A stretch of DNA of 64,000 nucleotides, taken from the NCBI GenBank assembly GCA_963752255.1, contig CAVVXT010000019.1:96001-160000 (forward strand), given 5' to 3'. This DNA is from Nitrososphaeria archaeon (lineage in GTDB: Archaea > Thermoproteota > Nitrososphaeria > JACIWG01). Below are positions 1-64,000 of the stretch, piece after piece. Below the pieces are notes generated by a model, which was not told the DNA's origin, searched no databases, and worked only from the letters and a program-made list of their open reading frames with translations. The translations under genes and the position numbers were made by a program. Every line of letters begins with the position of its first letter. Within the stretch, counting starts at the first letter, position 1.

Positions 1-1902
1 AAATTGATAGAGCTAAAGGTACGCCCTCAGACGTGCTTACAGCCGTAAACGTTATTCCCCCAACTTGGTAAAAAGATGAGGCTGGCGGAAGGACATAGTT
101 TCTGCCGAGGTCTTCGACTTCACATAAGTAGGTGTAATTCATTGTCTCAGAACTATTGATGCTGTTGACAAGCTTTGTAAGAACTCCATTTTTTTCTGAA
201 AAACTACCGTTGATGAAGTTTAACCCAGAAGGTAGGCTGTCCGTTATCGTCACATTTGAAGCCTTCGCTACGCCCAAATTTTGGGCGTTAACACTGAAGT
301 TTAGAAAAAATTTTCCTCCTACAGTTAATTGGTCTACTTCCTTTGTGAGATTTATCATTGGAATGTTCATGGTGTCGAACGAGTTTATGAGGGTTATGTT
401 GTTTGACCTACTAGATCTTGTCTGAGAGCTATCCGACCAAGAACAGATATAATATTTTTCCGAATTGGGGGATGAAATGTTGTTTAGGGACGCTTGTATT
501 ATTGCCTGTGAGCTTTCACCTGCTGGTAGAAGGCTTAGAAACTGTCCGCCGAAAGTAAGGTTAAAGGCCGCAAACTTGCCTTCATTTGAAACTCTGACTG
601 TGACCTGTTTTGGGGTTCCGAAGCTGGTTAGAGCCGTCGAAGTCTGGGCTGTTACGTAGACAGATGGCCCGTTTTGGTTAAGGGTGAGGTATAGATCATT
701 CGTTGAAGAGAGAAGTTGCGTTGTTTCCCCCCGACATTCCAATAATATATAACACTTAATGGAGGAACATAATATTCTTCGGCGGAGCTCGACGTCAATT
801 TGATTCTATAAACTATGGTGTGATTCCCTCCTGGCGCTAGGGAATCGATTTTACCTGACGAATTTCCTGCGGTAAGGGTGAATATTCCATCCTTTGACCA
901 CCAGTCATCGTTATAGGAGATATTAGATGCTGTCGAAGTACCTATGTTCTCTATATTGAGCCGAACCTCCATTTCTTCGTTTACGTTAAGTGTTCCCTGG
1001 GAAAACTCTCTGTATGAGATAATAGAAGGTGCGCCTGATGAAAGTGTAACATTTGGAAATGAAAGGCGGCCCTCTGCTGGAACAGAAATGGAGAGTTCGG
1101 ATGTCTTTAACTGAAGATTCCTATTTATGGTGCCTGCGTCGCTTGAAACTATTATCGGACCGTATGTTATTAGTTTGAAGCTGCTTAGATTAGATTGATT
1201 AGAGGCATTGACATTCTGCTGTCCAAAGAACTCGGTGCCGATGTTAACAGTATTACCTATCGAGATTTGTGGAAAGATTAAATCTACGATGATGCTTCTT
1301 TCGAAGCTTCCACCGCTATTCCTTCCTATCAAGGTGAACTGAGAGATCGTGTTAGTCTCTAGTTCTGAAAGAGTAACCAGGCTGCTAAATCCTCCATATG
1401 ATTGCGGATACATTGACCAGATGAAGCTATTTAGTACTTCGTCAAAGTTTGACGGCGCCGCAAACACATATGTGCCTCCAAAAGTACCGTATGGTGAGAA
1501 AGAGAGACCGGTGAAGTTTCCAAGGTTAGAAGCAAATTGGCTTGCAGAATTAAAGGAGTCCGCTTTGACATAGAGAAATGCACTATCCGACGACACATAT
1601 TTAGATAAAGTCAAATTGTATCCCAAGTTTGAAAAGTAGATGTATTCGGTTGGCCAAGAGTTGAATCTACCAATAAAAAGCTTATAGTATGAAACGTCGG
1701 GAAAAGAGGATTCGACGGTTTTTATTCCGTTAAAATCTATTCCTGTTCCAGTAAAGTTGAATCGAAGAAGAGCATTGTTACTTATTAAATAAATTGAAAT
1801 ATTTTCATTGTAAACATTCACCGACTGAGCGTAGCTTAATGGGACAATAAAGACAGTAATCATAATTAATAAAATAATTATTGATATAACCTTTCTTTGC
1901 AT
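1..1902 (-). CDS. Secreted/surface protein with DUF11/Ig-like repeats; frameshifted at ~706-715 and running off the window edge
   Basis: N-terminal signal peptide (MQRKVISIIILLIMITVFIVPLSYA) and VRLNIENIGTSTASNI motif. Removing 2 nt of the (AG)n run at 706-715 gives an open frame to base 1 (STNDLYLTLNQNGPSVYV...NVTITDSLPSGLNFINGS, a DUF11-type motif). Confidence 0.7.
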
Positions 1903-1960
1903 ACCTCGACCTATTCAAACTTTCCTATATATATTATTATAAGAGGAACTACCCTGAACT

Positions 1961-2950
1961 TTACTTCTTTGACTCTTCTGGATCAGCTATGCCGCCTTCA
2001 GTTAATGTGAAGATGGTGTCAGCTTCAGCATGATATGGACTATCGACGATACGAGCTATCCTGTTCTTACCCGATTTTCTCAAATAGATCCGATACGTGC
2101 TTGAATGCGCCATTATGTGACCACCCGTAGGCCTAGTTGGGTCTCCAAAGAAGCTGTCCGGTGCGGCTTGAACCTGGTTTGTTATAACAACCGCGATATG
2201 ATATATTTCGGAAAGCCTTATCAGAGTGTGAAGATACCTGTTGAGCCTCTGCTGTCTGTCCGCTAAGGTTCCTCTTCCCAAAAACTCTGATCTGAAGTGT
2301 GTCATCGAAGAATCAACTATCACAAGCTTGCACTTTTCCTTTTCAATATAGTTTGGAATTTCTCTGGTCAAGAGTTCCTGATGGCTAGTATTATAGGCTT
2401 TCCCGACAAATATACGTTTTAGAACTTCATCCGGATCAAGTCCCTTGTTTTCAGCTATGGAAACAATTCTTTCAGGTCTGAAGGTGTTCTCAGTGTCTAT
2501 GTAAACGGCTCCAGAACTTAATCCTTTTTTCTCCTTAGGCAGCTGGACAGTTACACATAGAGTGTGACAGATCTGGGTCTTGCCTGTTCCGAATTCACCA
2601 TAAAATTCCGTTAGAGCTTCGACTTCTATTCCACCGCTTAAAAGATTGTCTACATTATTGGACCCTGTGGTTATCCTCTCAATCATTAATCTACGTTTAA
2701 GAACGTCACTCGCAAGGGAGAACTGGCTTTCCATTAATCCTAGTTCGGTCAACTTCTTTCTAGAACGGTTTGACATTTCAACAGCTTTATCATAGTTTAT
2801 GCCAAGAGTTTCTGAAAGCTCAACTGGACCTAGGGTCATCAACTGCCTGATATCACATATTCCTGCAGCGTAGAGCTTGTCCCTTGTGACGGGTCCGATT
2901 CCATCTATGCTCTCTACATCTAGTTCGTCTTCTTCTACCAACTTACTCAT
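1961..2950 (-). CDS. radA: DNA repair and recombination protein RadA
   Basis: N-terminal HhH domain, Walker A GEFGTGKTQ, YIDTENTFRPERI, Walker B LVIVDS, GRGTLADRQQ, GGHIMAH. Confidence 0.97.
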   Translation of the reverse strand: MSKLVEEDELDVESIDGIGPVTRDKLYAAGICDIRQLMTLGPVELSETLGINYDKAVEMSNRSRKKLTELGLMESQFSLASDVLKRRLMIERITTGSNNVDNLLSGGIEVEALTEFYGEFGTGKTQICHTLCVTVQLPKEKKGLSSGAVYIDTENTFRPERIVSIAENKGLDPDEVLKRIFVGKAYNTSHQELLTREIPNYIEKEKCKLVIVDSSMTHFRSEFLGRGTLADRQQRLNRYLHTLIRLSEIYHIAVVITNQVQAAPDSFFGDPTRPTGGHIMAHSSTYRIYLRKSGKNRIARIVDSPYHAEADTIFTLTEGGIADPEESKK

Positions 2951-2986
2951 AAGGGTATAGAATGGGGTTGTTTTTAATCTATCTTT

Positions 2987-4300
2987 TTATGGGTTGAGAC
3001 GCGTCAGTGTCCTTGGAAACAGTGAAGCAGCACGGATATGTTTGAGACCGCACAGCCATCTTGTCAATCTTTCAACACCAAGCCCAAATCCTGAATGCGG
3101 CGGCAACCCGTACTTTCTGAGCTCCAGATACCATTCAAAACTCTGTTTCGGAAGCTCTTGCTGCAAAACCCTTCTTTCAAGTTCTTGATAGTCACTCAAC
3201 CTTTGTCCTCCGGTTGTTATTTCGCCATAACCTTCAGGCGCGATGAGGTCAGAAGACAATGTGACCCTATCGTTATCCGGTTTCGTCATATGGTAGAAAC
3301 TTCTTGCGGAGAGTGGAAATTCTTTAACGAAGACAGGTTTGTCGAACTCGTTTGAAATTATTTTTTCACCTTCTGTCGGAATATCTTCCCCCCATTCGAA
3401 ATTCACACCCTTTTTAATAAGAAGATTTCTTGCCTCATCATATGTTATCCTATAGAACGGCAGTTCTGGGGGGATAAACTTTCTTCCTAAAATCTTTAAC
3501 TCGAACGAGCATTCTTGAGCTACTCTTTGTGCTATGCTACAGATTAGTTCTTCCTCTAAACGCATGATGTCCTCGTGCGTTGCGAAAGCTACTTCAGATT
3601 CTATCATCCAAAATTCCGTAAGATGTTTTGATGTCTTCGATTTTTCTGCTCTAAAGCACGGCTCAACGGTCCAAACTCTTTCAAGCGCAAATATCGCCGC
3701 TTCCTCATATAGTTGAGCGCTCTGCGTCAGGTAGGCCTTTTGCCCAAAGTAGTCAACTTGAAAAAGTGTAGATCCCCCTTCACATGCAGACTGCACAATC
3801 GATGGAGCGCTAATTAAGTAGAAGCTGTTCCTAAAGAAATAGTCCGCAGTTGCCTCGATGACTTTTGATCTGACCTTTATAGCTGAAGAAGCTTTCTTCC
3901 CCCTTATCGAGAGGTGCCTCATGTCATACAGGTAAGAAGGAGACTTTACCGCACTTTTTGTAATGGGCCAGACATCTGATTTTGCTATAACTTCAAGACT
4001 GTCGGCGACTATTTCTAAACCATATGGCGCCCTTTTATCCACCTTAGTTTTTCCACTGATCTTTACAGCCGATTCGATAGTCAGATTCTTAACCTCTCCA
4101 AATACAGAGGGCGATACATTTCCTTTCTTGACAGTTGTCTGGATAAATCCACTGCCATCCCTTATGGTGAGAAAGATCATCCCCCCTATCCAACTCTTAT
4201 TCTGAACCCATCCTAAGATTGTTGCCTGTTGCGCTCTTTGATCAGAAATAAGTTCTCTTATTGTATGGGTTCTTCCACCGACCTTAAATTTTGTGCTCAA
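2987..4300 (-). CDS. asnS: Asparagine--tRNA ligase (class IIb)
   Basis: OB-fold N-terminus, YLTQSAQLY, motif 2 FRAEKSKTSKHLTEFW, APEGYGEI, motif 3 PHSGFGLGVERL; TTG start. Confidence 0.85.
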   Translation of the reverse strand: MSTKFKVGGRTHTIRELISDQRAQQATILGWVQNKSWIGGMIFLTIRDGSGFIQTTVKKGNVSPSVFGEVKNLTIESAVKISGKTKVDKRAPYGLEIVADSLEVIAKSDVWPITKSAVKSPSYLYDMRHLSIRGKKASSAIKVRSKVIEATADYFFRNSFYLISAPSIVQSACEGGSTLFQVDYFGQKAYLTQSAQLYEEAAIFALERVWTVEPCFRAEKSKTSKHLTEFWMIESEVAFATHEDIMRLEEELICSIAQRVAQECSFELKILGRKFIPPELPFYRITYDEARNLLIKKGVNFEWGEDIPTEGEKIISNEFDKPVFVKEFPLSARSFYHMTKPDNDRVTLSSDLIAPEGYGEITTGGQRLSDYQELERRVLQQELPKQSFEWYLELRKYGLPPHSGFGLGVERLTRWLCGLKHIRAASLFPRTLTRLNP

Positions 4301-4593
4301 TCGCAGTCTATGTAAAAGTTATAAATTTAAAATTTTAATATTCCTTTAAGAATTTTTGTCGATGGGAATAGGTGCCTTAGATCACCGGATTAGAATCTGA
4401 TTTGAAGCTCACCTTTCTCCACAGATCTTAAGCCTTACTATTGCTATTTCTTGCTTCCCTAGTTCAGTCCTCCTGATCCTTCAGCCATCAGTCTTTGGTG
4501 GAGTGGTCATGGACTGTGTTGTTCACATATGCTTGCATGGCGCAATTTTTTTGGCGAATCTAGAAATTTCTAATGCCCATCTTTTAATCGGGT

Positions 4594-5768
4594 TTAGTTG
4601 AAATATTTTGTAATTTGATCGACAGTGTACTTTACCCCATCCATTCGATTAGCAATCTTTGATAGGGAAGAAATATTTGAAGCGAACGAGTAATCGGTTA
4701 AAAGTGTGTCGATTCCGTCTGTTAGTCTTTGCCCATCTAAATTCTTGAGCTCGGCCATTCTTCCTATACCAAGTTTGTGCACTTTACGTGCGTTTGCGTA
4801 CTGTTCTGTATGATTTTCTATAGGGATGACAATCATCGGTTTACCGTAAATTATGCCATTAGCTATTGAAGAATGCCCTCCTCTTATTACCGCAACATCT
4901 GCCAAAGAAAAGAAACCTTGCACGTCTTCACACCAATTGTAGATGAATCCGCCTTCTATCTCCGAACGTTGTACTAGACCGGCGGGTTGTCCTAGTGCAA
5001 TAACATAAACACGCCGGTTGGAAGTTTCTTTCGCTGCGGTAACCAACTGATTTAGAACAGGCCTAATCGTCGTAACCGGACCGCTTAACGGAGCGAAGAC
5101 AAGTGTTTTTCTCCTTTTTTCAGTCATTTTATTCACTAGCTCTTCAGTCTTCTTACTTGGGTGCGATCCATTGCGTGCCAGAAAGCCGATGAATTTTTCT
5201 TTCCCTTTAACAGCAGTTACATCGCAAAGATTCTCTTCAGATATGGTATATGGGGGAGGCAGATCTGGAAAAAGCAGTTCATCCGAAGTCCTCCACAACA
5301 TGCCTAGAACGTTCGCTTCCAAGTTCTCTAGCCATTTAATCGATCTCTTTTTCCTCGCGCAAGTCGCTAAGATTCTGAGCTGATTCGTTATCGCTATAGT
5401 TTTTATGCCAAACATCTTTGCAGCTAAAAGAGCATCCAATCTATAGAATCCGAAACTAAAACATCAGGACGCACTTTCCCGATAATGGAAAGCTCTTTCT
5501 CTAGATAGTGGTAGGTGACCGAGGACAAATTTTTTGATCGGGAAATCAGTTCATAAAAACTAAATGATCCTTCGGCTGTCCACAGATGCTTGAAGTCCTC
5601 TAAACACCAACCCTTTAAGCCTAGGGAAGTAAAATAGCTCGCAGGCACACCGCTTGAAGAGAAGGTCACCTCAAAACCTTTATCCTTAAGTGTCGCAGCA
5701 ATATTTCTCATTCTCATAGCGTGGCCGAAGCCTATGCCTAAGAAAGAGATATGCACCTTACGATGCAA
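4594..5768 (-). CDS. GT-B glycosyltransferase (MurG/MGT, MJ1255-like), split by a frameshift at ~5441-5446
   Basis: GIGFGHAMR in the upstream ORF and IRGGHSS...PMIVIPIENHTEQYANA in the downstream ORF. Removing a TA duplication restores VSDSRLDALLAA. Confidence 0.8.
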
Positions 5769-6376
5769 TTATGCTCTCTTCCTGAGACGCTGCCATCCTT
5801 TTTTTCTTCAAAAATTACTGCATTAAACTTGTAGACCTTAACTCCTTTTTTCAGCCAAGAATCTGGTGTAGCACCAGCCTTCATGCATACATTTTCAAGA
5901 TATTCGTTAGAATCCCACCCGTATTCCCCAGCCACCTGTGGCAGAAGAAGACCTGAACCCCATTCCCATTCAAATACTAGGCCATCTTCACCTACCTTAA
6001 TTTGTTGAGGGTATTCGAGAGGAGATTTAACGTTCACCAATTCCAGTGGTGTTAAAACGCTTACTTCAATAAGAACTTTATCCAATTCATTCTTTCTCAT
6101 TGGATTAAATCTTGGGTCTTCAGTTGCAGCTGCTATGGCTGCGTCAACCACTGCGTCGGCTAAAGGTAAAAGTGGGGTTGGGTAACCTATGCACCCCCTT
6201 AGTTCAGTTACTTTACCTTTTACACGATTTATTGTAACGAATACGCCACATTTTTCAGAAAATTTTTCTCTCACATCTTCTGGAGCAACATATCTTACTT
6301 TGTCGCTCACATATTCTTCAATAGCCTTTCTAGCCTGCTGTACTAGGAGTTTTCCATCTTCATCTGAAAGTTCCAA
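5738..6376 (-). CDS. AMMECR1 domain protein (TIGR00296, AmmeMemoRadiSam protein A)
   Basis: GVFVT, LRGCIG, AATEDPRF, EVSVLTP, GLLLPQV, LENVCMKAG. Confidence 0.93.
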   Translation of the reverse strand: MELSDEDGKLLVQQARKAIEEYVSDKVRYVAPEDVREKFSEKCGVFVTINRVKGKVTELRGCIGYPTPLLPLADAVVDAAIAAATEDPRFNPMRKNELDKVLIEVSVLTPLELVNVKSPLEYPQQIKVGEDGLVFEWEWGSGLLLPQVAGEYGWDSNEYLENVCMKAGATPDSWLKKGVKVYKFNAVIFEEKKDGSVSGREHNCIVRCISLS

Positions 6377-6393
6377 AATTTGACTCCACCTAC

Positions 6394-6867
6394 TTACGAA
6401 TCATTTAATCTTTTCTTAAGTGTTTCCTCAAAATTGCGTATCTTAGCCCAGTGGGAACCGTACCAATAGATTCTACCGCAATTCTCACATTTGTAGAAAA
6501 TCCTCTTTCGCCTTAGAACCCCTTCCGGAACCCCCTCCGCTTGTGACTTGCTTATTTTTATCAGCATCGAGTTACAGTGTGGGCATCTAGAGCGTTTGGG
6601 ATTCAGGTTTGGTTTCAGCCTGTAGGTTCTAAATATCTTCGTCATTCTCGAGACATCGCTGTCTAAAGGTGCTTCGACTACAGGAATCCTTTCAGAATAT
6701 GCTCTCTCGATTAGGTTCTTGTCGGAGGTTATGATTATCCGTTCTTCTTTCTGTGCTGTGGCAAGAATGGTGTCATCATCCAAATTTGCTTCGTAGAGAG
6801 TGTCGAAGCCGTATATTCTCATCTTCCTCGCCAGTTTGCCGTGCATGCAGTCAACTATAAACTTCAT
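6394..6867 (-). CDS. Mut7-C RNase domain protein (DUF82)
   Basis: KFIVDCMHGKLARKMRIYGFDT, SRCPHCN...CENCGRIYWYGSHW. Confidence 0.9.
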   Translation of the reverse strand: MKFIVDCMHGKLARKMRIYGFDTLYEANLDDDTILATAQKEERIIITSDKNLIERAYSERIPVVEAPLDSDVSRMTKIFRTYRLKPNLNPKRSRCPHCNSMLIKISKSQAEGVPEGVLRRKRIFYKCENCGRIYWYGSHWAKIRNFEETLKKRLNDS

Positions 6868-8177
6868 TTAGGCTCGACTATCTTTCCATTTCCGACAGAG
6901 GTTAGCCCATCTTCCATCGAGAAGGCCGTTTTACCTCTGACGATCGTCCTTTCAACCTGAGTTTCAGCCTTAAACCCTTCAAATGGTGAAAATTTTGCTT
7001 TCGAGAAGAACTTTGAAGGATCAACAGAATATTCAGGAACAAATCGTATGAAAGTAAGGTTCGCCATCATACCCTTATCTATTGACCCATGTTTTTTCAA
7101 TCCAAAAAAGCTGGCGGGATTAGATGTCAGACATCTAACCAAGCTGGAAAAAGGTAGAAATCCCTTCTTCGAGAGGGTGAAAAGGACGCAAACAGCCGTT
7201 TCTAGACCTGGGAACCCTGGTATCGGATTTTCAGAAAGCTTTTCTGAAAGCGCGTGCGGAGCATGATCGGTGCCTATTATATCGATCTGACCTCTCCACA
7301 TGGAGTTCCTTAAGGCAACCACATCTGAACGTTTTCTAAGAGGTGGTTCGAGCGTACATATTTTACTGCATTGCCCAAGAACAGAATCGTCTAAGGTAAG
7401 ATGTGAAGGTGTGGCCTCAATTGAGAGATTCCTATTATATTCTTTTGCGCTTGATATTTCCCTGATACCATTTATGGTGGAGACATGGCAAAACCGTATT
7501 TTCAATGGAAAACCTTGACACAACCTCAAAATCCTATCTATCATTGAATATTCAGCTTCCTCGGTATGAGCTTTTGCGTGGTCTTTTGCATCATACTTTT
7601 CATTAAGCTTGCCGATCTTGTCTGGATCCTCAGCGTGTATAGATAATGGAAGATTCGTTGCTTTGATTTCTTCGAACAGCTCTATCAGATTTTCTTCCTT
7701 TGAGAAATCCATGTCTTCAAAGACCTTATGCGTATAGATCTTGAACCCTACACATCCAGCTTTAGCGAGTTCTCGGACATTTTTGAGGTCAGTTGGCATC
7801 GCGTAAAGTCCCACATCACACATGATCTTCTTGTCCGCGAGGGTTTTTCTCATAACTATACGTTCCGGTGTTGAGACAGGTGGAACATTATTGGGCATGT
7901 CTAAAACAACCGTGAAACCGCCTGCAACCGCTGAACTAGTGCCGCTTTCAAAGCTTTCTTTATAAGCTAAAGGTCCATCACGAAGGTGGACATGGCTGTC
8001 TATTAAGCCAGGTAGAACTATAGCTCCTTTTGCATCAATAACCTCGTCGACGTTTACTTCTGCCGTCTTCCTTACGACGCCTTTTATGGTATCGTCTTCG
8101 ATTACGATATCTTTCTCCACTATTCTCTCGTGTATCCAAGTTCTTCCATTTATAATACGAGACAGCAAGCCTACCAC
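6864..8177 (-). CDS. pyrC: Dihydroorotase (type I amidohydrolase)
   Basis: PGLIDSHVHLRD, DMPNN, HAED, PPLR, TDHAPH, KFSPFEG. Confidence 0.88.
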   Translation of the reverse strand: MVGLLSRIINGRTWIHERIVEKDIVIEDDTIKGVVRKTAEVNVDEVIDAKGAIVLPGLIDSHVHLRDGPLAYKESFESGTSSAVAGGFTVVLDMPNNVPPVSTPERIVMRKTLADKKIMCDVGLYAMPTDLKNVRELAKAGCVGFKIYTHKVFEDMDFSKEENLIELFEEIKATNLPLSIHAEDPDKIGKLNEKYDAKDHAKAHTEEAEYSMIDRILRLCQGFPLKIRFCHVSTINGIREISSAKEYNRNLSIEATPSHLTLDDSVLGQCSKICTLEPPLRKRSDVVALRNSMWRGQIDIIGTDHAPHALSEKLSENPIPGFPGLETAVCVLFTLSKKGFLPFSSLVRCLTSNPASFFGLKKHGSIDKGMMANLTFIRFVPEYSVDPSKFFSKAKFSPFEGFKAETQVERTIVRGKTAFSMEDGLTSVGNGKIVEPK

Positions 8178-8184
8178 ATGTAAA

Positions 8185-8991
8185 TTACGTTAGAAGCTGG
8201 TTGAAAAGCTCCCTTCTTCTAATTACACCTGAGAAGACTCCTTCTTGTACTACAGGATATATGACTAAGTTGGTGCCAGCTATTAGACTCGATGCCTTCT
8301 GCACAGGATCTTGGGATTTTAGCTGCTCTGTTACAAGCGTCATGATGTCGTTTGCCACATATTTTCGCAGTGCACTTTTCATGTGATGTATCTGATCATT
8401 TGAGAGGTAATTGAACAGAAAGGTTGAAAGTTCTTTTTCGCCTACAACGCCTGAGGGAATACTGTTTTGAACGACAGCGAATTCTCTCATGTCCCTATCC
8501 TTAAGTATTTCATTGATGAGTGAAGAAAGACTGGTTTCGGGAGTTGTACTGTACCCAGTTTTTATGACGTAGTTCTCAACTTTTCCTTTAAGTTCGCTTG
8601 TAAGAAGATAGATCAACAGGTTCTTAGTTAGTAAGCCAAGCACTGTCCCTTCCCCATTCAAAACGGGAAGAGCGCTTATATTTTCTCTAGCCATAATATT
8701 TACAGCTTCACCAAGAGTGCTTTTTGCATCGGTATATGTCAAGCGTTCGCTCGTAAATGCCGCTACGCTCAGGGAGGAGGGTGATATGTTACTGAACTTC
8801 TTCGAAGCTAGCTTCATAAAGACGTCCCTTAATGTCACGACCCCCATCAGCTTGTCCTTATCCTTTACAAGAACTCTGTCAAGTTTTGTCTTTTTTATTT
8901 CGTAAAACATCATCGAAATCTTCTCAGATTTCGATAGAACGCTGACCTTCGGAAGATTAAGGGTAGTTAAACTATCTTTTCTTTGCGGCAA
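8185..8991 (-). CDS. CBS domain protein (divergent, 4 CBS)
   Basis: LMGVVTLRDV, ENISALPVLN repeats. Confidence 0.75.
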   Translation of the reverse strand: MPQRKDSLTTLNLPKVSVLSKSEKISMMFYEIKKTKLDRVLVKDKDKLMGVVTLRDVFMKLASKKFSNISPSSLSVAAFTSERLTYTDAKSTLGEAVNIMARENISALPVLNGEGTVLGLLTKNLLIYLLTSELKGKVENYVIKTGYSTTPETSLSSLINEILKDRDMREFAVVQNSIPSGVVGEKELSTFLFNYLSNDQIHHMKSALRKYVANDIMTLVTEQLKSQDPVQKASSLIAGTNLVIYPVVQEGVFSGVIRRRELFNQLLT

Positions 8992-9826
8992 TTTCGAGTA
9001 CCTCCTTCTTTGAGAAGATTCCGCTAACGCGTCCTTCTGAATTTAGCACTGGAAGAGCGCCTATATCTTTTGCTACCATTATCGCAGCCGCATTTTGAAC
9101 AGTTTCATTCTCGTGTACGATAATGACAGGACTTGACATAATGTCACCTGCAGTCGCTATAGCTATATAGCTTATTTTGTCATGCGTGGGAGCCCCACCT
9201 TTTTGAACAGAACGCATAGAATGCACTTTCTTAATTTGAGAAAATTTAGCAAAGGCCAGGTTGGCTGGGGCAATGATTCCGACCGGCTTCCCCTCTTCAT
9301 CCAGCACTATGACACGATGAGGTGGGGTTTTAAACAGTAAATCTATTACGTGGTTTACACTATGGAAAGGGGTGGTAAATGCAACATCCCTGTACATGAA
9401 ATTCTTCACCACCATGCCTGATCGTGGAAACTGGGATACATATTTTGTTATATCGTGAGTTGTTATAATCCCCGCAAGTCTTCCGTCCCATGTCACTGGC
9501 ACACCTCCAATATTCTTCTCCAACATCAGCCTTGCCGCTTCACTTATTTCTTCACTATATTCCACCGTCAAGACCTTCCGCTCCATAAAATGTCGAACCA
9601 GTAGCCGATCTATCGGTCTAACTTTAGATGAAGGCTTTGGCACTCGAAATGCTCCCGCTAGATCCTCCCTTGTTATTATACCGACGATCTTATCCCCTTC
9701 CAGAACCACTAGTCTTCCTATTTTCTTTGAAAGCATCAAATTTTTTACTCTTGCCAAGGTATCATTAGGCCCTATGACAAAAACATCTTTAGTCATAAAA
9801 TCGTTTACTGAAGTCAAACTTAACAC
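8972..9826 (-). CDS. CBS domain protein (4 CBS)
   Basis: VGIITREDL, IGGVPV, IGALPVLN. Confidence 0.9.
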   Translation of the reverse strand: MLSLTSVNDFMTKDVFVIGPNDTLARVKNLMLSKKIGRLVVLEGDKIVGIITREDLAGAFRVPKPSSKVRPIDRLLVRHFMERKVLTVEYSEEISEAARLMLEKNIGGVPVTWDGRLAGIITTHDITKYVSQFPRSGMVVKNFMYRDVAFTTPFHSVNHVIDLLFKTPPHRVIVLDEEGKPVGIIAPANLAFAKFSQIKKVHSMRSVQKGGAPTHDKISYIAIATAGDIMSSPVIIVHENETVQNAAAIMVAKDIGALPVLNSEGRVSGIFSKKEVLEIAAKKR

Positions 9827-9923
9827 TTATAATTAAAACGATAGGTTGTTAAAAACTGTTTCTATCTTAGAATTTCTTGTAGCGGGCTAACCAAGGGTTT
9901 TTTAGCAAGGTTTTACTATATAC

Positions 9924-10487
9924 TCATTCAGATCTACATTCATCGCAAAGATATTTATCGTCCACTTCAACCAGTGTGTCAGACCATCTTGAACAGATGT
10001 CGCAGTAACCCGCCATGTAGATAGACCCTTTCTGGGATTCAGAAAATGAAGTTTCGATGTTTAGTCTCTCTGAGAATATTTCTATAAGCTCTGGCGTTAT
10101 CGCTATAATGTCCCAGACGGACAATATACCCTCAAGGTTTCCTCGATATGTAACTCCGACACGTTTCACCTTCTTCTTCCTCATGTACTTTACAGCATCA
10201 ATGACCTTTGCCTCGCTCTCGACCGTGTAAATTGGTGTGCTCATTATTTCCCTTGCCTTTGTCTTGTCAGGATCTAGACCGCTTGAAACAACACGATAAA
10301 TTATATCGCCATCGGTCACCATACCTATAGGCAGCTTGTTCTCTACTATGACTATGCTACCAACGCTGCTTTCAGTCATCTTTTGAGCTATCTGTCTAAC
10401 GGTTTCGTCAGGACCTCCGGTAATAACTGGGCTGTTCATCACTTCCCTAACAGTTATATTTGCAGGATTAGTCGCACTAGATTCCAT
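9924..10487 (-). CDS. CBS domain protein with C-terminal Zn ribbon
   Basis: VREVMNSPVIT, GMVTDGDI; C-terminal GYCDIC...LCDEC. Confidence 0.9.
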   Translation of the reverse strand: MESSATNPANITVREVMNSPVITGGPDETVRQIAQKMTESSVGSIVIVENKLPIGMVTDGDIIYRVVSSGLDPDKTKAREIMSTPIYTVESEAKVIDAVKYMRKKKVKRVGVTYRGNLEGILSVWDIIAITPELIEIFSERLNIETSFSESQKGSIYMAGYCDICSRWSDTLVEVDDKYLCDECRSE

Positions 10488-10536
10488 GAATACCTTGTCA
10501 ACGCTTGGTTAGGAACAGGAGTAGAAAAATATTTCC

Positions 10537-12437
10537 TTACGATTTGATCTTACATCCTCCCGGAGGTAGAGATAGAGTGAAATCTTCTAATGGAATGTTT
10601 CTTACATCCTCTAAGGAGTTCATCTTTTCCAAGAGAACTGCTTTGATCTTCTTTGCAGCATAGTTCTTTTCCTCTCTCCCTGGCAGAATCTGAACATATG
10701 CTTCAGCGTATGCTTTTACGGCCCCCATTGGCCCGCTTACGACAGAATAGTGGTCCTTAACCTTTGTTATTGCAACGGCAAGTTCGAGGGGAATGTTCTT
10801 TACATAATTTCTCTTTCCCGAAATCATGAAAGCTCCTTTGCCTATATATTGCCCCGAAGGCGCTTGCTTTGAAATCTGATCTTTGAACACCCAGTACGCT
10901 TCCCCTGAAGCTATTCCAAGCTTCCAGATGTTACTGAAAGCTACCGCGGCTAGAGCGGTTTCCCTTACACTAGGTTCCGTTGCCCTTTTACCTTCTTTAA
11001 TTATGAAGAAAGGTGCACCAGTGAACTCCGCGTGAAACACGATGTCTCCATCTCCCAAATATTTCTTTATTACTGCTTCATTTGAAGAAGCATCTCTTCC
11101 ACCTATCGCTAAAAACCCCTCTGATGTACGGAACCAGCGATATCTTTCATACCATTCTTTTTCAAAAATCTTTCGGCTTCCTTTTACCACGTTTCTTTCC
11201 TTTAATTCTACCTTCTTTTCTATCTGTTGCAGTTCCCTTTCCAATTTTTTTACTGAAGAATCGATGTCCAGCATTCCTTGTGACAGAACCTTGGTGGCGT
11301 TAAAGATTTCTGAGCGGGTCTTCATAGGGTTAAGCTGGTCTAATTCGAACTCGAAGTTCTTATAAGAAATTTTTAGTATATCATCACTTAAACTTACGAT
11401 CCCAGATTTGAATAACTTCAAAAACTGATCTTTGTCTTGATAGTACAGCGAGATACTTTCAATGATGTTGTTCGCGATTTCGGTTAAAACCTTCTTATCT
11501 TCGGCTAGCATTTCCTTTTTCTTATTCAAGCCTTCCATCGTGTTCTTCAGTCCTTCTCTCTCCCTATACATTGGGTGAAGAAGTGCCTGTTCTCTTTCTT
11601 CAGACAACTTCTTGTGTACAGCGCGTCTAATGCTTCATTAAGACTTCCAACTTCCTTGATTTCATGCTGGTTAAGGCCAGTGGGAAAAATTGAAAAGTCG
11701 ACTGGTTCTTCCCCGTCAACAAAAAGTACCGGCCTAATTTTGAAGTCTTCTGAGAAAAAACCATGTATAGCTGTAATAAGCGACCTTAGTGTCTGTTCGC
11801 CGATCTCTTTCCCAGTCGAACCAGCTGGCAAGTTGAGGAGAGCTGGAAGAGTATCGATATATTTTTTGGGGAGGGAAAGGTTTTTCCCTAGCCATTTCCT
11901 AAAATCTTCTTGGTATCCAAGAAGAGGTTTAAAAAATTCTTCATCGACCGCAAGGGGGTCGGCTCCTCTCTGTGGTGGGGGAATATACTTAGCTCCTAGG
12001 GCTATTCTCCTATGTTTTGTTTCACGATATTCTAACGCCGCAAGAATAATATCTTTATCGTCTAAGAGAATCAAGTTTCCACTACTGAAGAATTCGGCAA
12101 CAAGTTTAGTCGCTTCACAACCAATGAATTCTATTACTACTATTCTTTCAGTTCCAAGCTGGGATATCGACAAGATCTTTCCCCTAGAAAGTTTTTTTCT
12201 AAACAGATTCAGAAGGCTGTCAGTGCTTTCTCCTTCAAGCTTAGCTTCTGTAACCCAGATCGCACGCCCGCGGTTTAAAACAAGCCTTCTTTCTGGGTTT
12301 GAAGGATGGTGTAGCCTAATAAGTAATGTGCCTTCAACGACCCAGTAAACGTTGTTAACATAATAATCCTTAAGACTATCATTTAACCACCTGACTTGGT
12401 GAAAGAGTTCTATGTTGCTTAGCGCAGGGGTGCTCAT
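10537..12437 (-). CDS. rqcH: Ribosome quality control factor Rqc2/RqcH (NEMF/FbpA family), split by a frameshift at ~11613-11618
   Basis: NFACT-N (QLGTERIV, AEFFSSGNLIL) in ORF 11547-12437 and NFACT-R (WYERYRWF, GGRDASSNE, APSGQYIGKGAFMISGKRNY) in ORF 10537-11607. Confidence 0.9.
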
Positions 12438-12455
12438 CTTGGAGGCCGTGGGGAT

Positions 12456-12740
12456 ATGTTAACAGACAGCAATAAACTATTCTGGATTAGAGCCATCTTT
12501 GCAGTATTATCAGGGTACGTGTCTGGAATAATGAAATTCAGCGACAGCACCGCCTTTTTTGGTGTGGGTATTATCGTATTCATGTATATCTTATCATATT
12601 TTATAGGGGAAGCCTTTATATTCAAAGGTAAAAAGGTTAGCAGAAATACACTGATACTCACTGGAATAGGTACATTCATTATGTTGTCCCTTTTTACGTG
12701 GATCCTCTTCTACACTCTGACGTTCTATGGATTTATTTAG
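12456..12740 (+). CDS. EMC6-like (Rab5ip family) three-TM membrane protein
   Basis: RAIFAVLSGYVSGIM and SRNTLILTG...LFTWILFYTL resemble eukaryotic EMC6 TM1/TM3. Confidence 0.7.
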   Translation: MLTDSNKLFWIRAIFAVLSGYVSGIMKFSDSTAFFGVGIIVFMYILSYFIGEAFIFKGKKVSRNTLILTGIGTFIMLSLFTWILFYTLTFYGFI

Positions 12741-13014
12741 CTCCCTTTTCTATCAGATCAATATATGTGAATAACAGCGAAAAGTAATCGGAATCGAATT
12801 CTGAAAGCCATCCACGGGAGAGTAAGTTTGACATACTAGCCTTCATGGACTTTAGTCTCCCAAGTTCTTCTTGGGTAATATCTCCATTTTTAAGAAGACT
12901 TTTTAAACAGTTTATTGCCTGTGACGCACCGAGCGAATCTTTAGCAGCTTCCTTAGCTTCTTCCCATCTACCTGTCTGAATCAGCTTCACAATTTCTATC
13001 GTATTGTTTATCAA
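12733..13014 (-). CDS. Hypothetical alpha-helical protein
   Basis: 93-aa ORF overlapping the RadA-paralog stop (operon-like). Confidence 0.55.
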   Translation of the reverse strand: MINNTIEIVKLIQTGRWEEAKEAAKDSLGASQAINCLKSLLKNGDITQEELGRLKSMKASMSNLLSRGWLSEFDSDYFSLLFTYIDLIEKGAK

Positions 13015-13922
13015 GAAATGTCCCCTGCACCATATTCTGTTAAACTAAACTCGGTGGTCTCTACACGGTCTCCTATTACAACTTTAGCTTCCCAAGTCAT
13101 ATCTTCTGACCTACTTAGCAAAATCTTCGTTCGAATAAAAGGGCCTATGATATCCTCATATTCTGGGACTAAAGCACTGTCTCGAAACCTCCTCATACTA
13201 TTGCTTAGAAGTATAACGATCATGTTATCGCGTGCAGCTAAGTAGTTTAGTCTCATAATAAAGTTCTCCAACGCTTTAAGCCTATAGAAGATTATGCTCT
13301 TCTTCTTGGCAACTAGTTTAAGTGATTCGCATAAACCGTCGATTACCAGGAGTTTGTGATTGAATCGTTTAAAAGAGTTCTGATATATTTTAAAGATTTC
13401 AAATTGTTGGGGTAAACTATAGGGTCTGAAGACCGAGATTTTATTTAATATTTCTTTGGAATCTAAACCGTGATATTGTCCAAGTACGTTTAGCATTTCT
13501 GGTCTAAACATTCCATTGGAGTCGTTGTAGAGAACTACTCCTTCTTTTTGTTCATGTAGAAAGTTGAGCACAATGTCGTAGCAGAGTTGGATACGAGGAA
13601 AATGTTGTTCACTGCATATTTCAGTTATCTGTCGAGAAGGTATGCCGCTTTTAAGCTTTGAATTAAGAGAAACCGATGATATTGCGATATTGTTTATTTC
13701 TCCACCTACATTTTTGTCTAAAACTCTGTATACTCCGCCTACCCTACACTGTAACGTCGAAATAATGTTGACAAGCTCGTCTTTTTCAAAATATTTCTCT
13801 AGGATGTCGTGGGGAGTTAAAAGGAACTGTAGAACTGTGCAAATGTTTCCTTGAGCAAGCTGTCCAACCTTTTCTTTGGATATTATATTTAATTCATTTA
13901 TCAGTGGACTCTGCTCCATCAT
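13011..13922 (-). CDS. Divergent RadA/Rad51 paralog, probably ATPase-inactive
   Basis: GIPSRQITEI, YNDSNGMFRPE, LLVIDGL, FSLTEYGAGD retained; Walker A replaced by SEQHFPRIQ. Confidence 0.75.
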   Translation of the reverse strand: MMEQSPLINELNIISKEKVGQLAQGNICTVLQFLLTPHDILEKYFEKDELVNIISTLQCRVGGVYRVLDKNVGGEINNIAISSVSLNSKLKSGIPSRQITEICSEQHFPRIQLCYDIVLNFLHEQKEGVVLYNDSNGMFRPEMLNVLGQYHGLDSKEILNKISVFRPYSLPQQFEIFKIYQNSFKRFNHKLLVIDGLCESLKLVAKKKSIIFYRLKALENFIMRLNYLAARDNMIVILLSNSMRRFRDSALVPEYEDIIGPFIRTKILLSRSEDMTWEAKVVIGDRVETTEFSLTEYGAGDIS

Positions 13923-13982
13923 AAACGCATAGCCTTATACAAGAATAAGATAAAAATAATAATGTGTAGAAAATAGCATAAC

Positions 13983-14840
13983 GTGTCAAATATGGGAGAG
14001 TACGAACAAGTGCTCGAAAAGGCTGTTATGAAGATGGTAACGGAGATTCCACCTGACGTCTTTGCAGCCCTTAAAATTGCGGCAGGTAAAGAGAAGCTGG
14101 AAATCGCAAAGAAACAATTTGAAACGATAATTAAAAGTATCAGCCTAAGCCACACCGGTAGTCTACCTCTATGCCAAGACACCGGCCTGTTAACCGTTTT
14201 TTTAAATGGGAAATATGTAGTCGACTACAATTTAATCAGGGAAGTTCTGAATAGAATCATAATTAAGCTAACAAAGTCAGGGAAGATAAGGCCCAATCTT
14301 GTCAATGCAATAAGCAGGGTTCCAATCGAAGGAAATGTAGGTTTCGGTCAGCCTGAAATCTACCTCGGAATGGAAAAAGAGGATTCGATAAAGATGATGC
14401 TGAAGGGTGCGGGTTCTGAGAACTATTCTTCCTTAGAGATGTTTCTACCATCAGCAGACATGCGTGAGATAAATAGATTCATCCTTAAGAAAACTCTCGA
14501 TGCCGGAGGAAAAATATGCCCACCTTCTATCGTAAGCGTGTCCATAGGCGGTTCACCTGCTGCCGCAGTAATAGAGTCTAGGAAAGCCTTGTTCGCCAGG
14601 ATTGGTGTAAGGAACAAGGATAAAGATGTAGCTGTATGGGAAAAGAGGCTTCTTAAAGCCTTGAATGCGTTGAACATAGGTCCAATGGGTTTAGGAGGAA
14701 AAACAAGTGTACTCGATGTGAAGATTAGCGTCTTAGGCACGCACATTGCAATGTTGCCGGTAGCTTTAACATACAACTGTTGGGCACTTCGTCGGATACA
14801 GATCCGAAGGGTTCAAGGAAAAGAGGTGATTTTATGGTAA
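13983..14840 (+). CDS. Fe-S fumarate hydratase/tartrate dehydratase alpha subunit
   Basis: PLCQDTG, KGAGSEN, GKICPP, IGPMGLGG, CWALRR. Confidence 0.92.
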   Translation: MSNMGEYEQVLEKAVMKMVTEIPPDVFAALKIAAGKEKLEIAKKQFETIIKSISLSHTGSLPLCQDTGLLTVFLNGKYVVDYNLIREVLNRIIIKLTKSGKIRPNLVNAISRVPIEGNVGFGQPEIYLGMEKEDSIKMMLKGAGSENYSSLEMFLPSADMREINRFILKKTLDAGGKICPPSIVSVSIGGSPAAAVIESRKALFARIGVRNKDKDVAVWEKRLLKALNALNIGPMGLGGKTSVLDVKISVLGTHIAMLPVALTYNCWALRRIQIRRVQGKEVILW

Positions 14841-15427
14841 AAGCAAGTTCGAAAGTTAAAGTAATGGATTTGGTAAATAGATCGAAAGATTTTAGGGTAG
14901 GAAATGTAATTTACTTAACAGGCGACATAGCTATTGCGAGAGACCAAGCCCATAAACGTCTCTGTGAGAACGATTTCATCTTAACAGATATAGTAGACCT
15001 GCCTGTCTATCACTGTGGACCCATAGCAATCCAAGAACGAGGGGGATTCAAATTTTTGGGGGCAGGTCCCACAACGAGCAAAAGGATGGAGAAGTTTACA
15101 GAACAGATGATTTTGAAATATCATACACCTCTATTCATTGGAAAAGGGGGTTTTGGCGACGTTGGTAAAGCAGCTATAGTAAAATATGGCTCTTTCTACA
15201 GCGAATTCACAGGTGGAGCTTCAGCCTATGCTGTATCAAAGATCGATAGAGTTCTTAAAATTTTCTTTGAGGATCTAGGAACATCTGAAGCCTTATGGAT
15301 TATATCAGTAAAGGATTTCGGGCCTTTACTTGTGACCCAAGACTCTCAAGGAAACGATCTCAGGTCTGACGTGTACAAAAATGCAGTCGAAAAAATGGAC
15401 CGAATATTAGGCGAGTACGGTCTATAG
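14834..15427 (+). CDS. Fe-S fumarate hydratase beta subunit
   Basis: ARDQAHKR, YHCGP, AGPTTSKRM, IGKGG, EDLGTSEA; ATG at 14834 overlaps the alpha-subunit stop. Confidence 0.92.
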   Translation: MVKASSKVKVMDLVNRSKDFRVGNVIYLTGDIAIARDQAHKRLCENDFILTDIVDLPVYHCGPIAIQERGGFKFLGAGPTTSKRMEKFTEQMILKYHTPLFIGKGGFGDVGKAAIVKYGSFYSEFTGGASAYAVSKIDRVLKIFFEDLGTSEALWIISVKDFGPLLVTQDSQGNDLRSDVYKNAVEKMDRILGEYGL

Positions 15428-15430
15428 TTT

Positions 15431-17329
15431 CTATATTCTTGTATGCGCTTCTATACCAAGAATGCTCATCAAAGTTTTGAGAGCATTCGCAAATGCGATT
15501 ACCAGAATAAGCCTCTGCTCCTTCTTAGCTTCGTTCTTCTCATGCAAAACTGGATACTTTTCATAGAACGTGTTAAATAACAGACAGATCGAATGTGTAT
15601 ACTCCGCCAATTTGTTTGTTTGGAGATTTTCTACGGAATCTTTTAGATTAGTGTCCATTTTGGACAACTCTTTAACAATCATGTATTCTTCTATTCCATC
15701 TAATTCGGTTATGGAGAAACTCTTTTTGACCGGTTCCCCGTACTTTTCAATGATTCTTGATGCTCTTGCGAACGTGTACTGTAGATATGGTCCTGTGTCA
15801 CCTTCGATCTTCAGTACTTCGTTTAAGTCAAAGACTAGTATTTTTTTAAAGTCCTGTTTTACCAAACTGTACCTAATTGCTGAAACTGCTAGGGAAGTCG
15901 AAATTGTTATCAGCCATTCTTCGTCAGCCTCAGGATTTCTCTGCTTACTCCCAATATACGCGAGTTTCTTCAGTTTTTCGAGAACATCATCTGCATTTAT
16001 GTAGATACCCGCCCTTCCTGACATGTGGACGAAATCTTTATCTTCTACTTTAAGGCCCATTTCTTTAGCCGTATCTCTACTGAGTGACACAATTTCGTAA
16101 CCTAGATGAATATAGTTTTTCTCTTTTCCTTTTTCTCCCAATTCTTTAAGGATGCTCGCTATTATCTTTTGAAGCCATGCTTGTCGAACATCAATCACGT
16201 TTATCGCGACGTCCGCGTTGTTGAAAGATGGATGACCTTTAACACCCTCTGAGAGGGTTGTTCTCCAAAGAACTCTTCCGTTTCGTTGTTTGAAAAATTC
16301 CACGTATTTAAAAAAGTCCTCTATCAGCCCAAGCTTCCAAGCCGCGTAAGGTATGTCTTTCGCAATATACGTCAGGGTGCCATCACTCCTGATCAAAATT
16401 TTGTCTTGGTCGCCTCCACCTTTTATAATCCAGCACCCAGAGTTCTCTCCCTCCCCTTCATAACTGACAAGGTTATTGTCTTTCATTTTTTGAAAAACCT
16501 CCTGCCACATCCCCGAAGTAAATATGTGTGATTCGAAGTTCAGACAGTCATAATATGCTCCTACGGCGGAACATGTTTTCAGCTGTTCTAGAAGAACACG
16601 CTCTGTAATAGCCTTTGAATAGGCAAAAATTTCAGAATCATGATCTTCCATTTCCTTTAAAACAACCCTTCTGTATTGTTCCGTTTCCGGCTTTTCTAAA
16701 TAGATCTGATTCACTTTGACGTACACTTGATCTCCGCAATAGTGATCGAATTTTGTTTTGGGATCGGATGGATTTTCTGGGAAACCGAGGAACCTGAAAC
16801 CTACAATAATATCCGCCACCTGAAGCCCTGAGTCGTCAACGTAGTTTAGGACTGTGACATCATGGTTGGTGTACTTCAGAAGACGCTGAATCGTGTCTCC
16901 TATCACAACGTTCCGCATATGACCTATATGGAGCGCCTTATTGGGGTTGACACTGGTGTGCTCTACAATCACCTTTTTACCCTTTCCGACGTCGATGTAA
17001 CCGGGTTTTTCTTCCATCATATTACATAAGGTCATTGTCAGAAACTTCGGTTTATCTACTCTAAAGTTCAAGTAGGCTGGAGGTGATACAGATACTTCAG
17101 ACACCAAATCATGCTTCACACCTCCCATCGCTGAATGCAGTTCCTCCGCTATTTCGAATGGCTTTTTTCTTGCAGTCTTTGCAATATCAAAGGCGATCGT
17201 AGAAGAGAGGTCCCCAAACTGAGGCCTTGGAGGCTCCTCTAATGGAATGTGACTTACCCTGTATCCCAGCTTATCAGCTGCCAGGGTAATGCTCTTCTCC
17301 ACCTCTCTCCTAAAAGCTTCAAAAGCCAT
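15431..17329 (-). CDS. argS: Arginine--tRNA ligase
   Basis: EHTSVNPNKALHIGHMRN (HIGH), MSGRAG, GDTGPYLQY. Confidence 0.97.
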   Translation of the reverse strand: MAFEAFRREVEKSITLAADKLGYRVSHIPLEEPPRPQFGDLSSTIAFDIAKTARKKPFEIAEELHSAMGGVKHDLVSEVSVSPPAYLNFRVDKPKFLTMTLCNMMEEKPGYIDVGKGKKVIVEHTSVNPNKALHIGHMRNVVIGDTIQRLLKYTNHDVTVLNYVDDSGLQVADIIVGFRFLGFPENPSDPKTKFDHYCGDQVYVKVNQIYLEKPETEQYRRVVLKEMEDHDSEIFAYSKAITERVLLEQLKTCSAVGAYYDCLNFESHIFTSGMWQEVFQKMKDNNLVSYEGEGENSGCWIIKGGGDQDKILIRSDGTLTYIAKDIPYAAWKLGLIEDFFKYVEFFKQRNGRVLWRTTLSEGVKGHPSFNNADVAINVIDVRQAWLQKIIASILKELGEKGKEKNYIHLGYEIVSLSRDTAKEMGLKVEDKDFVHMSGRAGIYINADDVLEKLKKLAYIGSKQRNPEADEEWLITISTSLAVSAIRYSLVKQDFKKILVFDLNEVLKIEGDTGPYLQYTFARASRIIEKYGEPVKKSFSITELDGIEEYMIVKELSKMDTNLKDSVENLQTNKLAEYTHSICLLFNTFYEKYPVLHEKNEAKKEQRLILVIAFANALKTLMSILGIEAHTRI

Positions 17330-17438
17330 CTCTTTTCCTCATCTATCAGCTTCAGTCCATCTAAAAAACTTATCTTGGATCCTCCTTATCTAAGATATTT
17401 GACAGAATTTAATATTTAGACAACGATTCCCGAAGATT

Positions 17439-17699
17439 TTAGCCTTCGGCTTCATAGAATTTTTTTTCCACTACAGAAAGCGTGCCGGATCTGATTATTG
17501 TACGGTAATCCCTATCTAGGTCCTGTTTATGCAAATATTTCTTAATAAGCATCTCAAGTTCTTCCGTTTTAGTCCCACTGAAATCGATAGAATCGCCGTC
17601 AACCTTTCCCTCAACTTTTTTCCTCTCCCTGACAAATTCTTGGAAATCTGAAATCTTATCTTTCATCTTTCCAAATTTTACTATCGCCATATCGATCAC
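17439..17699 (-). CDS. Ribosomal protein eL22-like
   Basis: FQEFVRERKKVEGK and LIKKYLHKQDLDRDYR match eL22 FEQFLQERIKVNGK and LTKKYLKKNNLRDWLR. Confidence 0.65.
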   Translation of the reverse strand: MIDMAIVKFGKMKDKISDFQEFVRERKKVEGKVDGDSIDFSGTKTEELEMLIKKYLHKQDLDRDYRTIIRSGTLSVVEKKFYEAEG

Positions 17700-17835
17700 T
17701 GCACCACCAAGTCTACAGTCTACAGCCTTTATTAGCTTAAAGATAGGCCCCCTTTCTTTTTTCTGTTCAACTAAACTAGAACCATCTATCTTAAGGACGG
17801 CGTAATCGTTTAAGACACGCGTCTATAATAAAATA

Positions 17836-18855
17836 TTACTTTAACCCGAGTTCCTTCCTTCTATCAATCGTTGCTTCGGCGTCGGCACCTGTGCTTATTA
17901 TAGATACCGGCACCTTTACCTCTTTTTCAATATTTTCGACCATTTTCCTTGCATCTACGGGAAGCAATGAGAAATCTCTTAGATTCTTTGCGGCTGGAAA
18001 CAGAATATCAAATTTCGTTACAGCCACCTGTGTCGCGGAATTCAACATCACCGCTCTTTTGGCCAGTTCAAAGTTGAAAGGCGCACTTCTTCTGGTTCTC
18101 CCTGTGACGGTCGCTCTCTCCAACCACCCCCTCTTTTCAGCTTCCTGTTCTGACAGTTCTCCGGGAAGCTCCCCCCCACCCACACGTGTAACGTAAGCCT
18201 TGAAGACTATTATAACGCTGTCTACGGCCTTCGGTCCTATTCCGATGTCAGAACAGATGGCTGAAGCTGTAACGTCTTTGGTTGTCACAAATGGATATGT
18301 GCCATGGTAGAGGGATATGTATGTACCCTGAGTTCCCTCAACATGAACGATCTCTCCATTTGATATTGCTTCATTGACCAGAAAAGAGACATCACCCGTA
18401 TATTTGGATAGAGATGGTACATCTTTGGCAAGTCGAGCCACCCGCATTATCCTCTCCACATTCGCCGGCCCACATCCTGTACCCGTTGTCCCAATCTTTC
18501 CCTTCAAGTACGCGTCTGAGCGGTCTTTATCAACATCCTTTTCCTCTATAACACCACATTGTCTGTCAATAGTCAGCCTGTTGTCGACGTTAAACTGTTC
18601 TATTTCTTTCGTCAACACTTTAGGGTCGACGAGAACACCGGCTCCTATCATCAACTTCGTACTCTCATTTATCAGAGCACTTGGTAACATTCTCAACTTG
18701 CTTTCTATCCCTCTATAGACAACTGTGTGTCCAGCATTTGGACCAACACCCCCTCGTACTGCAATTTTTGGTTTGTCTTTAATGGCTAAATAAGAGACTA
18801 TCTTACCTTTTCCTTCATCTCCATAGAAGCCTCCTACAATAACGGTGCAGGTCAT
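17836..18855 (-). CDS. purA: Adenylosuccinate synthetase (short archaeal form)
   Basis: YGDEGKGK, GPNAGHT, IGTTGTGCGP, EGTQG, TVTGRTRR. Confidence 0.96.
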   Translation of the reverse strand: MTCTVIVGGFYGDEGKGKIVSYLAIKDKPKIAVRGGVGPNAGHTVVYRGIESKLRMLPSALINESTKLMIGAGVLVDPKVLTKEIEQFNVDNRLTIDRQCGVIEEKDVDKDRSDAYLKGKIGTTGTGCGPANVERIMRVARLAKDVPSLSKYTGDVSFLVNEAISNGEIVHVEGTQGTYISLYHGTYPFVTTKDVTASAICSDIGIGPKAVDSVIIVFKAYVTRVGGGELPGELSEQEAEKRGWLERATVTGRTRRSAPFNFELAKRAVMLNSATQVAVTKFDILFPAAKNLRDFSLLPVDARKMVENIEKEVKVPVSIISTGADAEATIDRRKELGLK

Positions 18856-19195
18856 ATTCTAACATTAAAAGGGAATAATAATAGAGTATAATAAGATTTG
18901 ACTTCATTTTAGTTCTAATCCCTCTATCTCAGTCTTCCATAAAGATACTCGAAATTCGCGTAGAGATACTGCTGATTTACGTCTTCCCTACTGAGAAACT
19001 TTCAGTCACGGAAACAAGTTTACAAACAATATCTTTCATTCAATCTCTATAAGCTGCTTCTTAAAACAACCTTATCCTAAGTCCCGGCTCCTGGTGACAG
19101 ATTTAAGTTAATACTTCATTGAATTTTATCGGGATAAGCACTTTAAAATGCCTAAAGATATAAAGATTAATCCTTAATGTATGTAGTGGAAAAAA

Positions 19196-20188
19196 ATGAA
19201 GGCATTCGGTAAAATTAACGAAAAAGATTTGAGAAAATATGTATTACCAAATTTAGGTGTAAAAGATGAGAATTTAATAGAATCTGCGGATGTCGGCGTC
19301 GACTTTGCGGTGTTGCAGAGCACAAACCAATATATTATCATCTCATCAGACCCGATTACTGGTGTTAGAAGGAACATAGGCTTGTATGCGGTAAACGTAA
19401 ACGCAAATGACGTGGCGACAAGCGGCAACAGGCCAAGATTTATGTTGAACGTTATACTCCTCTCACAGACTGAGAACGCCTCGTCACTAGCTGAGATAAC
19501 GAAAGAGATTGACAGGGCATGTAAGATTTTAGGCATCTCGGTTATAGGAGGCCACACTGAGACTACAAAAGGCATCAAACAGACAATCCTTGTTATGACA
19601 GCCTTCACCTTTGCCAGCAGTTACGTTTCCTCAAAAAGAGCAAAGGAAGGGGACGTAATTTTGATGAGTAAAACCGCTGGCCTAGAAGGCACCAGTATCT
19701 TAGCTCATGAATACAGAAAGAACCTTAGTCACTTAGGTGAAAAAATGATTGAGAACGCCTTGAAGATGGTTGACCAAATAAGTGTCGTAAACGAAGCTGA
19801 AGCCGCTTTCAAAACCGGTTACGTACACGCTATGCATGACCCCACAGAAGGCGGTGTCCTAGGAGGCGTGTATGAAATGAGTGTAGCTTCGAAGCTGGGA
19901 TTTATCATAGACAAAAATCTGATCCCAGTGGCACAAGAGACAAAGAAGATAAGTAAAGCCCTGCAGATCGATCCTTTAAAGCTGATCAGTTCAGGGGTCC
20001 TACTTCTAGCCGTCGATCCAAAGGGCAAGGAGTATGTTATCGAAGCGTTAAAGGGCAAGGGAGTAGAGGTCAATGAAATAGGGTATTTCATGTTGGGTGA
20101 AAGATTTCTTTTGTCAAATGGAAGGAGGTTGTTGGTTAAGGAGAGCCCTATTGACGAACTTTGGAGGATAAAGAAGAAGGATTTATAG
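19196..20188 (+). CDS. AIR synthase/HypE-family ATP-binding protein
   Basis: SSDPITG, NANDVATSG, GGHTE, AGLEGTSILA, MHDPTEGG. Confidence 0.88.
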   Translation: MKAFGKINEKDLRKYVLPNLGVKDENLIESADVGVDFAVLQSTNQYIIISSDPITGVRRNIGLYAVNVNANDVATSGNRPRFMLNVILLSQTENASSLAEITKEIDRACKILGISVIGGHTETTKGIKQTILVMTAFTFASSYVSSKRAKEGDVILMSKTAGLEGTSILAHEYRKNLSHLGEKMIENALKMVDQISVVNEAEAAFKTGYVHAMHDPTEGGVLGGVYEMSVASKLGFIIDKNLIPVAQETKKISKALQIDPLKLISSGVLLLAVDPKGKEYVIEALKGKGVEVNEIGYFMLGERFLLSNGRRLLVKESPIDELWRIKKKDL

Positions 20189-20965
20189 CCCGAAGCGTCT
20201 GCTTCTTTGCTGATAGATTCTAATCGCTCTCATTAGGTCTATCTTCCTAAAGTCAGGCCAGTAGGCATCAAAGAATATAAGTTCACTGTATGCACTCTGC
20301 CACAAAAGGAACCCGCTGAGACGTTCCTCCCCCGAAGTTCTTATGACAATATCTGGTTCAGGGTTCGGTAGATGTGAAGTGTAAAGGGAGTTCCCTACTA
20401 TTTCATTATCTATTTCTTCCACCTTCAGCTTCGAACTTGCAACATCTTCGGCAATATTCTTCACCATGTCAATAATTTCTTGTCTTCCACCATAGGCTAT
20501 AGCGATATTCAAGAAGAAGCCGTTGTAATTGCTTGTTGAGTCTTCGATTTCTTTAATTAATTTCTGGAGAGTATCAGGAAGAAGTGAGAGTTTTCCGATA
20601 AATTTAATTTTGACCTTTTTTTCATGGAAATCCTTGACCTCTATCATCCTCTTGACATATTTTTCCATTAAACTGAGTATATGCGAAACTTCCTCTGAAG
20701 GCCGTTTCAGGTTTTCTGTAGATAAAACGTAAAGCGTTATAGTTTTTATACCTAAAGCTGCAGCCCAATCAAGAATTTCCTCGGCCACTTTAGCTCCGAA
20801 ATTGTGCCCCAGGTTTGTCGTTAAATGTTTTTGCTTAGCCCATCTCCTGTTGCCGTCCAAGATGATGCCGACGTGAGATGGAATAACTTTCCCCCTGATC
20901 TGCCGACTAAGCCAATATTCATAGATTTTATAGGCGCCTAAGACCTCCAAGGTTTTTTTAAGCAT
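20183..20965 (-). CDS. uppS: cis-prenyltransferase (polyprenyl diphosphate synthase)
   Basis: HVGIILDGNRRWA, STENLKRP, YGGRQEI, IRTSGEERLSGFLLWQSAYSE, RRFG. Confidence 0.96.
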   Translation of the reverse strand: MLKKTLEVLGAYKIYEYWLSRQIRGKVIPSHVGIILDGNRRWAKQKHLTTNLGHNFGAKVAEEILDWAAALGIKTITLYVLSTENLKRPSEEVSHILSLMEKYVKRMIEVKDFHEKKVKIKFIGKLSLLPDTLQKLIKEIEDSTSNYNGFFLNIAIAYGGRQEIIDMVKNIAEDVASSKLKVEEIDNEIVGNSLYTSHLPNPEPDIVIRTSGEERLSGFLLWQSAYSELIFFDAYWPDFRKIDLMRAIRIYQQRSRRFGL

Positions 20966-20976
20966 GAATCCTGCAC

Positions 20977-22089
20977 CTATTTATCTTTCCTTCTCACTAT
21001 TTTTAAGTAAGCGAACGATAGCAATAAAAATAACAGGGACAGACCTATTAAAAGTGTTGAAACTACCGAGAATGGGTTCCTGTTAGGATCTATAAGTATT
21101 TGAGAAAGCTCGATGAACGGGAAGTACAATAGCACCAACATCACAATACCTACAGTGTATCTGAAGGCTCTGTAGAGACTTTCCCTAATGAAGGTGTAGA
21201 GAATGTTTCCGGCATAGTATATGCCAACTCCTATCCAAACGAATAGGAGAGCATTCTCTATCATTATGCCAGACAAGAATGAGAGGTTCTCAAGCAGTTT
21301 TGAAGGGTCACCGGCAACGATCTTGAACTCTTCAGTAACGCTGAGCCCTACGAAACCTCTATAGAAACCTACAACACACAGCAGAATCATACTAAGTACA
21401 GAAAAGACCCTGATGTAGCTTGATGTGTTAAGCTTTCTAACGTTTCCGAGAAGCGTGTCAACTCCGAAGCCTCTTATTATTAGAAGGACACCAAGAAAGA
21501 AAAGTGCACCTATCACTGCTTGGTTCACAAACCCTATTAGAACTAGGCCCGCAAACATCAGCAAGAAGAGCCCTGGGAAACCAAGAAAATACTTTGAATA
21601 TCGGGGGTCAAACACAACCATCTTAAGATATTTGCCTAGTACCGCGTAAGATTCTTCGACTCTTTCACTGTGTTTTATAATTACTCTCCTAATAGAAAAA
21701 ATCGGTATAATAGTTTGAAATATAGGTACGAGGGTTTCATCCTCGAAACCATCACTTACGAAGATTACACCTTCTGCCGGGAATCTTTCCCTTACTTGCA
21801 TAAGCTCTTGGCGGATTTTTGTATCAGATTCAACTCCTCCTCCAAAGGTGCCAGTGATAACCGAAACCTCCACATCATGACCTTGGAGCTTGAGCACATC
21901 ATGTTCTTTTACCGCAGCGAAGATTGCGTTTGCGTCAGCTTCTTCGGGGTCAGACAGCGCAAGTGCTTCAGCAGCATTGAGACATGCAGCCCTTCCGATG
22001 ATAGGGGAGGCAATCTGGGTTTTTTCGTACAAATCGTTGTCCCTATCAACACATAATACAAGAAGCTTTGCTGGCGCTGCGCTAATCAT
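20977..22089 (-). CDS. DUF373 family membrane protein
   Basis: LVLCVDRDNDL, DPEEADAN, VSDGFED plus a multi-TM C-terminus; adjacent to uppS as is common in archaea. Confidence 0.88.
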   Translation of the reverse strand: MISAAPAKLLVLCVDRDNDLYEKTQIASPIIGRAACLNAAEALALSDPEEADANAIFAAVKEHDVLKLQGHDVEVSVITGTFGGGVESDTKIRQELMQVRERFPAEGVIFVSDGFEDETLVPIFQTIIPIFSIRRVIIKHSERVEESYAVLGKYLKMVVFDPRYSKYFLGFPGLFLLMFAGLVLIGFVNQAVIGALFFLGVLLIIRGFGVDTLLGNVRKLNTSSYIRVFSVLSMILLCVVGFYRGFVGLSVTEEFKIVAGDPSKLLENLSFLSGIMIENALLFVWIGVGIYYAGNILYTFIRESLYRAFRYTVGIVMLVLLYFPFIELSQILIDPNRNPFSVVSTLLIGLSLLFLLLSFAYLKIVRRKDK

Positions 22090-22176
22090 CTAACACATAT
22101 AGAATATGATAAATTAAAAACTTTGCATTTTCTATTAAAACATTATGTGCAGACAAACTGAGTGCTTTTGGCTACA

Positions 22177-22722
22177 CTAATATTCGATACCCTTTCGGGC
22201 TTTAACACCCTGGTAAAACGGATGTCGAATAGCGTTAATGAATACGACATATTCTGCAGCGTCATATAATTCCTTTGGCGCATTTCTTCCAGTCAAAACC
22301 AGTTCAATATTTTTTGGTTTTGATCTTACAAGTTCAAGGACCTCCTCTTTTTTTAGTAATCCGAATTCGATCGCGACGTTGACTTCATCTAAAATCAAAA
22401 GATCAACATCTCCTGAGGATATAACTTTCTTTGCGAACTTTAATCCCTTCTCTGCAACAAGCCTGTCCTTGGACGAATACTTTCCCTTCTCAAGAAAGGG
22501 ACCTGTACCAAATTGTTTAACCGTCACATTCTTGCACCCTTTAAGGAAGAACAGTTCACCATATCTTTCTTCTGTTCGATCGTTTTTCATAAACTGTACT
22601 AGGCAAACTCTTAATCCGTTACCAAGAGCTCTGACTGCGAGACCTATCGCAGAAGTAGTTTTACCGGGCCCGTCTCCGGTTACTAAGTGAACATAGCCCT
22701 TTCTTAATCGGTGTCTCTTCAT
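22177..22722 (-). CDS. cobO: Cob(I)alamin adenosyltransferase (CobO/BtuR)
   Basis: TGDGPGKTTSAIG, VQFMK, LILDEV, LVLTGR, HPFYQGVKARKGIEY. Confidence 0.93.
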   Translation of the reverse strand: MKRHRLRKGYVHLVTGDGPGKTTSAIGLAVRALGNGLRVCLVQFMKNDRTEERYGELFFLKGCKNVTVKQFGTGPFLEKGKYSSKDRLVAEKGLKFAKKVISSGDVDLLILDEVNVAIEFGLLKKEEVLELVRSKPKNIELVLTGRNAPKELYDAAEYVVFINAIRHPFYQGVKARKGIEY

Positions 22723-22780
22723 TGTATTAGGAGATGCTACAGATTAGAATATTAATCTTTGGTCATTTAATTAAAAACTA

Positions 22781-23634
22781 CTACTCCTCTTCGCCGTACA
22801 ACAGTTGAAGCTCTTGAAAGGTTAGTCCTTCTCCCTTTTCAAATTTCTTTTTCAACTCCTCCCGAATTATCGCTTTTCTCCTTTCAAGACCCCTTTGATA
22901 ATGATTGGTCTCCTTTTCTCTTATCTTGCTAATCACAATCTTCTTTTGAGACAGCAGATTGTTTATTTCTGATTGGACACTTTCGATTTCGGTCTGGAGA
23001 GTTGTAATCTTCTCGAATGACGTGTTCTGCTCTTTTACCGAAGAGTTCAGTGTTTCCTTGGCTTGCTTAATTTCTTCCTTAAGATTTTCAAGCTTAGCCC
23101 TAGTCGTATCTAGTTCTTCGTTTATGTCGTCTATCTGCTCGCTCTTCTCCTCTATAGCCTTTTTAAGGTTCCTTATTCCTTCGTCTTTTTCAAAAGCTTT
23201 CTTCTTGCCAGCAAGCTCCCTTCTCACTTTGTTTGCCTCCTCCCCGTACTTAAGTTCAAGACCCTTAGCTTTAGGCTCTGTCTGCAACTTCCATTCTATG
23301 CTTCCTAATTTTTTCTCCAATCCGTTTATCTCCTCAAGGCTAGGTCTTCTAGTTGTACCCTTTAGTGGTGTGAGTTTCTTGTTCAAGGATGAACGTCCTT
23401 CTGTGTTTTCTAAAATTAATTTCCGTTTCAATTCGATGAGCTCATTAAAGCGTTTGTCTAGGTTTTTCTAGTTGAATAAAGGTCGTTTATTTTCTTCTTT
23501 TGCGCCCAAATCGTGCTTCTAAGAGACTCAACCTTATTTCTCATGGTATTAAACTCGTTAATAAAATCCCTTTTCTTATTGAAGAGGACTTGAATGTTCT
23601 CGCTTAATTCGACAATTTCTGTTGCAGGCTCCAA
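22781..23634 (-). CDS. Archaeal coiled-coil protein (COG1340-like), split by a frameshift at the T5 run 23463-23467
   Basis: IEWKLQT motif and C-terminal KFEKGEGLTFQELQLL. Adding one A joins the ORFs (STRKNLDKRFNELIELKRK). Start TTG ~23634 is inferred. Confidence 0.7.
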
Positions 23635-23767
23635 TTTGCTCGTTCGCCTAGACCAACCCAACATACATAAATAAATCATTTGTTTTTTAGGGACATGCAG
23701 CTTGCAGATTGCTCTTGATATGAGCTGTTTTTGCAAAAAGGGTAAACATACTTTCCTATGATCAAAG

Positions 23768-24526
23768 TTATTCGATAAACTCTTCTCCACCTCTCAAAAT
23801 GTTGGATATAGCTGATGCAAGATTGAGCATCCCGTTCCATGTTACTGATGATATAGGGATTGGAGTAGGAATAAGAGATAGTTTTGAAAAAGCCTTGAGT
23901 ATTTCGTTCCCTATCAGATATCTTTCGCTGTTTTTTTCATTGGACATGTCTTCTTCTAGCAATTTACTGTTGGCGCACCAGCCCATTATTTTTCTTGTTA
24001 GAATCTTACTCAAATCCGTTTTTGTCAGAACAGAGAGTTGTGGGAGGTTAAGTCTAAGCTTCAACGAGTTATACAAAAGAGTCGTGGAAAGAAAGTTAAA
24101 CGGGGATGAGGCGATAGTAAAGTCGAATAGGAACAGCACAACCTTGTTTTCTCCACCTAAGTTGTTCACAACGTACGGCCCACTTTCTCGGAAAGCGAAG
24201 AGTTCAAGTTGGCCAGGTGTATCAACTACAATGTAGTCAGCTTTCTGCTCCTCCAGCTCTTCTTTTATATTATTCAGACTTACAGCTATCATGTCTGAGG
24301 CTGCAACAAGGGCACCATTTGGCCCAAGCCCGTATTCTTCCATAACTTTCTGGACACTAATATAGTCTCTGATGTCGACATCCGGTTCATACGGCAACTT
24401 TAATACACCTGGATCTAGGTTTAAGGTTATGACGTCTGCTTCACGTTCCTGATACCATTTCTTTAACACCGAAGTCAAAGTAGATTTTCCAGAGCCAGCT
24501 GTCCCGGTCAAGAATATTAGGTACAT
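23768..24526 (-). CDS. GPN-loop GTPase
   Basis: GTAGSGKST, NLDPG, YGLGPNGA, DTPGQLELF, TKTD. Confidence 0.95.
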   Translation of the reverse strand: MYLIFLTGTAGSGKSTLTSVLKKWYQEREADVITLNLDPGVLKLPYEPDVDIRDYISVQKVMEEYGLGPNGALVAASDMIAVSLNNIKEELEEQKADYIVVDTPGQLELFAFRESGPYVVNNLGGENKVVLFLFDFTIASSPFNFLSTTLLYNSLKLRLNLPQLSVLTKTDLSKILTRKIMGWCANSKLLEEDMSNEKNSERYLIGNEILKAFSKLSLIPTPIPISSVTWNGMLNLASAISNILRGGEEFIE

Positions 24527-24596
24527 CGAACTATATGGTATAAATTGCTTTGTTATTAATTCTTAGGGTCATCGCCTTCTAAAATCTTAAGGCAAC

Positions 24597-25364
24597 TTAT
24601 GATCTAACATATTGTCGAAAGCAGTCAGATATTATCTTCGCTGCTTCTTTAACGTGGTCAACCGCCTTATCCGATAAAACGTCGTAGACGTAAATGTGTA
24701 GAATAATATAATATTTCCCCCCTCGCAGCCTAGGATGGGATTTTACGTAGATGTCCTTATACTTTGAAGCTATTTCTTTGATGCTTTGCGCAAGTCCAGA
24801 TTCCCCTATACCATCCATAATGATCTTCTTTTGATAGTATCTTCCAAGATTTGGCAGAACTTTTGGGACGTAGTTTTTTATCATACCTTTCATTTCTATT
24901 GGAACACCCGGCATCACAAATATTCTCAAGCCATCACTGATGATATCAGAACCCGGTGCAGCTCCTCTCTCGTTAGGTATTATAATACAACCCTTAGGTA
25001 GAACCGCCATTTTCCTTGAAGCTTCATTGAATAAATGTCCCCTTGCCGCTGCCCTAGCTTTGAGTTTCAGAACTATTTCTTCATCGACGTAGATTTCGAG
25101 GTTCAGGGCTTTAGCTACGCTCTCAATAGTGATGTCGTCGTATGTAGGCCCCAAGCCCCCGGTTGTAAACAAGTAGTTTACATTCTCCCTTTTAGCTTCT
25201 AAGATTACATCCGCGATTGCTTTACAATCATCCCTTACACATATTATTCGATCTACAAAATATCCTTTCCTTCTCAGAAACTTCGCTATGTACGACGCGT
25301 TAGTGTTCACGACGTCTCCAATTAACAGTTCATTTCCTATGCCGATTATTCTACAAACACTCAT
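24597..25364 (-). CDS. CinA-like molybdopterin-binding domain protein
   Basis: IGNELLIGDVVNTNA, TGGLGPTYDDIT, GAAPG, MPGVPIEM, YVKSHP. Confidence 0.9.
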   Translation of the reverse strand: MSVCRIIGIGNELLIGDVVNTNASYIAKFLRRKGYFVDRIICVRDDCKAIADVILEAKRENVNYLFTTGGLGPTYDDITIESVAKALNLEIYVDEEIVLKLKARAAARGHLFNEASRKMAVLPKGCIIIPNERGAAPGSDIISDGLRIFVMPGVPIEMKGMIKNYVPKVLPNLGRYYQKKIIMDGIGESGLAQSIKEIASKYKDIYVKSHPRLRGGKYYIILHIYVYDVLSDKAVDHVKEAAKIISDCFRQYVRS

Positions 25365-25388
25365 TTCTTTTATCCCTTCTAGACGAAA

Positions 25389-25616
25389 TTATTTCTTTGA
25401 GAGCCACCAACTCAAGACTTCATTTTGTCGTCTTTTCTTCTTATCCTTATCAGAATCTTCATGTGCTTTGTCCCGTAAATCTTGAAGTTGCTCCTTTGTG
25501 GCGTAAAGACCACACGATTTACAAAGATACTTCTTCGTCGAGACTTCATAAGTTAATATTGCCCCGCATTCAGGGCATCTTTCAACCAAATCCCACCTAC
25601 ACCAAATAGACTTCAA
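25389..25616 (-). CDS. Small Zn-ribbon protein (start may be internal TTG)
   Basis: CPECG...CKSCG followed by a charged helix and WWLSKK. Confidence 0.7.
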   Translation of the reverse strand: MKSIWCRWDLVERCPECGAILTYEVSTKKYLCKSCGLYATKEQLQDLRDKAHEDSDKDKKKRRQNEVLSWWLSKK

Positions 25617-25682
25617 TCCAGCCTGTTAAAAAAGGTTGATTATTTTTATATAACCTAAACATAAAAACTTTCAGAAGCATCT

Positions 25683-26798
25683 ATGGAAATCTTCAGGCCA
25701 GACTCGAAGACCGTCTGGAACGATAAGGATGTAGAGCATAGGCTTTCTTGGTACCGTAAAGTGATGACCGGAGAGTCGCCACCAAAGTTCCTTTTATGTA
25801 AGATGATTTCCGCAGAAAATCCGGAAGGTCTTAAAGAAGAAGAACTCTGGGCCATTCATGGAAGGTTACAAAATGATTTCCTGAAAATATTCGAAGATGT
25901 TGTCGACGGAAAGGAGAAGTTATCAAGTCTTAAGATTGTTGAACCTAACTATCTGGATGTTAAGGGTTCTCTAGCAGAAAAGATGACTGAAAAGTGCACT
26001 TTTTGTGAAATGTCTTGCGGGGTCAACAGAAAAAAGGGTGAAAAAGGATTATGTAGAGTAGGATTTAGAACCAAAGTTTCAACTTGGTTCAATCATTTTG
26101 GCGAAGAAGCGCCATTGATTGGCGAAGGCGGATCCGGCACCATATTCTTTTCTGGATGCAACTTTGGTCCATGTGTTTACTGCCAGAACTGGGATATCTC
26201 CGTTGATCCTGAAAATGGAGCCGACGTTTCACACGAGACCCTAGCGTTGATTTCTAGGAAGCTGGCAATGGACGGTGCCGCCAATGTAAACTACGTTGGC
26301 GGTGAACCAACTCCCAACCTACACACCATACTTCTCTCACTGCGATATTTGGATGTGAATATAGCGCAGCTATGGAACAGCAACATGTACTGCTCCATCA
26401 GCACAATGAAGCTCCTATCCGACGTCATTGATATATGGCTTCCAGACTTTAAGTACGGCAACGACGTGTGTGCAGAGAAGCTTTCAAAGGTTAACCGATA
26501 TTTTGAAGTTGTCTCAAGAAATCACAAGATCGCCCACGATAGCGGAAGCATCCTGATAAGACATCTTGTTCTACCAGGACATGTCGACTGCTGTACAAAA
26601 CCAATTTTAGATTGGATATCTAGGAACCTTCCTAACGCATTATTGAATATAATGGGACAATATCACCCAGACTACCTCGTATCGGATAATCCGAACAAGT
26701 ATAAGTCTATCTCCCGGAAAGTGTCTGACGAAGAGATGGAGCAGGCTTATGCGTATGCTGAAAATCTTAATGTAGTTTATAAACCGGTTTCAGGATAA
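25683..26798 (+). CDS. Radical SAM protein, PflX family
   Basis: CTFCEMSC, HFGEE, GSGTIFFSGCNFGPCVYCQNWDIS, GGEPTP, PDFKYGN, RHLVLPGH. Confidence 0.9.
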   Translation: MEIFRPDSKTVWNDKDVEHRLSWYRKVMTGESPPKFLLCKMISAENPEGLKEEELWAIHGRLQNDFLKIFEDVVDGKEKLSSLKIVEPNYLDVKGSLAEKMTEKCTFCEMSCGVNRKKGEKGLCRVGFRTKVSTWFNHFGEEAPLIGEGGSGTIFFSGCNFGPCVYCQNWDISVDPENGADVSHETLALISRKLAMDGAANVNYVGGEPTPNLHTILLSLRYLDVNIAQLWNSNMYCSISTMKLLSDVIDIWLPDFKYGNDVCAEKLSKVNRYFEVVSRNHKIAHDSGSILIRHLVLPGHVDCCTKPILDWISRNLPNALLNIMGQYHPDYLVSDNPNKYKSISRKVSDEEMEQAYAYAENLNVVYKPVSG

Positions 26799-26925
26799 AT
26801 ATTTTTTTATGATGGGTGATCATCTAGATTCCAAGAACGTTTGCATAATCAGTTATCAATTTATTGGGATTATGTTATAGGCACAACCAAGGCATTTTAA
26901 TAGATTTGAAATAATTGTGTTCATA

Positions 26926-28503
26926 TTATTCTATTTTACATTCATTATTTCCTGGTATGGCCCAGCTGAACTTTTCTCTTAGACTTTTAGAGTAGATACG
27001 CTCTATAGGTACTTTAGCTTTTTTAGCGTATTCGATAACCAGTCTCGGATCTATATAGGATGTCAGAGATGTGCTTAGATTCCATTCCGAAGCATCCTTA
27101 TAGAGCTGATATTCCAACGAAGCTTTTCGTGCAGACTGCTTAATCTTCTCAATCTTCTTTTCCATCTTCTCTTTTTCTTTTCCGCCAGCTTTATCCAGTT
27201 TAGCTAAGAGACCTATGTATTCGGTCTTTTTTCGCTCCATCTTTTCTTCTTTCTTCTTAAGTTTCTCTTTGAACTTATCCGGTAGCTTCCTTTTATGGTT
27301 CAGTCTCTTGGCTACAGCTAAGTTAACGTATCTAAAACGAATCGTACTTTCAAATTCACCTTTATTGAAACTCTGCCGAGTTCCATCAATAGCATTTTTG
27401 AGAGTGATTCCAGCTATCATTGTCCTAAAAGTCTTAGCTGAGACATCTGGGACAACTTCTTGCAGAAATTTCGCGACCTTTTGGGAGTTCATTCCGTCAA
27501 ATATCAGACCATTCCCAGCATTGTTTTTGAATCTTTGAATGTTTTTGACGATCATGTTTGGAAGCACAAGCTCTCTCTGCCAATGCACATAATCTTTTCC
27601 AACAAAGTCAAGGAAAACCCTGTTGCCGTCGATCTTTAGGTTATCAGCCTTTAGAGTTGTGCAGCCGACCGTTCCCATTTCTCCCGCGATCTTTTCATCA
27701 CCTACCCTCATGCCTGATTCTTTTATCAGGTGAACTACCGTAGCTACTTTCTTCCTATTTTCATCTTTTTGGTTAAAACTGTCTCTGATATTCCTCTCAA
27801 CCTCTTTAATCTTAGATTTTAACTCAATAGCCTTATCCCATTTCTTTATCTCCCTGTTCTGTCTGATGCTGCTGCTCGGAGAGAACCAGACGTACTTCAT
27901 CTTACTATTTAGAGGATTCCTCCAGCACGCGATCCACATGCAGGTGCTCCTCCAGACGATTTCTTTCCATCCTTCATCTAGTCCCTCGGGTTTTTCGCTT
28001 AAATTCAATGTTATATCCTCTCGCTTTATCTCCTTCTTCCATCTTCCCCTCAAAGGATTTCTTCCCTTAGAAGTGAAGAGGCCTGGAGGTTCAACTATCC
28101 AATTCTGTAAAACAATCCTTTTACCATCCACTATCGCATAGCCATACTTTTCTTTCAGCGCATCCCTAATCTTTTTCCGTTCATCCGCTGTTCTTTTCTT
28201 TTCTTCCCTTGTCAAAATCTCCTTCCTCCTCTTCTCGCGTTCAAGATAACCTGTTATATCAGTCCAATCGAAATCTTCGACCTTACAGGAACCTGTTATT
28301 CCCAACTTTTTAGCGAAGTCTTCAAGGAAGTTAGACACAAATATTTGGTCATTAGCGTAGCTTGTACCAAACTTCTTAGCGAAGGCAACAGCCATCTGTT
28401 CAGCCTCCGAATCCAGCATAATAGCCTGTCCTTTGTGCTTTAGTTTCAGTCCGAGTGGGAAGTACGGTGGGACATATACGCCATGATGGATTAATTGTTT
28501 CAC
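26926..28503 (-). CDS. top1: DNA topoisomerase IB (eukaryote-like)
   Basis: LIHHGVYVPP, VEPPGLF..KG..PLRG.WK; catalytic pentad MRVGDEK, FVGKD, KTFRT, LNH, TSYIDPR with a coiled-coil linker. Confidence 0.93.
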   Translation of the reverse strand: MKQLIHHGVYVPPYFPLGLKLKHKGQAIMLDSEAEQMAVAFAKKFGTSYANDQIFVSNFLEDFAKKLGITGSCKVEDFDWTDITGYLEREKRRKEILTREEKKRTADERKKIRDALKEKYGYAIVDGKRIVLQNWIVEPPGLFTSKGRNPLRGRWKKEIKREDITLNLSEKPEGLDEGWKEIVWRSTCMWIACWRNPLNSKMKYVWFSPSSSIRQNREIKKWDKAIELKSKIKEVERNIRDSFNQKDENRKKVATVVHLIKESGMRVGDEKIAGEMGTVGCTTLKADNLKIDGNRVFLDFVGKDYVHWQRELVLPNMIVKNIQRFKNNAGNGLIFDGMNSQKVAKFLQEVVPDVSAKTFRTMIAGITLKNAIDGTRQSFNKGEFESTIRFRYVNLAVAKRLNHKRKLPDKFKEKLKKKEEKMERKKTEYIGLLAKLDKAGGKEKEKMEKKIEKIKQSARKASLEYQLYKDASEWNLSTSLTSYIDPRLVIEYAKKAKVPIERIYSKSLREKFSWAIPGNNECKIE

Positions 28504-28696
28504 GTCATCAAAGCCATCAGCGAGGACTTTAAAAATCTAACTGATTTTCCAAAAAAGGTAAGAGTAGGTTTCAGTACTATTGGATAATCATTTTTGGGAA
28601 ATAATTATTTAACACCTACACCATATTTATAAGAAGTATTAGCTGATAGACCGAAGCTTAGCTGTGCAGAATTCCATTTGCTTCGCTTTTTATATT

Positions 28697-29776
28697 CTAA
28701 AGCATCTTCATTCTTTTATATTCGCTCATACATGGGTTGCCTATTGTGTAGTGGCATTCAGATCTGCTGATGTCGAATATAGTTGAAGCAAGTGTCTTGG
28801 ATGCTCCCGAAACGCCTGGCTCTTCGCTTGCATGCCTACAAATAGAAAAGGGCAGGTCGTAGTGGTCTCTAAAGATGTTTTTGGCATCGTTTACGTCAAC
28901 TTTATACCCCAATTTTTTGATCAGATAATTTGCTCGAAGCTGCCTTGTCCAAGAGCATGATGAGACATTTCTATTGAGATCCTTGAATCTGCTGCCTAGA
29001 AAATGATTCGTATGAACGATCAGCCCATGATCATCTGGTTCAATGTATTCAGCGTCCGTAGGTGTAATTTCAACATCCAACAACAGGTCCTTTTTAGCCA
29101 TTAGAAAGTTTATTGAAGACGACCTTTTAGCTTCCTGAATCCATTCAAATGCTTTCGTCAAGTTCTTCGAGTTGAGTATGGACCAAGATAGAATGGACAC
29201 CAACGGCACACCGAGTTTGTGACCGTCTTCCTTTGATTTAAGGGCGTTGATGCATAAAGCGACACCTTCCGAATTTAAGCCTCTGTGGGAGAGGGAACCG
29301 GCTTCCACCTGTGTCAAAACCTTCGGATTATTGTCTATTTTGAACTCTAAATTGACGATCCCTTTTTCTATCTCCCTGTTAAGATCCCAATTCTGCGCTA
29401 TCATCGCTAAACTGTCAGACTGTACACCAATCGATGTGCAAGAGTCCTTATTCGAAAAAAGTAGCTCGTATCTATAATTAATTGTCAGGATGTCTTCAAA
29501 CGGCAGTTTAGCGCCATCCGCTATACCATTCATGACTTCGATCGCTTTATCGTTGAAAGACCGGATCTCATCTAATCCCCTCTTTGACATCTCCCTTAGC
29601 TTACCCCAGCTTAGACCATTAACTTCTTGCAAGATTATCTTGAAAGATTCTATGTTCATTGAAATTTTATCTTTAGCTTTTTCACCATATACTAAACCAA
29701 CCTGATAGGGGCTACCATATGCTTTGATTGTTGGAGCATCCTCCACCTTTTCATTTTTCATTTGCATCGGCAACAA
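28697..29776 (-). CDS. Peptidase C45 / acyl-CoA:6-APA acyltransferase-like Ntn hydrolase
   Basis: SCTS autoprocessing site, AQNWD, GLNSEG, VHTNHF, ICRH, GNPC. Confidence 0.88.
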   Translation of the reverse strand: MLPMQMKNEKVEDAPTIKAYGSPYQVGLVYGEKAKDKISMNIESFKIILQEVNGLSWGKLREMSKRGLDEIRSFNDKAIEVMNGIADGAKLPFEDILTINYRYELLFSNKDSCTSIGVQSDSLAMIAQNWDLNREIEKGIVNLEFKIDNNPKVLTQVEAGSLSHRGLNSEGVALCINALKSKEDGHKLGVPLVSILSWSILNSKNLTKAFEWIQEAKRSSSINFLMAKKDLLLDVEITPTDAEYIEPDDHGLIVHTNHFLGSRFKDLNRNVSSCSWTRQLRANYLIKKLGYKVDVNDAKNIFRDHYDLPFSICRHASEEPGVSGASKTLASTIFDISRSECHYTIGNPCMSEYKRMKML

Positions 29777-30013
29777 ACAACAACTCTATTAGCGTATATT
29801 AGCTTTTTACTCTTTTAAACGTAATAGCAATGCAGGTTACTGGTTTATGTCTAAAATGTGGGGTTCAACTCGATGTTCAATTTGCGTAATTTGGTTGATC
29901 GCGCCCTACATCATGTTTTAGGAAGTTAATCAAGATCCGATCTAACTATCTTACATCTTTAAAAGTTTGAGAAAAAACCGCCAGCAATAAAAAAACTTTA
30001 AATTTTTTAAATG

Positions 30014-30793
30014 TTATATCTCGAACTTATTAATTATCCTGCTCTCCAGCTCCCCAGTTACCTCAGCGACAACGTGTATGTACTCTTGGATTCCTGAGTT
30101 AACAATCCTAGGCTTTAACAGTTCGTCTATCTGGAACACACCAGCAGAATTGGACATCGTTATTCTTATGGTAACCAGTTTTTCCTTTCCTTCCTCTATG
30201 TTCACCTTCTCAATAGAGAGAGCTGAAACCGAATGTATGTCTATGTTTCCTGCTTGAAATGGAATCCTAGCCCTTCCTTTCTCCATATCTAAGGCATCAG
30301 CGATGCACACGATACCCGCCTCGATCGTCAAAGGCTTGTGTGGCTCTTCATGTGATACAATTATATGAAGCACTTCAGAAAGAATGGTCGTGCGCTCTTC
30401 TTCTGAGTATATTCTATCCAAGTATTTCCCAACGATTTGAGAAGCTAAAAGAGCACCGTACATCTCATGCAACTCCCTTGTCACCGTCATACCTAAGTCA
30501 TGACAAATCGAACCGAGGACGACTATAACTTCGGAGTCTTCGTTTTTCAGACCGTAATTTTTAACAGCGCTCGGAGTAATGCCTTTTTTAATCAAGATTC
30601 TTAAAATTTTCAAAGCAGAGTTAGCCACAATTTTGACATGTGTGGGACCATGATCAGAGTAACCCATTCTATCTATGGCCATTACATTTGAACATTTCCA
30701 TAAAGTTCTCAAAGTTACATCTTTCCTAACCTCTCTAATTACATGCTCAAGCTTTGAATTTCCGTGGAAAGGTATGTTGAATACGTATGACAT
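30014..30793 (-). CDS. HD-domain phosphohydrolase (COG3294-like)
   Basis: RMGYSDHGPTH, CHDLG, ADALDMEKGRARIP, IHSVSA. Confidence 0.9.
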   Translation of the reverse strand: MSYVFNIPFHGNSKLEHVIREVRKDVTLRTLWKCSNVMAIDRMGYSDHGPTHVKIVANSALKILRILIKKGITPSAVKNYGLKNEDSEVIVVLGSICHDLGMTVTRELHEMYGALLASQIVGKYLDRIYSEEERTTILSEVLHIIVSHEEPHKPLTIEAGIVCIADALDMEKGRARIPFQAGNIDIHSVSALSIEKVNIEEGKEKLVTIRITMSNSAGVFQIDELLKPRIVNSGIQEYIHVVAEVTGELESRIINKFEI

Positions 30794-31307
30794 CTAGCAT
30801 CACTCTCTGATATAGATCATTTTTGTTCAGACGTCGATATTTAAACAATTTCTTTTTAAAATCCATTTGATTTTGACTTTATCAATTTTCAAAATCTAAG
30901 CAGGACCGATCGCAGAATAATAGATGTATTCCAATTCCTTATTAAAAATAGGGAAAAGTGACGGTTTGAACTTTGATTCTAAACCTGTTTTAAGTCGCTT
31001 TAATGTTAATTAACAACTCATCAATTTGGAAGTTATCTACGTAGTTACCTTTCGCGTGAACTCCAGAGATAGATTTCTTTCTTATATTGAACCACCAAAA
31101 TAAAGTACCGACTAATATAAAGGGAAGACATCTATGAGTTCTGTTTCTTCCACCTCCAAAAAAGTCTATTTTAAATCAGAGATGCTGTCGCATCTTTGTT
31201 AAAATAATGCCACATTCGGCGTGTTACTTTTTTTCTAAAGATCCATTTTTAGTTGGGATATTTCTGTTGATTTTAAACTTTTCACTAACGTTCTTAACGG
31301 ATATATA

Positions 31308-31322
31308 TAGAACAGTAATATA
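31308..31322. promoter_or_regulatory. Weaker copy of the sulfur-cluster palindrome
   Basis: TAGAACAGTAATATA, 12/15 match to TATAACAGTGTTATA, next to the TATA-like ATATATAT upstream of the methyltransferase. Confidence 0.4.
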
Positions 31323-31351
31323 ATATTTGCCAGAACAGAGGGATCGGATTA

Positions 31352-31978
31352 ATGGCCAGCAGAGAATATTTCGATAGCGTCGCAGGAGAATGGGACACGA
31401 TGCAGAGAAGCTTCTTTTCAGAAAAAGTAAGGGAGAAAGCCTTTGCCGTAGCTAACGTAGAAGAAGATAGGCTGGCTGCAGATATAGGAGCAGGCACCGG
31501 TTTCATAACAGAAGGTCTCATAAGGAGAGGAGTAAGAGTGATCGCCGTTGACCAATCCAGGAACATGATCGAAGAACTAAGGAAGAAGGTCTCAAAAGCC
31601 ACAAAAATAGATTTTCGCGTTGGTAGTGTAGAAAAATTGCCAATAGCAGATGAGACTGTTGATTACGCCTTTGCAAACATGGTGCTCCATCACGTCAGTT
31701 CACCTCAGGATGCAATAAGGGAGATGACGCGAATACTAAAATCAGGTGGAAAGATCATTATTACAGACCTAGACGAACACAACTTCGAGTTCCTCAAAAC
31801 GGAGCACAAAGATCGCTGGATGGGGTTCAAGCGTGAAGAAGTTAGGAAATGGCTTTCTAAAGCCGGACTAAAAAATGTTGGTGTAGACTGCGTCGGTGAA
31901 AACTGTTGTGCGACATCGAATTCTGGATTCGATAAAGCTACAGTAAGCATATTTATTGCCTTCGGCCAAAAGAGTTGA
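31352..31978 (+). CDS. Class I SAM-dependent methyltransferase (UbiE/type 11) with C-terminal Cys cluster
   Basis: ADIGAGTGF, ANMVLHH, LKSGG; DCVGENCC near the C-terminus. Confidence 0.88.
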   Translation: MASREYFDSVAGEWDTMQRSFFSEKVREKAFAVANVEEDRLAADIGAGTGFITEGLIRRGVRVIAVDQSRNMIEELRKKVSKATKIDFRVGSVEKLPIADETVDYAFANMVLHHVSSPQDAIREMTRILKSGGKIIITDLDEHNFEFLKTEHKDRWMGFKREEVRKWLSKAGLKNVGVDCVGENCCATSNSGFDKATVSIFIAFGQKS

Positions 31979-32110
31979 TCTTGCTATATCCGCTTTTATG
32001 TTTCAACTGCTCTCATCGAGCCCAGAGGATTCCGTTTACTAAACGTATACTTATCGATATGGGAGAGCATGCAGCCATTTTACAACCTATGTTTCTTACA
32101 ATTCAATTCT

Positions 32111-32479
32111 TTAAAAACAGATGACAGCATCTGCTTCAAGCGCTAAATCGTTCAGGGTAGCAGCACCTACGATTCCAGCTTCAGAAACGAAGTCTCCACG
32201 TGCGATAGTCAGCAGTTGGCAACTCTGTTCACACACCATAAGCTTTACTCCCGCCTTTATCGCCTGATCCATTACTTCTTTGAGCGATGGGAAACCGCCT
32301 ATCTTTATCTTTTCAGCTTCTCCCTTCTTGACGATCGTTACACCTTTTATTACGAAATAGATTGTTGCCTCTATGTTCATCATTTCTGCGGTGGCTGCTA
32401 GAATAAATGGCGCATATGTGCGTTCTGGTGTGTCAACACCGCTTGTTTGAACATACAGTATCTTTTTTTTCTCAGACAT
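32111..32479 (-). CDS. DsrE/DsrF-like sulfur-transfer protein
   Basis: PERTYAPF, IYFVIKGV, GVKLMVCEQS, IVGAATLND. Confidence 0.88.
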   Translation of the reverse strand: MSEKKKILYVQTSGVDTPERTYAPFILAATAEMMNIEATIYFVIKGVTIVKKGEAEKIKIGGFPSLKEVMDQAIKAGVKLMVCEQSCQLLTIARGDFVSEAGIVGAATLNDLALEADAVICF

Positions 32480-32503
32480 TTTCTCACCTCCAATTAATAC
32501 TGT

Positions 32504-32740
32504 TCATTTCATCTTCCTGATTAAAAGCTGAACCCCTTTTCCTACGGAATTCACGCCTAACAGCTCCTGTCCTAAATTCTTCACAAGACTTCTTATATCC
32601 ATTTCCGCCGCCGGGTCATCAGCGAGCACTTCCAATACTTCGCCCACCCCCATCTTGTCAAGTTCAATTCGAGTCCTAAACACAGGTTCTGGACAGTAGA
32701 AACCTATGCAATCCAATGTTCGGTCTACTTTTTTATTCAA
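32504..32740 (-). CDS. tusA: TusA/SirA sulfurtransferase
   Basis: LDCIGFYCPEPV, GEVLEVLADDPAA. Confidence 0.92.
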   Translation of the reverse strand: MNKKVDRTLDCIGFYCPEPVFRTRIELDKMGVGEVLEVLADDPAAEMDIRSLVKNLGQELLGVNSVGKGVQLLIRKMK

Positions 32741-32764
32741 AAAAGACTCGACTCATCGACGATA

Positions 32765-32779
32765 TATCACAGTGTTATA
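32765..32779. promoter_or_regulatory. Palindromic operator upstream of tusA-dsrE
   Basis: TATCACAGTGTTATA directly downstream of the minus-strand TATA box (TTATAAA). Confidence 0.65.
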
Positions 32780-32875
32780 TTTATAACTTTTTATTTTTAA
32801 TTATAATTATATGTTAAGCATCCGCTCTCTGAATAACCTAAAGTTCTAGGTCAAAATGTATTTAGAAGCTTGCTT

Positions 32876-33967
32876 CTATTTAATATTCGAAAGTGGAACA
32901 TTTAGTCCTTCGATTACTATTCTACTGTAAAGGTCACGTGCCTTCTCTTCATTTTCTAATCCTTCAACGATCATTACCCCGCTCTTTAGGATACTTGCTT
33001 TAAGATCTGATCCTTTATCGAATGTTATACCTAAATCGGTTTTGATTTTGATCTTAAACTTGCTCTTTTCCAAAAGTGAAAGAAGATCATTCATTTTCAA
33101 GGTTAGGTTCTTTCTTGGTGTTATCACGAAAACCCGTTTTCTTTTTCGACCACAGATTTCCGTAACCAGTTGTACTTGAAGAGGTTTCGGCGGGCGTAAT
33201 GGTCTTGAGCCACATACGGGACAATCCTCTGCCTTTGATATGTCGATCGCCTGGAAGGTCAAAGATCCAACGTCACAGTAAAATAGTTTGTTCATAAGGT
33301 TAGGTGTCTGTCCTAGAATAATCCTTGCAGCCTCTGACACTTCAATACTAGCTATAATGTTTATGATCGAAGGTTGGACGCCGACTATGGCACAGGTCGG
33401 TAGCATTTGATCCTCTAAGTTTCCTTGAAAACATTCTAGGCAGGCGGTTTTACCGGGTATTATCGTTGATACGCTTCCGTAGGTTGTAATTGCAGCACCA
33501 AAAATGTATGGTACGTTATATGCCTGACAAGCCCTGTTTAATGCGTAGCGTGGAGCCATATGATCTAGGCCGTCGACAACAACATCCATGTCGCATACAA
33601 TGTCTCCAGCGTTTTCTGAGTTCAAGGATAATGGGAGAGGTTCCACCTCTATGTTGGGGTTATACTCGTGCAGCCTTCTCGCTGCGACCTCAACCTTAGG
33701 GTAGCCTATGAAGTCTACACCGTAGAGGGGTTGTCTCTGGAGATTAGAGAGCTCGATAATATCTTGATCGACCAAACGCAGGTGACCTACCCCCATTCCA
33801 GCTAGCAGCAATGAAGCTTGAGAACCAAGTCCTCCAATTCCGACTATGCAGACTCTAGCGTTTCTAAGTTTCAATTGCCCGTTATAACCTATATCAGGTA
33901 GAACGATCTGACGGGAGTAGTATTCAAGTTCCTTTTCTGAAAGCTTCTTTGCTTTAACCTTAGGCGT
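32876..33967 (-). CDS. ThiF/MoeB E1-like adenylyltransferase
   Basis: VGIGGLG, SNLQRQ, DGLD, TACLEC, PTC, CPVCG. The frame extends upstream of the ORF call (ELEYYSRQIVLPDIG) to an ACG at 33965-33967 after GAGGGGTGA. Confidence 0.9.
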   Translation of the reverse strand, partial: TPKVKAKKLSEKELEYYSRQIVLPDIGYNGQLKLRNARVCIVGIGGLGSQASLLLAGMGVGHLRLVDQDIIELSNLQRQPLYGVDFIGYPKVEVAARRLHEYNPNIEVEPLPLSLNSENAGDIVCDMDVVVDGLDHMAPRYALNRACQAYNVPYIFGAAITTYGSVSTIIPGKTACLECFQGNLEDQMLPTCAIVGVQPSIINIIASIEVSEAARIILGQTPNLMNKLFYCDVGSLTFQAIDISKAEDCPVCGSRPLRPPKPLQVQLVTEICGRKRKRVFVITPRKNLTLKMNDLLSLLEKSKFKIKIKTDLGITFDKGSDLKASILKSGVMIVEGLENEEKARDLYSRIVIEGLNVPLSNIK

Positions 33968-34335
33968 TTTAGTTCACCCCTCTAAAACTGTAACTTAGAT
34001 AACCTTTTTCAAGAAAATTTAAAGCTTTTAACTCATGTTTTAGCAATGGCCCTTTAGAAATAAGAAACAAATATAAGTTTTATACTCGACATAGACTTAT
34101 TTGGCGGATTTGAGTTCAGAGTGAAGAATCTTGCGCACAAGAATAATTTAGTAAAATCTAAAACAGATGTAAAAAACTAAAGAAATAGAAGAAATCAAGG
34201 AGGTACAACTGATAACAGATTTATCAATGAACATGCTTAATGGAGCTAGTTTCGATGTAAAACGTGTTTAGTCGGGGATAAGGTAGATTTCGGTACAGCA
34301 TTTGAACTTCTTCCTATGCATTAAGGTTATCAACA

Positions 34336-35490
34336 TCAGGCTTTAATTGGCGAAATCTTCCTTAATTTTTTTACGGTTTTGGGCAAAGCTTCCAGGATGT
34401 AGTCCACATCTTTATCTGTCGTGTACCTTCCCAAAGATATTCTTAAGCTTCCGTGGATTTCTTCTGGTTTTAATCCAAGGGCTAGTAGCACGTGACTCGG
34501 TTCCCCTGAGCCTGATGAGCACGCGGAACCTGTGGACGCAGCTATCCCCTCATCACTAAGAAGCATGATTAGGGATTCACCTTCGATAAAAGAAAATCTA
34601 AAATTGTTTATGTTTGGTAACCTCTTGGTAGGGTGTCCGTTCAGGTAGGTCTTTTCAATTTCTAACACACCCTTGATTAGACGATTGCTCAAAGCTGTCA
34701 GCCTCTGCGCTTCTGACACCATCTCCTCCTTTCTAATCTCTACAGCTTTAGCGAACCCCATAATACCCGGGACGTTCTCAGTACTGGACCTTAGGCCGAA
34801 TTCGTGGCCTCCTCCGTGCAGCAAGGGCTCAATTTTTACTCCTTTCTTTATGTAAAGTGCGCCAACCCCCTTTGGCCCATAAATCTTGTGGGCGTTAACG
34901 GTCATAAGGTCTATATTCATTTCTTTGACATCTATGGGAATTTTACCGAAGCTTTGAGCTGCGTCGGTGTGGAAGAAGGCGCCATATTCATGACATAGCT
35001 TACCAATTTCCTTCAACGGCTGTATGGTACCAATTTCGTTATTGCCATGTATAATGGAAACCAAGGAAACGCCATTCTTCAAAGCTTTTTCAAGTTCCTC
35101 CAGATCTAATAGACCGTACTTGTCGACAGGTAGATAAGTTATTTTAAAGCCCTCTTTTTCCAGCCAAACAGCAGAATTTAGAACACTGTCATGCTCTATG
35201 GTAGATATGGCGATGTGCGTTTTACCATTTCCTTTATTGAAAGCGAAACCTTTTAAGGTCAGGTTATTTGCTTCAGTAGCGCTTCCGGTAAAGATCAATT
35301 CTTCAGGCTCAGCTTTAATCATTCCAGCAACTGTTTTCCTCGCTTCATCAATAGATTTCCTCGCCTCTAATCCGAAGCTGTGAATAGATGAAGCATTTCC
35401 GTAAATTTCGGTAAAATAAGGCTGCATGGTTTCAAGTACTCTGGGCTCTAAAGGCGTTGTCGCAGCATAGTCGACGTAGATTCTTCTCAT
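34336..35490 (-). CDS. iscS: Cysteine desulfurase (IscS/NifS, group I)
   Basis: YVDYAATTP, NNEIGTIQP, HTDAAQ, AHKIYGPKG, STGSACSS. Confidence 0.96.
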   Translation of the reverse strand: MRRIYVDYAATTPLEPRVLETMQPYFTEIYGNASSIHSFGLEARKSIDEARKTVAGMIKAEPEELIFTGSATEANNLTLKGFAFNKGNGKTHIAISTIEHDSVLNSAVWLEKEGFKITYLPVDKYGLLDLEELEKALKNGVSLVSIIHGNNEIGTIQPLKEIGKLCHEYGAFFHTDAAQSFGKIPIDVKEMNIDLMTVNAHKIYGPKGVGALYIKKGVKIEPLLHGGGHEFGLRSSTENVPGIMGFAKAVEIRKEEMVSEAQRLTALSNRLIKGVLEIEKTYLNGHPTKRLPNINNFRFSFIEGESLIMLLSDEGIAASTGSACSSGSGEPSHVLLALGLKPEEIHGSLRISLGRYTTDKDVDYILEALPKTVKKLRKISPIKA

Positions 35491-35539
35491 GACTCATCCT
35501 CCTTTTTAGTGTGTTGTCGATCCATTATTCAAGATTTAA

Positions 35540-36589
35540 TCACTCTTTCTGTAACCTAGATCTGGTAATATAACCATTCACTTTGGCGCCAGCAGGAATC
35601 GAGGAAGTTATCCAGGAGTTTCCTCCTATGACAGCATTATCCCCTATGATTGTTTCGCCTCCGAGAATAGTTGCATCGGAATAAATAACAACATTGTTTC
35701 CAACCGTAGGATGTCTCTTACGCCCCCTTATGATCTGCCCTTTCTCGTCTTTGGGAAAACTCAGGGCACCTAAGGTTACACCTTGGTAGATTTTCACATT
35801 ATCTCCAATCTCCGTAGTTTCTCCTATGACAACGCCTGTTCCATGGTCGATAAAGAAGTTTCTTCCGATCTTTGCTCCGGGGTGAATATCGATACCTGTT
35901 TGAGAGTGGATATATTCGCTCATTATTCTAGGAATCATCGGAACGCCTCTTATGTAGAGCTCGTGAGTTATCCTGTAGGTTGCGATGGCAAGAACGCATG
36001 GATAACTTAGAATGATCTCGTCGGTGCTCTTAGCAGCAGGATCTCCATCGTAGGCTGCTTGAATGTCTCCACTTAGGAGGGTTCTTATTTCAGGAATCTT
36101 CTCTAGAAGCTCCTTTACAACCACTTGTGCCCTTCTGTAGCAGACATCTTCAGGGCATTTTTTAATCCTTCGGCAAACGTACTTGAGGCTTTTCCCTACT
36201 TCATTAACGAGACGAAAATATATCGAGTTTAAAGTGTTGCCTAGAAAGTACCTAACATTGGATTTTGTTACTTTCTTTTTACCCATGTAGCCAGGGAAAA
36301 TTGTTGCTAAAAGGTCTTCTAGTACCTCGATAACTACCTGTTTCGATGGAAGATCTTTTCCTTCTAGGCTTTTCATTTCCCCATGACTTTTGTAGTTTTC
36401 CATAATCTCTTCGACGAGCTTTGGTAAACCTTCCTCAACCCAATTTTCTTCTACTATCTTTTGTTCTTTCATTATCATCTCCAGCATTTGCTCTGGACTC
36501 CATGCGTAAGGCAGTTCCTCGTTTCGCTTTTCCTCTTTAAAGCGAGATCTGTTTGATGTAGACTTCATTTGCTTTCTCATCTTTATCAT
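35540..36589 (-). CDS. cysE: Serine O-acetyltransferase (long EpsC-type)
   Basis: [43 protein letters not shown]. The last ~12 aa may be frameshifted (extra A at ~35577). Confidence 0.93.
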
Positions 36590-36738
36590 GAATACAATAG
36601 TACAACACTAAGATAGGGGTCTCCTATATCTTGATTATTTTTTGATTTGAGGGGATTAAAGACGTACTTCAAAACGTTTACTACACCTAAAGTTAAAACT
36701 TTTCTCATGACTTATCCTACTCATATTACGGCTGTCTG

Positions 36739-36757
36739 TTTATAACGCCGTTATAAA
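36739..36757. promoter_or_regulatory. Palindromic operator overlapping the TATA box upstream of cysE-iscS
   Basis: TTTATAACGCCGTTATAAA (perfect 8-bp arms). Confidence 0.7.
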
Positions 36758-36933
36758 TCTTTTGTTTTTAAAACTTCATATAATTCAAATAAGAGAAGCT
36801 AGTTATTTCTCACTATCTAATTTTCGTCTCTGCCATCTCATCTTTGGAAATTGCATTTTTTTGCCTAGTGATCGATTTAAGTTTTAGCTCAACTTCTTTA
36901 AAAATCTTGGAATTGGGAGTGGCGGGATATCTT

Positions 36934-37890
36934 TCAACGGCGTCCTTGAGGTTCGTTCACTTCGGGTTCCTTAAATAGGGCGGTACTCAAATATCGTTCG
37001 CCAGTGTCTGGAAACACAACTATAATGAGCTTACCATCGTTTTCGCGTCTCTTCGCTACTTCAAGGGCAGCGTAGCATGCTGCTCCAGATGAGATTCCAA
37101 CGAGCAGACCCTCTTCCTTTGCAAGACGTCTAGCAATGTTGAAGGCGTCATCGTCTCTAACCTGAAAGATTTCATCCACAATATCCCTACGGAAAACGTC
37201 CGGTACAAACCCCGCTCCTATTCCCTGTATCTTATGGCGACCAGGCTGTCCACCCGAGAGAACAGGTGAGTTTAAGGGTTCAACCGCTATGATTTTTAGG
37301 CTGGGCTTTAACGGTTTGATATATTCGCCTATTCCTGTAACAGTGCCCCCTGTCCCAACTCCGCCCACTACTATGTCTACCTGCCCGTCTGTGTCATCCC
37401 ATATTTCTACTGCAGTTGTTTCCCGATGTATCTTTGGGTTAGCGGGGTTCTTGAACTGCTGAGGTATGAATGAGTTGGGTGTGCTTGCGGCGACCTCTTC
37501 AGCCCTTTTGATCGCACCCTTCATCCCCTCAGCCCCAGGCGTGAGAACAAGTTCTGCACCATATGCTTTAAGGAGAGATCTTCGCTCAGCGCTCATCGTA
37601 TCAGGCATTGTCAAGATGAGCTTGTAGCCTCTTACAGCCGCAACCATAGCGAGCCCAATACCAGTATTACCGCTTGTAGGTTCAATTATGATCGTATCCT
37701 TATGGATCAATCCTTGTTTCTCAGCCTCTTGAATCATACTCAAGCATATCCTGTCCTTCACACTTCCCCCAGGGTTTCTTGACTCGAGTTTCGCGACAAT
37801 TGTAGCTTTCAAGCCCTCTGTAATTCGGTTCAGTTTGATTAAGGGAGTCATACCGATGGTCTTTAACACATCATCGTAAATTTTTAGCAT
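36934..37890 (-). CDS. cysK: Cysteine synthase A (O-acetylserine sulfhydrylase)
   Basis: [51 protein letters not shown]; start set to ATG at 37890. Confidence 0.96.
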
Positions 37891-37906
37891 ACACCTTAAG
37901 TTAGGA

Positions 37907-37921
37907 TATAACACTGTTATA
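37907..37921. promoter_or_regulatory. Palindromic operator overlapping the cysK TATA box
   Basis: TATAACACTGTTATA; minus strand reads acaaagatTTATAACAGTGTTATA, 16 nt upstream of the ATG. Confidence 0.75.
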
Positions 37922-37972
37922 AATCTTTGTAGATTATCTTGTTTTTAACCAGTAAATAGGAACTCGTAAAAG

Positions 37973-38293
37973 CTATTTTATTAAGGTAAACACAAGCGTG
38001 CAAATACCACATAGGTCTACTTCTACTTTCTTTGACTTTTTTGCATCAGCTATTTTTCCTGCTTCTGAACCGATAATTTTTATTATTTCCTTATTAGCTA
38101 ACAGTTCTTTAGTCAATTTTCCACCCCTCTTTGAACTAATATACTGACTAACAGCAGCCTGCGTTATTCCAAGCACCTTAGCTGCATGGGATTGAGAGAA
38201 ACCGTGTTCTTCAACAAGCTCCTTTGCGATAAGTCCTCTTATGGTTGGAAGGATATATTTTGTTGCACTCTCACATTTCGGCCTGACAACCAT
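37973..38293 (-). CDS. XRE-type HTH transcriptional regulator (COG2522, ThiR-N-like) with conserved cysteines
   Basis: RPKCE...LPTIRGLIAKEL...SQSHAAKVLGITQAAVSQYISSKRG; C-terminal CGIC; start set to ATG at 38293. Confidence 0.85.
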   Translation of the reverse strand: MVVRPKCESATKYILPTIRGLIAKELVEEHGFSQSHAAKVLGITQAAVSQYISSKRGGKLTKELLANKEIIKIIGSEAGKIADAKKSKKVEVDLCGICTLVFTLIK

Positions 38294-38306
38294 TATTTTG
38301 AATTGA

Positions 38307-38321
38307 CTTAACACTGTTATT
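38307..38321. promoter_or_regulatory. Palindromic operator at the regulator's own promoter
   Basis: CTTAACACTGTTATT overlapping the minus-strand TTTTAATA. Confidence 0.65.
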
Positions 38322-38456
38322 AAAAGTTTGCCTTAAATTCAATACTTAGGTATAATAAAACTTTTGTATAATTTCCATTTCCTCTTTTAAAAGTTGTAAA
38401 CATAAGGCTTTGAATGTTTTTATAGTGAAGTTGCTAGAAAAGTTTAGAAGGTTAAT

Positions 38457-39276
38457 ATGTCTCGGAAAAAAAAATGGTAAAACAAATCTTATATCTTTAG
38501 CTGAGCTCGTTTCTTTAAGCGGAAAGAGAGCGTTAATTACGGGTTCAGGTTCAGGAATTGGCAAGGCAATTGCCTATAGGTTTGCTGAAGCAGGTGCTAG
38601 TCTACAGTTAGTTGATATTAAAGAAGAGAGCTTAGTTGCAGTGAAAGAAGAACTCAAGCAGTTTAACATGGATATAAGTGTTCATAAGGTTAATCTGTCC
38701 AAGAAAGAGGAAATTGACTCTTTATGGAAGTAGTTAGAAGGAAAAGAGCCCGACATTTTGGTTAACAATGCTGGAATATATCCAACTAAGTCATTTTTGG
38801 ACGTAGATGAAGCCTTCCTGGAGAAAGTGATGGATATTAACCTGAACGCAGTTTTCTGGATGTGCCAACACATGATAAAAAGCAGGCTAAAAATTGGTGG
38901 TGTAATCATAAACATGGGCTCAATTGAAGCTATAATGCCTTTGAAAGAGGATTTGTGCCATTATGATATCAGTAAGGCAGGAATTATGGTTCTCTCAAGA
39001 GCTCTTGCCAGCGAATACGGTAAGCATGGCTTTAGAATAAATGTCCTTGTTCCAGGTGGAATATAGAAATAAGGGACTAAAAACCTGGCAAAAGAGGCAA
39101 CAAAATTCAAACTGAATATCATCAAGTCTGGCATAGAATATAACATAAGGACTCCTTTAGGCAGATTGGGAAAGCCGGATGAGATAGCACGTATGGCCTT
39201 GGTTCTCGCAACCGAGTTGTCCAGCTACGTTAATGGAACACTTATTGCCGTTGACGGGGGCTTTTTATCGGCTTAA
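38457..39276 (+). pseudogene. SDR (FabG-like) oxidoreductase with three in-frame stops
   Basis: [36 protein letters not shown] in one frame, interrupted by TAG 38731, TAG 39064 and TAA 39070; start unclear (A9 run). Confidence 0.85.
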
Positions 39277-39459
39277 GATGGCTCACTAAAAACAGAATAA
39301 GATAAATTTTGACCTTTAGGAGATTTAGCAACTGGAGACGGAATTCATTTAGTTTCTATAGAAATAATATCAATTTTTTTTCATTATCAGTTTATTTAAT
39401 TTGTAGTAAAATTTTGAAAATCAACTGATATTCTATGACCTAAGTAGTGTAAATATATA

Positions 39460-39551
39460 TGGGGCCAGTGGGATTCGAACCCACGCTCACCAGCGATCTG
39501 GGCTACATGCTCCCCAGGCTGGCATCTTTGACCAAGCTGGACGATGACCCC
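39460..39551 (-). tRNA. tRNA-Pro(GGG) with canonical 37/38 intron (39496-39511)
   Basis: GGGGTCA/TGGCCCC acceptor stem, CCAGC-CTGGGG[AGCATGTAGCCCAGAT]C-GCTGG, GTGGGTTCGAATCCCAC T-arm; intron CCCAG pairs with CTGGG (BHB-type). Confidence 0.92.
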
Positions 39552-39609
39552 GTCAAACGGTGATTGCATTATGTGGTTTATTTGTGTATTGCTTAACCTC
39601 TTTTGTGCA

Positions 39610-40389
39610 TTATTTAACATCTAACCTAAGATTTCTGAGAACTTTTTCAAAGGTTTCCTGTTTCGGATTCTGTTTGTATTCTCTAAGGCCTTCTATAATA
39701 GGTTTAATTTCCTTTATCCCGAGCGTTCTCCTTACCTTTGGAGAAAGCTTCCCGCCTACAAAGAGACTCTGTGCAAGAGAAGTCACGTTCGAGTATTTCT
39801 TATTCGAGTTCGCTGATTCGAAGTCGAGTATCACGGGTTTATAATTTGACTTTATAATAATGTGTTTAACTGGGTTACTGAGTTCACAGTGCGCTACTTT
39901 ATTTTTATCTAAAACAAAACATTGTGTAAGCATGTCTTTCAAAACCCTTCGAAGCCTTCCAGCTTTTCCTCTGCCTTTAAGATCTTCTATAAAGTCTCCG
40001 ATCCTTTTTCCTTTAATATGCTCCAACACTAGGAACTCGTCTGTTACATAATACAGTTTTGGCCCCACTCCCAAAGCATTTACCTTGCTGAGAAATGCTC
40101 CTTCATCCTTCAGCGTTTTCCTATTCGAGTCTGTTCTAAGCAATTTGACAGCTGTAAGGCCATATCTTGTTTTGGCAGATATGACTACAGCTGTACATCC
40201 TTTGCCGAGCACCTGCAAGCCGTCAATTTGTGTCTTTCCTTGGATGAAAACTTCCTTTAAACCAGCACCCTTCAACTTCCTTATTATTTTATGAACTCTT
40301 AAATCATCAACCTTCGGATAAGAAAGTAAAAGGTTGTATGGTGCAACTGTAAGACTGTTAATCGAAATAGTTTTTTTCTTTAGGCTCAA
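39610..40389 (-). CDS. Archaeal RIO-like Ser/Thr kinase (COG2112)
   Basis: LGKGCTAVV, AVK, GVGPKL, HCELS, ILDFESA. Confidence 0.85.
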   Translation of the reverse strand: MSLKKKTISINSLTVAPYNLLLSYPKVDDLRVHKIIRKLKGAGLKEVFIQGKTQIDGLQVLGKGCTAVVISAKTRYGLTAVKLLRTDSNRKTLKDEGAFLSKVNALGVGPKLYYVTDEFLVLEHIKGKRIGDFIEDLKGRGKAGRLRRVLKDMLTQCFVLDKNKVAHCELSNPVKHIIIKSNYKPVILDFESANSNKKYSNVTSLAQSLFVGGKLSPKVRRTLGIKEIKPIIEGLREYKQNPKQETFEKVLRNLRLDVK

Positions 40390-41734
40390 AGACCTCGCAT
40401 ACTCCTTCGAGAAGCCACCTTCTCTTATCGGATAGTACTGTTTTCCCGACGTAAACCTTGTTCTCTTCCTTTAAATATCGTGTTATCTTCTTGGATACAC
40501 CAAACTTTGTCGGTTCTCTGATGATTTCCTTCAAAATCGAAGTTGTTGAATCTAAATGTCGGCCAACCAATGCACAAGCTTTGCCTTCTCCGTCCACCCA
40601 AATAAGTAGTGCATCTTTGCGGTTTTTTGAGAGAAAACTCTGCATGTTGTCCGTGTCAAAGACGGAAGGACCTTTTTTGATCTGGTATTTAGAAATAGCC
40701 ATCATCTGAAAAAGAAATATAAACGCGCTAGTCTTTTGGTCGTCGCTTACAGCGACAGACCTTATCACCTTGAAGTCGAATTTCTCAAAATGTTTGGTAA
40801 GGCTGCTGAGAGTGTGATTCAACATTCCCCATAGGATGTCAACGCTCATTTTTTCATGCTCGAACACTATCGTCAAGAGATTTCCTGCGAGTGGCAAGGT
40901 CAGCTGTTTTTTGGTTACTTTCTTTTTCTCTTCACTGAAAAAATCCACTGATGGATGCTTTAGGAAACTTCTTGATTCCAGTATAAATCTGGATAGAGTC
41001 GTTATATAAAGTGCTCTTCCCAAGTTTCTGTTTATGTCAATTGGATCTGTTACTATGATTTTATCGTCATGAAATCTATCCTTAACATATTCTAATTTAT
41101 CTGTTTCAGAAATTATTAGTGGTAAACGCCACCTTTGAGCATTTTTTATGAGATTTTCAAAGGTAGCGTAACGATATACTAAGACTTCACACATGTATCC
41201 GCTGAACCCTCCGATCTTTATTTCTGCACCGTACGTTTCCGATGCTTTCATAAACTTCTTAAGTATTCTGACTTCACTTTTTTGTTTTTGGCTCAGATTG
41301 TCGCGCATGAATTCAAGATGGTAGGGTGAACGATCAGCAGCGGTCAACCAGTTTCCTCGTTCAACACTATAGCATGGCACGATGTTGATGCGTGCTTTGT
41401 TGACATACGTCTCCACATAGGGGTGCTCCGCGTATCTGATGATCAAGTTGTCTTTCCCAAATGCTTCGCAAGAGATTTTGAAACTGTCATCTTCAAGATC
41501 CGATTTTGTGGCTTGCAGCGGATACCTTAGGAATATGTCTATGTCAGCCTTTCCAGGAAGCCATGTGTCACGCGCGTACGACCCTCCCATTATCACTTCA
41601 GGTTTGAATGGGCTCTGCTCCGCATGTTTTCTTACACTGTTTACTACTCGTCCAGCGATATCTCCAACTTCCTTGTATCGCTCAGGGGAAGGCGTCGTTA
41701 AGCTTCGAGCTTCCTCAATAATTTTGGAGAGCAA
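40358..41734 (-). CDS. cca: CCA-adding enzyme (archaeal class I)
   Basis: GGSYARDTWL..DIDIF, YAEHPY, AADRSPYH, YGAEIKIGGFSGY, DPID..RN. Confidence 0.95.
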   Translation of the reverse strand: MLSKIIEEARSLTTPSPERYKEVGDIAGRVVNSVRKHAEQSPFKPEVIMGGSYARDTWLPGKADIDIFLRYPLQATKSDLEDDSFKISCEAFGKDNLIIRYAEHPYVETYVNKARINIVPCYSVERGNWLTAADRSPYHLEFMRDNLSQKQKSEVRILKKFMKASETYGAEIKIGGFSGYMCEVLVYRYATFENLIKNAQRWRLPLIISETDKLEYVKDRFHDDKIIVTDPIDINRNLGRALYITTLSRFILESRSFLKHPSVDFFSEEKKKVTKKQLTLPLAGNLLTIVFEHEKMSVDILWGMLNHTLSSLTKHFEKFDFKVIRSVAVSDDQKTSAFIFLFQMMAISKYQIKKGPSVFDTDNMQSFLSKNRKDALLIWVDGEGKACALVGRHLDSTTSILKEIIREPTKFGVSKKITRYLKEENKVYVGKTVLSDKRRWLLEGVCEVFEPKEKNYFD

Positions 41735-41745
41735 GAGTATCCCTC

Positions 41746-42315
41746 CTATCCGACGATATGTAGGTCCGTATAAATCGGACCCTTAGGTGTGAGGACGCTT
41801 TTCTTAATCTTAAGCCTAGATACGGAATCTTCACCAAAGTTGGTGTCTTGAGATTTTCTGATGTATTCACCGAGTTCTAGCCTGTGAAGTCCACTTTTCA
41901 TCCTAAGTATTGTAAGATGTGGATCGAACCTGTTGTCGGCTGGAAATCCGGCATCGCTCAGTGCGGACTCTGTTTTTTTCCATAGGGAAACCATCGACTT
42001 CGACGACTCATCATCGACGCCTATCCATACAACGTTTATGTGGGAAAGTGAAGGGAAAGCGCCCATACCCCTGTAGGTTACTTTGAATGGATCAAACTTG
42101 ATGTGTGATAAAGCATCAACCATCCTATTAACCTTTGATTCTTCAATTTCTCCAAGAAACTTTATCGTAAAGTGCAGGTTCTCCGCTTCTACGGGCTTTG
42201 CATCTATTCCCAATGACAAAATCTGTCTCTGAGCTTCCATAATGTTTGCCTTGACCTGCTCATCTTCAAGATCTAATGCGATAAAGGTGCGTACTAAACT
42301 CATTCTACAAAGCAA
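41746..42315 (-). CDS. thpR: RNA 2',3'-cyclic phosphodiesterase (2H family)
   Basis: RTFIAL, LHFTIKFLG, PHLTI, KSVLTPKGPIY. Confidence 0.93.
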   Translation of the reverse strand: MLCRMSLVRTFIALDLEDEQVKANIMEAQRQILSLGIDAKPVEAENLHFTIKFLGEIEESKVNRMVDALSHIKFDPFKVTYRGMGAFPSLSHINVVWIGVDDESSKSMVSLWKKTESALSDAGFPADNRFDPHLTILRMKSGLHRLELGEYIRKSQDTNFGEDSVSRLKIKKSVLTPKGPIYTDLHIVG

Positions 42316-42374
42316 TATTATGCCACGTTGATAAATATTATCAAAATATATAATTTGGCTATGTAGAAAGGTGG

Positions 42375-42941
42375 ATGTGTGGTGAATTGAAGTTCATAAT
42401 CTGCTTAACCGGCCTGCCTGGCTCAGGCAAAACAACTGTCGCCCAGAAAATTGCTCAAATGGGCTTCTATTACATAAGTCTGGGCGACGTTGTTAGAGAG
42501 CTGACCAAGATAAGAGGGTTAGCGATTAACAGTGTAAACCTTGGTTCTGTTATGGTTGCCTTAAGGAAAGAAAACGGTCCGCAGGCAGTAGCCGAACTTT
42601 CTCTGAAGGTCTTTCCAAAGGATGGAGAATTGGTCGTAGTTGACGGAATAAGGAGCAATTATGAAGTAGATGCTTACAGGTCCATCTGTAAAGTTAGACT
42701 GTTAGCGATACATGCGTCTCCGCAAAGAAGATTTGAGTTCCTTGAGTTTAGGGATAGGAGTGATGCTCCGACATCACGAACAGACTTCGATCTACGGGAT
42801 AAGAGAGAGCTCGAGATAGGTGTAGGAAACGCCATCGCTCTAGCTGATGAGATAATATCAAACAATTCTTCTATGCGTGACTTGATTCAAAAAGCGAAGA
42901 GAATTGTTAAATTTTGGCTTGAAGAAGATGACTCTCGATGA
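42375..42941 (+). CDS. P-loop kinase, dephospho-CoA kinase-like (COG0237)
   Basis: GLPGSGKTT, LGDVVRE, DGIRS, RDKRELEIG. Confidence 0.85.
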   Translation: MCGELKFIICLTGLPGSGKTTVAQKIAQMGFYYISLGDVVRELTKIRGLAINSVNLGSVMVALRKENGPQAVAELSLKVFPKDGELVVVDGIRSNYEVDAYRSICKVRLLAIHASPQRRFEFLEFRDRSDAPTSRTDFDLRDKRELEIGVGNAIALADEIISNNSSMRDLIQKAKRIVKFWLEEDDSR

Positions 42942-43387
42942 TTCCGAAACTCGAAATAAAGATCAAAGTCCAGATTAGCGCGGTTTTGAACGCCTCAGAA
43001 GATGTGGGTAAGGTGAATGCTGCGATAAAGAATGTCGTCGGAAACGTTGAACCAAGCAACAGAGAGGAGACCGACAATCTCCTCGTATGGGAATTTGATA
43101 GCATAAACGCTCTCTACAACTTCTATAGCAAGATTAGGGAAAGAAAAATAACTGCAGCAGCAAGAAGATTAATAATCAAAAACAGTAGAAACGATTCCAC
43201 TTGGGTTTATTTGAATAGGCAGGCAGCGTCTGTGGGCAACATCGTTTTGTGCGATGATCCAGAAGAATCTCCGTTGGGTCCCTTAGTTTTAAGGTTCGAG
43301 AGCCCACTGTTGATGGAGGTAGTCGATTGGCTCACAGGGGAAAAGGAAATTAACGATGTGACAAAGGATTTGAGGAGACGTTTATGA
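42938..43387 (+). CDS. DUF54 RNA-binding domain protein
   Basis: SEDVGKV, LNRQAA, ESPLGP, VDWL. Confidence 0.85.
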   Translation: MIPKLEIKIKVQISAVLNASEDVGKVNAAIKNVVGNVEPSNREETDNLLVWEFDSINALYNFYSKIRERKITAAARRLIIKNSRNDSTWVYLNRQAASVGNIVLCDDPEESPLGPLVLRFESPLLMEVVDWLTGEKEINDVTKDLRRRL

Positions 43388-44175
43388 ACATAATTTCCCT
43401 TTCAACTCTTTTTATGTGGCCTCAACCTCTAAAGTTTGTTCTCAGCGAACTTTCCAAGAAGATAGATGGGGATGAGAGGCCAGACGCATGGGACCTCGTA
43501 GATGACAGGGACTATCGTTTCACAAAATATAATTTATCGAGGTATAGACAATTATCGGAGTCGGGTCTGAAGTTCACAGTACACGGACCTCTTTTCATAA
43601 CAAAGTACATCGACCGCGATAAAAGGGTTAGAGCCAAGTCCTTAAACGCGTTAAAGGATTCTATGCTCAACTCAGTTGAGCTATCTCCCCTAGCATATGT
43701 TTTCCATCCGGCTGCAATACCTAAAGGATTCACAAAGGAAGAAGTTAAGGTTGAGCATTACGAATTTCTAGAGCAGGTTAACGACTATTCAAAATCCATA
43801 GGCTTAAAAATTTTCATAGAAAACCACATCACTAACCTAGGCCAAATGTTTACGACGCCGGAAGAATTCCTAGAATTCTACGATAGAACCGGAACCGATC
43901 TAATGATGACGTTTGACGCGGGGCACGCTAACATAGACGGGGCGGCAAAGGCATTTATAGACAAGCTCTGTGAGAAGATCGGTGTCGTACACGTTCACGA
44001 CAACAATGGTACTTCGGACCAACATCTAGGCATAGGCAGAGGAAACATAAACTGGAATTATATCATTGGGAAACTTAAGGACTGCCGTTTTACTGGACCA
44101 TATATCGTAGAAAGCGTGCATGAACCCTTTGAAACCGTTCGCAATCTGAGGCTTCTCATAAATGGTAGATCTTAA
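43384..44175 (+). CDS. Sugar phosphate isomerase/epimerase (AP endonuclease 2 TIM barrel)
   Basis: VHGP, VFHP, IENH, FDAGHAN, HVHDNNG..DQHL. Confidence 0.85.
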   Translation: MNIISLSTLFMWPQPLKFVLSELSKKIDGDERPDAWDLVDDRDYRFTKYNLSRYRQLSESGLKFTVHGPLFITKYIDRDKRVRAKSLNALKDSMLNSVELSPLAYVFHPAAIPKGFTKEEVKVEHYEFLEQVNDYSKSIGLKIFIENHITNLGQMFTTPEEFLEFYDRTGTDLMMTFDAGHANIDGAAKAFIDKLCEKIGVVHVHDNNGTSDQHLGIGRGNINWNYIIGKLKDCRFTGPYIVESVHEPFETVRNLRLLINGRS

Positions 44176-45100
44176 GTGGTTCTTTCGAGTCCGGATAGGG
44201 TACTTCAATCACATCCAAATCCTCTGGTATGATGACGTTCTTGTAGTGTTTCAAAGCTTCACTTAGGAGAAATGAAGAGTCTTCATATCTGGCGCTCAAA
44301 TGTACGAGGGCAAGCATCTTAACGTTGGCTCCAAAAGCGATTTTAGCCGCGTCCGAGGAAGTTGAATGCATATTCTGTGCTGCTTTGTCAGCATCCTTAT
44401 CCGAGTATGTGGATTCAAAAACAAGCAAGTCGGCATTCTTAAAAAATTTGGACAATGATGAATGGGGACGCGTGTCTCCAGAGAACCCTAACATCCTTCC
44501 CGGTCTGGAAGGTCCAAGGATAGCCTCTGGTCTGATGATTTTCTTGTTTAGAGTGACCTTCTCACCAGATTGAATCCTATGCCACAGAGGCCCCTCCGGT
44601 ATCCCTAAGCTCTTGGCTTTTTGTACATTAAATCTCCCGGGTCTTGGCAACTCCTTGAAAAGGTAGCAGTATTCGTTAACGGGGTGCAATCCTTTTTTTG
44701 CGTAAACCTCGTATTCTTTTTCTTTGACGATCAACCCTTCTTTAACTTCCAAAATATTCACAGGATACTGAAGTTCAACTTTCAAATATTTTATCGTCGA
44801 GTTTATGAAGCCCTTAACCCCCTTAGGTCCATAAATATCCAAGGCCCTAGAGCGTTTCAGCATACTCATTGTCTGCATTAGACCGGTTAGCCCTCCTATG
44901 TGGTCTCCGTGAAGGTGAGTTATCAAAATCTTCATTCTTCTGCAGAATCCTATGCCCGCGATAACCATCTGTCTTTGTGCACCTTCACCGCAATCTACGA
45001 TTATGACCTCATCCTTTCTAAGAACCGCTATCGATGGAAAACTTCTGCTGGCTACAGGTACGGCCGACGACGTACCCAGAAAGACCACTTTAAGGCTCAA
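44156..45100 (-). CDS. rnz: Ribonuclease Z
   Basis: FLGTSS, DCGEGAQ, THLHGDH, GIPEGP exosite, SGDTRP, HST, HLSARY. Confidence 0.96.
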   Translation of the reverse strand: MSLKVVFLGTSSAVPVASRSFPSIAVLRKDEVIIVDCGEGAQRQMVIAGIGFCRRMKILITHLHGDHIGGLTGLMQTMSMLKRSRALDIYGPKGVKGFINSTIKYLKVELQYPVNILEVKEGLIVKEKEYEVYAKKGLHPVNEYCYLFKELPRPGRFNVQKAKSLGIPEGPLWHRIQSGEKVTLNKKIIRPEAILGPSRPGRMLGFSGDTRPHSSLSKFFKNADLLVFESTYSDKDADKAAQNMHSTSSDAAKIAFGANVKMLALVHLSARYEDSSFLLSEALKHYKNVIIPEDLDVIEVPYPDSKEPLKIYHL

Positions 45101-45106
45101 AGTCTT

Positions 45107-46018
45107 TCATCCTAACATTTTTAGGTGGTCAACAATTGCCTTAGAAGCGTCAACCCTGCTATACTCTGTCTGGATGGTATTTGTGGCAATAAGTTTTGTA
45201 ACACCCGCCTGCGTCATCTTTTCCATAGCTCCAGCGACAAGAACCGGATGAACACACACTGCAGCGATATCTTTAACGCCAAAATCACTTAGGACGTTTG
45301 CAGCCTTGGCGATGGTGCCCCCTGAGGATATCATGTCGTCAACGATGTATGCGGTTTTCCCTTCAAGACGCACCGACGGTGACCTAACCTTGATTCCGCC
45401 GGTTACACGGTCCCGTTCCTTTTCTAAGACGCAATAGGGTCTGTTGATAAACTTAGCAAAAGTCTCAACCCTTACAGAGCTACCAAAATCTGGGGAAACT
45501 ATGAAGGCATCGGAAATTTTCTCATTCTTACTTACATATTCCGCTAACAGAGAAATTGCAGAAGAACTAAAGGCAGGGAATGGGAAAAGACCCAATCCTT
45601 CGACGTTGTGAATGTCGATCGTAAGCAGCCTTTTGATGTTTACGTTTGACATCAGATGACCTACAACCCTCAAGCTCATGATTTCTCCTGAAATAAATTC
45701 TCGGTGCTGTCTGGAGTAACCTAAATATGGGGAAACGGCGTAGACGATTGCACCTGACTCTGATAGCTTTTTTGCAAGAAAAAGCATTTGCATAAGATGG
45801 TGGTCTACCGGGGGACTAAGAGACTGTACGAGGATTACTCTAAGGTCTTTCACCTCTGATATAAGCCTAAAATAGTTCTCACCATCAGCGAACTCCTTAA
45901 ACTCTACGTCGATGACATCGCAGTTCATTTGCTTGGCCATAGATCTCGCAAACTGTATCGACGCCGGACCAGGCAATATTGCGAAATTTCCTAGGCTCAT
46001 AGATAGCCCTATAAGCAA
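45107..46018 (-). CDS. prs: Ribose-phosphate pyrophosphokinase
   Basis: FADGE, PYLGYSRQ, SPDFG, IVDDMISSGGT, TNTI. Confidence 0.94.
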   Translation of the reverse strand: MLIGLSMSLGNFAILPGPASIQFARSMAKQMNCDVIDVEFKEFADGENYFRLISEVKDLRVILVQSLSPPVDHHLMQMLFLAKKLSESGAIVYAVSPYLGYSRQHREFISGEIMSLRVVGHLMSNVNIKRLLTIDIHNVEGLGLFPFPAFSSSAISLLAEYVSKNEKISDAFIVSPDFGSSVRVETFAKFINRPYCVLEKERDRVTGGIKVRSPSVRLEGKTAYIVDDMISSGGTIAKAANVLSDFGVKDIAAVCVHPVLVAGAMEKMTQAGVTKLIATNTIQTEYSRVDASKAIVDHLKMLG

Positions 46019-46044
46019 CTTTTGAACTAATTAAGTATTAGGGT

Positions 46045-47086
46045 ATGATAAGGGAAGCCGAGTGTTTCGAAAGAATAGAAGAAGATAAAGTAAAATGTTT
46101 TCTTTGCCCTCGAAAATGCACGATAAAACCTGAAAATACAGGCTTCTGCAGGGCGAGAGAGAACAGGAATGGAAAACTTTACACCCTAACATACGGTGAG
46201 ACATCCTCTCAAAATATGGAACCTGTTGAGAAGGGCCTGTTTCACTTTTATCCAGGAACTCAAACCCTATCCCTATCGACCTTTGGATGCAACTTTACGT
46301 GTCCATGGTGCCAGAACTATAAAATCTCACAGACTGCAGCCAAAAATCTTGTCACCTTCAAAACTAAACCTGAAGAAGTTGTTGGCATGGCAAAGGAGTA
46401 CGGAGCACAATCGGTAACGTACACATATAATGAACCGGTAATCTGGTACGAATTCATAAAAGATACCTCTAAGTTGAGTAAAAGCGAGAACGTAAAGAAC
46501 ATCCTAGGTAACAAACGGATATATAACAACAGACGCGCTTAAAGACTTCGTAGACTACATAGACGCAGTGAATGTGGATGTAAAGAGTTTCTCTGAAGAG
46601 TTCTATAGAAATTACTGTAGTAGTGAACTTGCTCCAGTTCTTGAGGCGGCAGAATATCTGGTTCAAAAGAATGTACACGTAGAATTAACCTATCTAATAA
46701 TTCCATTACTTAACGACTCACAGAAAGAGATAGGTAAATTCACGGATTGGGTGTTGAACCAACTTAAACCCAGCGTTCCGGTTCACTTTGCTAGATTCTT
46801 TCCCATCTACAAAATGATTGATAAGCCTCCAACACCTGCTGACACACTTATGGCAGCCGCAAACCTCGCCTACGGAAAGGGTCTTGAATACGTATACGTC
46901 AAAAACGTTTTCTTTGAGGGATTAGAAGACACCCATTGTCCAAGATGTCATACCGTCTTAATCACTAGATACGGATCAAATGTTATGGAAGTAAATCTAA
47001 CCGAGAAAAACGAGTGCCCAAGTTGCGGCCTAAAAATACCAATTGTAGGTAAACCGAGGATCCCCCTGTTTAAGGCTACTGATTAA
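46045..47086 (+). CDS. AmmeMemoRadiSam-type radical SAM enzyme, split by an extra G at 46507-46508
   Basis: CFLCPRKC, GCNFTCPWCQN, TYNEP. Removing one G restores NILVTNGYI...NVDVKS; C-terminal CPRC/CPSC. Confidence 0.9.
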
Positions 47087-47098
47087 GGAAATTGTTAC

Positions 47099-48247
47099 CT
47101 AAATTGGAATAACAGGTTCACCTTTGTCCATCACAAGCCTGCCATCGACGTAGAGACTTCCCTCGTCCATGAACTTTATCATATCAAGATGAGAAGACGC
47201 CCTATTTTTTCCATGATACGCTCCGATGTTGTTTCCAACTGCAATATGTACCGTACGGTAAATTTTTTCATCCACAATTATACTGCCGTTGGTGTATTTC
47301 GCCCCAGGATTGCAGCCGATTCCCAACTCTGCTATCCGATCCTTTTCACCGGAATTTGCGTCAAGGAATTTTACGAAATTTTCTAACCCTCGTTTTGCAG
47401 TGAAATCCACGATCTTACCCCTATCAAAAGTAAGCCAGAGACCCTTTACCCCTCCAAACTCTGTTACAGCAACGTCTTCGAAGTAGATCTTCCCGTTTGC
47501 AGAGTCTTCTATCGGGGCGACAAAAACCTCACCCGATGGTATGTTCAGTCCGACATCACCGTTTAGCCTGTCTTCGTCAGATATTATTCCATCGTCCACA
47601 AGAATCCTCCTACCCTTTATCCGGAAAGATAGATCCGTCCCATCGCCGGCTTTGATTTCTACGATATCATGTCCTAAAAGGGAGTCTTGATAATAGGTGC
47701 AGAGTCTCAACATCTTATTAGAAAAAGATTCCTTAAAGCTGTCAAAGAATATCTTCCTAAAACGCCTAACAGAAACCCCATAGCCTCTTGCTGCCCTCGG
47801 CAAGGGCCAACCAAAGTAGAGCCATCGAATCTTTCTATTGTCTATTGTCTCCCTGATCTGCTGCCTGACAGGTGCGTCAACTTTAAGTTTGTCAACAACA
47901 TCTTTTGACCAGTTTGGATCATCGCTTTCTCCTATGAATATGTTAACATCGATAGTCTCAACTAAAGCTTTGTTGAGAGGATTCATTTTCTTAAGCGAAT
48001 CCTCGGGTGCAGTCTGATAGTACAGTTTGCTCCTGCTGTTAGCCTGCTGTATAAGAACGGTGTAGGCGCCTATTCTCCAACACTCTTCTTCCACCAGCGT
48101 CGCCATCTTAAAACAGGTAGGATCGATAGGATTATAGATGATCCTTACCGACTCAAATGTGCCATCTAGCCTTTTGCCGACTTTAAGGCTTTTGTTAACT
48201 ATTTTTTCGGCTAAGGTCCTCAGTTCGGAATTTGAGATAGCACTCAT
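47099..48247 (-). CDS. Aminopeptidase, M29 (AmpS) family
   Basis: NIPSGEVFVAP, ELGIG, DEKI..TVHIAVG, HLDM. Confidence 0.9.
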   Translation of the reverse strand: MSAISNSELRTLAEKIVNKSLKVGKRLDGTFESVRIIYNPIDPTCFKMATLVEEECWRIGAYTVLIQQANSRSKLYYQTAPEDSLKKMNPLNKALVETIDVNIFIGESDDPNWSKDVVDKLKVDAPVRQQIRETIDNRKIRWLYFGWPLPRAARGYGVSVRRFRKIFFDSFKESFSNKMLRLCTYYQDSLLGHDIVEIKAGDGTDLSFRIKGRRILVDDGIISDEDRLNGDVGLNIPSGEVFVAPIEDSANGKIYFEDVAVTEFGGVKGLWLTFDRGKIVDFTAKRGLENFVKFLDANSGEKDRIAELGIGCNPGAKYTNGSIIVDEKIYRTVHIAVGNNIGAYHGKNRASSHLDMIKFMDEGSLYVDGRLVMDKGEPVIPI

Positions 48248-48360
48248 AATCGGTTTTCAAAGCCGACTTGTTTAAAAGTATTTTCGAAAAAGTGCTTTCA
48301 CATTATATTAGGATAAACGTTATATAACTTCACATCACATGTGTTCTGGACAAGATTATA

Positions 48361-48696
48361 ATGGCCGAAGAAATCGTTAACTTTGACCCTTCAAACTTCA
48401 AGGAAGGGGTAAACGGTAAAGGCCATGTTTTAGTATATTTTTGGGCTCAGTGGTGCAACCCTTGCAAGCAAATGGCCCCAATTGTAGAGAAGCTAGCCCA
48501 GAAGTACAATGGCAAACTTACTGTGGGAAAAATGGATGCCGGAAAGTATTCAGAAATATTATCTAAATATTCGATATCGACGGTCCCAACTTTTATGCTC
48601 TTCGAAAACGGTATAATAATCGACTGCCTGATCGGAGCTGTCGGAGAAAGAGGGTTAGAAAATATGCTTAAAGATCATTCCATTAAAGCCGTTTAA
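48361..48696 (+). CDS. trxA: Thioredoxin
   Basis: FWAQWCNPCK, VPT. Confidence 0.92.
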   Translation: MAEEIVNFDPSNFKEGVNGKGHVLVYFWAQWCNPCKQMAPIVEKLAQKYNGKLTVGKMDAGKYSEILSKYSISTVPTFMLFENGIIIDCLIGAVGERGLENMLKDHSIKAV

Positions 48697-48703
48697 ACCC
48701 GAC

Positions 48704-49132
48704 TCAAAGATCCAAAAGAAACCTAATAACGAACTTCCCTTTAGCATCGTATATCTCCATTAAATGGTATGTCACCGCCTTGACTTCGAGTTTGGCCTTG
48801 TGCTTGCCTTCCAAGAACTTCTCACCCACACCTTTTGCGGTAAGAACGTACCCACTGTTAACCTTCACAATCTTTACCTCCAAAGAGTTAGGTAGGAATT
48901 CCTTTGTGGTAACTTTGACGAGAACCTGCTCCAAGAAGTTGTACAAAAGTGACTTTAAATCGAATCCTTCGACATCGAAGGTCTGCTCTGACACCCCACT
49001 TATCGAACTTAAGTCCACCATCAAGTCGACAACCGCCAGCCCAGCTCTGCTAAAGCACTCCTCCAAGCTTGCCCCAGTAACCTCAACAAGTGCGTCTGAG
49101 ACATGGTCAAGCATTTTATAGAATCGGGGCAT
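48704..49132 (-). CDS. Archease
   Basis: LDHVSD, EVKAVTYH, FLLDL; start set to ATG at 49132. Confidence 0.92.
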   Translation of the reverse strand: MPRFYKMLDHVSDALVEVTGASLEECFSRAGLAVVDLMVDLSSISGVSEQTFDVEGFDLKSLLYNFLEQVLVKVTTKEFLPNSLEVKIVKVNSGYVLTAKGVGEKFLEGKHKAKLEVKAVTYHLMEIYDAKGKFVIRFLLDL

Positions 49133-49203
49133 CGGATACCAAGATGGTGGAGACAATATTTATACTTAAATACTAAAGTGATGGAGACAGAAAAAGGCAT
49201 GAA

Positions 49204-49293
49204 GCCGGGATAGCAGAGTGGACCAATGCGCAGGCCTTGAGAGCCTGTCACTCCTTGTGGGTGGCGTGGGTTCAAATCCCACTCCCGGCGCCA
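49204..49293 (+). tRNA. tRNA-Ser(TGA), CCA encoded
   Basis: GCCGGGA/TCCCGGC acceptor, CAGGC-CTTGAGA-GCCTG anticodon arm, long variable arm, GTGGGTTCAAATCCCAC, G73-CCA. Confidence 0.95.
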
Positions 49294-49322
49294 TTTTACT
49301 AGTAAAACTTTTTACTAGTAAC
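49294..49322. repeat. Tandem TTTACTAGTAA palindromes immediately after tRNA-Ser
   Basis: TTTTACTAGTAAAA (49294-49307) then TTTTTACTAGTAAC (49309-49322). Confidence 0.7.
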
Positions 49323-49406
49323 ACTTAATAATGATATTTGAATGATACCTATAGTTTCCTAATCCTGGGGAGTGGCCATAGAGGACAATAAAAAAATCGT
49401 TTCATT

Positions 49407-50585
49407 TCATTGAAGCGGTTTGCCACACTCTGGACAGAACTTCGATGGGGAAGTAATCGCTGCGCCACAGTTCGGGCATGTCTTTCCCTGGCTCTGTTGA
49501 CCCACCTGAGCGCCGCAGTTTGGACAGAACTTTGCGCCAGCTTGAAGAGTAGAGCCGCATTGGGAGCAGAACAGACCTTTCTTTGTCTGGCTTGCTGGTT
49601 GTGCTTGGCTGGCCCCGCAGTTGGGACAGAAAGAGCTGGTTACTGGAATTAGTGTTCCACAGTTTGAGCAGGACTTTGTGAGAGGTTGCGCCATCCCGGC
49701 CGCCATTTGGCCGCCGACCGCATATCCCATGCCAGCACCTGCACCCAGTCCCACACCTATCCCTGCTCCCGCGCCAGCTGCTCCTGAGGGGTTCTTGGCT
49801 GCTTCGACCATTGCCTGTCCAGCTTGATATTGCATATAGTTCACACCCAGAACCTGTATCTGGGAGCGGGTGTCGATCGCATTCTGAACTTCGTCCGGAA
49901 GGCTAATTGTCAAGCCCGAAATCTTGTTTATCTCTACGCCATATTGCGCGAAGTTGTCGGGAGAAGTCGCGAGCACAACCTGTTCTATATTCGTGAGGTT
50001 TGCAGCTAGGTCGGTGACCTTTAGTCCCTGTGATTTCATCTTGCCAATCCCGTTGTATACAAGGATAACCATCTGCTCCTTCAGTCGTGATTCTACGTCA
50101 TCAGAGGTCTCGGCGTTGAAAGTGCCGACAAACTGGTTGATGAAGTTCTCAGGAGAGGAGACCCTCCATCTATATTCTCCAAAGACGCGGAGGTTGACGA
50201 TCCCGAAAGTCGGGTCCGTGAACTGGTACGGCTGTGTGCTGCCAAACTTGCCATCCATGTACCTCTTCTGTAGGTAGTAGACCTCGGCCTGCTGTACAAC
50301 GCCGGTGAAGAATTTAAGTAGATTCCCAACTATGGGCGCGTTGAAGTCAGTAAGCGCATATCTGTTTGGCTGATCGAAGTATGTCAGCACCTTACCGTCC
50401 CTGTAAAAGACCGCAATCTCATCCTCCCTTACGACTATGTTATCGTTCAACCTGATGTTCCTCGGAACCTTCCACATCACGTTATTCTGCTTGTACTGGT
50501 CCTCCCAGTTGACTGTTATTGAACCCACAACGCTGCCACCAGTTGGAGGTATATCGTTCGATTTCTTCCTGAATAAGCTACTCAC
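49407..50585 (-). CDS. SPFH domain protein with three C-terminal double Zn ribbons (YdjI-like)
   Basis: VVREDEIAVFYRDGK, LRVFGEY, AGAGAGIGVGLGAG linker, repeated CxxCG...FCPxCG. Confidence 0.88.
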   Translation of the reverse strand: MSSLFRKKSNDIPPTGGSVVGSITVNWEDQYKQNNVMWKVPRNIRLNDNIVVREDEIAVFYRDGKVLTYFDQPNRYALTDFNAPIVGNLLKFFTGVVQQAEVYYLQKRYMDGKFGSTQPYQFTDPTFGIVNLRVFGEYRWRVSSPENFINQFVGTFNAETSDDVESRLKEQMVILVYNGIGKMKSQGLKVTDLAANLTNIEQVVLATSPDNFAQYGVEINKISGLTISLPDEVQNAIDTRSQIQVLGVNYMQYQAGQAMVEAAKNPSGAAGAGAGIGVGLGAGAGMGYAVGGQMAAGMAQPLTKSCSNCGTLIPVTSSFCPNCGASQAQPASQTKKGLFCSQCGSTLQAGAKFCPNCGAQVGQQSQGKTCPNCGAAITSPSKFCPECGKPLQ

Positions 50586-50595
50586 TTCAATTCAC

Positions 50596-51150
50596 CTACG
50601 TCAGTAATATACCCTCTATCGCTTTCATCCTGGCCTCCCACTTTTGCTTGAAGTCCACAATGGCAGCGCTGACTTTCGATAGCCCGGTTTGGATCGAAGC
50701 AGGAGCTGAGATGTCGTAAACGAGACTGGATGGAGAGGTAATCGCTAGGAGCTGCACCGCTGAGCTTACAAAGTTGTAATCGCAATCATAAAGTTTGTTG
50801 AGCCGATCCTCGTTGATGCTTATCGTAGCAACAAAGCCGGAGTAGCCCTGCTGAGCGTGTCTCACCTCACCACTCAGTTGCTGAACCTGCAAGATCAACG
50901 AACCAACAGATGTCAGATTCGTATAATCACCAGCGGTAACCATTTGCTTCCTCACGCCCTCTAGGTTCCCCTTCGTTTGGTTTAGCTTGTCCGCTACCTG
51001 GTTGCGAAGGAGGTTGTCAGAGACGCGAAGATCCTCTAGCGTCCTGTAGCCTTTGAGCCCTGGAACCAGTAGTTCAAGCTTCTTCTGAGGACCCCTACTC
51101 TCCTCAACCTGTTCTCTTATGTCTGGATTATCTTGTGACAATTTGATCAT
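50596..51150 (-). CDS. Conserved helical protein co-transcribed with the SPFH gene
   Basis: VPGLKGYRTLEDLRVSDNLLR, HAQQGYSGF, LNKLYDCD; 10 nt upstream of the SPFH gene. Confidence 0.7.
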   Translation of the reverse strand: MIKLSQDNPDIREQVEESRGPQKKLELLVPGLKGYRTLEDLRVSDNLLRNQVADKLNQTKGNLEGVRKQMVTAGDYTNLTSVGSLILQVQQLSGEVRHAQQGYSGFVATISINEDRLNKLYDCDYNFVSSAVQLLAITSPSSLVYDISAPASIQTGLSKVSAAIVDFKQKWEARMKAIEGILLT

Positions 51151-51414
51151 CTATAAACCTATTTCGAATTTTTCAAAAGCTACAGCCTAGTATAAATATC
51201 TTTTGCTCATTCCCCTATAGTTATGTATTTGCATAGAAAATCTACCGATCAGTCCGTCTCATGCCTTACCAACAGCTCTGCTCAGTATCATAATGGCTTG
51301 GAGAGGTGGGATGTCTTTGCTTGGCTCAGAGGATGCCAGAGAGCACTATTCTGATGCAAAGATCATCCTGTGGATGCTTAAACCGGACAGGCAGTAGGAA
51401 GGAGAGCGACCTCA

Positions 51415-52476
51415 ATGGAGCGAAAAGGAGTCAGCTACGACGTAGGACGCGTGATGGGGTTCAATTGGCGCCCCGTCTTTGATCCAAAGATCGTCCATCG
51501 CGAGCTTGAGATCATCAAGGACGACCTGCACTGCAACGCGGTGAGGATCTGCGGCCTCAGCATCGACCGGCTGATGGTGGCAGCGGAGGAGGCACTGAAA
51601 CAAGGGCTGGAGGTGTGGCTTTCGCCCGAAATGTGGGACAAGAGCCCGCAGGAGACACTTGCATACGTCGCCAAAGCCTCCGCGGCAGCCGAAGGGCTGC
51701 GTCAGCGATGGCCGGAAAAGCTGGTGTTCAGTGTTGGTTCGGAGTTGACTCTGCTCATGCGAGGAATCGTCGAAGGCAGAAACATCACGGCGCGCATGAC
51801 CAATCCCAACTTTATGTCCCGTGTAAAGGCCGGAGAGCACAACAAGCCGCTCAACGCGTTCTTGGCGAGGGCGAACGCGGCCGTGAGGGAAGTCTTCCAC
51901 GGCAAGGTGACATACGCCTCGCTCCTCTGGGAGGCGGTCGATTGGAACCTCTTCGACTTCGTGGGCGTTGACCACTACCGAATCACCCGTATGGAAGACA
52001 AATATGTTGAGATGCTCAAGCCCTCTTTTTCACACGGCAAGCCGGTCATCATAACCGAGTTCGGCTACGGCACCTGTCAAACAGGCTTAGGCTCAGAGGG
52101 CTTCCTGAGCTCGGCAGGCCTGAGCGGAGACATCGTCGACCACAGGTCGCAGTTCCTGCACCATGTGCCAATCTTCGGTCGGTTCGTACGGCCGCACCTC
52201 AAGGGCAATCATGTCCGGGACGAGGGATGGCAGGCGCGCAAGCTCGTCGACCAGCTCAACGTACTTGACAGCGCAGGAGTTGATGGCGCTTTCATATTCC
52301 AATTCATCTCTCAAATCAATCCATATAATGATAATCCGATAAACGACCTCGACATGGCGAGCTCCAGCCTGGTGAAATACTACGAGAACGGAAGACACGG
52401 AACAACCTATCCAGATATGACGTGGGAGCCGAAGGAGTCCTTCAGGGCCGTCGCCGACTATTACGCCAATCATTAG
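51415..52476 (+). CDS. Glycoside-hydrolase-like TIM barrel (family often annotated abortive infection protein)
   Basis: GVSYDVG, DLHCNAVRI, VGSE (acid/base position), VTYAS..WE.VDW, ITEFG (nucleophile position), WEPKESF. Confidence 0.75.
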   Translation: MERKGVSYDVGRVMGFNWRPVFDPKIVHRELEIIKDDLHCNAVRICGLSIDRLMVAAEEALKQGLEVWLSPEMWDKSPQETLAYVAKASAAAEGLRQRWPEKLVFSVGSELTLLMRGIVEGRNITARMTNPNFMSRVKAGEHNKPLNAFLARANAAVREVFHGKVTYASLLWEAVDWNLFDFVGVDHYRITRMEDKYVEMLKPSFSHGKPVIITEFGYGTCQTGLGSEGFLSSAGLSGDIVDHRSQFLHHVPIFGRFVRPHLKGNHVRDEGWQARKLVDQLNVLDSAGVDGAFIFQFISQINPYNDNPINDLDMASSSLVKYYENGRHGTTYPDMTWEPKESFRAVADYYANH

Positions 52477-52760
52477 GAGTTGCTGATGCTACTTTTCAAA
52501 GATCTCAATTCCCTGTGCAATTGAGTCGGGAGACAGCCATTGGTGGCGTCTTCTGGATATTGTCGCTGGAGTTCTTCGTTGGACAGCTGTAGCGCAGTCA
52601 GCTTGAAAAGGAACTCACAGCCTGATTTACAACGCCATCACAATCTTCGGGTAACGGTTTGCGTGACAGTCAATATTGGTGGTGTCTCGGGTTACTATTA
52701 CTCCCCCCTCCACAAAGTGATGAACGCCACTTTCATTCTAACCTAGTTGCCCTCCTGATA

Positions 52761-52802
52761 ATTTACCAGTAAATTAGGGTTCAAATCTCACCCCCGGCGC
52801 TA
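52761..52802 (+). repeat. attR-like partial tRNA 3' end preceded by the palindrome ATTTACCAGTAAAT
   Basis: T-arm plus acceptor 3' strand copy only; no 5' half upstream. Confidence 0.65.
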
Positions 52803-52886
52803 TTTCCCGTCTGAGTACATTAAAATTGAAACTTAAAAAGGGCGAGAAAGCTTAATAGCTTTCTACCCATATCTGATACGGTTTAA

Positions 52887-53355
52887 TTGAACAATCAAAT
52901 ATTAGGAAGTGCCAGAACTTATGCTTTCATCGGGTTCATATTTTACCTGCTAGCTACCGCAGCTGGTTTCATAGGCTTATTCGTCATTGGCCTGTTTATC
53001 TATGTACCTAACATCGCCTTCCCCTTCATCCTGATAGCTATAGTCTTCTTGCTGCTGTTCATCCCAGGAATAGTACTGACGATTTTTGCATGGATGACGG
53101 TAAGAAATATTGAGATGGGAAAATATGCTCAAGCGCGCACTTACAGCCTAATACTTGGAATAATAGGTCTATTCTTCGGCGCCATAATCGGCGGCATCTT
53201 CTTCCTTCTCGCCTACGCAAACCTACGGTGAATCGATGACACCGCCGATGGCGGTCCAACCTTTACCACAGAGATTCTGCGTCAACTGCGGCAGAGCTGT
53301 AGTAGCCCCTAACACAAAATATTGCGCCTACTGTGGAAAAGAACTGCCTCCATAG
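52887..53355 (+). CDS. Membrane protein with C-terminal Zn ribbon, split by a 1-nt insertion at ~53226
   Basis: 3-4 TM helices; the shifted frame continues GESMTPP...RFCVNCG...KYCAYCGKELPP*. Confidence 0.7.
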
Positions 53356-53638
53356 AGAAGCCTGCAATTTAAATCGCGTGAATGCAACCTAATGAACTTC
53401 CACTCATCTTGAGAATCTAACTTGAGAAACTCACTTGTTAGCAGCGATTTTAGAATAGATATTGCAAGATCTGCCGAAGGTTGTTGAGTAAGGACACTTG
53501 TTTTAATCGCTATCTTAGATTTATAAAAAACATGTCAGTAAACAGAGTATACAGTGGATAAGAAAAGAACTAAAAGTTAAATAAATTGAATGCGATATTA
53601 TATATTATTTATTAGGAAGTTTTAGAATGGGGTAAACT

Positions 53639-54745
53639 ATGAGAATTGCTTCTATTCAAGCCACAATACATACTATACCAGTGTACGTTCCACTATTGGA
53701 AAAGAATGTGAATTGGCCTATCGTCTTTGTACGTATAGACACCGACGAGGACATAACTGGATTTGGCCTAACTGGTGGAGGGCAGCGTTTCGGAGTCAAA
53801 GAGTTCATAAACAGGGAACTGGCGCCTTTCTTAAAAGGTAAAAATCCTTTGGAAACCGAAGCCTTATGGAATCAAATGTACCTCACACACAACCCGCGAT
53901 CCCAGACGGGAGTTTGGAGTTCAGCAGTGAGCGCAGTCGATATAGCCCTCTGGGACGTAAAAGGTAAACATTACAGAGAACCGGTATGGAGACTCCTAGG
54001 CGGAGCAAAGAAGAAAGTTCCTGCCTACATTACCTTTGGTCTTTTAGATTTTAATCGCGAGCAACTGGTTGAAATGGCTTGCCGCTATGTCCGCGAAGGA
54101 CAGGATAAGCTAAAGATGGTGGTGGCGATTAACAACGCTGAAGACCCAACCGAAGATGCTGCCCGAGTTAAGATGGTGCGAGACTCTATAGGAGACAAAA
54201 CCCAACTAATGGTTGATGCCAACTACCTCTTCTCCCTCAACAACGCATTAGAATTAGCCAAAAAAATAGAGGCATATAACATAACTTGGTTTGAAGAGCC
54301 AGTCTATGGAAATGACGCTAGGCTCCTGGCAGACTTACGAAGGAGAACAATAATACCCATTGCCGCTGGTCAGAATGAAGGCTCTCGCTTTCGTCATCGT
54401 GAACTCTTATTAAATGGAGCAGTAGACATTCTTCAGCCCAACGTATGCTATGTAGGTGGCTACACCGAAGCCTTAAAAGTGGCAGCTATGGCCCAAGCCT
54501 TCAATATCCTTATAGCCAACGGAGGTGGCTGGCCACACCACAACATGCATCTGCAAGCGGCTATGACCAATGGTTGGCGAGTGGAGTTCCATTACTTAAT
54601 GTGGAAAGTGGGAGAAATCATCTTCAAGAATCCTCCTGGACCAGATAAGGGCTGGGTCACTCTCACCGAACAGCCTGGACTAGGCCTAGAGCCAAAGGAT
54701 GAAATCCTTAAAGAATATCTGGAAAAAAACTGTCCTGAAAAGTAG
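53639..54745 (+). CDS. Mandelate racemase/muconate lactonizing enzyme family (enolase superfamily)
   Basis: SAVDIALWD, KLK, MVDAN, WFEEP, AGQN, ILQPN. Confidence 0.92.
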   Translation: MRIASIQATIHTIPVYVPLLEKNVNWPIVFVRIDTDEDITGFGLTGGGQRFGVKEFINRELAPFLKGKNPLETEALWNQMYLTHNPRSQTGVWSSAVSAVDIALWDVKGKHYREPVWRLLGGAKKKVPAYITFGLLDFNREQLVEMACRYVREGQDKLKMVVAINNAEDPTEDAARVKMVRDSIGDKTQLMVDANYLFSLNNALELAKKIEAYNITWFEEPVYGNDARLLADLRRRTIIPIAAGQNEGSRFRHRELLLNGAVDILQPNVCYVGGYTEALKVAAMAQAFNILIANGGGWPHHNMHLQAAMTNGWRVEFHYLMWKVGEIIFKNPPGPDKGWVTLTEQPGLGLEPKDEILKEYLEKNCPEK

Positions 54746-55112
54746 GAGGTCTTGATTTAGAGGCTTAAGACACCCTGCTAAAAATCCGCCCTTCTTCAAA
54801 TTAAATCAGATAAGGTGGACTTGCTTTTATCAAAGGAGCTCCACCAAAGGACCTACTAAGCATAACTCAAACAACGATTTACTTCATGAACATATAGCAT
54901 AACTTATAAAAAAAGAGGAATCAGTAATAAGTGTATGAAGTGGATATATTAATATTGATCAAAAAGAATCGGCGACTGTGAACAAAAGTCTTAATAATAC
55001 GACTTGCAAATTTAATTTTAAATGAGTATACTGATTAGAAAGGATTCAAACGAAAAGTGAAAGCGTATAATGCATGTTAGTTAGATGCGTAATAAATGAC
55101 CAATTTTGATTT

Positions 55113-55307
55113 TTATATAAGATTTAACGCCTTAGCACATGGGAGACAGTGATATTTTCTTGGAGCACCTTTTGAGATGATTGTCTCACCTATGTTGAAA
55201 TCTCTTTTACATTTGTAGCATTTTAGACCATATTCCTTTGCATAGTGACGATGCGAAAGCTTCGACATTATTGTCGCCGTTAATTTGATCTTGATAGTTC
55301 CTGTCAT
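55113..55307 (-). CDS. Small Zn-finger protein
   Basis: CYKC...YHCLPC in a 64-aa ORF with ATG and an upstream TATA-like TATAAGTA. Confidence 0.6.
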   Translation of the reverse strand: MTGTIKIKLTATIMSKLSHRHYAKEYGLKCYKCKRDFNIGETIISKGAPRKYHCLPCAKALNLI

Positions 55308-55489
55308 TTAGCTCAGAGATTTCGTGAAGAATGCTTTATCGCTGTACTTATACTTATAATGGTTGTGATATTTTTGTAGTTTTGCCATTACATTTTCTTT
55401 TTTTAGATCCAACTTCCTATTTTACGAAACAATTAATTTTGGATTCTGTTCCTTTAACCTTTTTAGAATTTTTACTTGCCATTGTTTTT

Positions 55490-55780
55490 TAGTTGCAGAA
55501 AAGTTTGATCAGAACTACGTCAACGGCTCCTTTGATCTTCGACTCCATCGCCTTGCTTGTCCGATTTTTTTAGGAAAGCTTTAGCTTTTCCTGGACAACT
55601 TAATAGCTTAATAGAACCAGCTCGTATCTTGCAACCTCTTCGGCCTGGATTACTTTATACCTTAAATATTCATATTTCGAGGCTTCATCCTTTAATATCA
55701 CCTTGAGCACCCTGTCAAAAGGCCTTTCACCCTTAAGGTTCTCCAGCACCCAATAAAGCGGCCTTCCAGAGCATGTAATC
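55490..55780 (-). pseudogene. Degraded gene fragment, family unrecognised
   Basis: One frame reads ITCSGRPLYWVLENLKGERPFDRVLKVILKDEASKYEYLRYKVIQAEEVARYELV... with two internal TAA stops. Confidence 0.3.
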
Positions 55781-55789
55781 GATTATGAT

Positions 55790-55864
55790 GGACTCGTGGC
55801 TCAGTTTGGATAGAGTACAGGCCCTCTAAGCCTGGGGTCGTGGGTTCAAATCCCACCGGGCTCG
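55790..55864 (+). tRNA. tRNA-Arg(TCT), atypical (C33, mismatched acceptor stem); possibly pseudo
   Basis: GCTC/GAGT D-stem, CAGGC-CCTCTAA-GCCTG, GTGGGTTCAAATCCCAC; acceptor GGACTCG/CGGGCTC. Confidence 0.8.
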
Positions 55865-55877
55865 CTATATTTGATGT

Positions 55878-56521
55878 TCATTCTGATTTTTCGAAGAGAT
55901 GGGATTCAAAGAATGGCATTTTTGATGTTAACAAAGGTTTCCTCTTAAGATAAACGGCAAAAACATCGTCTACGATCATGTCTGCATACCTACAAATAAT
56001 TGCTTCAACGGTTTTTGGTGGCTTGCTGGATTCTGTTGCATGTACACTTATTGCGTGAACGACTTCCAGAGGTAGACCCACGTTTAGAGCTTCATGTGCA
56101 CTGATGAAAGCATAAGCCATCAATTTCCCTACTTCTTTTGTTTCATTTTTGCTTCCTTTTTTGGACTTCTTCCCCCATCCTCCCTCCAAGAGTGCACCGG
56201 CATCGGAAAGATTTGCTGCAGCTATTAAATAGTCCATTTTGACATGTATTTTGAAGGTTTTTTGGCAAAGTTTGCTATTTCTATAGACATTCTGGTAACG
56301 TCGTTAAGGTGCTCCACAAGGGTTTTCTTAATAGGTGAATATGAGGATAATGGATGCAGTAGATCTTCAGGTTCTTCTCCTCCACTTTTTTCTATCAAGT
56401 TCTTCCAGACTTGTATGACCTTTCTTTTTATCTTTTCATCTTCTATCTGGTTCAAGTCGGGAAAAAGCGACAGAATGTGCTCCTCCATTTGATTTTCACT
56501 TACAAATTTAGTTTTAATCAC
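55878..56521 (-). CDS. HD/HDIG-like domain protein, split at the T6 run 56258-56263
   Basis: LVEHLNDV; adding one A gives KKTFKIHVKMDYLIAAANLSDAG; HAISVH, TVEAIICRYAD. The HD motif is altered to SD. Confidence 0.65.
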
Positions 56522-56826
56522 GAACTTAAAAAGTTATGTTCTATTTTATAATGGATTTACTTAAGGAGACTGAGAAGAAACAAGGTTCCTCACGGGATAG
56601 GAACCCTCTTTTTACATTTTAGAAAATAAGATAATACTTTATGTTTATAGCTGTGTTTTATTTTCTCTTTGGTGTTTACAGTAATTTTACACAGGTTCAT
56701 AGACAATTAAGCTCTAGAATTACAAATGGATTAGCATGTTTAGTTGTCACTTGCTCTTGCTCGCTTGGAATGACATCGATAGCAAGACTTATCTTTGAGA
56801 CAGCTTAAATATAAAAAGAAGCCAGT

Positions 56827-57749
56827 TTGGGAATCGAGCCAAAATACAGGAAAAGAAAAAAAACATTCGATGCCATCATTGTCGGTAATCTTTCTGTTGA
56901 CAAGAACACGTGGCCTAAAGGTCAAATTGAAAATGCGCTAGGAGGAGCACCGACTTATTCAGGAAGTACATTTACCAGTTTAGGAAGAAAGACTGGCATT
57001 TTCTCAACTGTAGGAAGAGACCATTTTTCAGAAGTTTTACGCTTCTGTCAATCTAAGAACATTGATACAGCGGGTTTACTCGTTTCCAAACAGGAGACGA
57101 TGATTTTCCAAGAATTCATATAATCAAGATGGAACCAGAAAACAAAAATGTCTTAACAAGGCGCCTGAACTCTTTGTCAAAGACATACCTAAAAACTACA
57201 TGGATAGTGGAGCCTTCTATGTTTCACCACCTAGCGGGGGAGGTCGATGAGGAGCTCCTTAAAGGACTTAGGAGAAAAGGAAGTATTCTGATGCTGGACC
57301 CTCAAGGTTTAATGAGAATTATAGGCAAAAAGGGAGATGTAGATATCGTTCTTGATAAAAATATGTTGAAGAGAATTTTCAGGTTGGTCGATATCGTTAA
57401 GATCGGCAAGGACGAATTCAATGCCTTTGATATGGATGAGAAAGAGATCTTTGATATGCTCGAAAAAACAGGAGTAGGAATTGCCATCATAACTAAAGGT
57501 AAAGACCCTGTAACGATATCATATAGGGGGAGATTATTCGAAATACGAACATTAAACGTTGAAGTTGAAGACCCAACAGGGGCAGGTGATGTTTTTGGCG
57601 CAGCCTTTCTATCAGAATATATGACTGGATTTGATGTTGAAGAAGCTGCAAAATTTGCAGCTACTGCAGCAGGTCTAAAGATAAAATATAAAGGCCCAAG
57701 TGGATTTCCATCAAAAGAAGATATCATAAAACATCTTACCCTGAATTAA
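56827..57749 (+). CDS. PfkB family carbohydrate kinase, two 1-nt insertions (~57109, ~57230)
   Basis: GNLSVD, LGGAPTYS, LDPQG, ITKG, DPTGAGDVFGAAF; the corrected frame is continuous. Confidence 0.85.
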
Positions 57750-57974
57750 ACGAAAAATTATGTAAAGCTGAAACAAATCAACAATGGGATAGCTTTCAAG
57801 GCGACTATAAACATCGTTTCACTTATCTATTTATTATCAGAGAATCTCCAACGATAACAATATTCTTAACGACGTCACTGACAGATCTGCAGACCAAAAA
57901 CCATTGATCGAAAAGATGTAAAAACGTTTAGAAGAAAAGTTAAATAAATTATCTTCTAGATACTATAAATTACC

Positions 57975-58325
57975 ATGAAAAAAAATATTGACAGTAACTT
58001 CGTTTACAAGTTACTAAAACAGGTTCCTAAAGGTAGGGTAACCACATATAAAGCACTCGCTAAGGCAGCGGGGAATCCAAAGGGCTCAAGAGCCGTTGGA
58101 GCCATTATGCGCACGAACCCTTATGCTCCTGTTGTTCCGTGCCATAGGGTTGTCTACAGCGATAGTGGTTTAGGGGGATTTAGTGGTCTAAAAAGACTTA
58201 ATGAGAAGGTGAAGATGCTAAAAGAAGAGGGAGTCATTGTCAAGGATGGAAAGATCGAAGATTTTAGTGAAATCTTCTTTGACGATTTCTCTGCTGAAAA
58301 AACAAAGAATGAGACTTTACCATAG
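57975..58325 (+). CDS. ogt: O6-methylguanine-DNA methyltransferase (MGMT)
   Basis: VPKGRVTTY, RAVG, active-site VPCHRVV. Confidence 0.92.
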   Translation: MKKNIDSNFVYKLLKQVPKGRVTTYKALAKAAGNPKGSRAVGAIMRTNPYAPVVPCHRVVYSDSGLGGFSGLKRLNEKVKMLKEEGVIVKDGKIEDFSEIFFDDFSAEKTKNETLP

Positions 58326-58332
58326 AAAAAAA

Positions 58333-58824
58333 TTATGATACAGCTATTTTGAAGACTTCAATCAAAGCCTCTGCAGTTTCTTTAACCACCCTGCTCATCT
58401 TTTTTCCAAATTCGACCTGCTCTATTTGAACGCCTACTATAAAAAAGCGCATTTTGGGGCTTGCAGAACGCATCACGGCAGCAACTAATTCTATTGGTAT
58501 ACTATGGGTTGAGACTGATATCCCTAACGATTCACCAGATATAAGTTCTTGAACAATTATTGCCCCTGGTTTCTGACCAGCTTGAACCGCGTCCAAGAAG
58601 AAAACGACGTCAGGATTCCGGTTAAGAACCTCGTCTATGCAATTCTCTGGGGTACTATAAGCGATAATCACCTTATCCCGTAAACTATTTTTTTTTAGTT
58701 TACTACCTAAATATATTCCAACTCGATCATCACCGCGAAGCTCGTTACCTATGCAAATTAAGGTAAAATTCTTCGACGATTTTATTAGGGCCTTCAGTGC
58801 TCCAATTGGTGAGCTAGAATCCAC
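58333..58824 (-). CDS. Hydrogenase maturation endopeptidase (HycI-like)
   Basis: IGNELRGDD, TPEN, LDAV, STHSIP, GVQ. Confidence 0.88.
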   Translation of the reverse strand: MDSSSPIGALKALIKSSKNFTLICIGNELRGDDRVGIYLGSKLKKNSLRDKVIIAYSTPENCIDEVLNRNPDVVFFLDAVQAGQKPGAIIVQELISGESLGISVSTHSIPIELVAAVMRSASPKMRFFIVGVQIEQVEFGKKMSRVVKETAEALIEVFKIAVS

Positions 58825-59120
58825 AGCATAAAGTTGACAACAAGATATAGAAAAACCTATGTTTTGATCCTAAACCATCTGATCTTAAATAGTTAATTTA
58901 ACAGTCAACGTTTACGAATCTTAATGTAAGTATGAAGACAGCAACTATATGTTCCATATCTGACATAGGAAGAAGAACTGTATCCTCCATTTTCCAAGCA
59001 AGGCCTTTTTGGATAAAAGGAGTAGTTGTACGTGCCATCAGGAAGAGATAAACTGCAATACTGTAATGTACTGGCCTTTTTTTAGTTACATTTAAACGCT
59101 TAAACCGCTTTTTAAGGTTT

Positions 59121-59672
59121 TTAACTCCACCATTTCTTCTTTAAAGGCATAGCGATTATTTCTCTAACCTCCAGCTTCTTCATTGTGTCTGTGCTAAAAA
59201 TGTCTTCAGTTTTTGTAGCTCTTGCTACAATCGCTGTGTCAGCTCCTCTTCCACTATCACCGACACCAATAACATCTTCGTACAAGTTTACAACAGAAGC
59301 GTCAGAAGCCATCAAAATTACCTCGACTGCGACTTTAAATCCTTGACCAAGAGCGTAGTAAGAATTTCTGATGTCATCCATACCTTTTTTGTGAAGTACT
59401 GGATATATCTGATCTATGGCTGTTCCCCCTAGTTTGGCGATTTTCTCCATAGCGGAAGACTTCATCTTTTCATGCGAAACTGCAACGATTTTAGCTTTGT
59501 TCTTAAATTTCTCAACGAATTTTAATGCTGTATACCCAGATGTACTTGCAACAACGATGAACCTAATATCTGCCTTTTGAATCCTTTTTAGAACTGTTTA
59601 TATGATTGTATCGGTGTCATCTGGTCCCGGTTCTTGAAAATAGACAGAATTATATTCTATTTTTGAAGGCAT
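59121..59672 (-). pseudogene. Pyruvate kinase C-terminal-like domain protein (MTH1675/COG1751) with an in-frame TAA at 59598-59600
   Basis: YFQEPGPDDT..*..VVASTSGYTA, GQGFKVAVE, SGRGADTA, REIIAMP in one frame. Confidence 0.8.
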
Positions 59673-59740
59673 GTTCCACTTTCCTTGATTATCGATATTT
59701 AAGATTTACCTTGCACTTTTCCATAAATCTTTAATGACCT

Positions 59741-61429
59741 TTATCTTTGAAGGCCCAGCAAAAGGGATACGCGGTCTTTATAATTTAGAAAAGATGAATT
59801 CTGGGACTCTAAGGGTCTGTGGAGAAGAACCTTACCCGCAGCTATATTCTGATGTTTTCCATGAACTATAGTCATTTTGCCATTAACTATCACGTACTCT
59901 ATGCCTTCCGCATACTGATGTGGATCCCCGTAGGTTGCTTTGTCTTTGATCTCGTTTTCGTTGAAAATGACGATGTCAGCCCACATGCCTTCCCTTACGA
60001 TGCCTCTATCTAAAAGGCCCACCTTCTGCGCTGGAAATGAAGTCATTTTATTTACAGCCTTTTCAAGGCTTAGAACACCTTTTTCTCGGACATATTCCCC
60101 TAGTATCTTTGGATATGTTCCATAGAATCTTGGATGCGGCTTTCCAATGTTAAGAATTCCCTCGGTCGCTACTGCCCACGAATCGGTGCCAATCATTGTT
60201 AAAGGGTGTTGCATAATTCTTTGAATATCGTCTTCATTCATTTCAAACACTACCATAGAAGCGCGACCTTTTTCTTCTAATATTAGATCGAATAAAGCTG
60301 TAAGTTCGTCCGGTTTACCCTCTAACTTTGTTATTTGGATGAGGTTCTTGCCCTCCAAAAATTTGTTCTTTCCAGACCCTACGTAACTTAAGAATATGTT
60401 TTCCCAGTCACAATTTTCGATAAGGTTATCCCAACCTAGAATGCCTTCTTGTATGTCCCTTCTGATCTTTTCCCTTTGATCAGGTTTTTCCAACCTTTCA
60501 ATTATCTTATCCATGCCTCCTTCATGAACCCATGGGGGCAAAAGCATAACCAGGGATGTCATTCCAGCTTCGTAAGGGTATTGATCACAGGTAACATCAA
60601 CCCCTCGGCTTCTTGCGTCCTCCATTAACTTTAGAGTTTCTTTGCTTTTACCCCATTGAAGTCTTCCAGCCGCCTTGTGATGTGATATTTCAACAGGTGT
60701 ACCGCTTTTTTCCCCGATCTCTATCGCTTCTTTAACAGACTTGATCAGGTTGGCACTTTCCCCTCTTATATGAGATGTATAGATTCCGCCATATTTTGAT
60801 ACAACTTTAGATAATTCGATTAACTCATTAGTTTTCGAGTATGTTCCAGGGGAGTAGATCAGACCGCTAGACATTCCGAAGGCACCTGCCTCCATCGCTT
60901 CGGCTACAAGAACACCCATACTTTCGATCTCCTTCTTGGTTGGATCACGCTCTTCAAAACCCATTACCGCTATTCTTATTGTACCATGTCCGACGAGATT
61001 TACTATATTTAATGAGCATTCTATCCTCCCTTGATATCTTAAATAATCGCTAAAGGATGACCATTGAACTTTTAAAATTTCACCAGAGGGTAGGAATGGC
61101 GAGAGGTATTCCATTAATAGATCCTTTCTGTCACGATTGACAGGAGCGAGACTCATGCCGCAATTTCCAACCACCATCGTTGTTACACCCTGGTGGAGCG
61201 CACTTGAAGCCTTAGGGTCAAAAGGTATTGCAAAGTCTGAGTGGCTGTGCATATCAATGAATCCGGGTGAAACAACGAGCCCACCTGCATCTATCACATC
61301 CTTTGCCTTTGCAGAGACAAGGCGACCAACTTTTGAAATTCGCCCATTCTTGACAGCGACATCAGCCCTGAACCATGGGTTACCTGTACCGTCAACAATT
61401 TTTCCATTTTTAATTAGGATATCGTACAA
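59741..61429 (-). CDS. N-acyl-D-amino-acid deacylase (D-aminoacylase)
   Basis: SPGFIDMHSHSD, QGVTTMVVGNCG, SHIRGE, SHHK, DQYPY, PHPRFYGTYP. Confidence 0.93.
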   Translation of the reverse strand: MYDILIKNGKIVDGTGNPWFRADVAVKNGRISKVGRLVSAKAKDVIDAGGLVVSPGFIDMHSHSDFAIPFDPKASSALHQGVTTMVVGNCGMSLAPVNRDRKDLLMEYLSPFLPSGEILKVQWSSFSDYLRYQGRIECSLNIVNLVGHGTIRIAVMGFEERDPTKKEIESMGVLVAEAMEAGAFGMSSGLIYSPGTYSKTNELIELSKVVSKYGGIYTSHIRGESANLIKSVKEAIEIGEKSGTPVEISHHKAAGRLQWGKSKETLKLMEDARSRGVDVTCDQYPYEAGMTSLVMLLPPWVHEGGMDKIIERLEKPDQREKIRRDIQEGILGWDNLIENCDWENIFLSYVGSGKNKFLEGKNLIQITKLEGKPDELTALFDLILEEKGRASMVVFEMNEDDIQRIMQHPLTMIGTDSWAVATEGILNIGKPHPRFYGTYPKILGEYVREKGVLSLEKAVNKMTSFPAQKVGLLDRGIVREGMWADIVIFNENEIKDKATYGDPHQYAEGIEYVIVNGKMTIVHGKHQNIAAGKVLLHRPLESQNSSFLNYKDRVSLLLGLQR

Positions 61430-61616
61430 ACTTCACATCATTCTTAATCTTTTAGACATCCTTTAAAATATTTAAATATTGTTCACCTTACAAAAAAGTG
61501 AATTAGAGAATTTTTCAGTAAAGGAAAAAATTGTAACTCGAAATCATCTGATGAAGAAGGATATTGATATAACAAACCTTATATAGTTTTGGCGCGCATA
61601 TAGGTCTCTGGTTTTA

Positions 61617-62543
61617 GTGATTCGGATGAAAAGAATTTCATTTAAACAGGTGGGATTAAAGTACACTCTTAACCCATATGACGAGCCTATAATTAGGATA
61701 AAACCTAAAGAAACTATTGTTGTCGAAGTCGAAGATGCGCCTTCTGGTCAGATAAGAAAAGAAGGCGATGTTAGGGACCGTGATAAAATTCCATTTGGAA
61801 ACCCCGTTGTGGGCCCAATTTATATTGAAGGAGCAGAAGAGGAGGATACAATATCTGTGAATATAAAAGACATTAAGCCAACTATAGGTCAAGGCTCAAC
61901 CTATCTTTCTGAATTTAATCAGAGGTATCTGACTGATGTGCCAATCTTAAGATTTTTGAATAGCAGCCTTCCAAAGAGAACAAAGATATGTAAGATAAGG
62001 GGTGGGGCAGTACAGTTTGATGACTTGACCCTTCCCTACAGGCCTATGGTAGGAACCATAGGAGTTGCACCACATCCTCAAGCTGAATCAATTTCATCAA
62101 GCGTCATGCCTGGGCCGCATGGTGGAAACATGGATATTTCGGACATCTGCCCGGGAAGTACAGTTTTTCTACCTGTCTTCAATGAAGGTGGTTTCCTCTA
62201 TATAGGAGATGCTCACGCCGTACAGGGGGACGGAGAAATATCCGGAACAGCCGTCGAAATGCCTGCCGAATTGACAATCAAAGTTGATGTAACAAAGGAA
62301 AGCATCAACTGGCCTAGGATTGAGACAGATCGTGAAATTATGGTAGCAACTTCAACGAGCGCTGCAAGGAGTTTTGAAGATGCAATCAGAACCGCTTTCT
62401 TGGAGCTTACAATGTGGATGGAAGAGAAATGTGGCACAAATCGATTGGACTGCCTAATGCTGTGTTCGCAGGTTGGAAGAATCAGGGTAGGCAACCTTTG
62501 GACAGTAGCGGCGGCAATAGAAAAGAAGTACTTGAGGAAGTAG
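61617..62543 (+). CDS. Acetamidase/formamidase family protein
   Basis: NPVVGPIYIEGA, PMVGTIGVAP, PGPHGGNMD, GDAHAVQGDGE. Confidence 0.92.
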   Translation: MIRMKRISFKQVGLKYTLNPYDEPIIRIKPKETIVVEVEDAPSGQIRKEGDVRDRDKIPFGNPVVGPIYIEGAEEEDTISVNIKDIKPTIGQGSTYLSEFNQRYLTDVPILRFLNSSLPKRTKICKIRGGAVQFDDLTLPYRPMVGTIGVAPHPQAESISSSVMPGPHGGNMDISDICPGSTVFLPVFNEGGFLYIGDAHAVQGDGEISGTAVEMPAELTIKVDVTKESINWPRIETDREIMVATSTSAARSFEDAIRTAFLELTMWMEEKCGTNRLDCLMLCSQVGRIRVGNLWTVAAAIEKKYLRK

Positions 62544-62589
62544 GAAATTCTTTTATGTCCACTATGCCTTTTATTAGAGGAATCAATCG

Positions 62590-63279
62590 ATGTTAAAGCT
62601 GAAAGGGCTCGGCGTTTCAACTGGTGTAACAACAGGGCCTGTACTAGTCTTTAACGTACTTAAAGAAAATAAGCTGCTTGAAATTCAAGAGGAAAATCTA
62701 AGCGAACTTAAACGTTTTGAAAAAACACTCCAGAGAACCAGAGAGGACATCGAAGCTGCTTACAACAAGCTTGTGAAGGAGGGGATACGTGAAGGTGAAA
62801 TATTAAGTGCACACCTTCAGATACTTGATGATGAAGAGTTCTCAGGTGCGATAAAGACACTGATATCCAACAAGAAAATGAAAGTTGAGGATGCGGTTGA
62901 AGAAACTGTAAAGAAGCTATCAGCCACACTTAGAGAAGCAAAGTCGGAATATATTAGATCAAGGATAATAGATATAAACGATCTTGGAGAACAACTGATT
63001 AGAAATATGACATCTAAGAAGGGGGCAGCTATTTCCTCAGTAAAGCCGTCAATAATTGTAGCAAAAGAACTTGGCGCTACAGATGTAGCGACAATGGATA
63101 AGGGGAAAATACTTGGTATAGTTACTGAAGAGGGATCTCCGATTTCCCATGTTTCGATATTAGCTAGAGCACTTAAAATCCCAGCTGTTGTTAAATGCCA
63201 AAACATAGTAGATCAAGTTGAAAGCAGGGACACAATTTTTATAAACGGCTCTACAGGAGAAGTCATAATCAATCCTTAG
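62590..63279 (+). CDS. PTS Enzyme I N-terminal half only (HPr-binding helical domain plus phospho-His domain)
   Basis: GLGVSTG, ILSAHLQILDD, YIRSRIIDINDL, TEEGSPISHVSILARALKIPAVV, NGSTGEVIINP*; no PEP-binding barrel. Confidence 0.88.
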   Translation: MLKLKGLGVSTGVTTGPVLVFNVLKENKLLEIQEENLSELKRFEKTLQRTREDIEAAYNKLVKEGIREGEILSAHLQILDDEEFSGAIKTLISNKKMKVEDAVEETVKKLSATLREAKSEYIRSRIIDINDLGEQLIRNMTSKKGAAISSVKPSIIVAKELGATDVATMDKGKILGIVTEEGSPISHVSILARALKIPAVVKCQNIVDQVESRDTIFINGSTGEVIINP

Positions 63280-63360
63280 GAAATAACCATGTGGATCCAT
63301 CACCAGTAAACAATAAGGTAATTGAAAAGATTTTTTATACGTTCAATAACAAATATCCTG

Positions 63361-63768
63361 ATGTCAGAAAATTTGGGCGCAGCATCGTTCAAGCAGCTTG
63401 AGAAGGAATTCGATGAACTAGACAAGGAAATGAAAGCTGCGATAAGCGATTGGCAGGGTTCATATGTTAACGACACTTGGGTTCCTAATATCCATAGAGA
63501 TTCTGAAAAAGACTTCATCATTCTAGAGAGACTGTTTAAATTATATGATAGACTAGCAGTTTTGTTTGACAAAAACAGAATTGTCCAAGAAAACCATAAA
63601 GAGTTGGAAAGGATTGTGCATGAAAATATGCTAAAATTGGAGACAGCTGTCGAACAGATGGAAAATGGAGACTTCACATTTGTTGACGCCCCCGATAAGG
63701 AATCTTTCCATACATCATGGATGAGTTTGCATCAAAGCTTGATGGCGTTCTTAAAAAAACGTCTCTAG
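63361..63768 (+). CDS. Rv1126c-like protein (family associated with PPDK-type phospho-His proteins)
   Basis: F..LD.EMK..ISDWQ, PN.H.D, ESFHTSWMSLHQSL; TATA-like TTTTTATA ~25 nt upstream of ATG 63361. Confidence 0.6.
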   Translation: MSENLGAASFKQLEKEFDELDKEMKAAISDWQGSYVNDTWVPNIHRDSEKDFIILERLFKLYDRLAVLFDKNRIVQENHKELERIVHENMLKLETAVEQMENGDFTFVDAPDKESFHTSWMSLHQSLMAFLKKRL

Positions 63769-63773
63769 ATGAA

Positions 63774-64000
63774 TTAGACTTTACGCAGGTTTTTTGAATC
63801 TTCTGCAGCATTTTTGGCATCATTAAGACTACCGCCCGAACTTATCTCAACAGCTGCGGCGAATGATCCTTCAACTAGCGGAGCATCCGCGATGGTGACC
63901 TTCTCTCCAATTTCTTTAGGGAGCATCTTTATAGCTGCTTTGGAACTTATTATTGCACTTCCTAAATCGCAGACTATCAACACACCCCCTCTGTCCATCA
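63774..64000 (-). CDS. dhaM: DhaM (EIIA-Man-fold phosphotransferase subunit of PTS-dependent dihydroxyacetone kinase), C-terminal part
   Basis: GVLIVCDLGSA, IADAPLVEGSFAAAV; 5' end lies beyond the window. Confidence 0.85.
   Translation of the reverse strand, partial: MDRGGVLIVCDLGSAIISSKAAIKMLPKEIGEKVTIADAPLVEGSFAAAVEISSGGSLNDAKNAAEDSKNLRKV

What the first reader, a model, noticed from the sequence alone, without database searches (positions are those of the whole stretch)
62590..64000. Non-canonical archaeal phosphorelay: Enzyme I without its PEP domain + Rv1126c-like protein + DhaM
Seen: a 229-aa EI stops cleanly at the EIN domain boundary (VIINP*), keeps the phospho-His motif (SHVSILAR), and has no EI C-terminal barrel in any downstream frame. 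It is followed by a 135-aa protein with DWQ/PNxH/SFHTSWxxLH motifs and a convergent DhaM. Known: EI needs its C-terminal barrel to take phosphate from PEP; PTS components are rare in archaea outside Halobacteria; as I recall, mycobacterial Rv1126c lies next to a PPDK (Rv1127c) lacking the pyruvate/PEP domain. Inference: a split phosphotransfer chain in which an ATP-grasp PPDK-like protein, or a separate EIC, charges EIN, perhaps via the conserved His of the Rv1126c-like protein, and feeds HPr/DhaM and a DhaKL kinase. This is the best candidate here for an undescribed system.
Basis: partly seen in the sequence, partly recalled or inferred. Interest (0 to 1): 0.8.

Follow-up and report, generated by a model that had tools for sequence, protein, structure and literature searches.

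The report
Archaeal PTS relay fed by ATP
An archaeon's dihydroxyacetone-kinase gene cluster has a phosphotransferase Enzyme I without its PEP-binding half, next to a truncated ATP-using pyruvate-phosphate dikinase and a small helper protein, which suggests a sugar-phosphate relay charged from ATP instead of PEP.

Summary
Window 62590-63279 encodes a 229-aa Enzyme I that ends at the EIN boundary. Next comes a 135-aa protein of an uncharacterised family, then a convergent dhaM.

The only PEP-binding barrel in the 94.7%-complete genome is a broken ppsA.

The 135-aa protein (U) belongs to the family that sits beside or is fused to truncated PPDKs. A 2026 paper names Rv1126c as operonic partner of Rv1127c (VadK), which autophosphorylates on His with ATP.

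In a 401-genome sample of the phylum plus one relative:
- All 4 genomes with EIN-only Enzyme I carry U, and 3 of them carry tPPDK.
- None of 14 genomes with full-length Enzyme I carries either.
- One relative has the same dhaMLK-ptsH cluster with a normal Enzyme I.

Best reading (confidence about 0.6): ATP, not PEP, charges the relay, tPPDK/U → EIN → HPr → DhaM → DhaL·ADP → dihydroxyacetone. The transfer steps are inferred and were not tested.

My searches found no paper linking these proteins to the PTS or to archaea. I rate it a new variant of a known kind.

The parts
62590..63279 (+). EIN-only Enzyme I (229 aa): HPr-binding helical subdomain plus swivel phospho-His domain (His187), no PEP-binding barrel
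   Evidence: Pfam PF05524 and PF00391 only. NCBIfam PTS_I positions 1-230 of 565 and DhaM positions 256-472 of 473. His187 is invariant in A6. Length is conserved in relatives. No indel in related contigs.
63361..63768 (+). U135: 135-aa member of the Rv1126c-like family. It has only the C-terminal four-helix domain and lacks the N-terminal winged-helix part that most members have.
   Evidence: No Pfam or NCBIfam model. Profile search found 180 relatives. Invariant F17 W31 N43 H45 H117 H124. AF2 model pLDDT 96.5, four helices plus a hairpin. A 1-base insertion after 63330 in related contigs argues against the upstream TTG start at 63322.
63774..64000 (-). 3' part of dhaM (132 aa, EIIA-Man-like phosphoryl donor subunit), which runs on to G000:C19:160172, past the window's end. 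The rest of the system also lies past the end, on the same contig C19 (window coordinate = C19 minus 96000):
- dhaL: 160176-160919(-)
- dhaK: 160864-161871(-)
- tPPDK (truncated PPDK): 161970-163547(-), ORF open to 163622
- ptsH (HPr): 163630-163896(+)
   Evidence: - dhaM: ORF L002 1775-2173; PF03610 E 1.4e-22; TIGR02364 119.8 bits, above the cutoff of 98.25.
- dhaL: PF02734 E 5.6e-53.
- dhaK: PF02733 E 1.2e-109.
- tPPDK: PF01326 and PF00391 only; NF004531 490.4 bits, above the cutoff of 456; aligns to residues 4-511 of the 873-aa PPDK; His452 invariant.
- HPr: PF00381 E 9.2e-28; single copy in the genome.

Best explanation
The cluster encodes a PTS-type dihydroxyacetone kinase whose phosphoryl chain is charged from ATP instead of PEP.

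**Proposed chain**
1. The truncated PPDK uses its ATP-grasp domain to phosphorylate its own swivel histidine. This dikinase chemistry (ATP to AMP) is shown for the mycobacterial relative VadK and inferred here.
2. The phosphoryl group passes, with the help of the small four-helix protein U135, to the swivel histidine of the barrel-less Enzyme I (EIN).
3. From there it follows the ordinary route: HPr His15, DhaM, the ADP bound to DhaL, then dihydroxyacetone held by DhaK.

**Role of U135**
U135 takes the place that the PEP-binding barrel has in PPDK and in Enzyme I. It is the second docking site of the swivel domains. Whether it carries the phosphate on one of its three invariant histidines or only catalyses or scaffolds the transfer is open.

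**Shown versus inferred**
Shown: domain content, conserved histidines, gene linkage, co-occurrence, and absence of an EI-type barrel. Inferred: every transfer step.
For: **1. All parts sit in one cluster.** EIN and U135 are on one strand. tPPDK-dhaK-dhaL-dhaM run co-directionally on the other. ptsH is divergent from tPPDK.

**2. No other entry point was found.**
- PF02896 occurs once in the genome, inside a broken ppsA.
- EIN, HPr and tPPDK each have one full-length match. tPPDK's second, weak hit is the swivel domain of ppsA.
- No GAT-type EII was found.

**3. The same module recurs in other archaea of the phylum.**
- G003: EIN-HPr-dhaMLK at one locus and U plus tPPDK adjacent at another.
- G327: EIIA/EIIC-GAT/EIIB, HPr, EIN, U and tPPDK in 10 kb.
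- G387: U, EIN, HPr, EIIC, EIIB, EIIA.
- Metagenome contigs L134, L135 and L186 show the same.

**4. The distribution is complementary.**
- Of 401 sampled genomes, 17 have EI or EIN.
- The 3 EIN-only genomes plus G003 all have U (4 of 4), and 3 of 4 have tPPDK.
- The 14 with full-length EI have U in 0 of 14 and a truncated PPDK in 0 of 14.

**5. An orthologous cluster has a normal EI.** G361 has dhaM-dhaL-dhaK, HPr and a full-length EI, with DhaK 70% identical to this one.

**6. U binds this kinase type.**
- 72 of 80 genome loci have tPPDK next to U.
- Of 20 longer or selected family members scanned, 6 are complete tPPDK-U fusions and 7 are cut forms with a swivel domain in front of U.
- ORFs in L051 and L124 are also fused.
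- PMC13400623 reports that Rv1126c improves VadK solubility and needs a 2 M NaCl wash to be separated from it. It also reports ATP/Mg-dependent autophosphorylation of VadK on His422 (passages read).

**7. The tPPDK-U pair often lies near a second protein that has a swivel-His domain but no ATP-grasp domain.**
- At least two swivel ORFs occur in 34 of 80 genome loci and 10 of 80 metagenome loci.
- These second proteins match only the C-terminal two thirds of rifampin-phosphotransferase/PigC-like models or PRK08296.
- One representative, P0112, is such a protein fused to U.

**8. Energetics (established knowledge).** PPDK runs ATP + Pi + pyruvate to AMP + PPi + PEP reversibly. Its phospho-His therefore has a transfer potential near that of PEP, which is what a PTS chain needs.
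Against: - No transfer step was tested.
- Phosphoryl transfer between two swivel-His domains, or through a four-helix protein, has no described precedent that I know of.
- G387 has EIN, HPr, U and a PTS permease, but no tPPDK was found (genome 88% complete).
- G363 has U and tPPDK, but no EIN was found (89% complete).
- G003 is only 68% complete, so absence of a barrel there is weak evidence.
- In most actinobacterial loci the pair has no PTS gene nearby: 0 of 80 with HPr or DhaKLM. The published role of VadK is regulatory.
- The route costs two phosphoanhydride bonds per dihydroxyacetone, when an ATP-dependent DhaKL could use one.
- U135's cluster of three invariant His with invariant Asn and near-invariant Asp looks more like a metal or catalytic site than like a single acceptor histidine.
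- The fold search gave only generic helical bundles.
Confidence: 0.6

Rival explanations
1. tPPDK and U135 form a regulatory kinase pair, as proposed for VadK in mycobacteria. They sense ATP or energy state and tune the dha or PTS genes or proteins. In most family members U carries a winged-helix domain that could bind DNA. They would not be the source of the phosphate that ends up on dihydroxyacetone. EIN would then be charged by something not yet recognised.
For: - VadK is described as a regulator of the methylcitrate cycle (PMC13400623, abstract and passages).
- Most U-family members have an N-terminal part weakly like MarR/MntR winged-helix regulators (E 5e-4 to 1e-2).
- Actinobacterial loci have no PTS genes (0 of 80).
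Against: - It leaves EIN, HPr and DhaM without any phosphate source in a genome with no EI-type barrel.
- It does not explain why U and tPPDK are found only where the barrel is missing: 4 of 4 and 3 of 4 against 0 of 14.
- The window's own U135 has no winged-helix domain.
- tPPDK heads the dhaKLM strand.
Confidence: 0.18
2. The three proteins EIN, HPr and DhaM are simply a split form of the E. coli-type three-domain DhaM. They are charged, as in E. coli, by a general PEP-dependent Enzyme I/HPr (or by PEP synthase) encoded elsewhere, perhaps in the unassembled 5% of the genome.
For: - EIN matches the EI-like C-terminal domain of the DhaM model (positions 256-472 of 473). HPr matches its middle domain and DhaM its first domain.
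- The genome is 94.7% complete in 19 contigs.
- Full-length EI exists in 14 of 401 genomes of the phylum.
Against: - No second EIN or HPr and no EI-type barrel was found in the genome.
- The same lack is seen in G003 and G327. In G387 and G363 the only barrels lie in long ppsA/PPDK-size frames of 817 and 577 aa.
- None of the 14 genomes with a full-length EI has an extra EIN-only gene reported.
- ppsA in this genome is split into three ORFs.
Confidence: 0.1
3. The relay is a decaying remnant. After loss of the EI barrel, EIN, HPr and DhaM are on their way out, and DhaKL either works with ATP directly or is idle.
For: - Other genes in this assembly are broken: ppsA in three ORFs and a P-type ATPase in two.
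- The system is patchy among relatives. The same-genus genome G001 has none of it.
Against: - EIN-only proteins keep their length and the catalytic His over 33-86% identity in two clades.
- Contigs of about 95% identity show substitutions only inside the EIN ORF.
- All catalytic motifs of HPr, DhaM and tPPDK are intact.
Confidence: 0.05

Closest known systems
E. coli DhaKLM, with three-domain DhaM (EIIA-Man-like, HPr-like, EI-N-like). Function recalled from the literature; the domain match was tested here.
   Same: Same set of relay domains feeding DhaL·ADP and DhaK. The EI-like piece ends at the same boundary.
   Different: Here the three domains are three genes. There is no general PEP-dependent EI to charge them. 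An ATP-grasp kinase and a U protein sit in the cluster instead.
Archaeal dhaMLK-ptsH-ptsI cluster with full-length Enzyme I (G361 of the same phylum). Haloarchaeal PTS-dependent DHA kinases are recalled, not tested here.
   Same: Orthologous dhaK (70% identity), dhaL, dhaM and ptsH in the same order.
   Different: G361 has a 562-aa EI with the barrel and a full-length PPDK. It has no U and no truncated PPDK.
VadK (Rv1127c) with its operonic partner Rv1126c of Mycobacterium tuberculosis (PMC13400623)
   Same: Same two families: a PPDK cut to ATP-grasp plus swivel-His (NF004531 above cutoff), and a small partner of the same family by synteny in Mycobacterium species.
   Different: In mycobacteria there is no PTS partner nearby (0 of 80 loci) and the proposed role is regulation of the methylcitrate cycle. 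Here the pair is embedded in PTS or dha clusters. The window's U135 lacks the N-terminal winged-helix part.
Pyruvate phosphate dikinase, PEP synthase and rifampin phosphotransferase/PigC-type swivel enzymes
   Same: ATP-grasp domain charges a swivel histidine that carries the phosphate to a second site (established mechanism; sequence match).
   Different: In those enzymes the second site is a domain of the same chain. Here it would be separate proteins (U135, EIN), and the final acceptor is a PTS carrier.

Membership tests
PTS Enzyme I (PtsI, TIGR01417) | N-terminal HPr-binding helical subdomain | tested here: met
   PF05524 at residues 5-125, E 1e-22.
PTS Enzyme I (PtsI, TIGR01417) | Swivel domain with the phosphorylated histidine | tested here: met
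   PF00391 at residues 152-223, E 1e-21. His187 invariant in 15 sequences.
PTS Enzyme I (PtsI, TIGR01417) | C-terminal PEP-binding barrel (PF02896) | tested here: not met
   The ORF stops at model position 230 of 565, scoring 139.5 bits against a cutoff of 341.7. No PF02896 lies downstream or elsewhere except in ppsA.
PTS Enzyme I (PtsI, TIGR01417) | Autophosphorylation by PEP | not testable with these tools
   Needs biochemistry.
E. coli-type DhaM (NF008478) | EIIA-Man-like, HPr-like and EI-N-like domains in one chain | tested here: not met
   The three domains match the model's three parts but lie in three separate genes.
PTS-dependent dihydroxyacetone kinase DhaKLM | DhaK (Dak1), DhaL (Dak2) and DhaM (dha_pts) subunits encoded together | tested here: met
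   PF02733 E 1.2e-109 and PF02734 E 5.6e-53. TIGR02364 119.8 bits, above the cutoff of 98.25.
PTS-dependent dihydroxyacetone kinase DhaKLM | PEP as the ultimate phosphoryl donor | not testable with these tools
   Gene content argues against it (no EI barrel), but the donor was not measured.
Short PPDK / VadK family (NF004531, PRK05878) | ATP-grasp plus swivel-His, no PEP/pyruvate barrel, score above the curated cutoff | tested here: met
   490.4 bits, above the cutoff of 456. PF01326 and PF00391 only. Aligns to residues 4-511 of the 873-aa PPDK.
Short PPDK / VadK family (NF004531, PRK05878) | ATP/Mg-dependent autophosphorylation on the swivel histidine | not testable with these tools
   Shown for VadK in PMC13400623. 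Here only the TSH motif and His452 are conserved.
Rv1126c-like family (no Pfam or NCBIfam model) | C-terminal four-helix domain with invariant W-Q, N-x-H and S-x-H-x2-W-x3-H | tested here: met
   All invariant columns of A2 are present in U135. Profile E-values reach 2e-15 to 200-aa members.
Rv1126c-like family (no Pfam or NCBIfam model) | N-terminal winged-helix-like part of about 75 aa | tested here: not met
   U135 and its three closest relatives start at the helical domain. Relatives in G003, G327, G363 and G387 have the N-terminal part.
Rv1126c-like family (no Pfam or NCBIfam model) | Linkage with a truncated PPDK | tested here: met
   Same cluster here. Adjacent in G003, G327 and G363. 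Present in 72 of 80 genome loci. Fusions also occur.
Rv1126c-like family (no Pfam or NCBIfam model) | Direct sequence match to Rv1126c itself | not tested
The link rests on the paper's 'operonic partner' statement and on synteny in many Mycobacterium species loci.
Histidine phosphotransfer (HPt) four-helix proteins (considered for U135) | HPt fold with one exposed acceptor histidine | tested here: inconclusive
   An HPt chain (8pbw_B) scores Z 9.2, within the background for helical bundles. The best row is Z 12.2, a generic bundle. Foldseek gives nothing at E <= 1e-3.

The most novel reading that the evidence does not exclude
The truncated PPDK with its U partner is a free-standing, ATP-driven generator of phospho-histidine that charges the swivel-His domains of other proteins in trans.

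- In these archaea the acceptor is a barrel-less Enzyme I, so a whole PTS (DHA kinase or GAT-type permease) runs on ATP rather than PEP.
- In bacteria the acceptors would be rifampin-phosphotransferase/PigC-like proteins that lack their own ATP-grasp domain.
- The invariant His/Asn cluster of U (with near-invariant Asp) would be the transfer station standing in for the PEP-binding barrel.
- This would also name the missing class of acceptors for VadK-type kinases.
Probability: 0.35. Interest if true: 0.85.

Novelty: new variant of a known kind. Interest (0 to 1): 0.75.

Why it matters
**For the PTS.** The PTS is defined by its use of PEP. A natural version in which the PEP-binding barrel of Enzyme I is replaced by an ATP-using dikinase module would change that definition. 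It would also uncouple sugar or dihydroxyacetone phosphorylation from the PEP/pyruvate ratio.

**For testing.** It offers a compact ATP-to-phospho-His system that can be reconstituted from seven small archaeal proteins.

**For VadK.** It gives a concrete, testable biochemical role to a kinase family only just described (VadK, 2026). The natural phosphoryl acceptor of that family is not named in the passages I read, and its small partner protein has no known function.

**For comparison.** Orthologous clusters with a full-length or a truncated Enzyme I exist in one phylum, which is a ready-made natural comparison.

Tried and rejected
- **Complex prediction.** tPPDK + U135 + EIN with EIN as partner gave score 0.00 and no verdict. 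It says nothing either way.
- **Fold of U135.** Foldseek against PDB gave nothing at E <= 1e-3. The VIA-align wide search gave only generic helical bundles, best Z 12.2. The ESM Atlas gave only unnamed actinobacterial clusters at scores of 0.81 or less. A PDB sequence search with the family profile gave only weak winged-helix matches to the N-terminal part.
- **PEP_hydrolase-like barrels (PF09370) as a stand-in for EIC.** They were found only in G363's cluster, and in none of G000, G003, G327 or G387. Rejected.
- **First whole-protein family search in the phylum (A2).** It reported 210 of 401 genomes, but nearly all were weak winged-helix-only matches. A domain-only profile, A8, was run on 19 chosen genomes: the 17 with EI/EIN or a true U hit, plus G003 and G001.
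- **Number of barrel losses.** The tree shows two EIN-only clades in a polytomy with three full-length EIs. The AU test does not reject a single origin (p 0.099). One or two losses; undecided.
- **RNA evidence.** No RNA holder is listed among the sequencing runs.
- **Literature.** Searches, and passages of PMC2405797, found no paper linking truncated PPDK/VadK or Rv1126c with PTS parts or archaea.
- **Earlier findings of this scan.** Nothing.
- **The 213-aa ORF beside ptsH.** It has no family. tblastn found no counterpart in the related archaeal clusters L010, L015 and L046-L048 or in the 160 survey loci. It is not assigned to the system.
- **Report format.** Those parts are now described in the text of the third part.
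Full report
**1. What is in the window**

Window 62590-63279(+) is a 229-aa ORF. It has the HPr-binding N-terminal subdomain of Enzyme I (PF05524, E 1e-22) and the swivel phospho-His domain (PF00391, E 1e-21), and nothing else.

Against NCBIfam it covers positions 1-230 of the 565-position PTS_I model. It also covers positions 256-472 of 473 of the E. coli-type DhaM model. So it ends exactly where the EI-like last domain of DhaM ends.

After an 81-base gap comes a 135-aa ORF at 63361-63768(+), with no Pfam or NCBIfam family. The 3' end of a convergent dhaM follows.

**2. What lies beyond the window**

The window is G000:C19:96001-160000 in a 2.1-Mb assembly of 19 contigs, 94.7% complete. A histone-fold gene close by fits an archaeon.

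The next 6 kb hold these genes on the minus strand:
- dhaM, 132 aa
- dhaL (Dak2)
- dhaK (Dak1)
- an ORF of about 525 aa with PPDK_N and the swivel domain but no barrel, here called tPPDK

An 88-aa HPr is divergent from tPPDK.

tPPDK aligns to residues 4-511 of the 873-aa solved PPDK (E 2e-142). It scores above the curated cutoff of the short-PPDK model NF004531 (490.4 against 456).

A whole-genome search for the PEP-binding barrel PF02896 finds one locus only, a ppsA-like gene on C12 split into three ORFs. EIN, HPr and U135 each have a single match in the genome. tPPDK's only other hit is weak, to the swivel domain of that ppsA. No GAT-type EII is present.

The relay EIN-HPr-DhaM therefore has no visible PEP-dependent entry. 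The only autophosphorylating candidate is the kinase that heads the dhaKLM strand.

**3. The truncation is old and maintained**
- A clade of EIN-only proteins at 47-86% identity measures 229-267 aa.
- With six more from related archaeal loci, His187 is invariant in 15 sequences.
- Contigs of about 95% identity from four runs in three studies cover the stretch, and one spans it whole. The only indels are a T inserted after 63330 (intergenic) and one base missing at 63753 (the tail of the 135-aa ORF). None lies inside the EIN ORF.

**4. The 135-aa protein (U135)**

*Family.* A profile of U135 and three close relatives, run against 1.84 billion representatives, found 180 proteins at E <= 1e-3. 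Most are about 200 aa long, with the match in their C-terminal 120 residues.

*Conserved residues.* In a 74-sequence alignment the invariant residues are F17, W31, N43, H45, H117 and H124. Near-invariant are Q32, D47, D51, A96, G103, S115, W120 and two columns where U135 itself differs (E at its S122, R at its R134 column).

*Fusions.* Of 20 longer or selected members scanned with Pfam:

| Count | Architecture |
|---|---|
| 6 | complete fusion: PPDK_N + swivel + U |
| 7 | N-terminally cut forms with a swivel domain in front of U |
| 1 | P0112: ATP-grasp-less rifampin-phosphotransferase-like part + swivel + U |
| 2 | U behind unrelated domains |
| 4 | no Pfam domain |

*Linkage.* A scan of one genome per species returned at least 587 loci. 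The best 80 are mostly Nocardia, Mycobacterium and other Actinomycetota. In 72 of these 80, tPPDK lies in the locus, usually directly beside U. None of the 80 has HPr, DhaK, DhaL, DhaM or a barrel.

*The mycobacterial pair.* The EMBO Reports paper PMC13400623 (abstract and passages read) makes three relevant statements:
- Rv1127c (VadK) is a PPDK without the pyruvate/PEP domain, and it autophosphorylates on His422 with ATP and Mg.
- Rv1126c is its operonic partner and improves its solubility.
- A 2 M NaCl wash is needed to separate the two.

I did not align U135 with Rv1126c itself.

*Structure.* The AlphaFold model of U135 is confident (pLDDT 96.5): a four-helix bundle with a short hairpin. 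It has no specific structural relative.

**5. The module recurs in other archaea**

| Genome or contig | Arrangement |
|---|---|
| G003 (same family) | EIN (about 243 aa), HPr, dhaM, dhaL, dhaK at one locus; a 210-aa U directly upstream of a 528-aa tPPDK at another |
| G327 (another family of the phylum) | BtpA, EIIA, M42 peptidase, EIIC-GAT, EIIB, a ribulose-phosphate epimerase, HPr, EIN, U and tPPDK on a 10-kb contig |
| G387 | U, EIN, HPr, EIIC-GAT, EIIB, EIIA |
| G363 | U, tPPDK, a degenerate second U, and a 608-aa protein with only a C-terminal swivel domain |
| Metagenome contigs L134, L135, L186 | repeat the PTS-linked form |

The G327 gene set resembles what I recall as the E. coli sgc operon. 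So the same EIN-U-tPPDK set serves two different acceptor systems.

**6. Complementary distribution**

In 401 genomes sampled from the phylum, 17 have EI or EIN. Three have EIN-size frames (G000, G327, G387) and 14 have frames of 562-619 aa.

| Group | U domain (domain-only profile) | Truncated PPDK |
|---|---|---|
| EIN-only: G000, G003, G327, G387 | 4 of 4 (G000) | 3 of 4 (not found in G387, 88% complete; G000 and G003) |
| Full-length EI (14 genomes) | 0 of 14 | 0 of 14 (two have full-length PPDK, the rest only ppsA-type hits) |

The domain-only profile also hits G363. G361 has dhaM-dhaL-dhaK, HPr and a 562-aa EI in the same arrangement, with DhaK 70% identical. This is a natural swap of the barrel for the kinase module.

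The genomes are related and few, so this is a pattern and not a statistic.

The EIN tree gives two well-supported EIN-only clades, one dha-linked and one GAT-PTS-linked, in a polytomy with three full-length archaeal EIs. A single loss is not rejected (AU p 0.099).

**7. A wider pattern**

A swivel-domain HMM run over the 160 survey loci gave these counts:
- At least two swivel ORFs in 34 of 80 genome loci.
- At least two in 10 of 80 metagenome loci. Many of those contigs are short.
- At least one case, L102, is two pieces of one gene.

The extra proteins carry the swivel at their C-terminus. They match only the C-terminal two thirds of rifampin-phosphotransferase, PigC/RedH or PRK06241 models, or the PRK08296 family, so they lack an ATP-grasp domain.

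Together with the P0112 fusion, this suggests that the tPPDK-U pair serves separate swivel-His proteins in general. EIN would be the archaeal PTS instance.

**8. Mechanism proposed**

*Shown:* domain content, conserved catalytic histidines (tPPDK His452, EIN His187), linkage, co-occurrence, absence of an EI-type barrel.

*From established knowledge:*
- PPDK's ATP-grasp domain makes a phospho-His whose potential is close to that of PEP.
- The swivel domain carries it to a second site.
- EIN passes phosphate to HPr.
- DhaM passes it to the ADP on DhaL.

*Inferred:*
- tPPDK's phospho-His is handed to EIN's swivel histidine.
- U135 acts as the second docking site in place of the barrel. Its role as carrier, catalyst or scaffold is open.
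- Its three invariant His with Asn and Asp look like a metal or catalytic site.

**9. Weak points**
- No biochemistry.
- The complex prediction gave no verdict.
- The MAGs are incomplete: G387 lacks tPPDK, G363 lacks EIN, and G003 is 68% complete.
- The route costs two phosphoanhydride bonds.
- The published role of the mycobacterial pair is regulatory.

**10. Novelty**

Searches found the VadK paper and its preprint. They found nothing that links this kinase, Rv1126c or their families with PTS components or with archaea. In the VadK paper the word 'archaea' does not occur in the main text. Its supplements could not be opened.

I rate this a new variant of a known kind: a PTS-type relay with a different energy-coupling module. 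Interest is high because it is directly testable and bears on a newly described kinase family.

Noticed in passing
G000:C12:160237-161677 (locus L003): The genome's only PEP synthase-like gene is split into three ORFs: ATP-grasp part; swivel plus start of barrel; barrel. This is either two frameshifts in a real pseudogene or assembly errors. If real, the organism has no intact PEP-utilizers_C domain at all.
   Followed up: partly
L002 7187-9875 (G000:C19:165186-167874, past the window's end): A P-type cation ATPase is split into two overlapping ORFs within its E1-E2_ATPase domain (model positions 94 and 90). A frameshift or a sequencing error.
   Followed up: partly
L002 6073-6714 (G000:C19:164072-164713, past the window's end): A 213-aa ORF directly after ptsH has no Pfam or NCBIfam family, and tblastn found no counterpart in the related clusters or survey loci searched. 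It is not assigned to the system.
   Followed up: partly
L048 233-5625 (G327:C36): The PTS-linked form sits in a gene set of BtpA-like, EIIA, M42 peptidase, EIIC-GAT, EIIB and ribulose-phosphate 3-epimerase. This resembles what I recall as the E. coli sgc operon and may be a bacterial import into this archaeal lineage.
   Followed up: no
L046 2001-3730 and 9579-10415 (G363:C34): Three PEP_hydrolase-like (PF09370) genes flank the U/tPPDK/swivel-protein cluster of G363. The family was not found in the other four genomes checked. Their role there is unexplained.
   Followed up: partly
L046 6876-7448 (G363) and L131 2043-2627: A second, degenerate U-family copy that lacks the N-x-H segment lies beside a roughly 608-aa swivel-only protein in two independent contigs.
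   Followed up: no
window 59121-59465(-) and L010 8191-8802 (G003): By eye, the window ORF resembles the C-terminal half of a 203-aa standalone pyruvate-kinase C-domain-like protein (PK_C) that lies near the dha cluster of G003. The window ORF itself had no Pfam hit, and the two were not aligned.
   Followed up: partly
P0118 (1049 aa, representative protein): One actinobacterial-looking protein combines an N-terminal part with its own swivel domain, a truncated PPDK, and the U domain in one chain.
   Followed up: partly
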